From a virus, in IMG/VR virus record IMGVR_UViG_3300031521_000015: a DNA stretch of 64,000 bases; one strand, given 5' to 3'. How positions within the stretch are numbered: position 1 is the stretch's first letter; the number at the start of each line of letters is the position of its first letter. Below the pieces are notes generated by a model, which worked only from the letters and a program-made list of their open reading frames with translations, ran no database searches and was not told the origin of the DNA. The position numbers and the translations under genes were made by a program. Below are positions 1 to 64,000 of this stretch, piece after piece.

Positions 1-51
1 AACGAGTTTTACAATAACTTATATATTCTAATAGAAAGGATGTGAAAATAT

Positions 52-3000
52 ATGGCAAGTGGAATTCCAATAGCGAGTGGGTTTTTATTAGGTTCACAAC
101 AACCAGTCGATTTACGTACAGTGGTTGATACATATGCTGATTTACAAGCTATGCCAATAATTCAAAGACATCTTGGTTTATTAGTATATGTAACTAATGA
201 TAAACAATATTATTATATAAAAGATGATTTAAATATATGGGAAATATTTAATGGTGGTTCAGGAGGCAGTGGTGGAAGTATTTTGTACACAAATCAAGAA
301 CCTTCAACAATTGCTGTAGGTGGAGTAAATATCGGATTCAAGCCGAAACCAACAGGAATTCCTTTGGAAAAGTTAGCTTATCTTATGCTTCATGCAGGTA
401 GTACAGACATAGTTAAATCACCAGTTTTAGTACAATCAACTTATGATGGACAATCTAATATACCAGTAGATTTAGAATATATAGCGTTTGATATAACTAA
501 TGATATAAATACAGTATTAAAAGATATAACAAAAGTTACTTCTAATCCAAGTGGTGCAATAAAAGATGTTACATTGGTGGGAACGAAATTATATGTTTAT
601 TTAAATCCTCTTAACACAGGTACAATTTATGATGTGAAACTAGATTTGGGAGTGATTTTGAATGAAGGCGATGATGAAACGTCGTTTGGAGAAGCACAGA
701 ATGATTTAGCATTAATTTGCTCATTTGAAACTGCTTGGCTTAGTTATCCAATTTCACCAACAGTTTTACCTTCATCAATGGATGGTGTAATTGACCAACC
801 TTTATCTTTAAGTGAGATAACTTTTGATGTTAATGATACCTTTAATTTAACTTTAGATAGTGTAAGTTCCGTAATATCAAGTCCAACAAATATAATTAAT
901 ACTGTGACATTAGTTGGCAACACAATTCATGTAGGATTACATAACCTAGCTAATTTAACAAATTATACAGTAACAGTAAATCCAAATACTGTAGAAAATA
1001 ACGGAGATAATATTATAACAGCTAGAACATCTCCAAATACAAATACAGTATCATGTACATTTAAAACAATAGCACCTGATATTAGTAAACCAGTAATATT
1101 GCAATCATCAATGAATGGTTTAACAGAACAAAATATATATACTACGGAAATTACGTTCCCTGTTTCAAATGCTATTGCAATGACATTAAAAGATGGAACA
1201 CAAGCAACTATATCAAGTAGTGGAGTAAGTGCAACTATTGGTACTGCTACTTTAGATGGTTTAAATGTATTACATATTCCAATTTTGACTAGTAAACTAG
1301 AGTATTCAACTACTTATACAATTTCAATATTAGCGAATATAGTTGAAAATCATGGCGATGGAATTAATAATTTAAATAGTGCTACAAATACAAATAGTGT
1401 GACAACTAGTTTTTCGACCACTACAAAGCCGAAGCCCCAAAATCCAATTATAAATCAATCTGCAATCAACAATACAAATGTAGTTTCAGTAAATTTAAGT
1501 GAGATAACTTTCCAAATTTCTAACGATTTTAATTTATCTTTAGCTGATGCTACTAAAATTACATGTAATAAAACAGGAGTAATAGGGACACCAACTTTAA
1601 ATTTAGCCACTAAAACAATTCATATTCCAATAATATCGACTTTGGCTTATTATACATCTTATACCATAACACTTCAAAGTGGGTTAATAGTTAATAATGG
1701 TGACAATGTTGATACTTTCGGTACAAGTCCTAATGCAAGTATAAGTGCAAGTTTTATAACTGAGCCTACATTAGTTACTCCACCAATAGTACAAAATTCT
1801 AGTATTAATGGTTTAAGTAATCAATCAAGAACTTTGACAGAAGTTGTATTTCCTATTAGTAATTTTATTGGTACAACAATTAAAGATAGTACAAAAATAA
1901 CTTGTGATCATGCTGTAATAGGTACACCAACTATAAGTGGAAGTGCTATACATATTCCTATTGTAACTACTTTAGATTTTTTAACAACCTATAGTATATC
2001 AATAAATGCTAGTGCAATTCAAAATAATGGAGATGGAATTTCTGCTTTAAGTAATAATCCTAATACAAATAGTGTGACTTGTACATTTACAACTATAGAT
2101 AGACCTGTTGTGTCTGCACCTACAATATTACAAAGTAATCTTAATAACGCAACAAATCAATTAACAACATTGAGTGAAATTACGTTTGATGTTTCTAATG
2201 CTATTGGTTTGACACTTGTGAATGGATTAAAAGTAACAAGTAATCCAAGCGGAATTATAGGAACAGCTACTTTAATAGGTAATGCAATTCATGTGCCTTT
2301 GAGTGGATTGAATACAGGTACAACCTATACAGTAAGTATATTGGCTGGAATTGTTCAAAATAATGGTGATAATATTACAACTAGTGGAAGTACGTTAAAT
2401 AGTAATACAATAACAGCAACTTTTAAAACAAAAGCAGGAAATGTAAGTCAGCCTATTGTACAACAGAGTAGTAGCAATGGTTTAACCAATCAACAAATTA
2501 CATTGAGTGAAATTACTTTCGGAGTTTCAAATGCAATAGGTACAACTTTAAAAGATGGTAGTAGAGTAAGTATTAGTCCTAGTGGAACTGTTGGAATAGC
2601 TACTTTATCATCAAATACATTACATATACCTTTGAGTAATATAACATACTCCACTACCTACTCTGTAAGTGTGTTAGATGGAATTGTTACTAACAATGGT
2701 GATGGAATTAACAGTAGTGGTACAGCAGATAATACAAATACTGTAACTGCTAGTTTTACAACAAGAGCAATATTATCTGCACCTAGTTTAACAGCTTCAA
2801 CATCTACTAGTTATCCTGAGAATACTACACAAATAATTTATACAATTAATCAAAGTAGTTGTACTTTATTAGATACTAGTAAAATAGTTGTAACAGGTGC
2901 AAATAAAGGAACAGTAAGTATTAGTGGAAATCAATTAATAATTCCTATTGGTGGAATGGTTAGTGGAAATACTGTTACAGTGAATATTAGTAGTGGTGCA

Positions 3001-3405
3001 ATTGCTAATAGTGATGGAGTAAGTAATGGTGCATTGAGTGATTATACATTTAGCATAACCGATGCCTCCATTGCATTACCTGCACATGACTTTGAATTAA
3101 CAATTCCATGGTCTGTTGGAATAATGAGTCTGAATTTGATTTCTGTAACAGGTTATAGTCCTTCAAACGTATTAAATGCAACAAATTATACTACGCAAAA
3201 AATACAAGTTTACTTTGTTGGAGTAAAAGCTGATTTAGATAGTGGCATCCCAGAAAAAAATGAAAGAATACCCATGAGAGATTATGAAAGTAGTGCAACT
3301 AATAATACCTACGTAGGCAAGTGGTATATGTCATCACTTAATGTTATAAAATTTTTGTCAGCACCTTTAACTGATATAAAGATTAAAATAATAAAATTAA
3401 TTTAG
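52..3405 (+). CDS. Large virion surface/fibre protein with about 8 tandem Ig-like repeats
   Basis: RBS GAAAGGA. N-terminus GFLLGSQQPVDLRTVV...GLLVYV resembles fibre anchor domains. Thr/Ser/Asn-rich repeats of ~113 aa (P.I.QS..NG...Q...LSEITF..SN...HIP...TTY...NNGD...F.T). Confidence 0.7.
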   Translation: MASGIPIASGFLLGSQQPVDLRTVVDTYADLQAMPIIQRHLGLLVYVTNDKQYYYIKDDLNIWEIFNGGSGGSGGSILYTNQEPSTIAVGGVNIGFKPKPTGIPLEKLAYLMLHAGSTDIVKSPVLVQSTYDGQSNIPVDLEYIAFDITNDINTVLKDITKVTSNPSGAIKDVTLVGTKLYVYLNPLNTGTIYDVKLDLGVILNEGDDETSFGEAQNDLALICSFETAWLSYPISPTVLPSSMDGVIDQPLSLSEITFDVNDTFNLTLDSVSSVISSPTNIINTVTLVGNTIHVGLHNLANLTNYTVTVNPNTVENNGDNIITARTSPNTNTVSCTFKTIAPDISKPVILQSSMNGLTEQNIYTTEITFPVSNAIAMTLKDGTQATISSSGVSATIGTATLDGLNVLHIPILTSKLEYSTTYTISILANIVENHGDGINNLNSATNTNSVTTSFSTTTKPKPQNPIINQSAINNTNVVSVNLSEITFQISNDFNLSLADATKITCNKTGVIGTPTLNLATKTIHIPIISTLAYYTSYTITLQSGLIVNNGDNVDTFGTSPNASISASFITEPTLVTPPIVQNSSINGLSNQSRTLTEVVFPISNFIGTTIKDSTKITCDHAVIGTPTISGSAIHIPIVTTLDFLTTYSISINASAIQNNGDGISALSNNPNTNSVTCTFTTIDRPVVSAPTILQSNLNNATNQLTTLSEITFDVSNAIGLTLVNGLKVTSNPSGIIGTATLIGNAIHVPLSGLNTGTTYTVSILAGIVQNNGDNITTSGSTLNSNTITATFKTKAGNVSQPIVQQSSSNGLTNQQITLSEITFGVSNAIGTTLKDGSRVSISPSGTVGIATLSSNTLHIPLSNITYSTTYSVSVLDGIVTNNGDGINSSGTADNTNTVTASFTTRAILSAPSLTASTSTSYPENTTQIIYTINQSSCTLLDTSKIVVTGANKGTVSISGNQLIIPIGGMVSGNTVTVNISSGAIANSDGVSNGALSDYTFSITDASIALPAHDFELTIPWSVGIMSLNLISVTGYSPSNVLNATNYTTQKIQVYFVGVKADLDSGIPEKNERIPMRDYESSATNNTYVGKWYMSSLNVIKFLSAPLTDIKIKIIKLI

Positions 3406-3416
3406 GGAGGAATAAG

Positions 3417-4121
3417 ATGAGTTATGATTCAAGTACGGATTTACAACAGATACAATCCGATATCTTAACAGAAGATACTAGTAGTAATACCTTAATGCCT
3501 TATGACTCTCTTGATTTTTTAAATAAAGCATTAAAAACAGATCAAACTAATATAGTAGGTTCTGTTAATGATTTACAAACTTTAGTAAATGGACTATTTG
3601 ATAACTTTACTAACTTTGGTAGAAAATTTAATGGAGTATTGTTAGATACTGATTCATCTGTTGGACAAGCAAAAGTTCAAGAAATGCAAACATTATTAGG
3701 GTTTAGTACTGTTTTAGAAGCAATAGTTGAGTTAGCTAAAAGAAGTAATGATTCAACTATAGATACGCATATAACAGGTTTAGGTGGCGTATTAATTGGA
3801 CAAGTTGTTTTTATAACCAATGCCAATACCGTTGCTGTTGCAGATTGTAATAATGTAGTATGTTCAAATAAAGTTGTAGGACTAGCAATAAATACATCTT
3901 CAGAAGGTGAAAAATCTTATGTTAGAAATAAAGGCAAAATAGTAAATCCATTATGGAAAACTAATTTTGTAACAGGTGATATAGCTTATTGTGGAAATAC
4001 AGGAGAAATAACAAAGACACCAAATATGCTTTTATCAAAATTTATTCAAAAAATAGGTGTATTTACTAATGATGATGGTGAACTATTAATTGATATTGCT
4101 GAAAGCGTAGAACTAGAATAA
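3417..4121 (+). CDS. Putative virion decoration/cement-type protein
   Basis: RBS GGGAGG. Gly-rich beta C-terminal domain (VVGLAI...GDIAYCG..G...QKIG) resembles the next ORF; sits in the structural operon. Confidence 0.5.
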   Translation: MSYDSSTDLQQIQSDILTEDTSSNTLMPYDSLDFLNKALKTDQTNIVGSVNDLQTLVNGLFDNFTNFGRKFNGVLLDTDSSVGQAKVQEMQTLLGFSTVLEAIVELAKRSNDSTIDTHITGLGGVLIGQVVFITNANTVAVADCNNVVCSNKVVGLAINTSSEGEKSYVRNKGKIVNPLWKTNFVTGDIAYCGNTGEITKTPNMLLSKFIQKIGVFTNDDGELLIDIAESVELE

Positions 4122-4152
4122 ACAAATTAAATGATGAAAGAGAGATGATATA

Positions 4153-4686
4153 ATGTCAACACAAAAATTTATAACTATTGATAGCACAGGTAAAAAGATA
4201 TTAAGAGGTGCTGTTGATACAAGTTTAGGTTCAGCAGACAGTGGAAAAATTGTAGGATTAAACGTAGACGGAAAAGTGGATATTTCTATGATTCCGACTT
4301 CCGTGGGAAAAGTAGGATGTATTTTTGCTTTATCAGAACCATTATCAGCAGGTGATTGGGTAAATGTTTTTACAGACGGAACAGATTACAAAGCAAGATT
4401 AGCTGATGTAACTGATTCAGCTAAAGTATGTCATGGTTTTACTACTGCTAATGGTATTGCTGGAGATAGTGTACTAATCATGTTTGAAGGATTGAACGAT
4501 TATTTGCCAACAGTAGGACTAGTAAATGGTGCTAGTTATTTCTTAGGAACTCTTGGTAAAGCAGTTGCAACACCAGATATGACAACTGCTTCTAAATTCG
4601 TACAACCATTGGGATATTGTGTTAATACAAGTGATAGTACATTAGCAATAAGGTATGAACAAGATGAAGTTATTTATTTAGAGTAG
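4153..4686 (+). CDS. Putative virion decoration/cement-type protein
   Basis: LSAGDWVNV...GF...GASYFLG..G...VQPLG pattern; C-terminal half resembles the preceding ORF. Confidence 0.5.
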   Translation: MSTQKFITIDSTGKKILRGAVDTSLGSADSGKIVGLNVDGKVDISMIPTSVGKVGCIFALSEPLSAGDWVNVFTDGTDYKARLADVTDSAKVCHGFTTANGIAGDSVLIMFEGLNDYLPTVGLVNGASYFLGTLGKAVATPDMTTASKFVQPLGYCVNTSDSTLAIRYEQDEVIYLE

Positions 4687-4690
4687 GTGA

Positions 4691-5107
4691 ATGAATGTGA
4701 AATTTATAACTTTAAATAGTAATGGAAATAAAGTTTTAAAATCAATACCAACAAAAACAATTGTATTTCAATTCTTTGAAGTATCCGATAAGATAAAAGA
4801 TCTAATAATTAGATGTCCTTATAATGGTAAGATAGTTAAAATAAGTGCAAGTACAAATAATATAGGGACTGTAGATACACAATTAATAGTAGAAAAGATA
4901 AGTAAGGGTGATTTTAAAAATCAACTAGATACATGGTCTAGTGTGTTAAGTAGTAACTTATTTATTAGAACTGAACAAGTAGTTGATGATGGAAGTTATT
5001 TAGTCGGTTCTGATATTGTTAGTATTGGTGATTATTTTAGAGTTAATTTAATTGGTGCTAGTGACTTGAAAGGATTAAATTTAGAAATTGAAATAGAAGT
5101 GATTTAA
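4691..5107 (+). CDS. Hypothetical structural protein
   Basis: N-terminus KFITLNSNGNKVL resembles KFITIDSTGKKIL of the previous ORF; tightly coupled to it. Confidence 0.5.
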   Translation: MNVKFITLNSNGNKVLKSIPTKTIVFQFFEVSDKIKDLIIRCPYNGKIVKISASTNNIGTVDTQLIVEKISKGDFKNQLDTWSSVLSSNLFIRTEQVVDDGSYLVGSDIVSIGDYFRVNLIGASDLKGLNLEIEIEVI

Positions 5108-5130
5108 ATAATAAATTAATATAAAATTAT

Positions 5131-5159
5131 TTGACAATATCTCTCAAAAGGAGTATATT
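5131..5159 (+). promoter_or_regulatory. SigA-type promoter for the inserted endonuclease gene
   Basis: TTGACA-17 nt-TATATT. Confidence 0.65.
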
Positions 5160-5276
5160 TATAGTAGGGGATAGCAAGGAGTAATTAACCATGTCAATAA
5201 GAGTATTATCCTAGATACTCTTCCCTTTTTACATATATAATGCTAGGATAACAAATTAAATTATTATAGGAGATGA

Positions 5277-6764
5277 TTGGACATGTTATTGACAAAGGAA
5301 GTTGAAGTAGAACTAAATGGAACTAATGTAAAGCATTATGAAGAATTGGGGTATGAAATACTTAGAGAAAAGAAATGGAAGAAATGGTCAATTCCCACGG
5401 GTACTAAAATAAAAGTAAAAATTGAAGATGTGCCAAAAGGTTCTCATACAGAAGTGCAATGTTTGTGTGATTATTGTTTAGAAAAAGGTATAAGGACAGT
5501 AATTAATAAAAGATATCAAACACACATAAGAGAAAATAAAGATATTTGTGGTAAATGTAGTAAGAATAAAATAAAAGAAATACATGCGTTAGAAATTCAA
5601 ACAAAAGTAAAAGAAACTTTTGACTTAGATATAACAAAGGATGGATATTATGATTTAAAAAATGTTCAAAAAGTTATTGAATATTTTATATCAAAAAATA
5701 ATAGATTTCCTAATACTAAAGAAATGTTATCTGTTTTGTTTATTAGTAATTCAATTAGTAAAATGCATGGAGGTATGACCAATATTCAAAAAACTATGGG
5801 ATATAAAAAAGAAGATTTATTGGTTGATGATAGTGGTATGTCTAATAGATCAGTTTATGAATATTATACAGCTATGTTTTTGTTAGGATTTAATATTTCA
5901 TTTAAAAGAGAACAATCTCCATTTCCAAAAGGAGAAGGATTATTCAGAAGTGATTTTACTTTTTATTTAGAAAATAATAAAACTATTCATTGTGAAGTAT
6001 GGGGATACCCTAAAGAATTAAAGTCTAGTTTAGGAATAGCATATAATAAAAATAGAAAAATCAAAGAAATATTATATGAAAAACATAATGTAGAATATAT
6101 ATCAATAGAACACGATGTTTTTATAAATGGTCTTGAACATATGCAAACAGAATTAAAAAATATATTTAATGATTTTATTATAAATAAAGATTTAGTGTTG
6201 TCAGTAGAATATTTATTACCACCATACAAGTTATCTGATACTCAAATATTAGAAAGAATGATGAAATTTAGTGAAGATAAAAATACTCTTCCATCCTGTA
6301 GCCATTTAAGAGATATCGGGCAAAGAATGTTATATGAAGAAGTAATAAAAAGATATAAAACTTATAAAACATTTGCAGATAAATTTGATAAAAAATTACT
6401 TTCTGATGTATATTGGGACACAGAAAAAGCACATAAATCTATATATGATATATGTAATGAATTAAATAAAGATGTATTTAGTAACAATCTATTAGAGAAA
6501 GTAATAAAAAATAATAATGAATATAGTGGATTGGGTAGGTTTATTAGTTACCAAGGTGATTTTGTTGATTATTTTTTAGATTTTATAGAAATAAAAATAA
6601 TCAATGAAAATGAAATGATAGCTGATGATATTATGAAAAAACTAGTTAATTTAACATTTGGTAAATATCCACATAGAAAAAACAAAGTGACAGATTTCCA
6701 AATAGAAAAATCAAAATATCTATTAAACTTAATAAAAGAAAAGCAATTTAAAGAGGTAGTTTAA
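5277..6764 (+). CDS. Putative free-standing homing endonuclease (Zn-ribbon N-terminus, PD-(D/E)xK-like core)
   Basis: N-terminus HYEELGY...CDYC...CGKC; RSVYE...RSDF...HCEVWG nuclease-like motif. Lys-rich, with its own promoter and terminator, interrupting the structural operon. Confidence 0.55.
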   Translation: MDMLLTKEVEVELNGTNVKHYEELGYEILREKKWKKWSIPTGTKIKVKIEDVPKGSHTEVQCLCDYCLEKGIRTVINKRYQTHIRENKDICGKCSKNKIKEIHALEIQTKVKETFDLDITKDGYYDLKNVQKVIEYFISKNNRFPNTKEMLSVLFISNSISKMHGGMTNIQKTMGYKKEDLLVDDSGMSNRSVYEYYTAMFLLGFNISFKREQSPFPKGEGLFRSDFTFYLENNKTIHCEVWGYPKELKSSLGIAYNKNRKIKEILYEKHNVEYISIEHDVFINGLEHMQTELKNIFNDFIINKDLVLSVEYLLPPYKLSDTQILERMMKFSEDKNTLPSCSHLRDIGQRMLYEEVIKRYKTYKTFADKFDKKLLSDVYWDTEKAHKSIYDICNELNKDVFSNNLLEKVIKNNNEYSGLGRFISYQGDFVDYFLDFIEIKIINENEMIADDIMKKLVNLTFGKYPHRKNKVTDFQIEKSKYLLNLIKEKQFKEVV

Positions 6765-6778
6765 AACTATCTCTTTTT
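6751..6778 (+). terminator. Rho-independent terminator
   Basis: AAGAGGTAGTT-TAA-AACTATCTCTT followed by a T tract. Confidence 0.7.
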
Positions 6779-6822
6779 ATTATACAAAAAAATAAATTAA
6801 AAAGAAAGAAGGATGATTAATT

Positions 6823-7446
6823 ATGGCTATACCTATAATTTCATGGAGAAATATATCAGATTCTAGTGTTGCATCTTTGGCGGATTTCGGAACTGTTGAT
6901 GCTGGAAGTTCGAGTGCAGTACTACAATTTTATCTTTTTAACAATTTTGCAGGTAGCAGTATTGTCAGCAATTGCGAAAGTGCAAAATTGACAATAAAGT
7001 CAAATACTGGAGGAATTAGCGATTCGGTGGTCGTTTCAGAAAAATGGTCGTCGGCTCGTTGCGAATCTGCATCAGAGACAAATTACACACAAATAGGAGG
7101 TACTTATAACTCAGGAACTTCAGCGTGGGACGAAACAGCTCTCAGTATTTGTGCAGACTACTCTTCTTTAAGTGGTGCAGTTGTAAGTGCAACTCAACCT
7201 AGTACAGGATTAGTTGATGGATTAATATGGGTTAAAACATCAGCATTAGGAAATTCTACATACAGATATAACTTAGGCACAACTACTTTTGTTCAAATTT
7301 ACGAAATAAGTGGTGCTATAAATACTGGTGCAGTAGCTACTTCAAAAGCTAACTTTATTAAAATATCGCTCAGAAATGACGTACCTTCAGCTTCACTTGC
7401 AGGGACATATTCCTACAAAACTCGACTCAGATACTCATTTGTATAG
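6823..7446 (+). CDS. Hypothetical virion structural protein
   Basis: RBS GAAGGA; DFGTVDAG motif (similar DFG motifs occur in downstream adhesin genes); Ser/Thr-rich. Confidence 0.5.
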   Translation: MAIPIISWRNISDSSVASLADFGTVDAGSSSAVLQFYLFNNFAGSSIVSNCESAKLTIKSNTGGISDSVVVSEKWSSARCESASETNYTQIGGTYNSGTSAWDETALSICADYSSLSGAVVSATQPSTGLVDGLIWVKTSALGNSTYRYNLGTTTFVQIYEISGAINTGAVATSKANFIKISLRNDVPSASLAGTYSYKTRLRYSFV

Positions 7447-7471
7447 AAAATACGTCAAAATAACCACAATA

Positions 7472-7510
7472 AAAGACTAAGAGAACCTCAAAAAAACTCT
7501 TAGTCTTTTT
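7472..7510 (+). terminator. Rho-independent terminator
   Basis: AAAGACTAAGAG...CTCTTAGTCTTTTT inverted repeat. Confidence 0.7.
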
Positions 7511-7564
7511 ATCATACCCAAAATCAACAAATTAAAACAATAACAAAAGGGAGGCAACAATACA

Positions 7565-8206
7565 ATGTTAGACTTAAAAGAAAATAAAAGATTTTTTAAT
7601 AATTTCAATTCTCCAACACATCAAAGAGAATTCATCTGGTTTGCAAACTATTATGATAATACATATTTAACAGAATTCTCACATTCAACGTTAGGAGAAA
7701 ATAACTTTTATCTAATAGATAAAAACAAATTAGTACAATTTGGATTGATGGGGCATGGATATTACTTTAATTTTAATGCTCTTAATGGTCAATTCAATAT
7801 AAATGAGAAAATAATAGACTTTGCGTATGAATGCAATGGTAACTTATATAGATTAACAAATAATAATTATACAATTTTCAATGATATTATAACATATAAA
7901 AACGTAATAAGCGATTTTAACCCTCATACTGGTGGAGCAGGACAAAAGTTAATAGGAAATATTTATGAATATAATTTTGGATATAAAACTAGATTAGAAT
8001 TTGACGGTGGATTAGTATTAAACTTTTCAGCAATATGTAGCATTCCTACAACTGTAGATTCTCCAATGTATTTTACTTTGAAACTAACTTCTAATAAAGA
8101 TATTGATGGCAAGTTCTTAATAATAGATAATGGTAAGTTAGCAAAAGAAGAACAAGCTAATTTAAAAGCAAAAACGTCAGGTCAAATGCAATGGTTTGTG
8201 AGGTGA
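7565..8206 (+). CDS. Hypothetical phage protein
   Basis: Strong RBS GGGAGG; 213-aa ORF. Confidence 0.55.
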   Translation: MLDLKENKRFFNNFNSPTHQREFIWFANYYDNTYLTEFSHSTLGENNFYLIDKNKLVQFGLMGHGYYFNFNALNGQFNINEKIIDFAYECNGNLYRLTNNNYTIFNDIITYKNVISDFNPHTGGAGQKLIGNIYEYNFGYKTRLEFDGGLVLNFSAICSIPTTVDSPMYFTLKLTSNKDIDGKFLIIDNGKLAKEEQANLKAKTSGQMQWFVR

Positions 8207-8212
8207 TTATAG

Positions 8213-9526
8213 ATGACAAAATTTTCACCAAATCAATTACCAAATCTAAAAACATGGATTTCAGCAGATAGCACGGGGTTAGCTAATAATAGTAATGTAC
8301 CAGTATGGTATGACAAAAGTGGTAATAATTTAAACTTTACACAAAGTGCTACTACACAACAACCACTATTAGTATATAATGCATTGAACGGTTATCCAGT
8401 AGTTAGATTTACTGCTTCCTCAACACAAACAATGACATTAGCTTATACTTTTTCAAATCCTGTAACAGTTTTTTATGTTGCAAAACAAAATGGTGTAACA
8501 AATGGAAGAATGTTGTCTGGACTATCTAACAATTGGCTTTTAGGATTTCATAGTGGAGGAAGACAAAGATCTTATTTTGAAGGATGGACTTCTGTATCTT
8601 CAGGAAATCCACTCTCAAACACAACGCCTTATATTTATGATTGTGTCATTCAAGGTGGATCAATAGCTTCAAAAGCCTATGAGAATGGTACTATATTTTC
8701 AAATAGTACAGCAGGAGTAACAGCACCTAATGGACTATCATTAAATGGACATTTATCAACTAGCGAATTTTCTGATGGAGATATTGCAGAACTGATTGTG
8801 TATAATTCAGCCTTAACAGATTCAGATAGGCAACTAGTAGAAACCTATTTAGCTTATAAGTACAATATCCCAGTATCTACATATTCATATCCAAAACAAA
8901 TAGGAGACTTTCAGCAACTAGATATATATTCATCTAATTTGTGGTATGAACTTACAGAGTTAGTAACATTTAATGGAAAATTCAAACATATCGCAGATAA
9001 AAATATAAAATATATTGCAAAAATAAATAGTGATATTATTACTAGTACAGATTTCATATCTCCATTAACTAATTATATAAATTTTCAAATAGATTACACA
9101 AAGTTAAATGTGGGAGATAATCCATTAATAATTTATATTACTGATTCAGATAATAATCAATCAACCTTTATATATAATGTTGTTAAAGAAAATAGAGATA
9201 CAAATTCTATGAATAGAAGTACACTATATGCTTCAGAATGGAATTTAGACAATAATAATATAAAGTTTGATGTAGATGGTGGAATTACATTGCAAGGCTA
9301 TGGTCAAAATATTGCAACTACAAATCATTATTCTCACATTAATACAAAAGGAAAAGCTAAGATTATTGATATTGATATTGAAGGTAAAGATGATATAACT
9401 GAGGTTTTAGATTATGTAAGAGATATGAATAATTATCAAACAGTAGATTCTGGAATTATATGGACACAAGATTTAGAAATAAATAAATATAAGAATGTAA
9501 ACAATATTACAACATTAAGAAAATAA
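8213..9526 (+). CDS. LamG/concanavalin-like domain virion protein
   Basis: WISAD...WYDKSGN...LNGYPVVRF...GDIAELIVYNSALT...VETYLAYKY signature. Confidence 0.7.
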   Translation: MTKFSPNQLPNLKTWISADSTGLANNSNVPVWYDKSGNNLNFTQSATTQQPLLVYNALNGYPVVRFTASSTQTMTLAYTFSNPVTVFYVAKQNGVTNGRMLSGLSNNWLLGFHSGGRQRSYFEGWTSVSSGNPLSNTTPYIYDCVIQGGSIASKAYENGTIFSNSTAGVTAPNGLSLNGHLSTSEFSDGDIAELIVYNSALTDSDRQLVETYLAYKYNIPVSTYSYPKQIGDFQQLDIYSSNLWYELTELVTFNGKFKHIADKNIKYIAKINSDIITSTDFISPLTNYINFQIDYTKLNVGDNPLIIYITDSDNNQSTFIYNVVKENRDTNSMNRSTLYASEWNLDNNNIKFDVDGGITLQGYGQNIATTNHYSHINTKGKAKIIDIDIEGKDDITEVLDYVRDMNNYQTVDSGIIWTQDLEINKYKNVNNITTLRK

Positions 9527-9550
9527 TTAAAAGAAAGTAGGTGATTATAT

Positions 9551-12511
9551 ATGGCAAATAGCAATCCTTATTTCTTAAGACCTACCAATGGTAGTGGATA
9601 TTTATCTGTGCCTAATATAGCATTGCCTACTTCATGGACAATGGAATGTTTATTTAAATATCCATTAGCATCTCAAGCTTCTTGGAATACATTAACAAGG
9701 GGAAATGCTGGAGATCATCAGACTATAGTTCAAAGGTCTAATCTACATTTAGGTATGTATGACAACATAAATGGTACAGGTTTTAACGATACTGGGTTTG
9801 TAATGAGTACATTAAGTAGCGGTTGGCATCATATAGCCATAGTTGGAGAAAATAATACACAAAAATATTATATTGATGGTGTTTTAGTAGGAACTTTAGC
9901 TAGACAATCAAAATCAGATATTAGGTCAATCGGTGCGTATTGGGGAGACGGTTCTCAAACATGGGGTGACTTTGATGAATTTAGACTATGGAATGTTGCA
10001 AGAAGTCAAGCAAGTATACAAAGATATATGAAGTCTTCAATAATAGTATCAGAAAACACTTCAACATTAATTGGATATTGGAAGTGCGATGAGGGAATAG
10101 GAACGATAGTAAAAGACTCAACAACTTATGCAAGAAATGGAACACTTACAGGAACAATAAGTTGGGTGGCAGGAGAAGTAAATTTAGATGAATATTATTC
10201 TATTATAAAAGATAATGATAAATACTATAAATTTGTTGACAATGAATGGGTTGATACTGGGTTGATTGAACCATTGGCTAAACAGAATTTTGTAGATAAT
10301 GGTTTATATGATATGACTACTTGGACTACAAACACTACAACAAATTCACAAACTATGATTTATGAAAGAGATTTATTGAATTCAAGTGTAGGAAAAGTTT
10401 ATAGAAAAGTAGTAGATATTGGTAAACTAAGTAAATCATGTGGAAGTATTCAAATGGTAGAAATATCACAAAGAACAAATGTAGTATGGACTTCTTTAGT
10501 TGGAGTTGTTACAACAAATAATAATTTAACTAAAACCAATACTACAGCAGATTGGATTTCTAGTGCAATATCTACAAAATCGATTGCTAGTGGAAATGTG
10601 ACAATGAGTTTTACTGCAAGTGAAACTACGTCATATAGAATGATTGGTTTTAATAATTCTAATGCAAACAATAGTTATACCGATATAACCTTTGCATGGT
10701 ATTTACAAATTAATTCTGTATTAGCAATATATGAAAAAGGAACAAGTATAGGAACGTTTGGAACATATGCAATAGGAGATATTTTTAAAATATCGTATGA
10801 AAATAGTAAAGTCAAATATTATAAAAACAATGTATTAATATATACAAGTTTAACTGCACCAGTATATCCAGCCTTTATTGATACTTCACTCTATACACCT
10901 AATGGTACTCTTAATAATGTAGTATTTGGAAGTGGAATTGTTTATAGTTTTATAAAATATAATGGAAAAATAATGAATTACAATAGCATAACTAAGCAAT
11001 TTGTTGATACTGGATTAATAGAACCTTTGGTATATACTGATTTCTCTACAAAAGGAATTTCTAATCTAGGTTTAGTTGATGCAACTGCATGGCAAACTTT
11101 ATCTAATTCATTTGAAGTAATAACTTGGACTGACTCTATGACTGAAATACCAAAGGTATATCTTACTGTGCCAAGTTATAATCCTATATATTGGTTAAAC
11201 AATCCACAGATATACACTTGGGGAACGAATTCAGGGACAACAGATATGACGTTGAAAATGAATGTGACAACAGATACAAATGTAAGATATTTAATTTCAA
11301 AAGATAATAAAAATACATGGCAATACTTTAATGGTAGCAGTTTTCAAGATGCGTTATCTTCAGAAATATTCGATAAAGGTATGACAAAAGCACGGGTTCA
11401 AAACATAACAGAAAGTCAATGGAATCAATGGTTTCAACGAGGATATATTGATTTAATGATAGGAATGAAATCTCAAAATCCTGTAAAAGTATCTAACTTT
11501 GTAAAAAATATTACAATTAACTTTGAACCCAATCAATATCCAATAGTAAGTAATTTTAATATTACTCCAACCAATTTACACAATGGAATGATAACTATTT
11601 CTGCTGACGTACAAGATTTAGAAGGAGATACTATTTCATATCAAGTATTAGTAAACGATAATGTAATTGATAATTTAAATAATGGTGGGTGGTCAGATTT
11701 TACAGATGGAATAAACCTTCAACATATAACTTATGATATTCCATATACTGATTTAAATGTTGGAGAAAATATTATACAATTTTCAGTTAAAGATGATAGG
11801 GGACTTCATTATGATTTTATAAATACTATTATAGTTATGGATACTGCACCTTATCTTACTATGTTCACTCACGATAATTGGTCTTTAAGTGGGGTAATTA
11901 ATGATGATGATTCTGATAAAGTGAGATACAGGGTATTGATAAATGGAATTCAAAAATATCCTCATACAAGTGATTTTGTTAATCCTACATATAGTGAGTG
12001 GTTAGATTGCCCTATAAACGTTAATTATTCTTGGAATAGTGGGGACTTAATATTTAATCAAAACAATACTATATTAATAGAAATAATGGATGAATTACAC
12101 ACAAAGCAAGTTTATAGTTTTAATGATGTTATAGGAAAATATAAAAACTTAATGATAAAAGATACTGATGGGAATTACTATTCAAATGATATGGGACAAC
12201 TATTAAAATATATTGACTTTAATAATATACAAGTAGGTGAAGAATCTGAAATAAAAACTATCGTGTTAGAAAATGATTATGGTTATGCAGTACAAAATGT
12301 AAAAGTAGAAGTAGATGATAGTCAATTGGAATATGAAGTTTGTTTATGTAAAGATACTTCATTTTTGACAAATACAAATACTATAAATTTCAATAATGTG
12401 ATGTTAGACGGAGAAAGTAAAAATGTTTACATTAAGGTAAAAGCAAATAATGATTTTTCAGACACTCCTAAAACAGTATTTAAAGTTATAGCAAGTGCAG
12501 ATAAAATTTAA
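9551..12511 (+). CDS. LamG-domain tail/adhesin protein
   Basis: WTMEC...WHHIAIV...YIDG...DEFRLWNVARS...LIGYWKCDEG. C-terminal half is paralogous to 15214-16788. Confidence 0.75.
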   Translation: MANSNPYFLRPTNGSGYLSVPNIALPTSWTMECLFKYPLASQASWNTLTRGNAGDHQTIVQRSNLHLGMYDNINGTGFNDTGFVMSTLSSGWHHIAIVGENNTQKYYIDGVLVGTLARQSKSDIRSIGAYWGDGSQTWGDFDEFRLWNVARSQASIQRYMKSSIIVSENTSTLIGYWKCDEGIGTIVKDSTTYARNGTLTGTISWVAGEVNLDEYYSIIKDNDKYYKFVDNEWVDTGLIEPLAKQNFVDNGLYDMTTWTTNTTTNSQTMIYERDLLNSSVGKVYRKVVDIGKLSKSCGSIQMVEISQRTNVVWTSLVGVVTTNNNLTKTNTTADWISSAISTKSIASGNVTMSFTASETTSYRMIGFNNSNANNSYTDITFAWYLQINSVLAIYEKGTSIGTFGTYAIGDIFKISYENSKVKYYKNNVLIYTSLTAPVYPAFIDTSLYTPNGTLNNVVFGSGIVYSFIKYNGKIMNYNSITKQFVDTGLIEPLVYTDFSTKGISNLGLVDATAWQTLSNSFEVITWTDSMTEIPKVYLTVPSYNPIYWLNNPQIYTWGTNSGTTDMTLKMNVTTDTNVRYLISKDNKNTWQYFNGSSFQDALSSEIFDKGMTKARVQNITESQWNQWFQRGYIDLMIGMKSQNPVKVSNFVKNITINFEPNQYPIVSNFNITPTNLHNGMITISADVQDLEGDTISYQVLVNDNVIDNLNNGGWSDFTDGINLQHITYDIPYTDLNVGENIIQFSVKDDRGLHYDFINTIIVMDTAPYLTMFTHDNWSLSGVINDDDSDKVRYRVLINGIQKYPHTSDFVNPTYSEWLDCPINVNYSWNSGDLIFNQNNTILIEIMDELHTKQVYSFNDVIGKYKNLMIKDTDGNYYSNDMGQLLKYIDFNNIQVGEESEIKTIVLENDYGYAVQNVKVEVDDSQLEYEVCLCKDTSFLTNTNTINFNNVMLDGESKNVYIKVKANNDFSDTPKTVFKVIASADKI

Positions 12512-12535
12512 TAAAATATAAAAGTAGGTGATATT

Positions 12536-15175
12536 TTGGCAATTAATAATCCATATGCTTTAAAATTTGGTGGAACAACAAATGTTACAATTCCACATTC
12601 TAACTCATTAAGCCCATTGCGACAAATGACTATAGAGTTTGATATTAAGATAAATTCTTTTGTTAATACTTGGATGCCAATTATTTATAAAGGAAATGCT
12701 AGGCAATATAGTATGTGGGTACATAGTACAGGACGTATGTATTTAGGAACTGAAAAGTTAGACGGAACTCAAGAAATTTTATGGAGTGATACTATAACTC
12801 CTGTAATGGTGGCGAATACTTGGTATCATATAGCAGGAGTTATTAATAGAGATACAGGTATTCTTAAACTTTATTTAAATGACGCTTTATGGTTTAGTAT
12901 TGCTATTACAGTAGGAGTCGATACTTTAGTTCAACCTTATCCATTATATTTTGGAAGTACAACAGAAGTAAATTCAGCATATTCTATGTTTAATGGATAT
13001 TTAGATAATGTAAGAATGTGGAATATTGAAAGAACATTAACACAAATTAAAGATAATAGAAAGAAACAATTAAAAGGAAATGAAAATAATTTAATTGCTT
13101 ATTGGAAGTTTAATGAAGGAAACGGAACTACGATAACTGACGTAGTTAATGGGAATAATGGGATAATTGTTAATGGTACTTGGGCAACGGGTGGAGTTGA
13201 TTTAGATCCAATTTGTGAATTTGATAAAGCAGAAATTATTCCAAGCAATATATGGACATATAAAAATAATAATGATAGTTTATTAAAATGTACAATAGAT
13301 ACAGATTTTGGAACTCAAACTCAATATAAAATATTTATAAATGGCATTCAATATTATCCATCAAGTGGATATACATTATTAACAACAACTCCATATGATA
13401 TTCAAATGGCAATTCCTCAAAGTGCTTTTAATTCAGGCAAAAATACTTTATATATAGATGTTTTAAGTGTAGAAAATTATTTATATAGACTTGGGACATA
13501 TAATGTTTATAAAGAAGACAGAGATAGTACAAGTTCTCAAAGAGACTTTGATTTTAATTCCGAATATACGATGACAAACAATAATTCAAACTGTAATGAA
13601 AATGGTTTATCTTTAATTGGATATGGTACTGATATAGTAATATCTAATGACAATTCACAATTAAAGACAATTGGAAAAAGGAAAATAAATAGTATAGCAA
13701 TAACAGGAACAGATGATTCCATTCAATCTACTACACTTGTAGAAGACATGGAAACAGATATGATAGTAGGAACAGGAACTAAATATACGTATGATATAAA
13801 TTCTGATAGATTCACTGAGTTGAATGGAATGGTGATTTCTAATGGAAATACTTTAATCCAAACAGACGATAAAGTATATACTTTTAAAGGTACGGGTTAT
13901 GTAGATATAGGCAATCAAAATCCAACTCAATTAGACTTCCAAAATAATGATGTTACTAATTTAAATCTATTATTTGCTGATATGAATATTGCAAGATTTG
14001 TTCCATCGAATAAAGGTGTTTTGGGTGATGGATATTTATATAGACAAATAGTAAATTTATCAAAGTATAATGGAGTTAAAAGTGCTATTTATTCCAATGG
14101 TATTGTAAACTTTGGTACATATAGGGCGTGGAGTGATGGGACTTATGCAAAATCTGCTGAAGAATATCTTAGACCAACAGATGGAAGTCATGTGTATATG
14201 GGAGATACAGGTAGTGGCATATATAGAATAAAACCAACACCTTATGACGCCTGTGGTATATGGACTTTATATCAAGATGCTACAAGATATGAAACAGTAG
14301 ACTCTAGTCAAAAATGGATAAGATTAAAAAGCACATCATGGTGTGGTTATTGGGATATGGTAGTTTTATCAGGCACATGTACACTATCATTTGAATATAA
14401 AGGAAATGGAACTTTTGCTATTGATAATGATGGAGTTAATGATAATACATTTAATGCTACTTTAGTCGGAACATCTGATTGGCAGACATATACTATAACA
14501 AAAACATTAGCTACTTCTGGACATTTATTATTATATATGTGTAATACAGTAGGAACAAACACAGAAATTAGAAACATAAAATTAGTGAAACCAACAGTAA
14601 TACAAGATGTTTATTGTGATATGAATACATCTAATAATGATGGAGCATGGATGTTGGTACTTAACACAGGAGTAAAAGGAACATTAACTACAATGGCAAC
14701 ATCAAGTGGAACATTACCTGTATTGTCAGCAAGTACAACCATGTGTAAACTAGGTGACGATGTTATAAATGCATTACGAGGAAAAGATTTATCAAAGAGT
14801 ATAATTAAGGTTGATAGACCTAATAACCCTAGTTTTAAAACTTTACCAATTTACTTTAGACAAAATACACCTTATATATCAGATTCTCCAAGATACGGAA
14901 CTGTACAAGATTCTTATCAAACTATTTATATGTATTATCCTCTTTATTTAGATGCAAAAAATGGTACAAGTACGGGAAGATATGGTGCAAATGCAACAAA
15001 TTACGGAAGTGCTTTGAGTACATGGGGCAGTACAAGTTTCCCGTCTACTAATGCAACTGCTTATTATTTAATAATGAACTACTCTAGTGAAGCTTGTATA
15101 TCTCATGATTCATCGGCTTACGAAGGGTCAAGATCGGAAAGAAACTGCTTAATATGGGTGAAACAATTAGCTTAA
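12536..15175 (+). CDS. LamG plus fibrinogen-like domain adhesin protein
   Basis: WYHIAGV...GYLDNVRMWN...LIAYWKFNEG (LamG); SGIYRIKP...VYCDM...GAWMLV (fibrinogen-like N-terminal motif). Confidence 0.7.
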   Translation: MAINNPYALKFGGTTNVTIPHSNSLSPLRQMTIEFDIKINSFVNTWMPIIYKGNARQYSMWVHSTGRMYLGTEKLDGTQEILWSDTITPVMVANTWYHIAGVINRDTGILKLYLNDALWFSIAITVGVDTLVQPYPLYFGSTTEVNSAYSMFNGYLDNVRMWNIERTLTQIKDNRKKQLKGNENNLIAYWKFNEGNGTTITDVVNGNNGIIVNGTWATGGVDLDPICEFDKAEIIPSNIWTYKNNNDSLLKCTIDTDFGTQTQYKIFINGIQYYPSSGYTLLTTTPYDIQMAIPQSAFNSGKNTLYIDVLSVENYLYRLGTYNVYKEDRDSTSSQRDFDFNSEYTMTNNNSNCNENGLSLIGYGTDIVISNDNSQLKTIGKRKINSIAITGTDDSIQSTTLVEDMETDMIVGTGTKYTYDINSDRFTELNGMVISNGNTLIQTDDKVYTFKGTGYVDIGNQNPTQLDFQNNDVTNLNLLFADMNIARFVPSNKGVLGDGYLYRQIVNLSKYNGVKSAIYSNGIVNFGTYRAWSDGTYAKSAEEYLRPTDGSHVYMGDTGSGIYRIKPTPYDACGIWTLYQDATRYETVDSSQKWIRLKSTSWCGYWDMVVLSGTCTLSFEYKGNGTFAIDNDGVNDNTFNATLVGTSDWQTYTITKTLATSGHLLLYMCNTVGTNTEIRNIKLVKPTVIQDVYCDMNTSNNDGAWMLVLNTGVKGTLTTMATSSGTLPVLSASTTMCKLGDDVINALRGKDLSKSIIKVDRPNNPSFKTLPIYFRQNTPYISDSPRYGTVQDSYQTIYMYYPLYLDAKNGTSTGRYGANATNYGSALSTWGSTSFPSTNATAYYLIMNYSSEACISHDSSAYEGSRSERNCLIWVKQLA

Positions 15176-15213
15176 AATGGTTAATATTTTTAAAAGAAAG
15201 GAGGTATCTCTTT

Positions 15214-16788
15214 ATGGAATATACATTTGTTAAAACTTTAGCTGGAAAACTATTAACTTTTAATGGCACTAGTTGGGTAGACTCTATATTAGTAGAACCA
15301 CTTACAAAACAAAACTTTATTGATTTTGGTATTTCATCAATAAATTCTATAACTGAAGCACAATGGTCAACTTTAGATGAAGACCAAGTAGAATTTATTA
15401 CTTGGTCTGATAAATCTACAAATCTAAATTTAATATTTAATACATCTAATACATATAAACCATTTTTTGTTATTGATAGTCCTAAATTATTATGTTGGAG
15501 TGATACAGTAGTTCCAAGTGTAATATTAAATATTAAAGCTCAATTAATGTCTAAGTTCTTATTTTCTAAAGATGGCAGAAATTCTTGGTGGACATTTAAA
15601 AGTGGAGTATGGCAACAAGTATTATTAAGTGATATTGATACAAAAGGAATGACAAGACTAGAAGTTAATAATATATTAGATGGCGATATAAATGCGTGGT
15701 TTAAGCGTGGAACATTAGATTATGCAGTATATATGTATTCGGAAAGCAATATGTTAAGTCCGCAAATAAATAATTTAATTACCACATATCCTGTTAATTC
15801 ATCTCCTACAATTAGTAATTTAACAATTAGTCCTGATACAACATTATATAGAACAAATATAAAATTATCAGCAGATTTGCAAGATTTAGAAGGCGATTTA
15901 TTTCAATATAAGATTACTATCAATGGGATATTTATTGACTTTGAAGGCAATAACGGATGGTCTGATTGGCTAGATGGAGAACAAATTCAACAAATTGCAC
16001 ACACGTATAATTATTTAGATTTCAAAGTAGGTAATAATATTATTATTTTATCTGTCAAAGATTCTAGGGGATTAGTTTATTCTATTACAAAATATTTAAA
16101 TATGGTAAATAACAATCCCATATTTTCAAGTATTTTATCTGATAATTGGAGTGTTTCTGGGTCACTCGATGATATTAATGGAGACAAAATTAGATATAGA
16201 ATGTTGATAAATGGGGTGCAAAAATATCCATATACTGAGGATTTAAGTACACCATCTTATACTGAATATTTTGACGTACCTCATTATATAGAACATAGTT
16301 GGACAAGTGATGATTTAATATTGAACAAACAAAATACAATAAAATTTGAAATACAGGATTATGTAGGAGGCACACTTGCATATTCGCTTAATTCTATTGG
16401 AAAATATAAAAATTTGATGTTTAAAGATGAAGTATCAGGGTTTTATTCAGATGCACATGGAAATATTTTAGAGATGCTTGATTTTGGCACTCTAACTGCT
16501 GGTCAAACTAGTGACGTAAAGAGAATATTGATTGAAAATGACTATGGATATCCAGTAGAGAATACATTTATAACAGTAAAATCTGATACCGTGGTAAATT
16601 ATGAGTTGCATATAGCAAAAGACTCTTCGTTTGTACCAGAAGGGGCAGATACATTAACTCAATTAAATTTTCCTTTTATATTACAAGACGGTGAAAGTAA
16701 AGAGTTTTTTTGTCGTATCACGAGTGACGTACATTCTAGTGGGACAGGTGGAATATTTGAAATAGATGCGATTTGTGAACCAGTTTAA
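15214..16788 (+). CDS. Virion protein paralogous to the C-terminal half of 9551-12511
   Basis: RBS AGGAGG before ATG 15214. Shared motifs EPL.KQNF, SKD..N.W, DLEGD, DNWS.SG, GKYKNLM.KD, ENDYGY. Confidence 0.65.
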   Translation: MEYTFVKTLAGKLLTFNGTSWVDSILVEPLTKQNFIDFGISSINSITEAQWSTLDEDQVEFITWSDKSTNLNLIFNTSNTYKPFFVIDSPKLLCWSDTVVPSVILNIKAQLMSKFLFSKDGRNSWWTFKSGVWQQVLLSDIDTKGMTRLEVNNILDGDINAWFKRGTLDYAVYMYSESNMLSPQINNLITTYPVNSSPTISNLTISPDTTLYRTNIKLSADLQDLEGDLFQYKITINGIFIDFEGNNGWSDWLDGEQIQQIAHTYNYLDFKVGNNIIILSVKDSRGLVYSITKYLNMVNNNPIFSSILSDNWSVSGSLDDINGDKIRYRMLINGVQKYPYTEDLSTPSYTEYFDVPHYIEHSWTSDDLILNKQNTIKFEIQDYVGGTLAYSLNSIGKYKNLMFKDEVSGFYSDAHGNILEMLDFGTLTAGQTSDVKRILIENDYGYPVENTFITVKSDTVVNYELHIAKDSSFVPEGADTLTQLNFPFILQDGESKEFFCRITSDVHSSGTGGIFEIDAICEPV

Positions 16789-16843
16789 TAAAATGTAGAC
16801 ATCGTATGGCTCAATACAATGAGAAAGGATGTGAGAAAATGAA

Positions 16844-19800
16844 ATGCAATATGATAACGACTTAAATTCATATATAATAATTAATAGAAGTAATGTTCAA
16901 AATGAAGCTTATGCAAAAATTGATATAGATTCTGTCAATAATTTAAATAGTACAATTACAGTTAGATATAATGATGAATCAGTACAAGACGAAAATGTTT
17001 CATTATCAAGTACCTTAACTATTCCAATAAAGAACAAAATGTTTGGTACTGTAGATATAGTCAAAACACAAAAAATAACTCAAATTATACCTTGCTTAAA
17101 AGATGCATTCGTGAGATCAGACCAACCAGTTCTAAATTACGGAAAAGAAAAAGATTTATTAGTTGGTTATTCATCTTCTTTTGATGGAATATTTAGAACA
17201 TTCATGGACTTTAATTTACTTCGATTACAAAAAGGTTTAATAATAACAAAAGCAACAATAAAAGCAACTAGGATAAGTACTGATAATTTTATTCCTAACT
17301 TAGAAGTATACGAATGTTTAAATAGTTTTGATGAAAATGATATTACATGGGATAACCAACCTCCAATGGGAACTCTACTTGAAACATTCCAAGGTGGAAC
17401 TTCACTAGGTCAGAAATATATATATTGTGATGTTACAAATAGTATTATTGATTGGTACGAAGGAAATAGATTCCAAACAGGATTTGTTTTTAAATCTTCA
17501 GACGAAACTTATAATCAATATGGTAGAACTTATTCAAGAGAATCAAGTTTTACTCCTATATTGGAAGTTGAGTATTTTAACCCTAATCCTCCTAGCTATG
17601 GGTCAGCAATATTAAATAGTAAAATAAGTGTAAAAATACCTGCAAAAAATGAATTAAATTGTACTATAATAGTTCCTGAATATGATTTTAATAATGATTT
17701 AGATAGTACAATAACAGTTAGAAATAATAGTTATTTAGATTGTAAATTACAAGTATTAACAGACGCATTAAATAGTAAAATCAATGTTGCAACAGGAGTT
17801 AATTTAAATTCTATAATAAAAGTTAAAATAAATACTGCTAGAGATTTCAATTCACAAGTTGCAGTATCCCAACCTAATATTAGTTGTAAAATAACTGTAG
17901 TTAATAATTATCAAATGCCTTGTATTATAAATGTTACACAAATTAAGGATTTAGATTGTAAGGTGAAAGTTAGAAGATATGATATTAGTGAACTAAATTC
18001 AAATATTAAAGTTACTAATATTTTAGACTTAGTTAGTAAACTTGCAGTAAGACGTAATGAATATAAAGATTTAAACTCTAAAATAATAGTACGAAGAAAA
18101 GATGTAAGTGAACTGAATTGCACAATATCTACCACAAGATTTAGTGAATTATCATCAAAGATAACAGTTAGAAGGTATAATTATAATGAGTTAAGTTCGA
18201 TAATTAAAGTCAGAAGATACGACATTAATGAATTAAATAGTAAAATTTTAGTTATGTTTACCAATGACTTAGATTCTACAATTAAAGTTAGAAGGTCTGA
18301 AGATAATGATTTAAATTCCATAATTAATGTAAGAAGATATGACGATGGTAGCATTGATAGTACAATTTTAATTTCATTATTTGAAGAATTGGGTTGTAAG
18401 ATTTTAGTTAGTAAGGGCGAAGTTGATTCTATAATAAAAGTAAGAAGATATTTAGATGATGATTTCAATGGAATAGTAAAAATATCTCCAACAAGTGAAT
18501 TCTTAAGTAAAATAAAAGTTACCAATTATAAAGAATTAAATTCTAAAATATCTGTTAGAATACCTTCTGCAAAAGATTTATCAACTAAAATAACAGTAAG
18601 AGATATGTCTACAGTAGATTGTATCTTGAATGTCAGAAGATATGACAACAATGAATTCGATTCACAGATTACAGTTAGAAGAAATGATATAACTGATATC
18701 AATTCAAATGTATTAGTCAGAAGAAATGAAAATATTGATTTAAATTCAACTATTCATGTAAGATTTGTCGATGGTAAAAACGATATCTCAAGTAAGATGT
18801 TTGTATACATTACAGATACTAATGATTTAGATTCTACTATCTTAGTAATTAATGAAGGTACTGAGGATTTAAATTCTATAATCAAGACTAGACCTTCCAA
18901 TAGAATGTTTGGTATTGTAGATATATTACCAGCTCCTAAAGTTAATTTGACATTAAAGCCGGTACAAGATGCTTATACCAGAAGTCAATTACCTACATTC
19001 AACTATGGTAGCGAAATTGATATGTATGTTGGTAATAATAGTGGAGAATTATATCGCTCATTCTTACAGTTTGATTTAAGTGGGATACCTACAACTAGGG
19101 TATTTACAAAGGCTATTTTAAAATTACATAGTAATACGTCTTATTATACAAGTGGTATTCAATTAGATGAAGTAAAAGATTCTTGGTATGAAAATGATAT
19201 AACTTGGAATAATCAAGAAGATTCTTTAAGTACAATAAAAGCTGTTTCTAGCGTTAGTGGAAGTATTATAGAAATTGACTTAATGTATATAATTGATAAT
19301 TGGTTCAATGGTAGTATGCTACAAAATGGATTTATAATTAAATCACTTGATGAGTCAATTCAACAAAGACTAAGGCTTTATTCTAGGGAAAGTGTTTATC
19401 CACCTACCTTAGAAATAGAGTATTTTGATACTACAGTAAAGAGTAATGTTTCTAATGATTTTTTAAGTAAAATATTCGTAATGAGTGTTGAAAATAAAGA
19501 TTTAAGTTGTTCAATTACTGTACCTAATTATAATTTAGAAAGCGATTTAGATTCATCTTTGGTCGTAAATAATAATGGATACTTAGATTCTAAAATTACT
19601 GTTATTCGTGGAGATTTAGATTGTAAACTAGTTGTAAAAAGGAATGAAGAAAATAATTTAGATTCCTTATTAAAAGTTAGATTAAATGAAATAAATGAAT
19701 TATCAAGTACAATTATTGTAAATAATCCGTATATAAATTCTATCATAACAGTAAAACGTAATGAAATAGATAATATTGATAGTAATTTAATTGTCCGAAG

Positions 19801-20632
19801 AAATGAAATATTATCATTAGACTCTAAAGTTGTAGTAAGAAGAAATGAATACAAAGAACTTAATAGCAAAATCATAGTAAATAATCCTGATATAGCTAGT
19901 ATAATTAAAGTTACACCTACAAGTGAGTTATATTCAAGTATTATAGTACGAAGAAATGACGTTTTAGATTTAAATAATAAATTAAGTGTAACTCAACGTA
20001 GCGATTTAAATTGTGTAATCAATGTTCTAACAAATGAATTAATAGGTTGTATAATTAAAGTAAGAAACACTTGGGATTCAGAATTAGATTCTAAAATCAT
20101 AGTAACTACTTATAATAATCTAGATTCATTAATAGAAGTAACCAATCACGCAAACTTAAGTTCTACTATTAAAGTTAGAAGATATTCAGATATTGATCTT
20201 AATTCAAAAATCAATATAATAGCAAATGATAATTTAGATAGTAAGATTAATGTTATTAAACCATCTTATTTAAATTCAGTAATTAAAATAAGGAATACTA
20301 AAGAAATTGATTTAAATTCAAAAATTGATATTATATCAGTAGAAAATTTAGATTGTATAATTAGAGTTGCTAAAGGAGATATTTCTTGTAAGATTAAAGT
20401 TAGAAGAAATGAATACAATGACTTAGATAATAAAGTAGAGATTACTCCTACTAATGATTTAAATGGTATTATTTCAGTATCAAATATTTCAGAATTAAGT
20501 TGTAAAATAATAACTAGGACTCCTTATAATAATGATTTGAGTTCTAAAATAGAAGTTTTAGGAAGTTTATCTGATTTAGAATGCAAGATAGTTGTTGGAA
20601 ATAAAATTATTGGATATGTGTTTATAATGTAA
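16844..20632 (+). CDS. Repeat-rich protein with two DNRLRE-like (disaggregatase/CBM96) domains
   Basis: Two copies of DA..RS..P..NYG.E.D..VG...R.F..F.L...ITW.NQ...W..G...GF...YSRES...P.LE.EYF, separated by many L(N/D)(S/C).I.V(RR) repeats. Confidence 0.7.
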   Translation: MQYDNDLNSYIIINRSNVQNEAYAKIDIDSVNNLNSTITVRYNDESVQDENVSLSSTLTIPIKNKMFGTVDIVKTQKITQIIPCLKDAFVRSDQPVLNYGKEKDLLVGYSSSFDGIFRTFMDFNLLRLQKGLIITKATIKATRISTDNFIPNLEVYECLNSFDENDITWDNQPPMGTLLETFQGGTSLGQKYIYCDVTNSIIDWYEGNRFQTGFVFKSSDETYNQYGRTYSRESSFTPILEVEYFNPNPPSYGSAILNSKISVKIPAKNELNCTIIVPEYDFNNDLDSTITVRNNSYLDCKLQVLTDALNSKINVATGVNLNSIIKVKINTARDFNSQVAVSQPNISCKITVVNNYQMPCIINVTQIKDLDCKVKVRRYDISELNSNIKVTNILDLVSKLAVRRNEYKDLNSKIIVRRKDVSELNCTISTTRFSELSSKITVRRYNYNELSSIIKVRRYDINELNSKILVMFTNDLDSTIKVRRSEDNDLNSIINVRRYDDGSIDSTILISLFEELGCKILVSKGEVDSIIKVRRYLDDDFNGIVKISPTSEFLSKIKVTNYKELNSKISVRIPSAKDLSTKITVRDMSTVDCILNVRRYDNNEFDSQITVRRNDITDINSNVLVRRNENIDLNSTIHVRFVDGKNDISSKMFVYITDTNDLDSTILVINEGTEDLNSIIKTRPSNRMFGIVDILPAPKVNLTLKPVQDAYTRSQLPTFNYGSEIDMYVGNNSGELYRSFLQFDLSGIPTTRVFTKAILKLHSNTSYYTSGIQLDEVKDSWYENDITWNNQEDSLSTIKAVSSVSGSIIEIDLMYIIDNWFNGSMLQNGFIIKSLDESIQQRLRLYSRESVYPPTLEIEYFDTTVKSNVSNDFLSKIFVMSVENKDLSCSITVPNYNLESDLDSSLVVNNNGYLDSKITVIRGDLDCKLVVKRNEENNLDSLLKVRLNEINELSSTIIVNNPYINSIITVKRNEIDNIDSNLIVRRNEILSLDSKVVVRRNEYKELNSKIIVNNPDIASIIKVTPTSELYSSIIVRRNDVLDLNNKLSVTQRSDLNCVINVLTNELIGCIIKVRNTWDSELDSKIIVTTYNNLDSLIEVTNHANLSSTIKVRRYSDIDLNSKINIIANDNLDSKINVIKPSYLNSVIKIRNTKEIDLNSKIDIISVENLDCIIRVAKGDISCKIKVRRNEYNDLDNKVEITPTNDLNGIISVSNISELSCKIITRTPYNNDLSSKIEVLGSLSDLECKIVVGNKIIGYVFIM

Positions 20633-20649
20633 TAATAAATTAATGTAAT

Positions 20650-20680
20650 AAGGGCAAGAGATATTATAATCTTGCTCTTA
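20650..20680. terminator. Bidirectional terminator
   Basis: AAGGGCAAGA...TCTTGCTCTT hairpin between convergent ORFs. Confidence 0.6.
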
Positions 20681-20704
20681 TTTGTGTTTGTAAATTGGAT
20701 TCAT

Positions 20705-20818
20705 TTAATCATTGAAAATTTTATTATCAATATTTCGGCTGACATGCCGTAACTTATTAATTATACGACCTAGCATAAATAGAATCAAACAACTTATTGA
20801 TAAACATATATATTCCAT
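20705..20818 (-). CDS. Small hydrophobic peptide (37 aa), type I toxin-like
   Basis: Manual translation MEYICLSISCLILFMLGRIINKLRHVSRNIDNKIFND; RBS AAGGAG; upstream TGTTATAAT extended -10. Confidence 0.5.
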   Translation of the reverse strand: MEYICLSISCLILFMLGRIINKLRHVSRNIDNKIFND

Positions 20819-21076
20819 TGCTTCTCCTTAGGATGATTATGTGGTTAATATAATATTATAACATATATTTTTGATAAACACCACAGAACCATTCATTTTT
20901 ATAAAATCGAAAAAGTTATTCTACTTGCAACTCTGCTTTTGAATGCCATTTAAATTCAATTGTATTAAAGGTAAAAGAAAGTCTAAAAATATTGGCGTAA
21001 TAGAATTAGAATTAATGATAATACTTTCATATTTATACTGGCCACAACATTAAGAATTAGGATTTTTGTTTTAAAT

Positions 21077-21104
21077 TCGATACATAACTAAGATTATCAG
21101 TCCA
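21077..21104. other. dif/res-like tyrosine recombinase core site overlapping the recombinase promoter
   Basis: TCGATACATAA-CTAAGA-TTATCAGTCCA (11-6-11, ATAA-N6-TTAT); extended -10 TGGTATAAT at 21110-21118. Confidence 0.55.
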
Positions 21105-21138
21105 AAACATGGTATAATAGTTATGGAGGTATATAAAG

Positions 21139-21963
21139 ATGAATAATTTACAAATGTTTAGAGAATACTTGGCCAAGCAAGAAAAAAGTAATAAGACTAT
21201 TGAGGCCTATATGAGAGATATAAATCAATTCATGGCCTATGCAAAAGAAAATAAGATATTAGAATTTCACAATGATACAATGAAGGCCTACAAAGAATAT
21301 TTATTATATGAAAGATTCTTATCTCCTACTTCGGCCAATAGAAAACTTGTGGCCATACATCAATTCTTTGCTTTTATTGAAGTGTCGGCCACAACTACAA
21401 AAGTAAAAATACAATCACAGAATTTCTTAGAGAATGTAATTAATAAGGCTGATATAGAAAATATAATTGATATTGCTAAGGCCAAGAAGGATTATAGAAC
21501 GTTGGCCATAGTAAAAACATTGGAATTGACTGGCCTAAGAATAAGTGAAATGCTACAACTTCAAATAAAAGACATACATAGTAATACAATACAAATTGTT
21601 GGCAAGGGAAATAAGATTAGATCTGTATTTATTCCCAAGGCCTTGAATGATGTTTGGTTAAATTATTGTAGATTGGGCCGAATGAATAAAGGTTGTGATT
21701 ACCTGTTTGTAGGAACTCGTGGCCATATGACTAGAAGTGGTGTAGATAAAGTTTTAAAGAAATATGGTAAGTTGGCCAATGTAAAAAAGGAGAAAAATCA
21801 TGCACATTCATTTCGCCATCAATATGCAAAACGGTTAATAGATTCTGGTTTGGCCATTGATATTGTAGCCGATTTATGTGGCCATGGTAGTATTGAAACA
21901 ACTCGGATTTATACCAGAAAGAGTAAAGAAGAATTATTAAATGTTATAGAAGATTTGGATTAG
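21139..21963 (+). CDS. Tyrosine recombinase (XerC/D-like), GGCC-rich
   Basis: Complete catalytic set: TGLRISE, GKGNK, HSFRH, LCGH, TTRIY. RBS GGAGG. Confidence 0.9.
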   Translation: MNNLQMFREYLAKQEKSNKTIEAYMRDINQFMAYAKENKILEFHNDTMKAYKEYLLYERFLSPTSANRKLVAIHQFFAFIEVSATTTKVKIQSQNFLENVINKADIENIIDIAKAKKDYRTLAIVKTLELTGLRISEMLQLQIKDIHSNTIQIVGKGNKIRSVFIPKALNDVWLNYCRLGRMNKGCDYLFVGTRGHMTRSGVDKVLKKYGKLANVKKEKNHAHSFRHQYAKRLIDSGLAIDIVADLCGHGSIETTRIYTRKSKEELLNVIEDLD

Positions 21964-21999
21964 GCCAAAGATATTAAAATTAAATATTAGATTATTTTT

Positions 22000-22031
22000 A
22001 GAGTTTGTATGAATTGTACAAGCTCTTTTTT
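22000..22031 (+). terminator. Terminator after recombinase 1
   Basis: AGAGTTTGTA...TACAAGCTCT followed by a T tract. Confidence 0.65.
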
Positions 22032-22074
22032 GTTGCGTGGAATTATAAAAATTGAATTAGAAAGGAATGGGGAT

Positions 22075-22611
22075 ATGGGCAAATATTCAAGTAAAAAAGT
22101 TGATGATCCTAAATGGGGAATTTTCGACAGCACAACAGAATGGAAATATTGGAATGAACTATTAAAGCAACAAGAGAAAGGAGAGATAAACAATTTAGAT
22201 AGACAAAAACCTTTCTTATTAGTGCCAGCCTTTAAAGATTCCCACTACGAAAATAAAGGAATTCGTAAAATGGAATATATTTCTGATATGAGCTTTATTA
22301 GAGATGGTCAACTAGTCGTTGTTGATGTAAAAGGTAGTCTTTATAATATTACAAATGAAAGTAAGTGCAAGATAAAGATGTTTAAATACTTAAATCAAGA
22401 TACACGTTTTGAATTAATTGTTACATATGATAGCAGATGGTTTAACTTAGAAGATAAAATAGAAAAGAAACAGTACACTGAATTAGTTAAACAAAAGAAA
22501 AGTGAAAAGAAAGCTAGGAAAGAAGTTAGGGACAAATTAAAAGCTGAGAAAGATAAGAATGTTAGTAAAAAAAAAGACAAAATAAAACAATTAAGAAAGG
22601 ACTTGATATAA
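22075..22611 (+). CDS. DUF1064-family protein (PD-(D/E)xK-like nuclease fold)
   Basis: KYSSKK...FDS..E..Y..L...GEI.NL.RQ.PF.L...YISD...VVDVKG. Start reassigned to ATG 22075 on RBS grounds. Confidence 0.75.
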   Translation: MGKYSSKKVDDPKWGIFDSTTEWKYWNELLKQQEKGEINNLDRQKPFLLVPAFKDSHYENKGIRKMEYISDMSFIRDGQLVVVDVKGSLYNITNESKCKIKMFKYLNQDTRFELIVTYDSRWFNLEDKIEKKQYTELVKQKKSEKKARKEVRDKLKAEKDKNVSKKKDKIKQLRKDLI

Positions 22612-22612
22612 T

Positions 22613-23581
22613 ATGGCAAAAGAAAAAAGAAAACATGTTCAATATACAACTCCAAAATTGATAGAACAAATAAATCCACAAAATAAAGAACTTTGGAGGA
22701 AATATCTTAATGGGAAAAGACAGTTAGCTGAGTCCTCTAAGAATTCATATACTTCAGATATAAACCAATTCTTTGTTTTTATATTAAAAAATTATGATAA
22801 TAAATACATATTTGATTTTGAAACTGAGGAAATGGCAGATGTTGTTGAAGATTTTCTTGCACTATGTCAAAGCGTATTTGAAAATAAAGATAGACGTATG
22901 CAACGTAGACTGTCTAGTATCTCATCATTATATCTATATTATAAAAAGAAAAGAAAAATCAAAGAAAATGTAGTAGATTTATTAGAAAGACCTAAAGCTC
23001 AAAAAGGAGTTTATGAAATAAAAAGAGTATTTCTAACACAAGAACAAGTAGAAACGATAAGAGAAGGATTAAAAGAAAGAAATAATACTCAATTAACATT
23101 AGTATTTGAATTAGGGTTATTTACTATGGCTAGAGTTAATGCTATATCTACTATTAGATTAGACCAGATTGACTTAGAAAATAGGGTTATAAGAGATGTA
23201 ATCGAAAAAGAAGGATATTCTATTACGTTCAATCTCAATGATAGATGTATAGAATTAATTAAACAATGGTTGAATGAAAGAAAAGAAAAAGGAATTGAAT
23301 GTGAGCATTTATTTGTTACTAATTATAATGGGTGGAGACAAGCTTCAGTTGGACAATTTAAAAGTACATGGATAAAACAAATAGGGGCTATTATCAATGA
23401 ACCTGAATTATCCATGCATGATTTAAGACATAGTGGCAGTGACCTTAGATATAAAGCAGGTATGAGTCTAGAAGCAGTCTCGAAGGCGTTATCCCATAGA
23501 TCAACGGGTGTAACAAAAGATTTTTATTTGCAAGAAGATACCGAATCTTTAAAACAAGAAATGCTAAAGTTTGATATTTAA
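22613..23581 (+). CDS. Second tyrosine recombinase/integrase
   Basis: MARVNAI (R), EKEG (K), HDLRH, LSH, FY catalytic motifs. Confidence 0.85.
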   Translation: MAKEKRKHVQYTTPKLIEQINPQNKELWRKYLNGKRQLAESSKNSYTSDINQFFVFILKNYDNKYIFDFETEEMADVVEDFLALCQSVFENKDRRMQRRLSSISSLYLYYKKKRKIKENVVDLLERPKAQKGVYEIKRVFLTQEQVETIREGLKERNNTQLTLVFELGLFTMARVNAISTIRLDQIDLENRVIRDVIEKEGYSITFNLNDRCIELIKQWLNERKEKGIECEHLFVTNYNGWRQASVGQFKSTWIKQIGAIINEPELSMHDLRHSGSDLRYKAGMSLEAVSKALSHRSTGVTKDFYLQEDTESLKQEMLKFDI

Positions 23582-23919
23582 CTCCTTTTAAAACCACTCT
23601 TTTAAATGATTACAATAGCAAAAATAAAAAACAAATAGCAATAAAACCTAACCTCATCGAAACTATTAAAATCCACAAGATTAGGTTTTATCAGTATCTA
23701 TTATCTATCAATTTAAAATATAAAAGGTTAAAATATTGTAGAATCAATTACCAAAGAACAACACTCTAAATCAATAATCAATTCTACTCTGTTATAATAA
23801 CCAAAATTAAAAATAATTATACTCTTTATATAAATCAATATATTATAATTCACTAATCTTAAAGAAAAGGAATGTGTTAACAATGAATAAATAAATTAAA
23901 ATTTTGAGGAGGAATATAT

Positions 23920-24288
23920 ATGGACGAAAATAATTACATAGACAAACAATTATCAGACCATGAAGCAAGACTAAGAAGACTTGAGGAAAGTGATGTTGAA
24001 CAAAGGTTAGAATTAGCTGGGATTTCACGCTCTCAAGCAGAAATTAAACTATTAATGGCAGAACAGTCAAAAGATCAAATGAAGCAGTCTGAAAAACAAC
24101 AAAATACATTAAATAACTTTACCAAAGAAATGTTTGATTACTTTAAGGCAAAAGAATCTCAAGAAGAAAGAATAAAAACTGAAAGTAATAAAATAAATAA
24201 TGAAATGAAATTTTATAATACTAAACAATTTTGGGTTATAGCATCTATGATTGTTGGTGGAATTTTAACATATCTTGGATTAAAATAA
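23920..24288 (+). CDS. XhlA/holin-like membrane protein
   Basis: DHEARLRRLE coiled coil plus C-terminal transmembrane segment FWVIASMIVGGILTYLGL; RBS GAGGAGG. Confidence 0.6.
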   Translation: MDENNYIDKQLSDHEARLRRLEESDVEQRLELAGISRSQAEIKLLMAEQSKDQMKQSEKQQNTLNNFTKEMFDYFKAKESQEERIKTESNKINNEMKFYNTKQFWVIASMIVGGILTYLGLK

Positions 24289-24353
24289 AAAGAGACTACT
24301 TTCTCAAGTAATCTCACCTTTAGGACATATAATAACAAACAAAATATATCCAT
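24285..24353 (-). ncRNA. Candidate small RNA 1
   Basis: TTGACT-16 nt-TATAAT with TG extension (24360-24387); 5' hairpin GGATATAT/ATATGTCC; terminator GAGATTACT/AGTAGTCTC plus U tract. Confidence 0.45.
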
Positions 24354-24417
24354 AAAACAATTATATCACTATTTCAATCAAAGTCAATACACATTTAAAA
24401 ATAAATTAAAGTTCAAA

Positions 24418-24494
24418 TAAAAAGAAGCAACTTAAATTTATAAGCCACTTCTTTTTATAGTAATATCGCTTGAAAATACCACTAAATTAGTTCC
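24418..24494 (-). ncRNA. Candidate small RNA 2
   Basis: TTGCTT-17 nt-TATTAT (24501-24529); 5' hairpin TAGTGGTATT/GATATTACTA; terminator AGAAGTGGCTTA/TAAGTTGCTTCT plus U tract. Confidence 0.45.
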
Positions 24495-24560
24495 AATCTA
24501 ATAATAACATACGAAAATCGGATAAGCAACATGTCGTTATGAGGTAAATAATTACAATTT

Positions 24561-24638
24561 TAAGGGAGTCTAAATATAATTTAAATATTTTTTGCATTAA
24601 TTTGCAATTAGTATCTAATCTATATTTAGACTCCCTTA
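24561..24638. repeat. Perfect 18-bp inverted repeat at the convergence of the two genome arms
   Basis: TAAGGGAGTCTAAATATA - 42 nt - TATATTTAGACTCCCTTA, followed by T7. Confidence 0.75.
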
Positions 24639-24720
24639 TTTTTTTCATTTTTTAGTTTTCCTAAAGCAATGGTTTATAATAATAGTATGACCTATGTATT
24701 GGATATTATTCATTATTATT

Positions 24721-24984
24721 TTAAATTTTAAATAGTATCCAATTACTACTTTCTATTATGAATTTTATTTCATATATTTTCACTATCCCATCAATATTGC
24801 TTTGACATGTAAATACTTTTGCATTGTTGCCACAAAGTCTTTCGAGCTTAGTATCTACAACTTTTTCTATTTTTATAGTTTGATATTCACCATTTTCATT
24901 TTTAATCCTAAACTTTAAAGGAGTTATCTTCCCTTCTTCAGTAAAGTAAGCTATTACTTCTATGTTTTTCGCTACAACCTTCAT
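24721..24984 (-). CDS. Small hypothetical protein under probable LexA control
   Basis: MKVVAKNIEVIAYF...ITPLKFR...YEIKF...WILFKI; SOS box in its promoter. Confidence 0.55.
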   Translation of the reverse strand: MKVVAKNIEVIAYFTEEGKITPLKFRIKNENGEYQTIKIEKVVDTKLERLCGNNAKVFTCQSNIDGIVKIYEIKFIIESSNWILFKI

Positions 24985-25019
24985 AAATTGCACTTCCTTA
25001 TTCAATATATAATAATAAC

Positions 25020-25048
25020 ATTATATCGAACATTTGTTTGTTTGTGAA
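25020..25048 (-). promoter_or_regulatory. SigA promoter with LexA/DinR box in the spacer
   Basis: TTCACA-17 nt-TATAAT on the minus strand; CGAACATTTGTTTG at 25027-25040 matches the Firmicute GAAC-N4-GTTY box. Confidence 0.7.
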
Positions 25049-25076
25049 GTGTAAATTATATAACATCATCTTTAAA

Positions 25077-25448
25077 TTAAATACCTGAATCCCTTAAAGC
25101 ACATTCCCAACAAGTTTCACAATTATATTCGTCACATTGGTATTGGTTAAAATCTACAAGTCCATATACACTAGGACATACTTCAGAACCTATAGTGTCT
25201 ATTATTTCTTGCATTGTTTTAGTTTTAGCTAATTTAGTTATGGTATAGTCGTTTATTGATATATTAGCACTTTTATATTTTTCTAATAGTTCAGATACTA
25301 ATTTACCAGATTGTTTATAAGCATATATTTCACCCAATTCCATGTTGTCAGCACACTCACTATAATATTTTTCAGCTCTTGTTTTAAATACGTCTATCTT
25401 GTGCAATAATTCAATTAGATCATTTATTATTTCATTATAATCAGCCAC
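25077..25448 (-). CDS. Hypothetical protein with Cys-rich C-terminus
   Basis: CPS.YGL...C...C..CW; co-directional, directly after DHFR. Confidence 0.5.
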   Translation of the reverse strand: MADYNEIINDLIELLHKIDVFKTRAEKYYSECADNMELGEIYAYKQSGKLVSELLEKYKSANISINDYTITKLAKTKTMQEIIDTIGSEVCPSVYGLVDFNQYQCDEYNCETCWECALRDSGI

Positions 25449-25454
25449 TTGTAT

Positions 25455-25928
25455 TTACTCCTTTCTCTTATAATTGTAAAAAGCAAATGTATTGTGCATT
25501 GTAGATAATCCATCTATCTCCCACTCATCTTTATTAAAATTAAAGAATGTATCAGCTTCAAATTCTCCAAATCCGATAGTTAAATAAATCTTATTGCAAT
25601 AAGGCAATAATTGGCTGTATATCTCTCCTCCACCTATAATGAACACTTCTTCATTTGAATCTCTATACTCTTCTAGAACCATATCAATATTCATATAGCA
25701 TATGTCTAATTCCTCATCTAGTCCCATTTTAGAACGACTTAACACTATATTTGTTCTATTAGGTAATGCACCATTCGGCAAACTTTCAAATGTTTTTCTG
25801 CCCATAATTACTTTGTGATTCGTAGTTAATTCTTTAAATCTTCTCATATCTTCTTTAACGTGAAACAATAATTCATTGTTATTTCCAATTCCACCGTTAA
25901 GATCAATAGCTACTATAATAGATAACAT
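25455..25928 (-). CDS. folA: Dihydrofolate reductase
   Basis: IIVA...IG.NNEL.F...DMRRFKELT...VIMGRKTFESLP..LPNRTNIVLS...FIIGGGEIY...ADTFF. Confidence 0.95.
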   Translation of the reverse strand: MLSIIVAIDLNGGIGNNNELLFHVKEDMRRFKELTTNHKVIMGRKTFESLPNGALPNRTNIVLSRSKMGLDEELDICYMNIDMVLEEYRDSNEEVFIIGGGEIYSQLLPYCNKIYLTIGFGEFEADTFFNFNKDEWEIDGLSTMHNTFAFYNYKRKE

Positions 25929-25929
25929 T

Positions 25930-28006
25930 CTATACACTCACTTTCATTTTAATAATTCCCATATTTTTATAATCTTCTAAAGCAATACCGTCTATGGTGA
26001 AGTCATAAAAATTAGTTATGTCAGGATTTAATTTTAGTTTAGGGGTTATAGAATAAATATCTTGTAATTTACTATATTCTTCGTGCGTTATATCTTTATA
26101 ATATTCATTATAAGTATCATAATTATATACACAACTTTGTAACCTCTCATATCTTTCTAATTGTTCTCTCATGCCTTCAATTTGATTTTCATAGATATGA
26201 GCATTATTTATAATATGAGTAAGTTGCCCTACTTGTAATCCAGTAGCTTGTGCAATCATATGAGTTAAAACTGCATATTGCGTTGTATTAAAGGGAACGC
26301 CCAATGGAATGTCTCCTGACTCTATTTTCAATAAGGTTCGTTAAACCTTACCCGTTTCAACTCCATTAATTGAAACTGCTATATATTACTATATAGAAAA
26401 GACTATATCACAATCCTATTAGTATTTCAGATAGGATTCCCTGCTTTTCCCGTCACCTTGCATTATGCAACCTCCAATAACTTGAGGGGTACTCTACTCG
26501 CTTCTATTTAATAACCTTTTATATTTATCAAACATGCTTTCGATAGTCGTTAGACATTTAATTATTATTTGTGTTTTTATATGTAATAATAATTAGGAAA
26601 GTTTTTTGATTTTATTCTATTTAATATTGTTGTAGGTGTCACCCCTAGTTGTCTAGAAGCTTCGGTTAGACTTTCGTATTCATCTTCTTCTATTTTTACT
26701 TTTTTCATGTTAGGAGGTTTCTTTCCTAATTGTTTTTCTCTAATTTTATTTTTCGATTCCTCAGAGTGATGTTTCCCATAAAAACTATTTAATTCTCCAA
26801 TTTTTAATTTTGCTTTATCAGATAAGTTATTTTTAATTTCGACAGCCTTTTCTTCTCCAAAGAACTCATAATAAGTTTTTCCTTTTATGTCTCGATAAGC
26901 ACCTGTGTTTTTTTGAGAAATTTTATTTTTCGATTTTTCAGAATGATGTCTGCCATACATTCCATTATCTTCTCCTTTTCTTCCGTATGTATTGCTTAGT
27001 TCTTCTTTTGACATTTTAGACATATTTTCTTTTCTAGTTTCTAATCCTTTTTCTATAATTAGTTTCTTATTGGGATGATACGATAACAAATCACCACCAT
27101 CTTTAGCCTTTTTAGATATGTTATATAACATATCTTTATAATTATCTATATAATATTGTTCAATTTCTATACTTTCAATTTCTGTATTACAAATTTTATA
27201 GATTTCAAATTCAAAATTATTTTCACCATATTTATTCCACGCTCTTTGCAAGTGCTTATTATGATGTTTATTTTTTCTTAGTGCTGACTTATGAGAATTA
27301 AATCTTTGATTTATATTAACTGAATGACCTACATAAAATTTATTATTAAGTAAATTTTTTATAAAATACGTTCCTATCATTATTTATTCACCTCCTTTTT
27401 ATTTTAATAACACAAATAATAATATTTAGTACGGGATTGTCTTATAAATATAAGAGTTTCCCCGTTTAACAGGGTTTTCGATAGGTATTACTACCTAAAG
27501 ACGCTCTTTTACAAACGTTGTATAAGCATACAATTCAGTTTACCATCTGTCACATCCCAAATAGTTTGATAACAACAAGGTTGTAATTGCATTTCTGGTA
27601 AATCTTCAATATTCCATAAAGAAATAATCATTCTTCTATCTTGTGGATTAGTTTTTAAAGTTTCAATAAGTTTATCAAGTTGTTTATATTTTGCTATTTG
27701 ATACCCATAAGCTTTTCCTATAGTATTATTCTTATCAACCCATTCATCCCAAATATGAACATTTTGATTTTGTAATAATGTAACATCATTTGACTGTTGT
27801 TGCCATATCCATAACATTTCTTTTGTAGCTGTTTTAAAAGCCACCTGTTTAGTTTTTAATATAGGAAACTCCTTTTGTAAATCCACTTGTATTATTTGAT
27901 GTGGTAGTTTATATGTTGGCATACCTGTTCTATTATTATCGTAGTATCCATATTCTATTATATTTTTAACTATATTCATATATTGAACTTCATAATTACT
28001 TATCAT
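25930..28006 (-). CDS. thyA: Thymidylate synthase split by a group I intron (exon 1 28006-27515, exon 2 26319-25930)
   Basis: Joining gives ...LQPCC...LIQR|[11 protein letters not shown]...NAHIYENQ; both exon lengths are multiples of 3. Confidence 0.93.
26320..27514 (-). mobile_element. Group I intron in thyA
   Basis: 5' exon ends in U, pairing with IGS GAGCGU; intron ends in G. Core motifs include AAACGGGGAAA, AAUCCCGUAC, AACGACUA and GAUAUAGUC. Confidence 0.9.
26577..27380 (-). CDS. Intron-encoded GIY-YIG homing endonuclease with NUMOD3 repeats
   Basis: GTY...FYVGHS..I.QR...H...LQRAWNKYG...E...YN; YG(R/K)HHSE.SK.KI repeats; C-terminal HTH. Confidence 0.9.
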   Translation of the reverse strand: MIGTYFIKNLLNNKFYVGHSVNINQRFNSHKSALRKNKHHNKHLQRAWNKYGENNFEFEIYKICNTEIESIEIEQYYIDNYKDMLYNISKKAKDGGDLLSYHPNKKLIIEKGLETRKENMSKMSKEELSNTYGRKGEDNGMYGRHHSEKSKNKISQKNTGAYRDIKGKTYYEFFGEEKAVEIKNNLSDKAKLKIGELNSFYGKHHSEESKNKIREKQLGKKPPNMKKVKIEEDEYESLTEASRQLGVTPTTILNRIKSKNFPNYYYI

Positions 28007-28052
28007 ATTCTTTCATTCTCCATTCTTATTATTACTTTATATATTAATTTGT

Positions 28053-28340
28053 TTATAACCTTGTTAAACTAATATTATCAAAAGCTTCTAAATATGCGTC
28101 TACATCAGTTAAATATTTGTCTTCATATTCTTCTAGCATACTTAGATCACCTTCTTCTTGTGAACTTTCTTCATATTTTTGTTCAATACTATTATGTAAT
28201 AATATATTGTCATTTCTCAACATATAATTCTCAGCCTTAACTTCTGATAATTCCTGTGTAAGCCTGTCAATTTCAGCCATTAAGTCCATTATTGTTGGGT
28301 TTTGATATTCTACTTCAATTTGTTTACATGAATTATTCAT
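28053..28340 (-). CDS. Hypothetical acidic coiled-coil protein
   Basis: ORF with RBS AGGGGA. Confidence 0.5.
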   Translation of the reverse strand: MNNSCKQIEVEYQNPTIMDLMAEIDRLTQELSEVKAENYMLRNDNILLHNSIEQKYEESSQEEGDLSMLEEYEDKYLTDVDAYLEAFDNISLTRL

Positions 28341-28756
28341 TTTTAATATATCCCCTTTACCCTCATTATTTTTATTTGATTTATTAGCATTGCGAACTAA
28401 ATTTGTTTAGCTAACCATTCTAAATACTGTTTTAAATTGTCGGCATTTTCTCTATCAAGGACATTTTCATGTACCTAGAAATCAAGGAATCCTATTATTG
28501 TTGCTTTTTCTTTTATAATCGCCATAGCTTTTCCTGTATCCATTGCATCTTCCACCCTTTTATAATATATTAAGTACCCAATTATTTTTACTTATGCTAA
28601 GTAGTTTGTCATTAAAATAGTGATAGTTATAACCATTTATTAAGCATAATGTATACATTGTATTTATCCCTCCTATAATTCGTGATTTCTGCACAAAACG
28701 TACTATTTTATTTATTTAAAATTTAACTTTTATTTGGCTCTGTTATTTTACTATTG

Positions 28757-29032
28757 TTAAATATAATAGTAAGAACTTATTATTTCAGTTTCTTTTATAT
28801 TTAAATTATATCTTTTGTTTAGATATTCAGCGAATTCACTAACTTTTATATAATCAAAAAGTGTCTCAGAAAATTCATCTTTATAGTCATAAATCTCTTC
28901 TAATTTTTCCATTAAATCGTATAAGTCTTTTTCTTTGAATTCGTTTATATAAGGTAATAAATCAATTGAATCTAAATATTTAAATACCTTTTTAGTAGTC
29001 ATACCTACTTCATTCCATGAAATTCCACTCAT
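28757..29032 (-). CDS. Hypothetical protein
   Basis: ORF with RBS GAGGTG. Confidence 0.5.
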   Translation of the reverse strand: MSGISWNEVGMTTKKVFKYLDSIDLLPYINEFKEKDLYDLMEKLEEIYDYKDEFSETLFDYIKVSEFAEYLNKRYNLNIKETEIISSYYYI

Positions 29033-29049
29033 ATTTAATCACCTCTTTT

Positions 29050-30348
29050 TTAATTATAGCTTATTTGTTTTCCTTCTTCTCTAATACACACAAAGGTTGG
29101 AAATTGTAAACTTATTAACTTGGTTTTCTTATCCATAGTTTCTTCTTTATACTTAACCTCTAAAATTCTACCTATGTATTTATCACGGTTTGTCCAATAT
29201 TCTTGACGTTGTTCATCTGAATAGCCTGAACCAACAGAAACTTAATTACCTTTATAATCTATTATAAAAGAACCTAAAACTCCTTTATATTTTCCTTCTC
29301 CTTCTGCATAATTAATTATTTTACAATCAGCAGTCATAAACTTTTTAATCTTTAATATGCCATTGTGACGTTTATTTTTCCATTCACAATCCTTTATAGC
29401 CATACAACCTTCTTTATCTTGTGATATTGCTAAATCTAAATATTCATCTACCACAGATATGTCTGTTCCTTCATAATATACAATTGGTATATCCAAATTA
29501 GCTAGTCCCTTTTCAACTGCATCTGCTTTTAATTGTCTTAATTGTTTTAGCCTATCTTTATATTTCAATTTGCTTTTTCCTGCAAAGAATTCATCTATAG
29601 GTAATAAATCAAATACAATTAAATCTATCATAGTTTTATCTTCCACATCTGAATTTACGATTGAAGTTGTTAATCTAAAGTTCTCACCATTTGAAATATT
29701 GTCTATATTCTTTCTAACTAATTCTCCATTGAAATAGTATCCTTCAAAACTTAGTTGTTCTAATTGTTTAATTATATGATCTAAGTTTGATATCTCTTTA
29801 CCTTGCCTACTTAACATTATTCCATTTACGTATGAACAATTTATACCATTAAGTTTTTCTTCTAAACAAATCCAAGTGCCTTTCTTTAATGGATATTTAT
29901 GAATCGGATATGCTTGTTGGATATTAAATTCTGGTATTAATCCTTTGATAGCCTTATTTATGCTTTTCCCTGATATATTACATCTTAAATCCTTGGTAAG
30001 TACCTTAATCCATAGTTCTTGTTCTTCGTAATCACAATTTGATAAAAATTCTAAAACTTCTTTTCGTAGGCTATCATTGATATTTGATTTTGAAAGTGTA
30101 TCAAGCATTTCAAATCCATTAATCCATAAATGTCCTACATAGAATGTTGAATTTTCTAAATAGCTCTTTAGTAATTCTCTAAGTTTCTTCTCGCTGAATC
30201 CAAACTGAAGACTATCATTGTATGTATAATATAATATTTTAGTAAAGTCTTCATTATCTTTATTCTGTTGTATTATTGATATTTTATCATTTGAACTACT
30301 TGTACTTTCTAATTTATTTATAATTCTTATTACTTTTTCCATTTTCAT
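29050..30348 (-). pseudogene. lig: ATP-dependent DNA ligase with an in-frame TAA at 29242-29244
   Basis: EEKLNG (motif I variant), NGEL, FDLL, EGCMAIK, LKIK. The frame continues past the stop with VSVGSGYSDEQR...GRILEVKY...SLQFPTFVCIRE (OB-fold, motif VI). Confidence 0.8.
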
Positions 30349-30694
30349 ATCTCCTTCATTATTATATTTTAATTTATAATTTACATTAATTTGTCAAATA
30401 GCTTCTTTTAATTCACATTTTTTATCTTCTTGTAGATTATAAGCCTTTGCCATTTCCATATATTCTAATGAATACGTCCAATCATTATAGTTATATATAT
30501 CTTCCAAACCTAGTTCACCAGTATTCTTAAATTCATTTTTCAACATTTAATCTACCTCCATTTATTTAATTTATTATTTATGTATTATTTTTATATCTAT
30601 TTCATTAATTGGAACTTATTTGTGTCCATATGTATATAATAATATATTTGGATTCTTTTGTCAACACATTAATATATTAATTTGTTGAAATATT

Positions 30695-32248
30695 TTATTC
30701 TAATCTTAAATAATTATTTGTTATACCTAATCCATTATATTCCTGTACTGTCAAATCAAAATCTTTAACTAATTGTTTTTCTTCTTCGTTCATGTCTGAA
30801 TATTTCTTTTGCCCAAAGTCTGGAGGTAATGCGTTTAAGCCCTTTCCTGCTAAAATATTAAAAATCTCTAATGCTCTTTTATCTTTATATACTATGTGAA
30901 TTGTACCCTTTTTAAAACTCGATAAATAAAAGTGAGGTGTATCAATATTCTTTTCACATTTTTTAATAGATTCTATTATATCTCTATTGTCTATATCATA
31001 ACTATCGCCTTGTATGTTATTGAAGATGATATTTAAATCTTTTAATGTATCGGGAACTCTATATAAATAATCTCCATAGTATCTTATAATTGATTTCTTA
31101 TTTATCTTATAACAACTATTAGTTTTCCAACCACTGTATAAATAAATATTGCTATTCCATGTTGAATCTGAATAATACCCCTTATAAGTGAGATCTTCAA
31201 AAACTTTTGCAACAGTTTCTTCATAACTTTTTGGAATAGCTTGTATTAATTGTTCATAGAAATAGTGAATATTATTCATGTTAAAAGATATATTTCTTTG
31301 TTTTTCCATATTGCAATTAAAATTATCTCTTAATTTAGATGGTAATTTCTTTTTAAAATCAGTTTCTTCTATAAATTTGTTCCAATATTGTAAATTAGTC
31401 TTGTCTAAATAGTCATTGATTGATAATTGTTTAGGAGTCGATGTATCATCACATATGCTAACACCAGAACTTATTCCAAACCCATTTAATAATTTATTTA
31501 TTTTCATTTTTTCTTTAAATAATTCTGTAGTTGCTTTTTTAACCATATCACACTCTAATACTAAAGATTGAAGTTTTGTCATTTGGGGAAGTAATGCTTG
31601 AAAATTATCAACATCTATATCAGGATTATCTCTTTTAAAATGTCTTTCAAATATAGATTCATCTTTTTGCATTGGAACATTTATGTATATTAAAGCAGTT
31701 TCTACATCTGTTTTTCGTTCTGAATCACTAAAGGCGTTTTGAATATATTCTATTTTTCCATTGTATTGTTGTATTTGATTTATTAATTCTTTTCTTGTAT
31801 TACTATATGGATTTTTTATGGTTTCTGCATTTAACAAACCTACAATTTGACCACCTATTCGTTTTTGAATTTCCAAACATCGTAAAAAATGTTTATCTCC
31901 TTGTTCAAATGGAGGATTTAGAATTATTAAATCATAAAATCTTTGTGGATCATATGTAAGAAAATCATCATGTACAAGATTGTAACCTTTCCCTCTTAAT
32001 AGATTTGCTAAGTTTTCATCTAATTCTATTACATCAAATACTAAGTCTTTCTCTGCCCTATTATTTCCCGACCAAAATTTATTAGAATATTGTTTATCGT
32101 AATATTCCTTATAGTATTCAATGATATTTCCCTTACCAGCACTCGGCTCGAGAACGTACTTAAAGCCTCTTATTTCTGATATCTTATCTAACATTTTAAA
32201 AACTAAGTTTTTAGGGGTTGGGTAGAATTGGTCATTGTCAGTAAACAT
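30695..32248 (-). CDS. Amino-DNA methyltransferase (DUF4942-type)
   Basis: QFYPTP, VLEPSAGKG (SAM binding), ILNPPF (catalytic), C-terminal FKKGTIHI. Confidence 0.8.
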   Translation of the reverse strand: MFTDNDQFYPTPKNLVFKMLDKISEIRGFKYVLEPSAGKGNIIEYYKEYYDKQYSNKFWSGNNRAEKDLVFDVIELDENLANLLRGKGYNLVHDDFLTYDPQRFYDLIILNPPFEQGDKHFLRCLEIQKRIGGQIVGLLNAETIKNPYSNTRKELINQIQQYNGKIEYIQNAFSDSERKTDVETALIYINVPMQKDESIFERHFKRDNPDIDVDNFQALLPQMTKLQSLVLECDMVKKATTELFKEKMKINKLLNGFGISSGVSICDDTSTPKQLSINDYLDKTNLQYWNKFIEETDFKKKLPSKLRDNFNCNMEKQRNISFNMNNIHYFYEQLIQAIPKSYEETVAKVFEDLTYKGYYSDSTWNSNIYLYSGWKTNSCYKINKKSIIRYYGDYLYRVPDTLKDLNIIFNNIQGDSYDIDNRDIIESIKKCEKNIDTPHFYLSSFKKGTIHIVYKDKRALEIFNILAGKGLNALPPDFGQKKYSDMNEEEKQLVKDFDLTVQEYNGLGITNNYLRLE

Positions 32249-32370
32249 TCATTTAACATCTCCTTTATTATTTATATTAATTTGTTATTTTAACCACAAA
32301 TTAATCTTACCACTAGTGCCAAAATAATGCAATACTTATTTTAACAAATTAATGTATAAAGAATATATGA

Positions 32371-32402
32371 AAAAGAGTAGTTAATTGTTCCTAACTACTC
32401 TT
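32371..32402 (-). terminator. Rho-independent terminator
   Basis: AAGAGTAGTTA...TAACTACTCTT with a T tract on the minus strand. Confidence 0.65.
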
Positions 32403-32429
32403 AAAAATATGTATTTATTTTATTGTAAA

Positions 32430-33152
32430 TTAACTATTTAGTGAAACATCATTTTGTTGTACTACATCATACGTTGTTTCTGTGAAATTTACCTTTATAT
32501 CATCTCCTAGAAAAGCTTTCAAATTTTCTCGAAGTTTATCTTTTGTATTTTCTATTGCTTCTGCTCTATAGTCTTGATCTGACATTATTGTATTTCTAGT
32601 CAATTCTTTGACTCTCATGTTAAGTGCATCTCTTTGATATGGTTGGAAATTGGATTCAAAAAGTTTCACTTTTTCAGAACTTGCTTGATTTAATTGTTCT
32701 ATACTTATCAAACTTAATTTATTTGGACTAATTTGAATGTTTATAACCCCATCATTGCAAGTAACTTTAGGAGTACTTAAATCATATGCAAATAAAAATT
32801 TATATCTATTGTTATATGTAATCTCTTTAGAACTATGATTTTCAAACCACTTATTAATCCAATTCATATTTACGTCATCACTTGGAATATCTTTATTTGT
32901 AAATGTTTTTGTAGCACCTATTTCACCACTAAATACATTCAAGCTATTTTCCTTATTCAAATGGTCTATAACATCTTTACTGGAAATAACTCTAAACTGT
33001 TGTACTTGTTGTGAAATTTGAGTTTGTGGGACTTGTGTTAAAGTTTTAGTAGTATGTGATTTATATGCAAATATTGAAGTTATCATTAAAACACATACTA
33101 AACCTGATATTACAAAGTTAACAATAAACTTAATTAATTTATTCTTCATCAT
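32430..33152 (-). CDS. Membrane-anchored protein (DUF4230-like)
   Basis: N-terminal transmembrane helix; F.YDLS...I.I.P...AIENTK..L...L pattern. Confidence 0.5.
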   Translation of the reverse strand: MMKNKLIKFIVNFVISGLVCVLMITSIFAYKSHTTKTLTQVPQTQISQQVQQFRVISSKDVIDHLNKENSLNVFSGEIGATKTFTNKDIPSDDVNMNWINKWFENHSSKEITYNNRYKFLFAYDLSTPKVTCNDGVINIQISPNKLSLISIEQLNQASSEKVKLFESNFQPYQRDALNMRVKELTRNTIMSDQDYRAEAIENTKDKLRENLKAFLGDDIKVNFTETTYDVVQQNDVSLNS

Positions 33153-33480
33153 CTTGTACCCCGTCTACATTACTAAGAAATCTAACCATTTCATTTTTAG
33201 CTTTAATAATAAGTTGCTTATCGTCTTCAGTTAAATCTTTTATCTTTAAGAATTTATTATATTGTCTTTTAACCCAAAAGATATCTGTTTTATTCTTAAT
33301 TGTTGGGATCAAAGAATCATCAAGGTATATAATCAAGTCTATTGCCATTCCAAACATTAATACTAAGTAATAATAAAGCATTAATATTCCGCTGTTTTTA
33401 GTATGTAAATTTTGTCCTATAAGATAAATTACTGAGCCTAATAGGATATAAATTAGTATAATATATAATATTATTAACAT
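33139..33480 (-). CDS. Hypothetical membrane protein
   Basis: Two hydrophobic segments; RBS AGGAAGTG. Confidence 0.5.
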   Translation of the reverse strand: MLIILYIILIYILLGSVIYLIGQNLHTKNSGILMLYYYLVLMFGMAIDLIIYLDDSLIPTIKNKTDIFWVKRQYNKFLKIKDLTEDDKQLIIKAKNEMVRFLSNVDGVQDDEE

Positions 33481-33589
33481 TTAATACACTTCCTTTATTT
33501 AATTTATTTATCACCTGCTTTCTATACTTTTGTGTAAGACAGACTATTTTATTTAATCTGTCTTAATTTATTATAATTTGTTTTATTTA

Positions 33590-33850
33590 TTAGTTACCTC
33601 CTTCAATTCCTTTAAGAATTACTTTTGCTAATCTATTTAATAATTCTTGTGTATTTGATAATTGTTCTTCTAAATCTTTGATTTTCTTATTATCTAAATC
33701 TGTTTTAAAGTTGTTTAAGTGCATATACGTTATTAAGATACCAAAGTTAAACCATATTATATCTTTGGTAATTGCAGAATAGATCATAAGTCCTAATCCA
33801 GTAATTGTACCGAAGACTTCAGTCCAATGTTCTTTTAAAAATTCTTTCAA
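33590..33850 (-). CDS. Hypothetical membrane protein with coiled coil
   Basis: Two hydrophobic stretches followed by a heptad pattern. Confidence 0.5.
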   Translation of the reverse strand: MKEFLKEHWTEVFGTITGLGLMIYSAITKDIIWFNFGILITYMHLNNFKTDLDNKKIKDLEEQLSNTQELLNRLAKVILKGIEGGN

Positions 33851-33963
33851 TTTTCATTCCTTCTTTCAATTTTTTTAATTTATCATAATCATTTAAAAGT
33901 ATTATTTTATTTTATTAGAATATTTAGAAATCTAGGCTAGTCATAGCCCCATTCTCAAACCTA

Positions 33964-34176
33964 TTATTTTATAAAATCTAATGGAAACTCACCAATAATA
34001 TCTCTAATTGCGAATGTTCTATAATCTTGCTTATCAATATCAAATGCTACCATTAACCATTGTTCTCCTTTGTGCCACTCAACTTCTCCATAATAGATTT
34101 TTATTGACTGAGTATATGCTCTTCTTTCTGATATTTCGTCTTTCCAATTCTTATAAGTAAATTTTAATTCTTCCAT
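33964..34176 (-). CDS. Small stand-alone WYL-like domain protein
   Basis: F.YKNWK.E.S.R...W.M.AFD.DK.DYRTFAI..I. Confidence 0.55.
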   Translation of the reverse strand: MEELKFTYKNWKDEISERRAYTQSIKIYYGEVEWHKGEQWLMVAFDIDKQDYRTFAIRDIIGEFPLDFIK

Positions 34177-34193
34177 AATTAAATACCTCCTAA

Positions 34194-35000
34194 TTATTTA
34201 GTTCCCGTACTAGAATATCCACCACGATTTACATCGCCTAATTGTTCAACTATTTCAAATTCAACATTTTCCATAACTCTATCAACTACTTCGAATTGTA
34301 ATATTCTATCATCGTAGTTTATTACGCCATCTCTAGTACACCATACCATTGCACACCATTCATCATCATTTCCTTGAAATCTATTATCTATTTGACCGAC
34401 ACTGTTTGTTAATAAAAATCCATAATTTTTAAACATTCCTGAACGAGGATATACATTAGCTTTTTTGTTTGGTGGCATTTTCATGGCGAAACCTAATTTA
34501 AAGAATAAAGTATCTCCAAAACTATATTTACAAGGGAAAATTGTTTCTTCTCCATTTTTAAATACTCTACTAACTCTAATATCAACTAAATCCCCACCAT
34601 CAATCTTTTCCATAGGTGTAATATTTTTATCTATGTATCTTACTTGTAATGTCATTTTGTTGTTTACTTGTTTCATAGTTCCTGTTATTGATTCACCTGT
34701 GTCTTCTGCCCCTAATGGTAATACGTCCATTTCAATTGTTGATTTATTCATTTTATTCTCTCCTTCTAATTTATCATTTTTGATGTTTTCATTAAATTTC
34801 TTAGACATATCCTCTAGGATATCACTTAAATTTCTATATTCACCATTATCATCAGTAAGTGATACTCCAATATTCTTGAATTGTTCTGACATAATATTAT
34901 ATTTTTCATTGTATGCTAATCTTCTAGCTTCTTCGTGAGAATCTGCTTCTACCTCTATGTAATTTTCTGAAAACAAACTTACATTTATTTTATATTTCAT
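34194..35000 (-). CDS. dut: Trimeric dUTPase with N-terminal extension
   Basis: PRSG, GQIDNRFQG, DRILQF and RGGYSSTG motifs. Confidence 0.85.
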   Translation of the reverse strand: MKYKINVSLFSENYIEVEADSHEEARRLAYNEKYNIMSEQFKNIGVSLTDDNGEYRNLSDILEDMSKKFNENIKNDKLEGENKMNKSTIEMDVLPLGAEDTGESITGTMKQVNNKMTLQVRYIDKNITPMEKIDGGDLVDIRVSRVFKNGEETIFPCKYSFGDTLFFKLGFAMKMPPNKKANVYPRSGMFKNYGFLLTNSVGQIDNRFQGNDDEWCAMVWCTRDGVINYDDRILQFEVVDRVMENVEFEIVEQLGDVNRGGYSSTGTK

Positions 35001-35072
35001 TCTTCTTCTCTCCTTATATATTGAATTAATTTATTGAATTGTAATAAAGTATCTGATTTATTCAGACTTTTA

Positions 35073-35639
35073 TTAATTTGCCCATTCAAAAAATATACCA
35101 TATAATTTATTAGTCTTACTTCTTGTTGTTGGATTACTTGATTTTCCGTATAATTTATTCTTTATAGCAGATGAAGAAGTATTAAAGTATTCTCCACATT
35201 CAACTAATGAATCAAATATCATTACTGTTTTATCTAACAATGTAGCTTTTACGCCTTTCTTTTTATAATCATTATCTGGAGGATTATTATTCACATGACA
35301 TCTGTGCCATTGATTATAAGCACCATCACACCATTCAAGGTTGGTATAAATATTATTAGCTCTTATTCCATCTATGTGATTAACTTGTGGTAAATTTAAA
35401 GGATTAGTAATAAAATATTCAGCAACGAGTCTATTTATTCTATAATATGTGCAATCACCTCTATTTCCATTAGATAATCCAATTCTTAAATATCCATCTT
35501 TATCTTTGGATGGTTTTAATATTCTTTCTTTCATATATCTATTTTGCATATTTATTCTTGCTAAACTTTTAAGGTTTCCAAAATTTGATATTTGATATTT
35601 ACCTTCAAATCCAACTATATCTTTAAATTCTTCTTCCAT
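35073..35639 (-). CDS. NUMOD4-HNH homing endonuclease
   Basis: FKDIVGFEGKYQISNFG; RLVAEYF...VNHIDG.R.NN...NLEW...N..H. Confidence 0.9.
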   Translation of the reverse strand: MEEEFKDIVGFEGKYQISNFGNLKSLARINMQNRYMKERILKPSKDKDGYLRIGLSNGNRGDCTYYRINRLVAEYFITNPLNLPQVNHIDGIRANNIYTNLEWCDGAYNQWHRCHVNNNPPDNDYKKKGVKATLLDKTVMIFDSLVECGEYFNTSSSAIKNKLYGKSSNPTTRSKTNKLYGIFFEWAN

Positions 35640-36101
35640 TTAATAATTTAACCCCTTTTTATAAATATGTTGATTTTCTGTTGCCAAGTGAATACCGTAT
35701 TGTAAATTAATAGTACAACTTAATTCTTCAATATACCTTCCAGTTTTAATATAATCACATAATTTTAGTTCAAATTTAGGGCAGTCTTTTAAATCATATC
35801 TAGTAAATAACCATATTTCCTTATTGAGTGTTTTTAAATCTCTTAGCATTTGTTCTAACTCTACATGATTTTGGTCGTTAGGTTCTCCTCCAAATATCTG
35901 TATTGAAGTTATCATATTATCAAAATCTTGAACTTTAGTTTTTATTTTCTCAAAATACACCTCATCATATAAATCACCTATATCAAAGTTCCATGATTCA
36001 GGATTGTGGCAATTGGTGCAATGGGGATTGCCCTTACACCCTGCCACATATATTTCTAAGGCTTTTCTACTTAAAGTATATTGAGTAGCTAATATGTTTA
36101 T
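35640..36101 (-). CDS. nrdG: Anaerobic ribonucleotide reductase activase (radical SAM), probable ATA start
   Basis: EIYVAGC....HC.NCHNPESW, GGEP, DYIKTGRY...ENQ. The frame is open up to ATA 36101, 2 nt after the nrdD stop. Confidence 0.85.
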   Translation of the reverse strand: MNILATQYTLSRKALEIYVAGCKGNPHCTNCHNPESWNFDIGDLYDEVYFEKIKTKVQDFDNMITSIQIFGGEPNDQNHVELEQMLRDLKTLNKEIWLFTRYDLKDCPKFELKLCDYIKTGRYIEELSCTINLQYGIHLATENQHIYKKGLNY

Positions 36102-36103
36102 AA

Positions 36104-38029
36104 TTACTTACTAGCCTTTCCTATGGATTCAGTATTGTACATTTGTCTATTCGGAGCATCTTCTTCTCTTCTAACTTTGTGCCAGTTTTTAATATTTGTA
36201 AGAAAACCGACCACTCTGGTATAGAAGTCTACTATTTCCGCACCACATATAGGGCAAATATTATCTGAACCTACTGTCATATGACCATTTTCACATTTTC
36301 TTAATAAATAATTTATTGCAAAATATATTACACCTTGTTTTGCACATGTTTCAATTAACAATTTCATATCTTCTACGTTATTTAATCTTTCATCACAAGA
36401 AATATGCATTATAGATCCACCAGAGAAATGTTTATCAAATGTTCCTTGTAGTCTAATTCTATCTAATAAATCTGCATTTACTATTAATGGTATGAATTGA
36501 TTTGAATATAAATTGTATTCTGTTTGATATTTTAATAATTGGTCTTTTGATGCTAGTTTAATTGATACATTTTCTGCTGGAATTTGTTCACAATTATGAG
36601 GAGTTTTAAATCTCTTTTGCATTTTATCATTAACAGTATTTATTATGTTTATGATTTCTAATCCTAATTGCATTCCATTTTCTGTTTTTATATCTTCTCC
36701 TAAATATGATATTGCCTCATTGAATCCATTAATTCCACAAGTTGAATATTGAGTGTTAATATCTACAAAGCCTAAATCATATAGTGGATGATTACCATTG
36801 TCTATTCTTTTTTGAACTATCTTTCTTTTTGTATTATTAATTTTTGCACACATCTCAACTAATAAAGCTAATTCTTCCATAAATTTTGCTTGATCATTTT
36901 GATATTTTATTGATAATCTAGGTAAATTAATTGTACAAACTCCTAAACTACCAATTTTACTTGAACCACTTCCAAAGCTATTAAAATATTCATTAGTAGT
37001 TTCACTGCGTAATCTGCAACAAGAAGATAATGTGCTAGTCTTACCCATATACATATTTATAAAAGCAAATTTCATATTCTTTTTTGCTATGTAATTAACA
37101 AACCCTATATCTTGTAGTTCCTGATTGTCATTTATGCTGAAACATGCTGTTGTAACAGGAAACGTAATTGGAGTTCTTTCTTGTTCTCTATTCATAATGT
37201 CTAGATATAGGTTTTGCATCTTCTTAACTACTTCTCTATCAGGATGGCTACCATCTGGGAATATGTAGTCATTAATCATTTTATCTAAGAATCTACCATC
37301 ATAAATTGATACATTAGTAAATGGAGATTGATTCCCTCTCATTGGTTGATTAATTGTGTAGATAAATGATGTTAATTGTGAATCAACATAATTCCAACAA
37401 TCTTCTTCAGTTACAAAAGAAAAATGTTCATCTCTTTTATTTACTAATATATTTTTAACATAGTAACTCATTACTACTAATAAATCAGCTAATCCACAAG
37501 CACCTAGAGTTGAATTACTTGCAACTACTACAAATTGTTCTAATTGAGATTTAAAAGCTGTTAGATATTTAGGTGGTACACTATGTATTTTCTTTACCAT
37601 ACTAAGTCCATTCATCATAATGTCGTATGTAGAATAGTTATAACAATATGGTAATCCTCCTCCTACTCCTATAAAGTCGTTTATATAAATATCTCCCGTT
37701 AAATTTCTTTCTACAATATTATTTGCAAATCCTAATCCATATAAAGATTTGGATTCTTTCCACATCATATAATAACTGTTTATTTTTTCAAAAGGTTTTT
37801 TCAATTCAGTTGAATAACTAATTACTGAAACGTCATCTACATTACTATTTTGATCTACTGATATATCAGTAGTAGTTTTTACTTTTTTACTAAAGAAACT
37901 TTTTGAGAATTTGGCTAAGTCTAATTGTACGCCTATTCCGTCCATATCGAATAATTCACTTGGATATTTACCCCTTAAATACATCATTAAATCGTCAAAT
38001 TCTTGTTCATAGCTTATTTTTAAGTACAT
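36104..38029 (-). CDS. nrdD: Class III (anaerobic) ribonucleotide reductase
   Basis: TFPV, SSCCRL, GSLGVCTINL, EQIPAE, SGGSI.H, C..GH...CP.CG, TRVVGF (glycyl radical loop). Confidence 0.93.
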   Translation of the reverse strand: MYLKISYEQEFDDLMMYLRGKYPSELFDMDGIGVQLDLAKFSKSFFSKKVKTTTDISVDQNSNVDDVSVISYSTELKKPFEKINSYYMMWKESKSLYGLGFANNIVERNLTGDIYINDFIGVGGGLPYCYNYSTYDIMMNGLSMVKKIHSVPPKYLTAFKSQLEQFVVVASNSTLGACGLADLLVVMSYYVKNILVNKRDEHFSFVTEEDCWNYVDSQLTSFIYTINQPMRGNQSPFTNVSIYDGRFLDKMINDYIFPDGSHPDREVVKKMQNLYLDIMNREQERTPITFPVTTACFSINDNQELQDIGFVNYIAKKNMKFAFINMYMGKTSTLSSCCRLRSETTNEYFNSFGSGSSKIGSLGVCTINLPRLSIKYQNDQAKFMEELALLVEMCAKINNTKRKIVQKRIDNGNHPLYDLGFVDINTQYSTCGINGFNEAISYLGEDIKTENGMQLGLEIINIINTVNDKMQKRFKTPHNCEQIPAENVSIKLASKDQLLKYQTEYNLYSNQFIPLIVNADLLDRIRLQGTFDKHFSGGSIMHISCDERLNNVEDMKLLIETCAKQGVIYFAINYLLRKCENGHMTVGSDNICPICGAEIVDFYTRVVGFLTNIKNWHKVRREEDAPNRQMYNTESIGKASK

Positions 38030-38045
38030 AATATTATCTCTCCTT

Positions 38046-38267
38046 CTAATTGTTTATTATTTCTTGTAATGTTTTTAATTTATTATCAACCACTATTAAT
38101 GGTAATGATAGCATGTTACTTTCTTGTGCTAAGTTTATATAAAAATCCTGTTCTTCTTGTGGTAAATCATTTAATAATTTATATTCAAACTCAATACCTT
38201 TATTTTTTAAAACTGTTTTAGTCATATTACAGGCTGAACAATTTTTCTTTCCAATTAATAAAATCAT
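38046..38267 (-). CDS. Glutaredoxin/NrdH-like redoxin
   Basis: CSAC motif, K..L..KGIEFEY, SLPLIV. Confidence 0.85.
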   Translation of the reverse strand: MILLIGKKNCSACNMTKTVLKNKGIEFEYKLLNDLPQEEQDFYINLAQESNMLSLPLIVVDNKLKTLQEIINN

Positions 38268-38447
38268 TTAAATTTCCTCCTTAATATAAAGTTCACATAT
38301 ACAAATGTCTTTTTCTCTTTTATCTTTGCATGGACATTTAGTATCTTCATTTTCAATAATCATGCATGGACAATATTTGTTATTTGCTAAAACTTTCATT
38401 GCTACTTCTTTTCTCTTTTTAATGTCTGGATTTAATATCATTGACAT
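38268..38447 (-). CDS. Mini ferredoxin:thioredoxin reductase catalytic-subunit-like protein (59 aa)
   Basis: Manual translation MSMILNPD...YCPCMIIENEDTKCPCKDKREKDICICELY; CPC/CPC/CxC motif; stop abuts the redoxin ATG. Confidence 0.75.
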   Translation of the reverse strand: MSMILNPDIKKRKEVAMKVLANNKYCPCMIIENEDTKCPCKDKREKDICICELYIKEEI

Positions 38448-38471
38448 CTTTCAAATCACTCTCTTCCTATA

Positions 38472-38660
38472 TTATTTGTTTATTTTTATTGTTGTATTAT
38501 CTACAATATTATCTATGCCGTTAGAGATCACTGACGCTATTACTCCAACCACAAAGTACATAAAAACATCTGCTTTAAAATAATCTAAAATAGCTAATGC
38601 TATTAAAAATGTGATAACTGAACCTATAAATTTTATTATTGCTTTCAACATTTCAATCAC
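38472..38660 (-). CDS. Small membrane protein
   Basis: Two hydrophobic segments; RBS AGGAG. Confidence 0.5.
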   Translation of the reverse strand: MIEMLKAIIKFIGSVITFLIALAILDYFKADVFMYFVVGVIASVISNGIDNIVDNTTIKINK

Positions 38661-38724
38661 TCCTTAATATGTTTATTTCTTTTATTTTATTATATAAGCT
38701 ATTTTTAGTTCACCTCATTATGAT

Positions 38725-39072
38725 TTAGTCTTCTTCTTCAAATTCTTCAAAGTCATTTTGGTTCTCTAGAGTAATATTTTTAAATATCTTTTTATTTAAT
38801 TCTTTTTCATCAATTAAATTGTCCAATTCAGATAATCCTTCAACTAAATTTAATTTATAGTCAAGTTCCTTTTTAGCACCTTCACAATCGCATCTAGTTG
38901 GTGTTACCCATTGAGATTGATCTTTTATTTTAAATATTCTCCAATCACTAGATTCTACGTCTTTATCACAGTAAATACATTGATTGAATCCATATGGATT
39001 TGTATATGTTCTAGATGATAATAAGTCTTGTAAATTAATATCGCCAGTTTCTAATTTGTAATATTTTTTCAT
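38725..39072 (-). CDS. Hypothetical Zn-binding protein
   Basis: CIYC...CDC. Confidence 0.5.
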   Translation of the reverse strand: MKKYYKLETGDINLQDLLSSRTYTNPYGFNQCIYCDKDVESSDWRIFKIKDQSQWVTPTRCDCEGAKKELDYKLNLVEGLSELDNLIDEKELNKKIFKNITLENQNDFEEFEEED

Positions 39073-39204
39073 GATTTATTCAATCCTTTCTAGCTTTAAT
39101 TTATTAACAGTTGTTAAAATCAGCATTTTATGTTAATATCCAACCTCTGTAAGCTAGTTATAGCCCCATTGTTGAAAATGAGATTTTTTGTAATTCTAAC
39201 AAAT

Positions 39205-39480
39205 CTAGTATAATTTATTCATTAATATCAATATAGACTCTCTATATTTAAGACCACCTAACAAACTGCAAATATAACTTTTGATATTTTCTCTTTGCTT
39301 GACATCTAATACCAATTCTTTTAATGTCTTTGATAACTCGATTAAAATATCATTAATATCTCGTAATACTCCATTGACACAAATACTTATTCCCCATGTT
39401 TTTAGTTCATTATTTAAGTCTTTACAATTAGATAAATTGTTGTATGTAACATTTAATAAGTTTTCATTTTTAATATTCAT
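39205..39480 (-). CDS. Hypothetical protein
   Basis: Coupled ORF in the accessory cluster. Confidence 0.45.
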   Translation of the reverse strand: MNIKNENLLNVTYNNLSNCKDLNNELKTWGISICVNGVLRDINDILIELSKTLKELVLDVKQRENIKSYICSLLGGLKYRESILILMNKLY

Positions 39481-39755
39481 TATTTATCACTCTCAACTTT
39501 CTTAAATTTAATATTTTCTAATTCAACATCATCATACTTACTTCCTAGTTTTAAACAATGCATATATAACATTCTATCTGCTTGAATATAGACATCTCTA
39601 ATCTTTTCCTTATTTATTAATAATTCTTTATTTGGTGTTATTGTAGAACTATTTGCTAAAGAATTTATTAGCTTATATAAACATTCAGATGATTCTTTCA
39701 AATCTTCATATCTTTCTAGTGTAATATTTACTGTTTCATTATCTTTATAACTCAC
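39480..39755 (-). CDS. Hypothetical protein
   Basis: RBS AGGAG; coupled to the next ORF. Confidence 0.5.
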   Translation of the reverse strand: MSYKDNETVNITLERYEDLKESSECLYKLINSLANSSTITPNKELLINKEKIRDVYIQADRMLYMHCLKLGSKYDDVELENIKFKKVESDK

Positions 39756-39781
39756 ATTTATTCTCCTTTTATCTCTATTCT

Positions 39782-40003
39782 TTATTTATTAGCTATTATC
39801 CATTGCATAAACTCAAACGCACCTTGCAATAACTTTCCGTCTTCTTGACTCTCAGAATATTCTAAGAAATATTGTCTAAGCTTTTCATTGTCAGCCTCAC
39901 GAATTTGAGTTTCAAAATCCTTTTGATATTGTTTAAATTTGTTACTTTCTACTAATATCTTTTCTTTGTCTAAAAACTTTTGCATTTGACTTCCCATATT
40001 CAT
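39782..40003 (-). CDS. Hypothetical protein
   Basis: RBS AGGAG. Confidence 0.45.
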   Translation of the reverse strand: MNMGSQMQKFLDKEKILVESNKFKQYQKDFETQIREADNEKLRQYFLEYSESQEDGKLLQGAFEFMQWIIANK

Positions 40004-40196
40004 TCACTCCTAAATTTCATTATTATATTCTCCCATCTTTTCTTTATTTTCTTGCGTTTGTCTCTTGTTGATTTTATATAATAATTTATATACTTCTTCC
40101 ATATCTTCATCATTCATCTTCAATAGCAAATTAGAAAATTGAATATTTAGACATAATTTTTTATTAATTATTATCACTCCTTCATCAGTTAAATGA

Positions 40197-40394
40197 CTAT
40201 AATAGTATCCATCTCTTTGAATCTAGCATTTTTAAAGACAAACTTGTAACCATTGGTTTAGTCAAATAAGTTAAATATAAGTCTCCATCTCTAATAAAGT
40301 ATTCTTTATTGTTAAATCTGCATCTACCGCCATTATCCATATATTTTCTAGCAGTTTGGAAATCAACATATTCTATTTCTTGCATTTGTTCCAC
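40197..40394 (-). CDS. Hypothetical protein
   Basis: Co-directional small ORF. Confidence 0.45.
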   Translation of the reverse strand: MEQMQEIEYVDFQTARKYMDNGGRCRFNNKEYFIRDGDLYLTYLTKPMVTSLSLKMLDSKRWILL

Positions 40395-40414
40395 CTTCTT
40401 TATTTAATTTAAAA

Positions 40415-40558
40415 TTAAAGCTCACTCAAATTATACATCGGTACTAAAACTTGCTTATTATTTATGTATACGTACATTGCTTGGTATCCTTCTCTAGCAA
40501 CTCTAACTACTTGTCCTGATGGATTGTACCTTACATACAATGTTTGTCCATTTATCAT
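40415..40558 (-). CDS. Small hypothetical protein (47 aa)
   Basis: RBS AAGGTG; MINGQTLYVRYNPSGQVVRV...; fills the gap between neighbours. Confidence 0.45.
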   Translation of the reverse strand: MINGQTLYVRYNPSGQVVRVAREGYQAMYVYINNKQVLVPMYNLSEL

Positions 40559-40575
40559 ATATTTCACCTTCCTTT

Positions 40576-41166
40576 CTATTTAACAATATATCCAACTTTT
40601 CTATCAACTCCGTAAGATTGAATTCTCTTTTTATATTGACTATCTGATTCTGATTCACGCCTAGGAGTATAAACATCCAATCTAATACTTCCATCATTAT
40701 TAACTTTTATATATTTGCTACTTCCCCTATCTTCAACTACATACTCGTTACCATCAATAATTATTTTAGTTCCAAAAGGTATATGAGGTGGACTCGCTAC
40801 CATTCCACGAGAAATTCGTTTGTTACTAGCTGTAATTCCATCTGTTTTACCACATTCACTTTCCAATACTCCATAGTAAGTTAATACAAACTCTTGCCAT
40901 TGAAGTTCATTTATTTTCTCTTTCTCTAATTGTTCTTGTTTAAGTTTCTCAGTTTTAATCTTATCGCTTTCTAATTTATCTTTTTCATATTGTATTTGTA
41001 TGGGATTTTTAACTAATCCTAAATTGTCTATCTGTACCATTTCGTTAACTTTAAATTCTTCTTTAATATTATTTGCCACGAATGGTATCTTTGCATTTGT
41101 TGGCATTATAAATAGTAAACTACTTGATAATAATACCACTGACAAACGCATTGTCCTATTCAGCAT
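40576..41166 (-). CDS. Secreted 3D-domain (cell-wall-related) protein
   Basis: Signal peptide; TYY...CGKTDGITAS...VA...IPFGTKI.I...YVVEDRG...RLDVY. Confidence 0.8.
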   Translation of the reverse strand: MLNRTMRLSVVLLSSSLLFIMPTNAKIPFVANNIKEEFKVNEMVQIDNLGLVKNPIQIQYEKDKLESDKIKTEKLKQEQLEKEKINELQWQEFVLTYYGVLESECGKTDGITASNKRISRGMVASPPHIPFGTKIIIDGNEYVVEDRGSSKYIKVNNDGSIRLDVYTPRRESESDSQYKKRIQSYGVDRKVGYIVK

Positions 41167-41203
41167 TTAATCAACTCACTTTCTTATGTATATCGGTATT
41201 TAA

Positions 41204-42070
41204 CTATATCTTGATTAATTTTAGTACCTTCTCAATTTCATTAGCTATTTCAACTATATTTGCAGTTTGTTCTTGAATTCCTGCTGATATTTCTTCCATT
41301 CCAGCAGATGTATCACTCATGCTAATATTAATTTCTTCTATATTAGCAATTCTAGTTATACTACTTTGTTTTAATTTTATGCTATTTTCTTTTCCAGTTT
41401 CAGTCTTTGTAAGTATAGTAGTAACCATAACTTGAAGTTCTTTTATTATTTGGCTTATCGTAGAACTAAAACCTTTTGATTGTTCTGCTAACTTTTTAAT
41501 TTCATCTGCTACAACTGAGAACCCTTTGCCATATTCCCCAGCTCTGGCAGATTCTATACTTGCATTTAATGATAAAAGATTTGTTTGGTTTGCAATTTCT
41601 TTAATAGCTTCTGTTATTTTAGAAATATCTTGCATTTTAATATTTAAATCATTCGCATTATCATAAATATTTTCAATATCGCTACTAAATTTATCCATTA
41701 TTCCACCATTGTTTTTAGCACTTTCGTATGCACTATTAACTCTTTCGGCTATGTTAAATATAGTTGCGTTGATCTCTTCTACTGTAGCCGTAAACTCCTC
41801 TGATATACTTGCTGAGGAATCAATGGCATTACTAATTGATTCAGTATCTTTTAATAGTCTTAAGGTTATTTCTTGTACTGATTTCTTATATTCTTCAAAT
41901 AGCTTATTCTTGGTTTCTAACTCTGTATTTAGTTCGTTATTTTGTAATTCTAATTTATTTATTTTGTTCTCATTTTCCTTTTTGATTATTTCTAATTTTT
42001 CATTCATTAGTTTTTCCATTGATTCTCTTGCTTCTTTTATACCTTTTTCATTTTTAAATAATTTCATCAT
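41204..42070 (-). CDS. Soluble methyl-accepting chemotaxis protein signalling domain
   Basis: [40 protein letters not shown] hairpin tip; no transmembrane or sensor domain. Confidence 0.9.
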
Positions 42071-42174
42071 CTTATATACTCCTTCGTATTTAATAATTTA
42101 TTTGTTGTTGGCTACCCTTGTCAACACTAAATTGTCAAATTTATCTGAGGAAATATAGTTTATTTATCAAATTC

Positions 42175-42417
42175 TTATAGTATTTCATCTTTAATCTCAA
42201 TCTCTTTGTCTCTGTCAAAGTTAAAATGATTGTTTATTCCTATATCACTCTGAAAATAAAACTTTTCGTTACAACCATCGGTTAAGCATCTTGCTACAAA
42301 TTCTACGTATTTATTGTTTTCTATTTCAACTAATTTATAATCGCTTGTTAATTGATAGTTTGATTGTTCACATATTGGGCAGTAGATTTTGTTTTCTTGT
42401 AATAATGCTTTATTCAT
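42175..42417 (-). CDS. Small Zn-ribbon protein
   Basis: CPIC...C....C. Confidence 0.5.
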   Translation of the reverse strand: MNKALLQENKIYCPICEQSNYQLTSDYKLVEIENNKYVEFVARCLTDGCNEKFYFQSDIGINNHFNFDRDKEIEIKDEIL

Positions 42418-42439
42418 TTTAATTCGCCTTCTTTATTTA

Positions 42440-42775
42440 TTATAAAATATCACTTAACATATCTTCTATAGTTTCCATAAAGTCAATTTTGTCTATATCT
42501 TCATTTTCTAACATTTCTCCAATATCATATTCAGCATTGAGTCTTTTATAAATTAGTTTAGAAATAGATTCATAATCATACCCTTTTACTTCTATATCCT
42601 CTATATTTTGAATTTTTCCTCTGGCTTTTCCTGTCATATAATGAATTAATCCTTTTGAATCAATAAAGCCTGTATCTCCACTCTTGACTAATATTGTATT
42701 GTTATTATCTATTGCACCTTTTATTTCAAAATCATCTGTTATTGTTACTATTTCTCCTATTTTATGTTTCATCAT
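42440..42775 (-). CDS. Hypothetical protein
   Basis: RBS AGGAG before MMKHKIG. Confidence 0.5.
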   Translation of the reverse strand: MMKHKIGEIVTITDDFEIKGAIDNNNTILVKSGDTGFIDSKGLIHYMTGKARGKIQNIEDIEVKGYDYESISKLIYKRLNAEYDIGEMLENEDIDKIDFMETIEDMLSDIL

Positions 42776-42813
42776 AACATCTCCTTTGATGTTTTTATTT
42801 ATATTAATTTGTT

Positions 42814-43116
42814 TTAATTTTTTATGTATCCACAACTTAGGCTCTCACAACCGTATATATTTTCTATCTCATTTGTTGGTTGCCCAAAATATTCACTAGA
42901 TTGAGTATTTCTTCCCAACTGCACTATATCTTCTCCACATAAGGGACATTTCTCTTTATCCAATGACCATTCTTCAAGTCTTTCTGACAAGTCATAAGCT
43001 AATTGTTTTGGATTGTCTGTAATTTGTACTATAAATTCATTTATAGTTTCTATTGTGAGTTTTGTATTGGTATTGCAATATTCCCATATCATTTGTAGTA
43101 GTTCATCTGCTGACAT
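42814..43116 (-). CDS. Hypothetical Zn-ribbon protein
   Basis: CPLCG...C....CGY; RBS GAGGTG; TTGACA promoter upstream. Confidence 0.5.
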   Translation of the reverse strand: MSADELLQMIWEYCNTNTKLTIETINEFIVQITDNPKQLAYDLSERLEEWSLDKEKCPLCGEDIVQLGRNTQSSEYFGQPTNEIENIYGCESLSCGYIKN

Positions 43117-43205
43117 TCTTTCACCACCTCATTTCCTTTACTGGTTAATATTAGTTTAACATCTAGATAATAGCTTGTCAATACTTTCTACATTAATTTA
43201 TTATA

Positions 43206-46200
43206 TTATTTTATAATTTTAGCAGATACTAAATTCCAATCCTTTTTCTTAGAGTTCCAAATTATTATACCTTGTGCGTTTCTACTGTCTTTCCTATTTA
43301 ATCCTGTGGTATTTACCATTTTAGTCTTACCAAAATTATCAGTTAATTCAATATCTATATCTTCAGTTATTTGAGTTATTAATATTGGTAATCCTAATTT
43401 CTTAGCTAAACTATTCTTTAATCTAGTAGCATTTTGTTTAGTAGCATATGAGGTTAATGGTATTATAACCAAATGCCCGTCAGGATACATTAATACTGTT
43501 TCTCCCTTATATTGGTTAGTAGTCAACATTCCTATTATGTTTTCATCTTTTTCTAGTGGCAATAAATTTGGTAAGAAGTCACCTATGGTACTTGGTGTCT
43601 TTTCATTGATTTCCCATAGATTTAAGAAATAAGCATTCCCTTGATTTGAAATAAAGATAGCTTTATCCTTGTTACTACATTGTATTATTGTTTTAACTTC
43701 ATCATCGTCTTTAATTTTTTGAGTTTCGTTATATTTACGTGTTTTCTTAAAATATTGTTCTTTCGTAAATATTAGTGTAGCTGTAAAGTCTTCAATTAGA
43801 TCTTCTTGTTTTACTTCTTTCACTTTATCTTCATAGATTATTTCTGTTTTACGAGGTTGTCCATATTCTTTTTTAACCCTTTGTAAATCTGATATAATCA
43901 TCTTATCAATCTCTGAATCAGTTTCTAATTTATATTCTAAGTTTTTGATATCATCTTCTAATGCATGAATATCTTTTATTTCATTTTCAATGTATTTCTT
44001 GTTTATGTTTCTTAATTTCATATCATAGACATATTTTCCTTGTATTTCATCTAAGTTGAATTCATTCATTAATTCTGGTATTATTTGATTTTCTTCACTA
44101 TATCTATTAATTTCTATAGCTTTGTCTATATTTAATAATACCTTTTCTAATCCTTTCAATAGATGTAATGATTTTGATTTTGTATTGATGTCATTAGATA
44201 ATACATTTTTTATACATGTTTTTCTGAATATCAACCATTCATCTAATATTCCTTTTATTCCTAATACTTTTGGTTTTCCATCTAAACATATGATATTCAT
44301 ATTAAAAGATTGTTTAGATTCCAAAGGAGTATTTTTATATAATAATGACATTAATTTATCAGTATTGGTGTTCTTTTTCACTTCTATAGTAATTGATATT
44401 CCACTTAATTCTGTTGTATCTATAACATTTGTTATAGCTTTATAGGATAAGTTTTTATCAGAACATAATTCTTTAATTCTTGCGACTATTGCTTCAATAT
44501 TTGTGCTATATGGTATTTGTGTGATTATTATATTATTATCAACAACTTTATATTTTGCACGTAACGTTACATTTCCTTTCCCCATATTATAAATATCTTC
44601 TAATTCATTTTTGTCATATAATATTTCACCTTCTGTTGCAAAATCTGGTGCAATTAAATAATCAGATACATTGATATCCTTGCTTGATATGTATGCAATT
44701 GTTGTATCTATTACTTCATTAAGATTAAATGATGGAGTTTTACTTGCCATTCCTACAGCGATACCTTCATTATAATTAACTAACAAATTAGGAAAAGTTG
44801 TTGGCAATAATTTCGGTTCTTGTTTTTGCCCATCATAATTTAGCATAAACTCAACTGCATTTTTATTAATATCCTTAAAAAATTCTTTATTAATATTTGA
44901 TGCACCAGCTTCAGTATACCTCATGTGAGCTTCTTGAAGTTCCTTACTATTGTGAGTGTGTAGCCCAAAATTACCCTTACCATTTACATAAGGATATAGT
45001 AATGTATCATCTTGTGCCATTCTAACTAAGGTTTGATAAATACTACCATCACCATGTACATTATAAGACATATTATCTCCAACTATATTAGCTGATTTAG
45101 TTCTTTTATCATATAATCCTTTTTCATGTAACGTCCATAATAATTTCCGATGAGAAGGTTTGAATCCATCAATTCCGATGATTGCTCTATCTTTAACTAT
45201 ATCTATTGCATAAGGAAGATAATTCTCATTAACTAATTGAACTACATCTTTACTGTCACACTCATCAAAATGCTCAATATAATCAAAGTTATTTGTAATC
45301 ATATCTCTTCTATTTTCTACGTTATCACCTAACCACAATTCAAAAACTTCCATCATTGCTTCAATATCTGATACAGTTACTTGAGTCAATCTTCTTGTAT
45401 CTGGATTCATTATAGCTTTAGCCATAGTATCTTTTTGCATTTGTCCTAAACCTTTATTACGTTCAGGTGGATAATATTTAATTCCTTTACTGTCCAAATC
45501 TTTGGTTATATCTTCTTTTTCTTTATCAGTGTAAGCGAATAAAGTTTCTTCTTGTTTTTTATCTTTGTTTTTAGTAGTAATTTCAAATAGTGGTGCTTCA
45601 GCAATATAAATATATCCTTGTTCTATTAATTCTTTTGACATTCTATATACGCAACACAGAATTAAGCATCTAATTTGATATGCGTCTATATCTTGGTCGG
45701 TTGCCAGAATTACCCTTTTCCATCTGAAATTATCTATATTAAAGTTAGGTAATGGTGGTTTATCTTTTGTTTTCACATTAAATTTTGAATTATATAAATG
45801 AGTTCCACAGCAAAATACTCTGTATAAGTTATATACTACTTCATTAGCAAAAATTTGTTTTTCTGTGGCTTTTAAAGTAGATAACATTTTACCACCTACA
45901 TGAAATCCAGCTTGAAAAAATGATTTTCTACTTTGTAATATTCCACCAAGTGCAGACGATCCTTCCCCTATGTATATCTCAGCTAAGTCTTTGTCTTTGG
46001 TTATACAATTTTTAAAGTTTTTTATATCATCTGTAAATTTAATTTCATCAGATAATTTTGCTTTAGTTTTTTGCCTAGTTTCTTCACTTTTTTCTCTTGC
46101 TCTTTTATTTATTAATATTATTTTTGATAAATTATCCATATCTTCTTTATTTTCAATTGAATAAATCTCTAAAAAGTCCTTTATGTATGTTTTAACAGTC

Positions 46201-47252
46201 GTTTCATAAAGTTCTTTTTTAGTTGAGAATTTTGTTTGAGAAGTATATGATACATTTGTAGAATTTACATCGCATATATAAGATATACTTTCCTCAATAT
46301 CTTTTAATGTTATAGGCTTTTCTCCTTTTCCATACATGTTATTGTCTTTTAAATAGCTGTTTATGGAATCTTTAAAACCACTTATTAGACCTCTATGAAC
46401 CGTATTGTCTTCTAGTTGTGGCATATAAATTCCATTTAAAAATGGATAATGTAACACCTTCTCTTTTGAAAAATTAACTACTAGATTAATTTTGGTTTTT
46501 TCTATATCATTTTTTTGCTTATCAATATTATAAAATTCACTTTCATATTCTTTTTCTGTAACTATTATATTATTAATTTCTCCTTTAATTTCTTTAAACT
46601 CTAGGTATTTAGATAAATTTTTAAAATTAAAAGTATAACATTGGTCTTTATATTTAAATATAGAAGTTATATTTGGGCTAGTAACAACTATTCTTTCTAC
46701 AATACCCTTAGCTTCATTTTCATTAAAAACAGTATTAGTATATATTTTATCACATAATTTAAAGGTTATTTCTGTTCCATGTTCTTCAGTAGTTCCTAAG
46801 CATTCAAAAGGAACAGAAATTTCTCCACCATTTATAAATTGTATATGATATATTTTCCCATTTCTTTTTGATGTAATATCCATAAAATCACTAGAATAAT
46901 TTATTATAGTATTTCCACAGCCATTTGTGCCTCCAGAAGTTTTGCCTGTTGACATTTTGCTTCCACTAAACAATATTAAAAAAGCATGTCGCCAATTGGG
47001 AATTCCATTACTTTCTCCATCTAAAATTATTCCACAACCATTATCTTTTATTGTTATTGTTTCATTATCATCATTTAGTATCACCTCTATTATTCCGTTT
47101 TCAGAATCCATTTCGACTAATATATCTCTACAATTTGTTACACTCTCTCTTATTGGATGATAAAAATTATCATATCCATCAAAAAATACTGGTAATTTTA
47201 ATATAGCTTGCTCTTTATCTGATAAATTTCTGTATGCATCTTCTTGTATCAT
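43206..47252 (-). CDS. Type IIA topoisomerase, GyrB/ParE and GyrA/ParC fused in one polypeptide
   Basis: GHKL (E...N..D, DNGCGI, GGTNGCG); TOPRIM (EGSSA, TDQDIDA, RNKGLG); then DRAI..DGFKP, HGD, GNFG and AHMRYTE catalytic Tyr. Confidence 0.92.
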   Translation of the reverse strand: MIQEDAYRNLSDKEQAILKLPVFFDGYDNFYHPIRESVTNCRDILVEMDSENGIIEVILNDDNETITIKDNGCGIILDGESNGIPNWRHAFLILFSGSKMSTGKTSGGTNGCGNTIINYSSDFMDITSKRNGKIYHIQFINGGEISVPFECLGTTEEHGTEITFKLCDKIYTNTVFNENEAKGIVERIVVTSPNITSIFKYKDQCYTFNFKNLSKYLEFKEIKGEINNIIVTEKEYESEFYNIDKQKNDIEKTKINLVVNFSKEKVLHYPFLNGIYMPQLEDNTVHRGLISGFKDSINSYLKDNNMYGKGEKPITLKDIEESISYICDVNSTNVSYTSQTKFSTKKELYETTVKTYIKDFLEIYSIENKEDMDNLSKIILINKRAREKSEETRQKTKAKLSDEIKFTDDIKNFKNCITKDKDLAEIYIGEGSSALGGILQSRKSFFQAGFHVGGKMLSTLKATEKQIFANEVVYNLYRVFCCGTHLYNSKFNVKTKDKPPLPNFNIDNFRWKRVILATDQDIDAYQIRCLILCCVYRMSKELIEQGYIYIAEAPLFEITTKNKDKKQEETLFAYTDKEKEDITKDLDSKGIKYYPPERNKGLGQMQKDTMAKAIMNPDTRRLTQVTVSDIEAMMEVFELWLGDNVENRRDMITNNFDYIEHFDECDSKDVVQLVNENYLPYAIDIVKDRAIIGIDGFKPSHRKLLWTLHEKGLYDKRTKSANIVGDNMSYNVHGDGSIYQTLVRMAQDDTLLYPYVNGKGNFGLHTHNSKELQEAHMRYTEAGASNINKEFFKDINKNAVEFMLNYDGQKQEPKLLPTTFPNLLVNYNEGIAVGMASKTPSFNLNEVIDTTIAYISSKDINVSDYLIAPDFATEGEILYDKNELEDIYNMGKGNVTLRAKYKVVDNNIIITQIPYSTNIEAIVARIKELCSDKNLSYKAITNVIDTTELSGISITIEVKKNTNTDKLMSLLYKNTPLESKQSFNMNIICLDGKPKVLGIKGILDEWLIFRKTCIKNVLSNDINTKSKSLHLLKGLEKVLLNIDKAIEINRYSEENQIIPELMNEFNLDEIQGKYVYDMKLRNINKKYIENEIKDIHALEDDIKNLEYKLETDSEIDKMIISDLQRVKKEYGQPRKTEIIYEDKVKEVKQEDLIEDFTATLIFTKEQYFKKTRKYNETQKIKDDDEVKTIIQCSNKDKAIFISNQGNAYFLNLWEINEKTPSTIGDFLPNLLPLEKDENIIGMLTTNQYKGETVLMYPDGHLVIIPLTSYATKQNATRLKNSLAKKLGLPILITQITEDIDIELTDNFGKTKMVNTTGLNRKDSRNAQGIIIWNSKKKDWNLVSAKIIK

Positions 47253-47291
47253 TATGTAATCACTCTCCTGTTATAATTTATTCAATATATT

Positions 47292-47651
47292 TTATCCAAG
47301 CCAATCAACATTATAATTATATTCTTTAATAACATCTAAAGCTTCTTCCATATCTTTACCTATGAATTTCTCAGCTTTATTATTAATATCACCTTTGTAC
47401 ATATATTCATCATTATAATAAACATCGTCAGCCGTAATTCTATATAAGTTAGCTTGTTCTGTTTGTGTTAATTCTTCAAAATCTATTAATACAATATTTT
47501 CATTATCTATTTCTTCTTTTAATAGTTCCAACAATACATCTTCTAGCAGTTCTTGATCTTCAATATGACCTTCTTGAATTGTTATAATTCTATCACTATT
47601 AAATTCTAAATCATCTATATAATACTTATACCTAACCATGTAATCAATCAT
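47292..47651 (-). CDS. Hypothetical acidic protein
   Basis: RBS AGGAGG; overlaps the upstream stop. Confidence 0.5.
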   Translation of the reverse strand: MIDYMVRYKYYIDDLEFNSDRIITIQEGHIEDQELLEDVLLELLKEEIDNENIVLIDFEELTQTEQANLYRITADDVYYNDEYMYKGDINNKAEKFIGKDMEEALDVIKEYNYNVDWLG

Positions 47652-48291
47652 ATTTAACTTCCTCCTTAATATATTTTAATTTATTATATGTAGAATTATT
47701 ATCACCTTTTGGATAAGGCTCTTGTTTCCACAAACATTTTAAATATTTATCAAAAATAATTAAATACCTATGTTTTCTTGTTCGTGGTCTATGTTCTCCA
47801 ATTAATCCTTTTATTTTACCTCTCTGATGTTTTATGTATGTACCATCTTCTTGCAATATCCAAAAATCAGATTTCTTAGCAGTAAGTCCATAATATTTAA
47901 AATTAGTTGCTTGATATATGTATCCATTATGAAATTCGCTATCTGCATAAGATAGAATTGCTTTGACTTCTGCATCCTTCCTTAATAACTTTATTGTTCT
48001 GCTTAGAAACCATGAAGTTAAGTTCTTTTCATAATAAACTGGATTTAAAGCTAGTCTACCTAGTTCATATAAACCTTGTTGCTGATTTCTTTCTAATCCA
48101 AAACAACCTTTTGCCGTTTCTGGAACTGATAAAGTATGATATATAGCTACTCCTATTAAAGTATTGTCTAAGAATAAGCCATAATGGAATCCACTTCTGA
48201 ATGAATAGCCCTGTTTTGATAGATAATGAAACTCTTCTAAGATATCTTTTGCTTCTTGTCTTGATACTTTTTTAATAACATAATCTTTAAT
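47644..48291 (-). CDS. Mom-family (GNAT-fold) adenine modification protein, ATT start
   Basis: RBS GGGAGG then ATT. Open frame IKDYVIKKVSRQEAKDILEEFHYL...YELGRLAL...NLTSWFLSRTIKLL...ILSYADSEFHNGYIYQATNFKYYG...KHRY, in frame with track ORF 47644-47856. Confidence 0.8.
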   Translation of the reverse strand: MKDYVIKKVSRQEAKDILEEFHYLSKQGYSFRSGFHYGLFLDNTLIGVAIYHTLSVPETAKGCFGLERNQQQGLYELGRLALNPVYYEKNLTSWFLSRTIKLLRKDAEVKAILSYADSEFHNGYIYQATNFKYYGLTAKKSDFWILQEDGTYIKHQRGKIKGLIGEHRPRTRKHRYLIIFDKYLKCLWKQEPYPKGDNNSTYNKLKYIKEEVKYD

Positions 48292-48358
48292 TTGATTTAC
48301 CCTCCCTTTATCTCTATTAATTTATTAAAACCAAATAAAATTTCTCTTTTAAATTCTC

Positions 48359-48571
48359 TTACTTATCAAAAGTAATTATACTTTTATTTAAAAACTGACT
48401 TGCATCTAGTCCTTCAAAGCTAATACTATCTCCATTCCAACTTTTATGTATACTATATTGACTTATAACATACATCTCATTATGAATCATGATCTTTGTT
48501 TCTTTTTCAATCTCAACTATTCCATATTTCTTTAATATTCTACTAGCTATTTTACACAAGAACTTTTTCAT
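48359..48571 (-). CDS. Hypothetical protein
   Basis: RBS AGGAG. Confidence 0.45.
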   Translation of the reverse strand: MKKFLCKIASRILKKYGIVEIEKETKIMIHNEMYVISQYSIHKSWNGDSISFEGLDASQFLNKSIITFDK

Positions 48572-48590
48572 TTTATACCATTCTCCTTTA

Positions 48591-48737
48591 TTATTTTTTA
48601 ATTGAAGATTTCACAAAGTTTAAGTTGATGAGGAATAACAGTCCCCACATACTAACATATTTGCACATAATAACTGTACATATCATGGTTACTATATTCT
48701 CTAATATACTCCATTTATAATTTTTATTTAAATCCAT
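48591..48737 (-). CDS. Small membrane protein
   Basis: RBS AGGAG before MDLNKNY; hydrophobic core. Confidence 0.4.
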   Translation of the reverse strand: MDLNKNYKWSILENIVTMICTVIMCKYVSMWGLLFLINLNFVKSSIKK

Positions 48738-48877
48738 TTTTACATCTCCTTTTATTATATATATAATTATCAAATTGCTTTAAAATACAAATTTGAATTG
48801 GTTATTTTTAATTAACATTCGCATTGATATTATATTTTTTCGTAATTTTTATCATTTCTGCAAGATTTGAATTTATA

Positions 48878-49078
48878 TTATTCGTGTTTTGTTATTCTAA
48901 AACATTCAAAATTATTACAAGCCATTCCATCACATGCATCAACCTCTGAATTATCTATATCACAAAGACCTTCCCCTGAGAATTTACCCTCTATATTTTC
49001 ATATTCATCCTTGTAATGTATACAAAAATCACAAATTGAACCTATGTCTTTACATTCCTGTGAGCAAAATTTAGCCAT
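48878..49078 (-). CDS. Small Cys-rich protein
   Basis: 8 Cys; RBS GGAGG. Confidence 0.5.
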   Translation of the reverse strand: MAKFCSQECKDIGSICDFCIHYKDEYENIEGKFSGEGLCDIDNSEVDACDGMACNNFECFRITKHE

Positions 49079-49364
49079 TTATTTTACCTCCAATTCTATT
49101 CCAGTTCTCATCACAATATTCAAAGAACCATATCTTTCTGCTTGTCATAACTTCAAACCTATACATATTATCCTCAAAGATTTCTTCTACCATTTCATGC
49201 GAAAAGAAAATTCCATCAGTATCTACTATTTTTAATGGTTTATCAACTTGGATTTGTGATCTTGAATAATCTACTTTTCTATTATTGTACTGAGGACACA
49301 CTTCTTTTTGAGTATTTATATTAATTAGATTTTTAAGTTTTATATATTGAGTTGTCATATTCAT
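49071..49364 (-). CDS. Hypothetical protein
   Basis: Coupled ORF; RBS GGAGG. Confidence 0.45.
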   Translation of the reverse strand: MNMTTQYIKLKNLININTQKEVCPQYNNRKVDYSRSQIQVDKPLKIVDTDGIFFSHEMVEEIFEDNMYRFEVMTSRKIWFFEYCDENWNRIGGKING

Positions 49365-49619
49365 TTAATCATCCTCCAATAACGTGATATTGCCTTTACT
49401 AATTTTTAAAAACCCGTAATGTATATAATCATTATTTTCTTCTATAAATTCTGGAATAAAGAAATCAGTAATATAAAAATCTGTTGTTTTCGGTACTAAT
49501 ATAACTAACTTTACAACTTGGTTATAAGCTTTTCCTATGTATTTACTATCATTAGCCTCATTTCCTAATCCATCATGTATTTTAGTAATAACTGCTTTTC
49601 TACCTATTATATTTTTCAT
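49365..49619 (-). CDS. Hypothetical protein
   Basis: RBS GAGGTG. Confidence 0.45.
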   Translation of the reverse strand: MKNIIGRKAVITKIHDGLGNEANDSKYIGKAYNQVVKLVILVPKTTDFYITDFFIPEFIEENNDYIHYGFLKISKGNITLLEDD

Positions 49620-49702
49620 TTTAATTCACCTCTTTTTAATTTATTAACTTTCATTTAAAACAAGCAATTTACCTTGTCTACAAGTCCCTAAAATAGCCAT
49701 TC

Positions 49703-50080
49703 TTAGTTTTCTAAAAGTTCAGGATTTTCAAATTTATTCCCAACAATCTCTCTAAACATAAAACTATTAAAAAATTCATGTGCATTCCAATTACCAAACA
49801 TATAACAACCATTAAGATAAGTTACTTCAAATAGCTGAAAATAGTCTTTTCTGTTTTCTTCACAATCATAATTTCTATTGATAGCTTTGATAATATCACC
49901 TTTATAAATTTCCTTACCTTTATTATCATTTAAGCCCGTATATTTTGTTTTATCTCCTTTCAGTATTTTTAAATCCCATGAACCTTCATAAGACATTTTT
50001 CTTTCCAATATTTCTTGTAATGTAAAATACCAAAAGCGTTTTTCTTCTTTATCCCAAACTCTATATTTATCATTATTCAT
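49703..50080 (-). CDS. YopX-family phage protein
   Basis: KYRVWDK...YTGL.D.KGKEIY.GDII...EIVGN.FENPELL. Confidence 0.85.
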   Translation of the reverse strand: MNNDKYRVWDKEEKRFWYFTLQEILERKMSYEGSWDLKILKGDKTKYTGLNDNKGKEIYKGDIIKAINRNYDCEENRKDYFQLFEVTYLNGCYMFGNWNAHEFFNSFMFREIVGNKFENPELLEN

Positions 50081-50468
50081 TTACCTTATCCCTCAATCTT
50101 TCTTTATATAATTTTACTGCCAATTCATAAATTGTTTTCTCTCCATATTTACTAAGTCTTTTAATACTTGTAGCACATTCAAATAACCTATCAATAAACT
50201 TTTCACTGTTTAGTAATTCTTTTGCTTTTTCAAGCCGTAATTCTTCAAGAAAATCTTCAGCTTCTATTCTCGTTCTAAATATGTATCTCTCACTTGACCT
50301 ATATAGTATATTAAGTCCTCCATTGCAAGCTATTGCTTCACAGGGTTTTGGATAAGCGTCTAACATAAATAGTTCTTTATATACTTCTGACTCAGCATAT
50401 ATACCTATTCCGTCTAAACAAACTCCATATACGTTATCACCTATTTTTAAATCTTCTAATTTAATCAT
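50073..50468 (-). CDS. Hypothetical protein
   Basis: Coupled ORF; probable ATG at MIKLEDL. Confidence 0.45.
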   Translation of the reverse strand: MIKLEDLKIGDNVYGVCLDGIGIYAESEVYKELFMLDAYPKPCEAIACNGGLNILYRSSERYIFRTRIEAEDFLEELRLEKAKELLNSEKFIDRLFECATSIKRLSKYGEKTIYELAVKLYKERLRDKVNE

Positions 50469-50686
50469 TAATCTTCGCACTCCTCATTTATTTTTCTAAT
50501 ACCTTTGTCATTATTTTCTCTAATGAATTCAGTTTTACCACCCAATAATACTGCTCCAGTATAAATTTGACCTTTTAATAAGTAGTCTATCATATCTTCT
50601 ATTTTATTAATAACTTCTTTATGTTCTTCATCATTAGTAAATCCAAAATTTAAACTTAAATTAAAACCTATTATTTCATCATTCAT
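50468..50686 (-). CDS. Hypothetical protein
   Basis: RBS AAAGGA. Confidence 0.45.
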   Translation of the reverse strand: MNDEIIGFNLSLNFGFTNDEEHKEVINKIEDMIDYLLKGQIYTGAVLLGGKTEFIRENNDKGIRKINEECED

Positions 50687-50744
50687 TTTATTATCAATCC
50701 TTTCTATATTTTTTAATTTATTAAAAGCTTATAAATTCCAAGCT

Positions 50745-51035
50745 TTAACTTAACACACTTTCAAACTTCTTTCCATTTTTAGTTATTTCTAATTCATAAT
50801 ATTCACAACTTCTTATATACTTCAAGTACCAATTATATCTTTCATCATTTTTATGTGGGTTACAGACTAAAAATGGAGTATGTAGTGTTATTACTTTTGT
50901 CTCAGTATCTTCGTATAGAATATATAAGTTATCCCACCCATTTCTTATTTTTCCATAACCAGCTCTTTTAATTAGCATTGAATTTTTCACTTCCTTTCTT
51001 ATTACTATACTACCATAACTTTCTAATTTGTTCAA
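50745..51035 (-). CDS. Hypothetical protein
   Basis: Co-directional ORF; probable internal start after AGGAAGTG. Confidence 0.4.
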   Translation of the reverse strand: MNKLESYGSIVIRKEVKNSMLIKRAGYGKIRNGWDNLYILYEDTETKVITLHTPFLVCNPHKNDERYNWYLKYIRSCEYYELEITKNGKKFESVLS

Positions 51036-51070
51036 TGCTTTATATATTAATTTATTAATTATTAATATTG

Positions 51071-52278
51071 TTACATTGCAACTTTATCAGATAAAGTTAA
51101 TCCTCTTTCTTCTAAGTAAGTAACTAAATATTCAGTATCTAATCCGGTTATAATTTCTTCAAAGCTTGTCATTTGTATTTGTTCTAGTGGCTTATTCTTA
51201 CATAGATAAACCAAGTTTCTTACAAATTCTAAAGTAGCTATGAATGTTTCATATTTTAATGTTCCTTTAAACAACCTAAATTCTACGGTATCTTTATGTA
51301 GTAGATTTACTATTTGATATTTAGCATTACTATACATATGCCCATATTCACCTTTGGCTTTCGCAAGTAAAGTAAACAAACTTTCATTATCTTTCATAAA
51401 AAATCGTTCAGCAAATCTACTGCTATCTCTACGGGCTATTACTTTGATATTATCCCAATGCTTTTCAAGTAAATATAAAACCTTTGTAATACATAAATCT
51501 TGTAATGTGGCATCTTCACCAAAGAAATTTCTATTTACATGAACATGTAATCCACAAGTTTTAGTTTCATGTGATTTATAATCTTTATTGCTTAATTCTT
51601 TAAATAAACCTTCATATGGTAGTGACTTGTGATAATTTAAACTACAAGGATGAGTTGTGATTTCCAATCCTTTAGCCAAACTACCATCATGCATTATATA
51701 ACAATTATCTTCGCCTAAATACTCTTGAATAAATTTAGCATTGTCATCAGATTCTCCACCATTGTCAATTTCTAATTCAACTCCCATATATAAATTTACA
51801 CATGTTTCATTATAATCTAATTCAGTATGATGAAAGTTAAATTTTTCTGGAACATAGTTATAATGTTTTATATACTTAGTGGTAGTTGGTGTATAGTTTA
51901 ATCCTGATATAGATGAACCATTAGCCAAGTCAAAAGACATCATTGATGGAGACATATCATGAAAATAAGATCTTCCTGCCTGTCTACCTCTTGTAGTTGT
52001 TAACTCAGGACTTGATGTAACCCATTGAGTTAAATATTCTTGTTGAAAACTTAATTCATTAGTAGTATTTAATGTTGTTAAATCTCCAATTCTTTCGGAG
52101 TTTGAACATATAGGGTCTCTATTCCCTTGCTCTCTACGTTCTTCTCTATTTCTAGGTTCTCTGTTTCAGCATTTCTTCTTAATAATCTATTTAACCTTTC
52201 TTGCCTTTCATCTTGATTGTTTCTTGTCATAGTTTCAGTTTGTCCTAATCTTCCGTTTGGTTGATTATTATTTGGCAT
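51071..52278 (-). pseudogene. Putative amidoligase-family protein with an apparent -1 frameshift near 52165
   Basis: MGVELEI, HDGSL..GLEITTHP, TCGLHVHV, KY..VN, TVEFRLF. The catalytic frame is open upstream to ~52166 and overlaps the RBS-bearing ORF 52078-52278. Confidence 0.6.
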
Positions 52279-52548
52279 AATTATTCACTCCTTTATATTT
52301 ATATTAATTTATTAACTTCACTTAAAATAACGTTTTTATTGGGTTATTATTGGAATATATAACAAATTTCGTACCTATTTAAGCCATTCTTATATGTAGT
52401 TTTTGTGATATCTCACAATTAGATTATTGTTGTGGTTCTTCAAGTGTAAAAATAAGATACAAGATTTAGTAATTTATCCTGTATCTAAATATTACCACTA
52501 TTCTGTTTTATTGTCAATTACTTTCTACATTAATTTGTTATTATATTT

Positions 52549-54780
52549 CTAAGATATTAATAATTCTCTTAACCATGTATCTCTATTAAGATTTTCTTTC
52601 TTTTTAATAGCAGAATTTATAGTAGCAATATTTCCCATCATATAAACTCTTTCTTTTGCTCTTGTTGGTGCTACATATAGTAAATTAGAGTTCATCATAA
52701 AAGTATGTGCTTTGGGTGCTATAACTATTACTTGTTTTGCCGAAGCACCTTGACTTTTATGAATTGAAATACAATATCCTAATTCAATTTGATTTAATTC
52801 TTCTTTTCCATATGTTATTACACAATCATCAAATTGAACATCCATATCGTTATAATTTACATTTATGATAACTCCTGTATTCCCATTAAAAATAGATGTT
52901 TCATTTCCCATCGGAGTTTTTGCTTTATAATTATTAGTTATTTGAATTATCTTATCACCTTTAAAGAATTTCACATCACCTCTTATTAAGAAATAATTCT
53001 TTTTATCTTTTTGAATAAGTTGTTGTATAATTTTATTAATAGCTTTTGTACCATAATCTCCCTTGTTTTGTGATGATAAAACCATAATATCTTGTGGAGT
53101 ATAACCATCGCTTATTAGTTTATTATATATTATTAAAACTTGTTTAGGTATTTTTTCTTGTTGTAGTTCACTATATACAAAATCTTTTTTAGTTCCAAAT
53201 ATATGATTACCTTTAAATGAACTGGGTAAAAATGATTCACTTTCTCTTATCTTAGTTACAACTTGCATAAGACCACCTTCGGAATATCTGAATATCTTTG
53301 TTAAAATAACTGTTGGAACAATTCCACTAGATAATAAATCTTGTGCTACATTTCCACATGATACAGAAGGTAATTGAAATGAATCAAATATAAATAATAT
53401 CTTTGTTTTAGTTATATCAATTGCATCAATCACATGCTTAAATAAGAATATATCCGTCATTGAAAATTCATCAATTATAACAACATCAACGTCCAATTTA
53501 TGTTCTTCATTATATCCCCAAGGATTTTGTCCTTTAATTGGTTTATATTCTAATTGTCTATGTATAGTTCCACATTTTCTATCAGTATAGTCTGCTAAAA
53601 CTTTTGAACTAGCACCAGTTGGTGTCATTAATTTATAAGTTTTATTATTTGATTCTAGCATATTTATTAATGCTTTAGCACTAGCCGACTTTCCACTTCC
53701 TGCTGGAGCTGTAAGAATGCCTATATTATTATTACACATCATATCTAAAGTAGATAATTGTTCATCAGTTATACTAATATCATCAATTTCTCTAAATAAT
53801 TCAGTATTAATATTCCATACTATAGGATTTTCAAGCATATCTTTAACAAAACTAGCAATATACTTTTCAGTATTATAACTTTCTAGTGAAGATATTTGCT
53901 TGGTTTCTAAATCAACATAAATATCTTCACTATTTTCTTTAATAACTTGTACAAATAAACTAATACACCCTGGAACTAATTTACCACATTGTTGTCTCAC
54001 TTCTTTTAATCCTATTTTTGTATTTCCACTAGATTCATTTTCTTCTAATATATAATTTAGACAAGATTTCATTCTTTGAATAGAATATTTTAAATCATAG
54101 TCAAATTTGAACTTAAACTTATCTGGATTATCTATGTTTTGTTGTTCTAGATTTAATAAAATACTATCAGCAGTTTTAAATCCAACTCTTGATAATTTAC
54201 ACAAACATTTATATGGATCTGATTTTAAAGCTTTCTTAATGGTATTTACACTTGTGTATTGTGAGTATAATTTTTTAATAACATTTATATCTATTAGCCC
54301 TCCAAAAACTTCTACTAATTCAATTAAGCAAAAGTTTTCAATGACTTTATTCTTTATTTTATCAAATGTAGGTTCTTTAATTCCTTTTGTTTTTTGCAAA
54401 TCAATATCACTTAAATCATTTTTCACAATCTTATCTATTATATTAGGGTAAACTGATAACAAAACTTCTGATTGTGCTTTAGTTAATATCTCATCTAAGA
54501 AACTTTTTGAACTATTATAATCAGTAGGTTTATCTCTTTTTACTGTCAAAACCTTATATTGGATTCCAAACTTTTTATTTATCTCTGGAACAGCAGTTAT
54601 ATCATATTCTACATCAGGAATTAGATTAGGAGTATTTCCCACTAATATATATTCATTATTTCTATTTCCTTTTAAATCCTTATATACTTGTTTATTAACA
54701 TCTGCTACATATATTTTAAAATCTTCACTATTAAATCTATTTCTTATTATCGTTGCTTTGAATTTTACTTCATTACTCAT
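52549..54780 (-). CDS. recD2: RecD2-like SF1B helicase
   Basis: APAGSGKS, TPTG, TIHR, IDEFSM, QLPSV, IFR, NG..G, YCISIHKSQG, LLYVAPTRAK; N-terminal OB and HhH regions. Confidence 0.9.
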   Translation of the reverse strand: MSNEVKFKATIIRNRFNSEDFKIYVADVNKQVYKDLKGNRNNEYILVGNTPNLIPDVEYDITAVPEINKKFGIQYKVLTVKRDKPTDYNSSKSFLDEILTKAQSEVLLSVYPNIIDKIVKNDLSDIDLQKTKGIKEPTFDKIKNKVIENFCLIELVEVFGGLIDINVIKKLYSQYTSVNTIKKALKSDPYKCLCKLSRVGFKTADSILLNLEQQNIDNPDKFKFKFDYDLKYSIQRMKSCLNYILEENESSGNTKIGLKEVRQQCGKLVPGCISLFVQVIKENSEDIYVDLETKQISSLESYNTEKYIASFVKDMLENPIVWNINTELFREIDDISITDEQLSTLDMMCNNNIGILTAPAGSGKSASAKALINMLESNNKTYKLMTPTGASSKVLADYTDRKCGTIHRQLEYKPIKGQNPWGYNEEHKLDVDVVIIDEFSMTDIFLFKHVIDAIDITKTKILFIFDSFQLPSVSCGNVAQDLLSSGIVPTVILTKIFRYSEGGLMQVVTKIRESESFLPSSFKGNHIFGTKKDFVYSELQQEKIPKQVLIIYNKLISDGYTPQDIMVLSSQNKGDYGTKAINKIIQQLIQKDKKNYFLIRGDVKFFKGDKIIQITNNYKAKTPMGNETSIFNGNTGVIINVNYNDMDVQFDDCVITYGKEELNQIELGYCISIHKSQGASAKQVIVIAPKAHTFMMNSNLLYVAPTRAKERVYMMGNIATINSAIKKKENLNRDTWLRELLIS

Positions 54781-54805
54781 TTAATCACATTCCTTTTTAT
54801 TTTAT

Positions 54806-57800
54806 TTAATAACATACCCATGAGTCTATACAAAGATTAAATTCATTAGGCACAACTTTCCAATTTCCGTTATCATCTTTATGCTTTTTAGGCTTTTTAG
54901 ATTCACTAGTTATTTGCACAATATCCTTTTCCTCAATTGGATTATCATAAAAATATAAGAAATCAGATAGTTTATATTTTATTAAATCATTTGTATGTAA
55001 ATCGTACATTGTTAGATATCTTGTTATTGACTTCTTATTTTTAAATTCATCTATTTTTATAACATAATATAAACTATCATTTTCTACTTTTGTTATCGGA
55101 TATCCCAAATACTCTATTTCGGCAGATATTTTTTCTTTTAAAGGTACGTCTTTGTTTTCTATATTTTCTATGAGTTCATTTATCAAAGATTCAACATCAA
55201 CTTCTTTAAATATCTTTTCTGTTTCTTTTTTAGCATATCTTTTTATAATATCCTCTGTTAGTCCCATTGTTATTAAATCAACTTTTTTGAATTGTTTTCT
55301 GCTACTTAAATCAGTGTATTTGTTATATACTTCTAATAACTTTTTAGATTTACCGAATTCGGTAAAATAATCTAATAAAATCAAAGCTGTTAATTGTCTT
55401 GAATTTATATCTACTTTTTCTTTTATATCTTTTAATAAATCTATAAAAGTATTATAGGCATTGTTTTTTAATTCATATAATTGATTTGCACATGTTTCAT
55501 TTAAATATTTAATTGATCCAACACCTTTATAAATTGTATTTGTTTCTTTATCACACATGTATTCACCTTTAGAATATCTAAACTTAGGATTTTGTATATT
55601 TATATTTTTAGCTTTAGCAAGGGCTATTCCATTATCTATATCAGCTTGGTCTTCAGCATTATTTAAATATGCAGTAGTATACTCTAATGGATAATAATAT
55701 CTTAGTCTTGCACACATATAACCATTCATTGAATATCCTGTGCTATGATTATATCCAAATTGATATTCCGAGGAATCTGAAATTATTTGTATAAACTGTT
55801 TTGCTTCTTTTTCAGCTATTTCTCTTGGTTGATCTGATTTATTACAATAACCTTCTAATATTTTTGGGAGTTGTTCTTTTAGTAATTCTAAGTCTTTTTT
55901 TCCTATAGCTCTTCTTGTAGTATCGGCTAAAGAACCACTAAAGCCACATATTTCTTGTAAAAATGCAATCGAATCTTCTTGAAATACCAAAAATCCTTTA
56001 TTAGCCTCTAATAACTTATCTATTATTTCAGATGGATTTTTATTAAATTCCCCACTAATTAATCTATTTCTATAAGACTTTCCTGATGGTCTAAGACTTG
56101 CATTTACTAATGACATATCGTTTATTGCATGTGGTTTAAATTTAGATAATAAATCAAATGCATAATCTCCTTCGAATTGAAATATTCCAGCATTACTAAT
56201 TAACATATCACTCCACACATTATCATCGTCCCAATTAATTTCATGTGCTTCTTCCCATTTTTTATTTAATAATTTATATGTATCTTGAATTACACCTATA
56301 GTTTTCAGTCCTAATATATCAAACTTTACATAATTCAATGAATCTACTGCCTTCATAGCACAAAATGAAACAGGAAAATCTTCATCTCCTCCTTTATAAA
56401 ATACACCCATATTATCAAATAGAGTTATTGGACTACCTATCATTCCAGAAGGATGATTTCCTTTGGCTATAACTGTTCCTTTTATTCCATCAAAGTAATA
56501 GAATAATTCTTTATTATCTTCTCTTAATGTATCCCATAACGTTTTTAATTCTTTAACTCTTTTTAACTTTTCTTTATTTCTAATTACATTTATATATAAT
56601 TTGTAATCATCAAAATTAGGTGATTTAGAAGTTGCGTTGTCTAATTCTTCCAAGTTAACTTCTTCTTGTATTATTTTAGAATACTCATCGAAGATATTAT
56701 CAAATTCATTTTTAATCTGTTTAACTAAATCTAAGTCTTTATAATTTAATCCTTTGGCTAATACATCAATACTACCTCTATCTTGAATAGTACTAAGTGA
56801 TAATATATATGATACATTCTTATTTCCAAATCTTTCTATGATATACTTATATACTTTTATTCTATCTTTTGGAGCAAAGTCTTCATCAATCCTTGATACC
56901 GTTAGTTTCCTAATACTTTAACACTCAATTAAGAGTCGGAGTAGACTATATCTTCATCCTATATAAATAGGAGTTCGGCACTACGGATTTGGACTTTCAC
57001 CATGCTTTAATCCTCTTAGAGTTGTATTCCAACTCATTTTAGTCGTTTGACCTTCAAGTAGATTTCTCTACAAGCTTGGCACAGGATTACCATCGTCTTT
57101 ACGTTAAGGCTTCCCCTGTTAGCATAATCATTAATACTCATTTCCTAGCATTACTATTCGTTGATTATACACCTTATACTTATAAGTTCACCGAATTTTT
57201 TATACTATACATTACTGTATAGGGTGACTATCAATGTGTTCTTTTAATTCTAAATAAATATGATACTTTCTATTTAAATAAATATTTGAGTCCTTGTATA
57301 TAAAATCTAAAAATCTAAACGAATTATAATTTCCACCAAATTTAAAATTACTAACTATTTGTTCAGATTTTCTTTTATTCAAAGGATATTCTCTTAATAT
57401 AGCATTATTATCTAATAAATACTTCATAATAAACTGCAACAAGTCATTAGTTCCAACGAAACCAATATTTACTTGTGTATTACTATCTTGTTTCCAAATA
57501 CTTCCGTCTCCGTCGAAATATCCTCTAATAAAATCTTTTATATATTTATAAGGAATTGTATTAGGAGATGTTATTATATCAGTTTTATTTTCATATACAC
57601 CATGTTTTATTAAATCATTTGTTAATTTCTTACTTACATATATAACTCTACAATATTTATTTCCTATCCCAAATCCAGCAGTTTCTATATATTTATTTAC
57701 TGGTGTATTGCTATTTAAACAATAATTTAGTTTTTGCAAATGACTTTCGTCTTTAATACCTAAAGAAATTCCTAAACTTCTATTAGCGTGTTTTCTTTTA

Positions 57801-59430
57801 GATGTTATAAAGCCATCAGCATATACAAAACCTAACCAATATGCTTTATCTTCGGTATCTATGTTTTCAAAGTAGTTTTCATTAAAACTGTATTGTTTAG
57901 AATTAACACTATTATCTCTTAAGGGTAAATCAAGTTTATTAAACCATCTATATAAATATCCTTTACTTAATTCATATTTTTCTTCTAATTTTAAAGCAGA
58001 AGTCCCATTAATATATTCATTATAATATATATCAATAATTGTTTCCTTGGAAATTTTCATTTTATACTCTTGATTCATAATTCTCACCTCCTTTATTTTA
58101 ATTTATTATATCATATTTATTTATTATTTAGAACTATTTTGTTATTTTAATCACCAAGACTTATTCTATCTGCATTACAAAATCTTGAAAATACTGTGTG
58201 CCACTTAATAGGATCTACAGTAATTATATCAGTTATATATGCTATAATGCTTCCTCCTACGCTTCCCCTACATGGGCTAGAATGTATATCACTATTTCTA
58301 GCCCACTCCATAAGTTCTGACATAAACATCATAAAACTTTCCATTCCTAACTTAGACATTACATCAAATTCTTCTAATATTGCTTTTTTGTATTCTTCTA
58401 ATTTAGAAACATCTATAATATTGCGTTCCTTTTTATCTTTTAACATTTTAAATATTCTATTTTTCCATAATAATTTTGAATTATTACCATATAAATTTGG
58501 GTATTTAAATGTTTTATCTAATGTAAACTCTTCTACCATATTAGATAAAACATTTGTATTATTAATTGCTTCAAGTACAACTTCTAATGGTAAGGAATTT
58601 TGTATTTTAAATGATTCTACTAATTCATCATATGTTTTCCATATTAAATCAAACTCATCTTCTTCTCCATAAAAACTATCTTTAGCTTTTTGTAAAACTG
58701 TTCTACATTCGGCTTTATATTTATTAGATGAATGAGTATCTGTTCCACTTATTAGTGGTATATTATATAATTTAGACCATTCATATAATTGACTATTAAA
58801 TTCTATTTGACTATTACAATTATGATATTGAATCTCTAAAAAACATCTATCATTGTGTTTAGATAACCATTGTAATAATTCATCTCTTTTTTGTAAATTA
58901 TATTCATATTGTTTTCTACCTTCTTCGGTTTCATTACCTTCTACGTCATTTAATATATCTTTATTGCCTAATTTACATAGTGGAGAAGCTAAACAAGCAG
59001 TAGTAATTATAATATTATCACTTGTATTCATGAGTTCTTCAAATGATATTCTAGGATTATAATACATGTGTCTATCTGATTTATCCTCTTTTACTCCTTT
59101 TGAAGTCGCCATTGACATAAGAGTATTTAGTTCTTTAACTCCTTCCCAATTCTTTCCATACAATCCTATATGATATCCTCTAGTATTGTCCTGAAGATTA
59201 ATACATAAATACAATTCAACTCCATGTATATATTTAATTCCATTTTTATCACAGTATTGTTTCTTTTTAATCCAATCATATATACCACCATGATTACTGA
59301 ATGCTATTGCTTTCATTCCACATTTTTTTGCTAATTTAATATATTCTTCATATTTAGTACATGAATCAGCATATCCATTACAGTTAGATGTGTCATCATG
59401 TAAATGATGTACAATGTAGTTTTCTTCCAT
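54806..59430 (-). CDS. dnaE: DNA polymerase III alpha subunit split by a group I intron (exon 1 59430-58150, exon 2 56890-54806; ~1121 aa)
   Basis: PHP domain (HHLHD, NHG, GVE, TDTH); RGSVGGS; spliced LGD|IDEDF catalytic motif; HPSG, KFDILGL, GIFQF, FGYNHSTGY. Confidence 0.92.
56891..58149 (-). mobile_element. Group I intron in dnaE
   Basis: Exon ends ...GGUGAU, pairing with IGS GUCACC (57223-57228); terminal G at 56891. Core motifs CAGGGGAAGCC, AAUCCUGUGCCAAG, AACGACUA and AAGAUAUAGUC. Confidence 0.88.
57212..58087 (-). CDS. Intron-encoded LAGLIDADG homing endonuclease
   Basis: AYWLGFVYADG and FIRGYFDGDG motifs; C-terminal IYLNRK. Confidence 0.9.
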   Translation of the reverse strand: MRIMNQEYKMKISKETIIDIYYNEYINGTSALKLEEKYELSKGYLYRWFNKLDLPLRDNSVNSKQYSFNENYFENIDTEDKAYWLGFVYADGFITSKRKHANRSLGISLGIKDESHLQKLNYCLNSNTPVNKYIETAGFGIGNKYCRVIYVSKKLTNDLIKHGVYENKTDIITSPNTIPYKYIKDFIRGYFDGDGSIWKQDSNTQVNIGFVGTNDLLQFIMKYLLDNNAILREYPLNKRKSEQIVSNFKFGGNYNSFRFLDFIYKDSNIYLNRKYHIYLELKEHIDSHPIQ

Positions 59431-59461
59431 AAAATTTCACCACTCTCTTTTATAAAATTTT

Positions 59462-60223
59462 TTAATCTGTCATTTCAACTTTATAATTTATCATTGCATT
59501 ATATAAATTGTTTGGTATTTTGCCCTTATAATCATTAGCAACTTTTTTAATATAATTCTCTTTAGCTATTTTATAAGCATTAAATGCTTGTTGTGGAGTA
59601 TCAAAAACACCTAAGCTTATTCTTAGTTTGATGTCTTTTGTATTTTTATTTAATCTTGCTTGATATCCATTGTTTCTTTCAGTAACACCAATAGGATATT
59701 TTCCTCTAACTTTATCGTTTTTTACAAATAAATTATTTATTGATCTAGGAACAAATACACAATTCTTTGGACTATATATTTTATTTCCCTTAATTAGTAT
59801 GTCTTTGTCTATTTGCATAACTTCATTTTCTATTTCATAGTAATTTTCATCAAACCATTTTCCAAATGATTGATAATTATGCCACTCTTCGCAAACAAAA
59901 CAATCTATATAAGTATTTTCTTTTTTATGATAGTCTTCGTTATAACACCTATAAAACATAGACATCCAATATTTATATTGAATAGTTAATTTATTATTAA
60001 TACTTGGTTTATATTTGCCTTCTCCTATATATCCAACTCCTTGTGTTTCTCTAAAGTAAGGATTCTTAATAGAACCTTTTTGAAAAAGTACATATTGGCT
60101 TTCGCAAGCATAATCATCTTCAAACTTTACTGTAATATCATCATTCCTTCTATATTCAATTATTTTCATTTTTAATCCTTGTTTATTTATACTATTTTCT
60201 CCAATTCTATTAGTTTTTCTCAT
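59462..60223 (-). CDS. Free-standing HNH-type homing endonuclease with AP2-like C-terminus
   Basis: W.SM..RCY, VCEEW...F..WF, IDKDIL..GNKIYSP..C.FVP..IN, LG.F.T...AF.AY. Confidence 0.75.
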   Translation of the reverse strand: MRKTNRIGENSINKQGLKMKIIEYRRNDDITVKFEDDYACESQYVLFQKGSIKNPYFRETQGVGYIGEGKYKPSINNKLTIQYKYWMSMFYRCYNEDYHKKENTYIDCFVCEEWHNYQSFGKWFDENYYEIENEVMQIDKDILIKGNKIYSPKNCVFVPRSINNLFVKNDKVRGKYPIGVTERNNGYQARLNKNTKDIKLRISLGVFDTPQQAFNAYKIAKENYIKKVANDYKGKIPNNLYNAMINYKVEMTD

Positions 60224-60241
60224 ATTTAAACAACCTCTTTC

Positions 60242-61468
60242 TTACAAATCATTTAACCAATCTAAGCCGTCACCTATTTCTTCTTTATCAAAGCTATCTT
60301 CTACAAACATATTAACGTCCTTTAAGTATTCATCAAAAGGTTTGTGCTGTTGTCTTGTATAAGGCATTAGATTATAGTAGTAATATTCTTTACTTGCATC
60401 AATTTCACTCCAAAACATTTCATCTATTTCTTGATTTAACTCTTTAATTTGTTGTTTATCTTTTATTTTGTCTAAACTTTCTAATGTTTTTAATATATCT
60501 TTAGTCTTAGCAGTTTTAATTTCTATATCTTCTAAAGTATTGATTATATTATCTTTTAAATCATCTATCATTTCTTGTGTTAATTCTAAGTAAACATAAC
60601 AATCTTCCATTCTAAATCTATCTTGTATATCTTGTGGAAGTGTTTCTAAATTATTATTTTCAATACAAGTTTGCATCATATCTTCAATTTCTAATTCATC
60701 ATACATCTCACTTTTGGTTAACCATTTTTTTATATTCCCTTCACTTTCTTTTACCCATGTTGCTCTTGAACAATTTTTACTTTTTGTTTTATTCTTTTTT
60801 GTTTCCTTATCAATACTAAACAAGTCACTTTCAATGCTACAATATTTAAGAAAATTCCATCTAATCTTAATCTTTTCTAAAGGGATTCCTTTTTGTATAA
60901 GACTTTCTGAATATAGTATTAATTGTCCACCTTCGGCTATTTTTTTAGCTCCTGTGTAAATAGTTGAAGTTTTAAAATCTTCTATTATGTAATTACCTTC
61001 TGTATCTCTATGTACAAAATCTATATAACCTTGAAAATAGAACTTACCTACTTTAATTGTTACAAACTGTTCTAATACCATTTTACTTTCAATAGGTTTA
61101 TATTGTTGAAAAAACAATCTTATATTATTTTCATATTTATCTGCTATCTTTTTATTTGCTTCTTCGTCAATTCTATTATATTTTAATTCCATTGCATTCA
61201 TTTCAAACAATTTTTCTTCATATTCATTTAGCATATCTTCATATTTTAATTCACCTAGATAATAACGTTCTATGATATCGTGGCATACATTACCTGAAAC
61301 TCCATATATACCATCCTTTTTTACTTCTTTCTCGTGTTTTATATATTTTAATAAATAACTATAACTATCATTACAGTAAGAATGATATCTTGACCATGAA
61401 TAAATTATATCTACTCCTAGTTTATTTTTTAATTTATTTAAATACTCTTTTGATTTTCTTTCTCCCAT
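60242..61468 (-). CDS. PD-(D/E)xK exonuclease
   Basis: YSWSR, G...HDIIE, LEQF...FQGYIDF...IEDFKTS...QL.LY. Confidence 0.75.
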   Translation of the reverse strand: MGERKSKEYLNKLKNKLGVDIIYSWSRYHSYCNDSYSYLLKYIKHEKEVKKDGIYGVSGNVCHDIIERYYLGELKYEDMLNEYEEKLFEMNAMELKYNRIDEEANKKIADKYENNIRLFFQQYKPIESKMVLEQFVTIKVGKFYFQGYIDFVHRDTEGNYIIEDFKTSTIYTGAKKIAEGGQLILYSESLIQKGIPLEKIKIRWNFLKYCSIESDLFSIDKETKKNKTKSKNCSRATWVKESEGNIKKWLTKSEMYDELEIEDMMQTCIENNNLETLPQDIQDRFRMEDCYVYLELTQEMIDDLKDNIINTLEDIEIKTAKTKDILKTLESLDKIKDKQQIKELNQEIDEMFWSEIDASKEYYYYNLMPYTRQQHKPFDEYLKDVNMFVEDSFDKEEIGDGLDWLNDL

Positions 61469-62463
61469 AATAAACCTCCTAATATCTTTTTTATATTATT
61501 GTAATCCCAGTATGGAATTTCTAATAGTTCTATATTTTTAATTGATACATATTCTCTTTTCATATTATCTCTATATTGATTTTTTTGAAATTGCTCCTTA
61601 GCCCATTCTTCACCTCTATTTGCAAAATCTACTGGAAAATAATGTTGCTCACCTTGATATTCTATTAGATTTTTTAATTTATCATTATAATCCAAAATAC
61701 CAAAATCAAATTTTAAAAATTGTTTATTCTCACCTCTTAAATCATCGAATCTATATTGTGGAATAAATTTAATGTTATGTTCTTCTAATGTCTTTTGTAT
61801 AATAATTTCTCCTTTTGATCCAGAACATGAATTACATAAACGCTGATTGCTATTAACAAATTTATCAAAAGTTTTATTGGTTAAACCACCACATTTAATA
61901 CATCTAAACATATATCTATGGTCAACTCCCAACCATTCATCATTTATTAATTCACTTCCTAATTCTTTTATTTTGGTTTTGGCAGAAACTATATCCCATG
62001 AGGTTTGTCCACCACAATCTCCACAAATATTTCCACCCTTATCAACAAATAATCTATATTCTCTAAACATCCATTGACCACACTTTGTACATTTAAACCA
62101 ATATTTATCTATAACTTTATTCCATTCTTTTTCTACTATAGAATGAGATAGATCTAATCTTATTTCAGATTTTAATAACTCAACTCTTTTTATGGCTTTT
62201 TTAAATGATAATTTATTTTTATCTCCTGTTATCTTACTAGCACAATCGTTACATGTATAACATTTATTGTTAACAGTATTATCTAATGTTTTCCTAACAT
62301 ATGTTCCACAAATATCACACTTTATATAATAATAAGATTTTACGCCTTTATATTCTTCAAAGGTTAAAGTGTCTTTTGAATTATTAAATAGTTTTATATC
62401 TGAATTATTATCTTTAATTATTTTAATATAATAATTAAATTTATCTTCCTTGTAATAACCCAT
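61438..62463 (-). CDS. Zn-ribbon repeat endonuclease (Vsr/DUF559-like C-terminus), probable homing endonuclease
   Basis: Three C..CG...C..C repeats; SKGE...FIPQYRF...FDF...IEYQGEQHY...RD..K...LLEIPYW. Confidence 0.75.
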   Translation of the reverse strand: MGYYKEDKFNYYIKIIKDNNSDIKLFNNSKDTLTFEEYKGVKSYYYIKCDICGTYVRKTLDNTVNNKCYTCNDCASKITGDKNKLSFKKAIKRVELLKSEIRLDLSHSIVEKEWNKVIDKYWFKCTKCGQWMFREYRLFVDKGGNICGDCGGQTSWDIVSAKTKIKELGSELINDEWLGVDHRYMFRCIKCGGLTNKTFDKFVNSNQRLCNSCSGSKGEIIIQKTLEEHNIKFIPQYRFDDLRGENKQFLKFDFGILDYNDKLKNLIEYQGEQHYFPVDFANRGEEWAKEQFQKNQYRDNMKREYVSIKNIELLEIPYWDYNNIKKILGGLLWEKENQKSI

Positions 62464-63545
62464 TATTTAATCTCCTTTGATTCTAAGTATTTTAAATATT
62501 CTTCATGTTCATTTTCGTTATATTTGACTTTTCGATTGAATAACACTTTATAGATTTTTTCATGTTTGTCTGCTGGACTTTCTTTTTCTCCTAACAATCC
62601 ATATTCATCATAAATATAGTATACATTTCTGATTCCATAAAACATTTCACATATACTTCTTACAAAATCTAAAGAAATATCTTTATCTAAAGCAATTATT
62701 ATATCTACATTTAGGCTTATAAGTATCTTTGCTTGTTCTATAGATAATTCATGACCAAACAATGATACTCCTGTATAGTCTTTTTTACTATGGCGTTTAA
62801 GTGTAGACTTTTCGCTTTCATATACAACTGTATATCCCTTTTCTTGTATTCCTTTATAATTCTCTTGTAATCCATATAGATTTTGACTTTTAGGATATTT
62901 ATATAATGGAAAATACTTCGGTATATCAAACATATCGTAATTTTTAATTAAGGTTCTTCCTATAAGTCCTACATAATCATTTTCATTTCCACACCAATAT
63001 CTATGAGGTATAACTACCCTATTGCTTTTAGCACTATATCCTATTCCGAATGTTTGTTGAGTACAAGGAAGTATTCCTTCTTTAACCCATTCTATATATG
63101 GCATTTGTTCATACTCTTTAGTTATATCTTCACTTAATACTTTTAATTCTTCGTCATAATAATCTTTATATTTTTTAAGTGCCTTTTTAAATACTTTTAA
63201 TATATCAACTTTTTCTTTGGTTTCTGATTTAGTATTTATTCCATAGTATTTTAATCCTAATATTTCATGTATATATTTAACAGCTTTAGGAAATATTAAA
63301 GATTTAATATCCATAACTAAAGTGTATATATCCCCTGTTATTTTATCATCTTTTCCATAAATAGTTATTGAAAGAGATTCTTTTTTTATAGATGTAGATG
63401 TAGAATTATCATGTGTTGGTGTTTTACACCTATATTCTTTAGTATATGATTTAATGTGTGTACATCCTATTTCCTCTAAAACATATTCAATTTTATTGTT
63501 TTCTATTATATACTGTTTTAATTCATAACCATTAATTTTTATCAC
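62463..63545 (-). CDS. DNA primase (SPbeta YorJ-like)
   Basis: RVVIPHR...GLIGR, KSQNLYG, VYESEKS, IALDKD TOPRIM; lies between helicase and polymerase. Confidence 0.8.
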   Translation of the reverse strand: MIKINGYELKQYIIENNKIEYVLEEIGCTHIKSYTKEYRCKTPTHDNSTSTSIKKESLSITIYGKDDKITGDIYTLVMDIKSLIFPKAVKYIHEILGLKYYGINTKSETKEKVDILKVFKKALKKYKDYYDEELKVLSEDITKEYEQMPYIEWVKEGILPCTQQTFGIGYSAKSNRVVIPHRYWCGNENDYVGLIGRTLIKNYDMFDIPKYFPLYKYPKSQNLYGLQENYKGIQEKGYTVVYESEKSTLKRHSKKDYTGVSLFGHELSIEQAKILISLNVDIIIALDKDISLDFVRSICEMFYGIRNVYYIYDEYGLLGEKESPADKHEKIYKVLFNRKVKYNENEHEEYLKYLESKEIK

Positions 63546-63554
63546 CTCATTTTA

Positions 63555-64000
63555 TCAAAAATCTACTGGTACTACGCAAATTCCAACTTCATTATAAATA
63601 TTTTTACTCATATCATGTTCGACAACTATAGCATATTCGTTACATCCACCTTCTCTATTTTTTACAACAAATAATAGCTGATAATGCTTATTCTTATCCA
63701 ATGGTACTGGTATTTTTGTTTTCCCACTTTTCCCAGATGTTTTAAATACTTTTAATTCATTTTTACCACCTTCGAGTTCGTCTTCAAATAATTTTCTTAT
63801 CATTATACAAGTTGAAGCTACATCTATAATATTCTTTGCTAAACCTATATTTTCTTGCGTATAACATCTTTGTTTGCTACTTGATTTTGCTAATTGAAAT
63901 GTTATCCATATATGTACATTTAGTGCTTCTTCTTTTATAGTGTCATAAATCTTAACCATATTTTGTTGAAGATTAAACCAAAATGCTTCAGTATCTTTTG
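63555..64000 (-). CDS. Replicative DnaB-like helicase, C-terminal part (truncated by the window)
   Basis: Frame is open to the window edge; TFQL, AKNI.DVAS, VVKNREG arginine-finger motif; adjacent to primase. Confidence 0.75.
   Translation of the reverse strand, partial: KDTEAFWFNLQQNMVKIYDTIKEEALNVHIWITFQLAKSSSKQRCYTQENIGLAKNIIDVASTCIMIRKLFEDELEGGKNELKVFKTSGKSGKTKIPVPLDKNKHYQLLFVVKNREGGCNEYAIVVEHDMSKNIYNEVGICVVPVDF

What the first reader, a model, noticed from the sequence alone, without database searches (positions are those of the whole stretch)
21040..21966. Tyrosine recombinase gene saturated with GGCC sites in a window that otherwise appears to lack GGCC
Seen: 18 GGCC in ~930 bp (16 in the CDS, 1 upstream of the promoter, 1 across the stop codon). 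A manual scan found none in the other ~63 kb, including the neighbouring second recombinase. At ~30% GC, fewer than one site is expected by chance. The sites arise from codon choices unusual for this genome: NNG-GCC (TTG/GAG/ATG/AAG/TCG/GTG before Ala) and GGC-CNN (Gly-Leu, Gly-Arg, Gly-His). Ala after residues that cannot end in G mostly stays GCA/GCT, and the protein keeps all catalytic residues, so a DNA-level signal overlies the coding sequence. Established: GGCC is the HaeIII/BsuRI site, and SPbeta-group phage methyltransferases (M.SPbetaI, M.phi3TI, M.SPRI) methylate it. Inference: the locus may read out GGCC methylation or restriction status. Options are a methylation-gated recombinase, a sacrificial or decoy target for a restriction enzyme, an addiction device tied to a cognate methylase, or an array of protein-binding sites. 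This is the best candidate for an undescribed system in the window.
Basis: partly seen in the sequence, partly recalled or inferred. Interest (0 to 1): 0.92.

Follow-up and report, generated by a model that had tools for sequence, protein, structure and literature searches.

The report
GGCC-saturated recombinase gene in a GGCC-free phage
A large Clostridium phage that has removed the restriction-enzyme word GGCC from the rest of its DNA has written it into nearly every possible position of one recombinase gene, even changing the protein to do so, and no described mechanism explains this.

Summary
All 18 GGCC of the 64-kb window lie at 21040-21966. The whole 130-kb phage record has only one other GGCC, against about 37-45 expected.

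The gene (21139-21963) encodes an intact Xer/Cre-like tyrosine recombinase. It has its own promoter, a dif-like site and a terminator. Of the 19 dipeptides that could encode GGCC, 16 do; genome codon usage predicts 0.3.

Only one narrow lineage shows this. Three sublineages at 85-100% nucleotide identity carry 15-18 sites in and next to the gene. Eight fetched relatives at 57-72% protein identity carry none in the gene, and about 45 further fetched homologue loci show no enrichment.

Selection acts on the DNA word:
- About ten amino acids were changed to create sites.
- Sites were gained independently in the sublineages, including in non-coding upstream DNA.
- G/C third positions inside sites are kept far more often than elsewhere.

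No cytosine methyltransferase or HaeIII-type nuclease was found in the phage or in five relatives, so any GGCC-specific enzyme is probably the host's. My best guess, with low confidence, is a switch that ties the recombinase cassette to the host's GGCC restriction-modification state.

Earlier unchecked notes of this scan describe the same pattern with CTCGAG and CCGCGG in the integrase modules of other phages.

The parts
21040..21043 (.). Upstream non-coding GGCC, 34 bp before the dif-like site
   Evidence: The alignment shows that the sister lineage L002 has its own upstream GGCC about 20 bp away at a non-homologous column, so the two were gained independently.
21077..21104 (+). dif/lox-like 11-6-11 site (TCGATACATAA-CTAAGA-TTATCAGTCCA) overlapping the -35 region of the rec1 promoter
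   Evidence: the ACATAA-N6-TTATC/G core sits at the same place upstream of homologues across the family. It contains no GGCC.
21110..21129 (+). Extended -10 promoter TGGTATAAT (21110-21118) and ribosome-binding site GGAGG (21125-21129)
   Evidence: Read from the sequence. Conserved in L002, L099 and more distant homologues.
21139..21963 (+). rec1: a 274-aa Xer/Cre-like tyrosine recombinase gene with 16 internal GGCC
   Evidence: Pfam PF00589, PF02899 and PF13495. PDB XerA 9e-24 and XerD 5e-20, with the catalytic R134, K, H223, R226, H249 and Y258 conserved. dN/dS is 0.076 against L002.
21963..21966 (.). GGCC overlapping the TAG stop codon
   Evidence: Present in WIN and L099; L002 reads GGTC here.
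22000..22035 (+). Intrinsic terminator closing the rec1 transcription unit
22075..22611 (+). DUF1064 / PHROG 190 Holliday-junction resolvase, with no GGCC
   Evidence: In L002 a RusA-like resolvase occupies the same position.
22613..23581 (+). rec2: second tyrosine recombinase (322 aa), with no GGCC
   Evidence: 68.6% nucleotide identity to the XerC/D-family recombinase of Clostridium phage c-st.

Best explanation
This is a positively selected array of GGCC (HaeIII-type) sites laid over the phage's Cre/lox-like cassette: upstream DNA, dif-like site, promoter, rec1 CDS and stop codon. The rest of the phage genome is kept free of GGCC, so the cassette is essentially the only substrate the phage offers to GGCC-specific DNA enzymes. 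The phage encodes no recognisable enzyme of this kind, so the enzyme is most likely a host HaeIII-type restriction-modification system.

The most likely function is a host-dependent switch on the maintenance/lysogeny recombinase. Two routes are possible. In a GGCC-methylating host, about 36 methyl-cytosines in 0.93 kb would damp rec1 expression in cis. Alternatively, on unmodified DNA in a GGCC-restricting host, the cassette would be the only place cut, removing a function that is not needed for lytic growth.

Shown: the array is real, specific to GGCC, acts at the DNA level, and is under continuing positive and purifying selection in an otherwise purged genome. Inferred: who reads it and what follows.
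For: 1. All 18 window sites and 18 of the 19 record sites lie here.
2. 16 of 19 encodable positions are used, against 0.29 expected.
3. The array lineage has 19 GGCC-capable dipeptides against 7-12 in its closest relatives, through about ten replacements at variable positions: LI>LA, MD>MA, KE>KA (twice), SV>SA, PV>SA, KN>KA, KV>KA, VK>LA, DV>GL.
4. Gains are independent. Codons 112-113 are ATT.GCT in WIN and the outgroups, TTG.GCC in L002 and GTG.GCC in L099. Codon 167 went V>A plus two synonymous changes in WIN and L099. G-L-A is written GGC.CTA in L099 and TTG.GCC in WIN.
5. Upstream non-coding sites were gained separately in WIN and L002, which argues for DNA rather than mRNA or translation.
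6. G/C third positions are kept in 75-90% of cases inside sites against 35-38% elsewhere (p = 0.004 and 0.00015). In the flanks, 0 of 10 other GC-only 4-mers are shared between WIN and L002, whereas 12 GGCC sites are shared.
7. The rest of the genome shows classical restriction-site avoidance: GCGC 0 observed/20.5 expected, GGCC 1/36.8, CGCG 1/9.6, CCGG 3/25, GCNGC 0, CTGCAG 0/10.5.
8. No cytosine methyltransferase was found in the phage or five relatives.
9. Gene-body m5C sites that repress a gene in cis have an experimental precedent, VchM and groESL-2 in Vibrio cholerae (PMC8559950). From my own knowledge, not checked here: Dam sites regulate the P1 cre promoter and the IS10 transposase.
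Against: No methylation, cleavage or expression data exist for this phage, and its host and the host's restriction-modification systems are unknown. A cut at the array should normally kill an incoming genome, so the array seems to cancel the benefit of purging GGCC elsewhere unless the cut is survivable, and nothing here shows that it is. No rec1-deleted variant was seen among the 23 longest contigs carrying the neighbouring resolvase gene. The only experimental precedent for gene-body m5C repression involves four sites and a modest effect. Relatives with the same cassette manage without any GGCC. The benefit must therefore be specific to this lineage's ecology, or to an unidentified lineage-specific factor.
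Confidence: 0.35

Rival explanations
1. Private address for a dedicated GGCC-binding factor. Restriction avoidance had already removed GGCC from the genome. An unidentified phage or host protein, for example a domesticated restriction- or methylase-like DNA binder, could then use the word as a zero-background tag to silence, mark or organise the recombination cassette, with no cleavage or methylation involved.
For: It explains with one logic why the word must stay absent elsewhere and dense here, and why the array brackets the whole cassette including non-coding DNA. The benefit is lineage-specific, as expected if a lineage-specific reader exists. The record is only about 74% complete by CheckV, so such a gene could be missing from it.
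Against: No candidate reader was found among 21 early-region ORFs or the neighbouring genes. The neighbours of rec1 differ between WIN and L002. A 4-bp word is a poor address for an ordinary regulator. The clade-wide purge of GGCC matches that of three other GC-only palindromes and looks like restriction avoidance.
Confidence: 0.2
2. Break or recombination hotspot. The array invites double-strand breaks by a GGCC nuclease at the replication terminus, next to a Holliday-junction resolvase and two recombinases. The breaks would stimulate recombination-dependent replication, exchange with related prophages, or genome processing.
For: The array lies beside a resolvase and a second recombinase, where the two transcription arms converge and cumulative GC skew turns. 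The phage encodes a ligase, a PD-(D/E)XK nuclease and a RecD2-like helicase. Different sublineages share site patterns in conflicting ways (37 and 39 against 80 informative positions), which is compatible with recombination inside the gene.
Against: An allele that gets cut is normally the loser in gene conversion. The array follows the boundaries of one transcription unit rather than an intergenic hotspot. Relatives have the same module without sites.
Confidence: 0.1
3. RNA-level signal. GGCC in the rec1 mRNA is a target for a sequence-specific endoribonuclease or RNA-binding protein, or it builds RNA structure.
For: Seventeen of the 18 sites would be in the transcript. Enrichment of a toxin's recognition word in selected mRNAs is known for MazF-type RNases (my own knowledge).
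Against: The word is a palindrome identical to a classical restriction site. Independently gained sites lie upstream of the predicted promoter. The mRNA is no more structured than shuffled controls (z = -0.89). I know of no GGCC-specific RNase.
Confidence: 0.07
4. Translation attenuation. The rarest codon pairs of the genome (NNG-GCC and GGC-CNN) are used to keep recombinase synthesis very low.
For: GCC is 5.6% and GGC is 6.2% of the Ala and Gly codons genome-wide, yet they are 13 of 19 and 5 of 12 in this gene.
Against: GCC appears almost only when the preceding codon can end in G. Amino acids were replaced to create sites. Sites occur in non-coding DNA and across the stop codon. A weaker ribosome-binding site would achieve the same at no cost.
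Confidence: 0.04
5. Non-adaptive origin: import from a GGCC-rich source, biased mismatch repair, or chance.
For: None that is specific to this hypothesis. Very-short-patch-type repair is known to enrich methylase target words genome-wide (my own knowledge).
Against: The protein, the promoter and the dif-like site all nest inside the phage family. Enrichment is confined to 0.93 kb. Many sites need two or three coordinated changes. Sites are retained against AT-biased turnover. Chance is excluded.
Confidence: 0.03

Closest known systems
Restriction-site (palindrome) avoidance in phage genomes (e.g. Rusinov et al. 2018, PMC6286503)
   Same: The genome outside rec1 is a textbook case. GGCC, GCGC, CGCG, CCGG, GCNGC, CTGCAG and GGTACC are almost eliminated.
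   Different: Here the same word is driven to saturation in one gene, which is the opposite sign of selection. That survey does not describe local enrichment, and my literature searches found none.
Methylation-site clusters that gate DNA transactions: Dam GATC sites in oriC/SeqA, the P1 pac site, the P1 cre promoter and the IS10 transposase (my own knowledge); VchM RCCGGY sites in groESL-2 (PMC8559950)
   Same: A short methylatable palindrome is clustered at one locus, and in several of these cases it controls a recombinase or transposase. Gene-body sites can act in cis.
   Different: Those clusters hold 2-11 sites, mostly in regulatory DNA, and the cognate methylase is known. Here 18 sites fill a CDS to its coding limit, the protein sequence was altered to make them, the word is lethal-type restriction sequence purged elsewhere, and no methylase is encoded by the phage.
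Cre/loxP of phage-plasmid P1 and XerCD/dif multimer resolution
   Same: A Xer-family tyrosine recombinase sits with a dif-like 11-6-11 site next to its gene, in a large phage related to the plasmid-prophage c-st.
   Different: This module has two recombinases plus a Holliday-junction resolvase. No resolution activity has been shown. No GGCC-type overlay is known for Cre or Xer.
Highly iterated palindromes (HIP1 of cyanobacteria)
   Same: A short palindrome is maintained by selection and imposed on coding sequences.
   Different: HIP1 is spread genome-wide. This array is confined to one 0.93-kb cassette in a genome that otherwise excludes the word.
Earlier notes of this scan: CTCGAG array in the int/xis genes (e1-3442877) and CCGCGG array in the attP/int/xis module (e1-3272927)
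   Same: According to those notes, a restriction-type palindrome purged from a temperate phage saturates its site-specific recombination module.
   Different: The words, phage groups and integrase types differ. I could not re-examine those sequences, so the parallel is a lead and not evidence.

Membership tests
Tyrosine recombinase, Xer/Cre-like (PF00589) | C-terminal catalytic domain plus N-terminal SAM-like core-binding domain | tested here: met
   PF00589 1e-31, PF02899 3e-10, PF13495 2e-8; XerA, XerD and XerC structures at 9e-24 to 3e-19.
Tyrosine recombinase, Xer/Cre-like (PF00589) | Catalytic R-K-H-R-H/W-Y residues intact | tested here: met
   R134, the GKGNK hairpin lysine, H223, R226, H249 and Y258 are invariant in 25 homologues and align to XerA. 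dN/dS is 0.076.
Xer/dif or Cre/lox-type resolution cassette | Cognate 11-6-11 core site (CATAA-N6-TTATG type) linked to the gene | tested here: met
   TCGATACATAA-CTAAGA-TTATCAGTCCA at 21077-21104, conserved in position across the family.
Xer/dif or Cre/lox-type resolution cassette | Recombination at that site; multimer resolution or integration | not testable with these tools
   No experimental data. No att junctions were found; L099's different upstream DNA is a conserved phage element, not host DNA.
Restriction-site avoidance | Observed/expected ratio far below 1 for orthodox Type II palindromes genome-wide | tested here: met
   With rec1 masked: GGCC 0.03, GCGC 0, CGCG 0.10, CCGG 0.12, GATC 0.29. 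The same holds in related loci.
Self-protection by a phage-encoded GGCC C5-methyltransferase (SPbeta, phi3T, SPR type) | A C5-cytosine methyltransferase gene (PF00145) in the phage | tested here: not met
   No hit in the 130-kb record or in five related records, while the positive controls matched. Only a weak Dam-like/DUF4942 adenine-methylase candidate was found. Caveat: the record is about 74% complete.
Methylation-gated recombinase or transposase (P1 cre, IS10 type) | Methylatable sites inside the promoter or recombinase binding site, and a known cognate methylase | tested here: inconclusive
   No GGCC lies inside the -10 element, the -35 region or the dif-like site; the nearest is 34 bp upstream. 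The methylase is unknown.
Highly iterated palindrome (HIP1-like) | Genome-wide distribution of the word | tested here: not met
   18 of the 19 copies lie in 0.93 kb.

The most novel reading that the evidence does not exclude
Restriction-site arrays over site-specific recombination modules may be a general, undescribed phage strategy. A temperate phage or phage-plasmid purges a host restriction word everywhere except in its integration or maintenance cassette. The host's restriction-modification state then decides whether stable lysogeny is possible. The phage would lysogenise, or be maintained, only in hosts whose modification it already carries. In foreign restricting hosts it would lose or silence only the recombinase and stay lytic. 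This would be a form of kin discrimination that uses the host's own immune system.
Probability: 0.2. Interest if true: 0.95.

Novelty: categorically new. Interest (0 to 1): 0.85.

Why it matters
Restriction sites in phage DNA are known only as liabilities that selection removes. Here selection does the opposite in one gene, strongly enough to rewrite about ten amino acids of a conserved enzyme, while still purging the same word from the other 129 kb. This implies an unknown interaction between short-word DNA enzymes, most likely host restriction-modification, and the phage's recombination or lysogeny machinery. If the earlier CTCGAG and CCGCGG notes of this scan hold, the interaction recurs in unrelated phages. 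It is directly testable with a synonymous recoding and commercially available HaeIII-type enzymes. It could reveal a new way for phages to sense which host they are in.

Tried and rejected
- Phage-encoded reader or modifier. Family searches for PF00145, PF01555, PF02384 and PF09556 in the record found nothing. For PF09556 no control genome matched either, so that result says nothing. Pfam and PHROG scans of 21 early ORFs and of the neighbours gave only a weak Dam-like/DUF4942 protein.
- Extending the record. An end pattern led to another phage (G001) that shares only a promoter/leader element, not to a continuation.
- Deletion variants. None were seen among the 23 longest contigs carrying the neighbouring resolvase.
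- Pattern scans for further array lineages or junctions in metagenome and viral collections returned nothing; near-identical records are withheld.
- Flanking direct repeats that could seal a deletion: none convincing.
- RNA structure: z = -0.89, so rejected.
- tRNA or Rfam element upstream of L099 as a possible attB: none.
- 5mC-deamination decay as the source of differences between lineages. Outgroup codons show that most differences are gains, not losses. Only the loss at site 32 in L099 (GCC>ACT) and GGTC at the L002 stop fit deamination.
- Other enriched words in homologues. None were found among about 55 homologue loci scanned for enriched 4-mers (5- and 6-mers in four of them). A palindrome-cluster scan of 1.55 Mb of fetched DNA found nothing comparable to the GGCC array.
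- Plasmid and phage databases hold no near relative of the gene.
- Literature searches found no description of such arrays.

Full report
**Observation**

The window has 27.1% GC and contains exactly 18 GGCC, all between 21040 and 21966. It comes from a 130,085-bp IMG/VR virus record, where it covers positions 8245-72244 on the minus strand. The whole record has 19 GGCC against 41-45 expected; the single other site is at record position 93579.

With the gene masked, the record shows classical restriction-site avoidance (observed/expected): GCGC 0/20.5, GGCC 1/36.8, CGCG 1/9.6, CCGG 3/25, GATC 88/305, GCNGC 0, CTGCAG 0/10.5, GGTACC 0/9.3. Non-palindromic GC-only 4-mers such as GCCC and GGGG occur at their expected frequency.

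**What the gene is**

ORF 21139-21963 encodes a 274-aa tyrosine recombinase with Pfam domains PF00589, PF02899 and PF13495. Its closest solved relatives are XerA (9e-24) and XerD (5e-20). The catalytic R134, hairpin lysine, H223, R226, H249 and Y258 are conserved.

The gene is a self-contained unit:
- An extended -10 promoter, TGGTATAAT, at 21110-21118.
- A dif/lox-like 11-6-11 site at 21077-21104, overlapping the -35 region and conserved throughout the family.
- A ribosome-binding site, GGAGG.
- A terminator at 22000-22035.

Downstream lie a Holliday-junction resolvase (DUF1064/PHROG 190; the true start is about 22075) and a second recombinase, rec2. Rec2 is related to the XerC/D recombinase of the plasmid-prophage Clostridium phage c-st. 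The module sits where the late and early transcription arms converge and the cumulative GC skew turns.

The phage carries its own replication and nucleotide-metabolism genes: Pol III alpha, a RecD2-like helicase, a gyrase fusion, NrdD, ThyA/DHFR and a ligase. Related records are about 196 kb. One has direct terminal repeats, and several IMG/VR record names suggest an origin in isolate genomes. I therefore read the clade as c-st-like large temperate phages or phage-plasmids of Clostridium, and rec1 as a Cre/Xer-like resolution or integration enzyme. This reading is an inference.

**Strength of the signal**

Of the 19 dipeptides in the protein that can encode GGCC, 16 do. A synonymous shuffle within the gene gives 4.7 ± 1.6 sites, with a maximum of 12 in 20,000 trials. 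Resampling from the phage's own codon usage gives 0.29, with a maximum of 4. Twelve of the 13 GCC alanine codons are part of GGCC. Five of the six alanines written GCA or GCT follow F, Y, I or H, whose codons cannot end in G. In a palindrome-cluster scan of 1.55 Mb of fetched DNA, mostly related loci, this array is the only extreme cluster (p = 1e-33 to 1e-44; next best 1e-11, and that one is compositional).

**Phylogenetic distribution**

The protein has many homologues. I found three sublineages that carry the array:

| Sublineage | Relation to the window | GGCC sites |
|---|---|---|
| Window type | identical gene on 23 contigs read, indexed in 51 blocks of the collection | 18 |
| L099 | 90% nucleotide identity | 18, all in the CDS and stop codon |
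| L002/L003 | 85% nucleotide, 87% protein identity | 14 in the gene plus 1 upstream |

The closest other homologues, at 57-72% protein identity (L090, L100, L001/L057, L004, L005, L006-L009), have zero in the gene. About 45 further fetched homologue loci from viral and bacterial genome collections show no enrichment of GGCC or of any other 4-mer. The relatives avoid GGCC, GCGC, CGCG and CCGG in their flanks just as the window does. The array therefore arose on one branch inside a clade that was already purged of the word.

**Evidence for selection on the DNA word**

1. The array lineage has 19 GGCC-capable dipeptides against 7-12 in its nearest relatives. About ten replacements at variable positions created X-Ala or Gly-X pairs: LI>LA, MD>MA, KE>KA (twice), SV>SA, PV>SA, KN>KA, KV>KA, VK>LA, DV>GL, and AGA>CGA after Gly.
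2. Gains continued after the sublineages split.
   - Codons 112-113 are ATT.GCT in the window and ATA/ATT.GCT in the outgroups. They are TTG.GCC in L002 and GTG.GCC in L099.
   - Codons 167-168 went from AAA.GTA to AAG.GCC in the window and L099.
   - The tripeptide G-L-A carries its site as GGC.CTA in L099 and as TTG.GCC in the window.
3. The upstream non-coding GGCC of the window (-99) and of L002 (-81) lie in homologous DNA but at different alignment columns, so each was gained separately.
4. The protein is under strong purifying selection (dN/dS 0.076, dS 0.86). G/C third positions are nevertheless kept in 18 of 24 and 19 of 21 cases inside GGCC, against 13 of 37 and 12 of 32 elsewhere (p = 0.004 and 0.00015).
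5. In 1.4 kb of alignable flanks, none of the 10 other GC-only 4-mers is shared between the window and L002, whereas 12 GGCC sites are shared. The same rapid turnover implies that the absence of GGCC from the other 129 kb is actively maintained. Purge and array are therefore both under current selection.

**Level of action**

The word is a palindrome identical to the HaeIII/BsuRI site. It occurs in non-coding DNA upstream of the predicted promoter and across the stop codon. The mRNA is no more structured than shuffled controls (z = -0.89). Rare-codon explanations fail because GCC and GGC are used only where they complete GGCC, and because amino acids were changed to allow it. I conclude that the signal acts on double-stranded DNA.

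**Who reads it**

No C5-methyltransferase, no N4/N6 methyltransferase family (PF01555, PF02384) and no HaeIII-type nuclease was found in the record. For the HaeIII nuclease family the control genomes also gave no match, so that search says nothing. No C5-methyltransferase was found in five related records, two of them 95-99% complete.

The only methylase-like gene is a 517-aa DUF4942 protein with a sub-threshold Dam match, at 30698-32248 on the minus strand. It is shared with GGCC-free relatives. A phage adenine methylase would protect A-containing sites but not GC-only words, which fits the purge being strongest for GC-only palindromes. This point is an inference.

The neighbours of rec1 differ between sublineages: DUF1064 against a RusA-like resolvase, and a tail-fibre gene against a T5orf172 gene upstream. 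No linked lineage-specific reader is visible.

**Mechanism**

I commit, with low confidence (0.35), to a host restriction-modification-dependent switch on the recombinase cassette. Two routes are possible: dense cytosine methylation lowering rec1 expression in cis, or restriction of unmodified DNA at the only cleavable place in the genome.

For the first route there is an experimental precedent. Removing four VchM sites, one in the 5'UTR and three in coding DNA, raises groESL-2 expression in Vibrio cholerae (PMC8559950). Small additive effects per site would explain selection towards saturation.

For the second route, the array brackets the whole cassette, and rec1 is the kind of function that lytic growth does not need. 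However, a cut should normally be lethal. No deleted variants were seen, and I could not examine reads.

A logical point cuts both ways.

The rival explanations are:
- a dedicated non-restriction-modification GGCC binder that uses the purged word as a private address (0.2);
- a break or recombination hotspot (0.1);
- an RNA-level target (0.07);
- translation attenuation (0.04);
- a non-adaptive origin (0.03).

**Comparison with what is known**

The genome background is ordinary restriction-site avoidance (PMC6286503). The array is its inverse. Clusters of methylatable sites that gate DNA transactions are the nearest functional analogues (oriC, P1 pac, P1 cre, IS10; from my own knowledge). They are small, lie in regulatory DNA and have a known methylase. 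HIP1-type palindromes are genome-wide. I found no paper that describes a restriction word driven to coding-limit saturation in one gene of a purged genome.

This scan's own earlier, unchecked notes report CTCGAG arrays in int/xis genes and CCGCGG arrays in attP/int/xis modules of other temperate phages. If they hold, the present case is the third instance of a general link between restriction words and site-specific recombination modules. It would be the first with a 4-bp word and a Xer/Cre-like cassette.

**Verdict**

The feature is real, statistically overwhelming, evolutionarily maintained and unexplained. Its mechanism is not established.

Noticed in passing
window 21077-21104; the same position in L002, L004-L008, L057-L061, L090, L099 and L100: A dif/lox-like core (ACATAA-N6-TTATC/G) overlaps the -35 region of the rec1 promoter in nearly all family members. 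This suggests a Cre/lox-like, self-repressing cassette.
   Followed up: partly
L099 1-130; L090, L059, L061, L006, L008 and L058, about 40-130 bp upstream of the dif-like site: A conserved non-coding element lies upstream of the site in many relatives. It has a CG-rich part (...GCGAACGA...ACGACGAG...) followed by ACTACTAYACTTTGAGTTAWGGAAA. It is missing in the window and in L002. It has no Rfam match and could be accessory recombination sequences or an RNA.
   Followed up: partly
window 22075-22611 versus L002 7037-7609: Non-orthologous replacement between the two recombinase genes: a DUF1064-type Holliday-junction resolvase in the window and a RusA-like resolvase in L002.
   Followed up: partly
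window 25930-28006 (minus strand): Thymidylate synthase is split into two ORFs by a GIY-YIG/NUMOD3 (I-TevI-like) endonuclease gene at 26577-27380. This looks like an intron or a mobile insertion.
   Followed up: no
window 54806-59430 (minus strand): DNA polymerase III alpha is split into a PHP/N-terminal part and a finger/HhH part by a LAGLIDADG endonuclease ORF at 57212-58087.
   Followed up: no
window 30698-32248 (minus strand): A 517-aa DUF4942 protein with a sub-threshold Dam match is a probable phage adenine methyltransferase. At the same locus L007 has an Eco57I/N6_Mtase-type gene. This would fit the purge being strongest for GC-only words.
   Followed up: partly
window 41204-42070 (minus strand): A phage-encoded 288-aa protein carries a methyl-accepting chemotaxis signalling domain (PF00015, 5.5e-32), which is unusual cargo for a phage.
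   Followed up: no
window 16844-20632: The 1262-aa CBM96 tail-fibre-like gene is built from many degenerate repeats whose spacings are mostly multiples of 42 nt or close to them (42, 78, 114, 120).
   Followed up: no
window 24545-24654: A 52-nt inverted repeat (77% complementary, 6-nt loop) lies at the point where the two transcription arms converge.
   Followed up: no
record position 129906-130039; G001 about 20008-20142: The record ends inside a promoter/leader element that another phage (G001) shares at 92% identity. Repeated leaders probably break the assemblies of this phage.
   Followed up: partly
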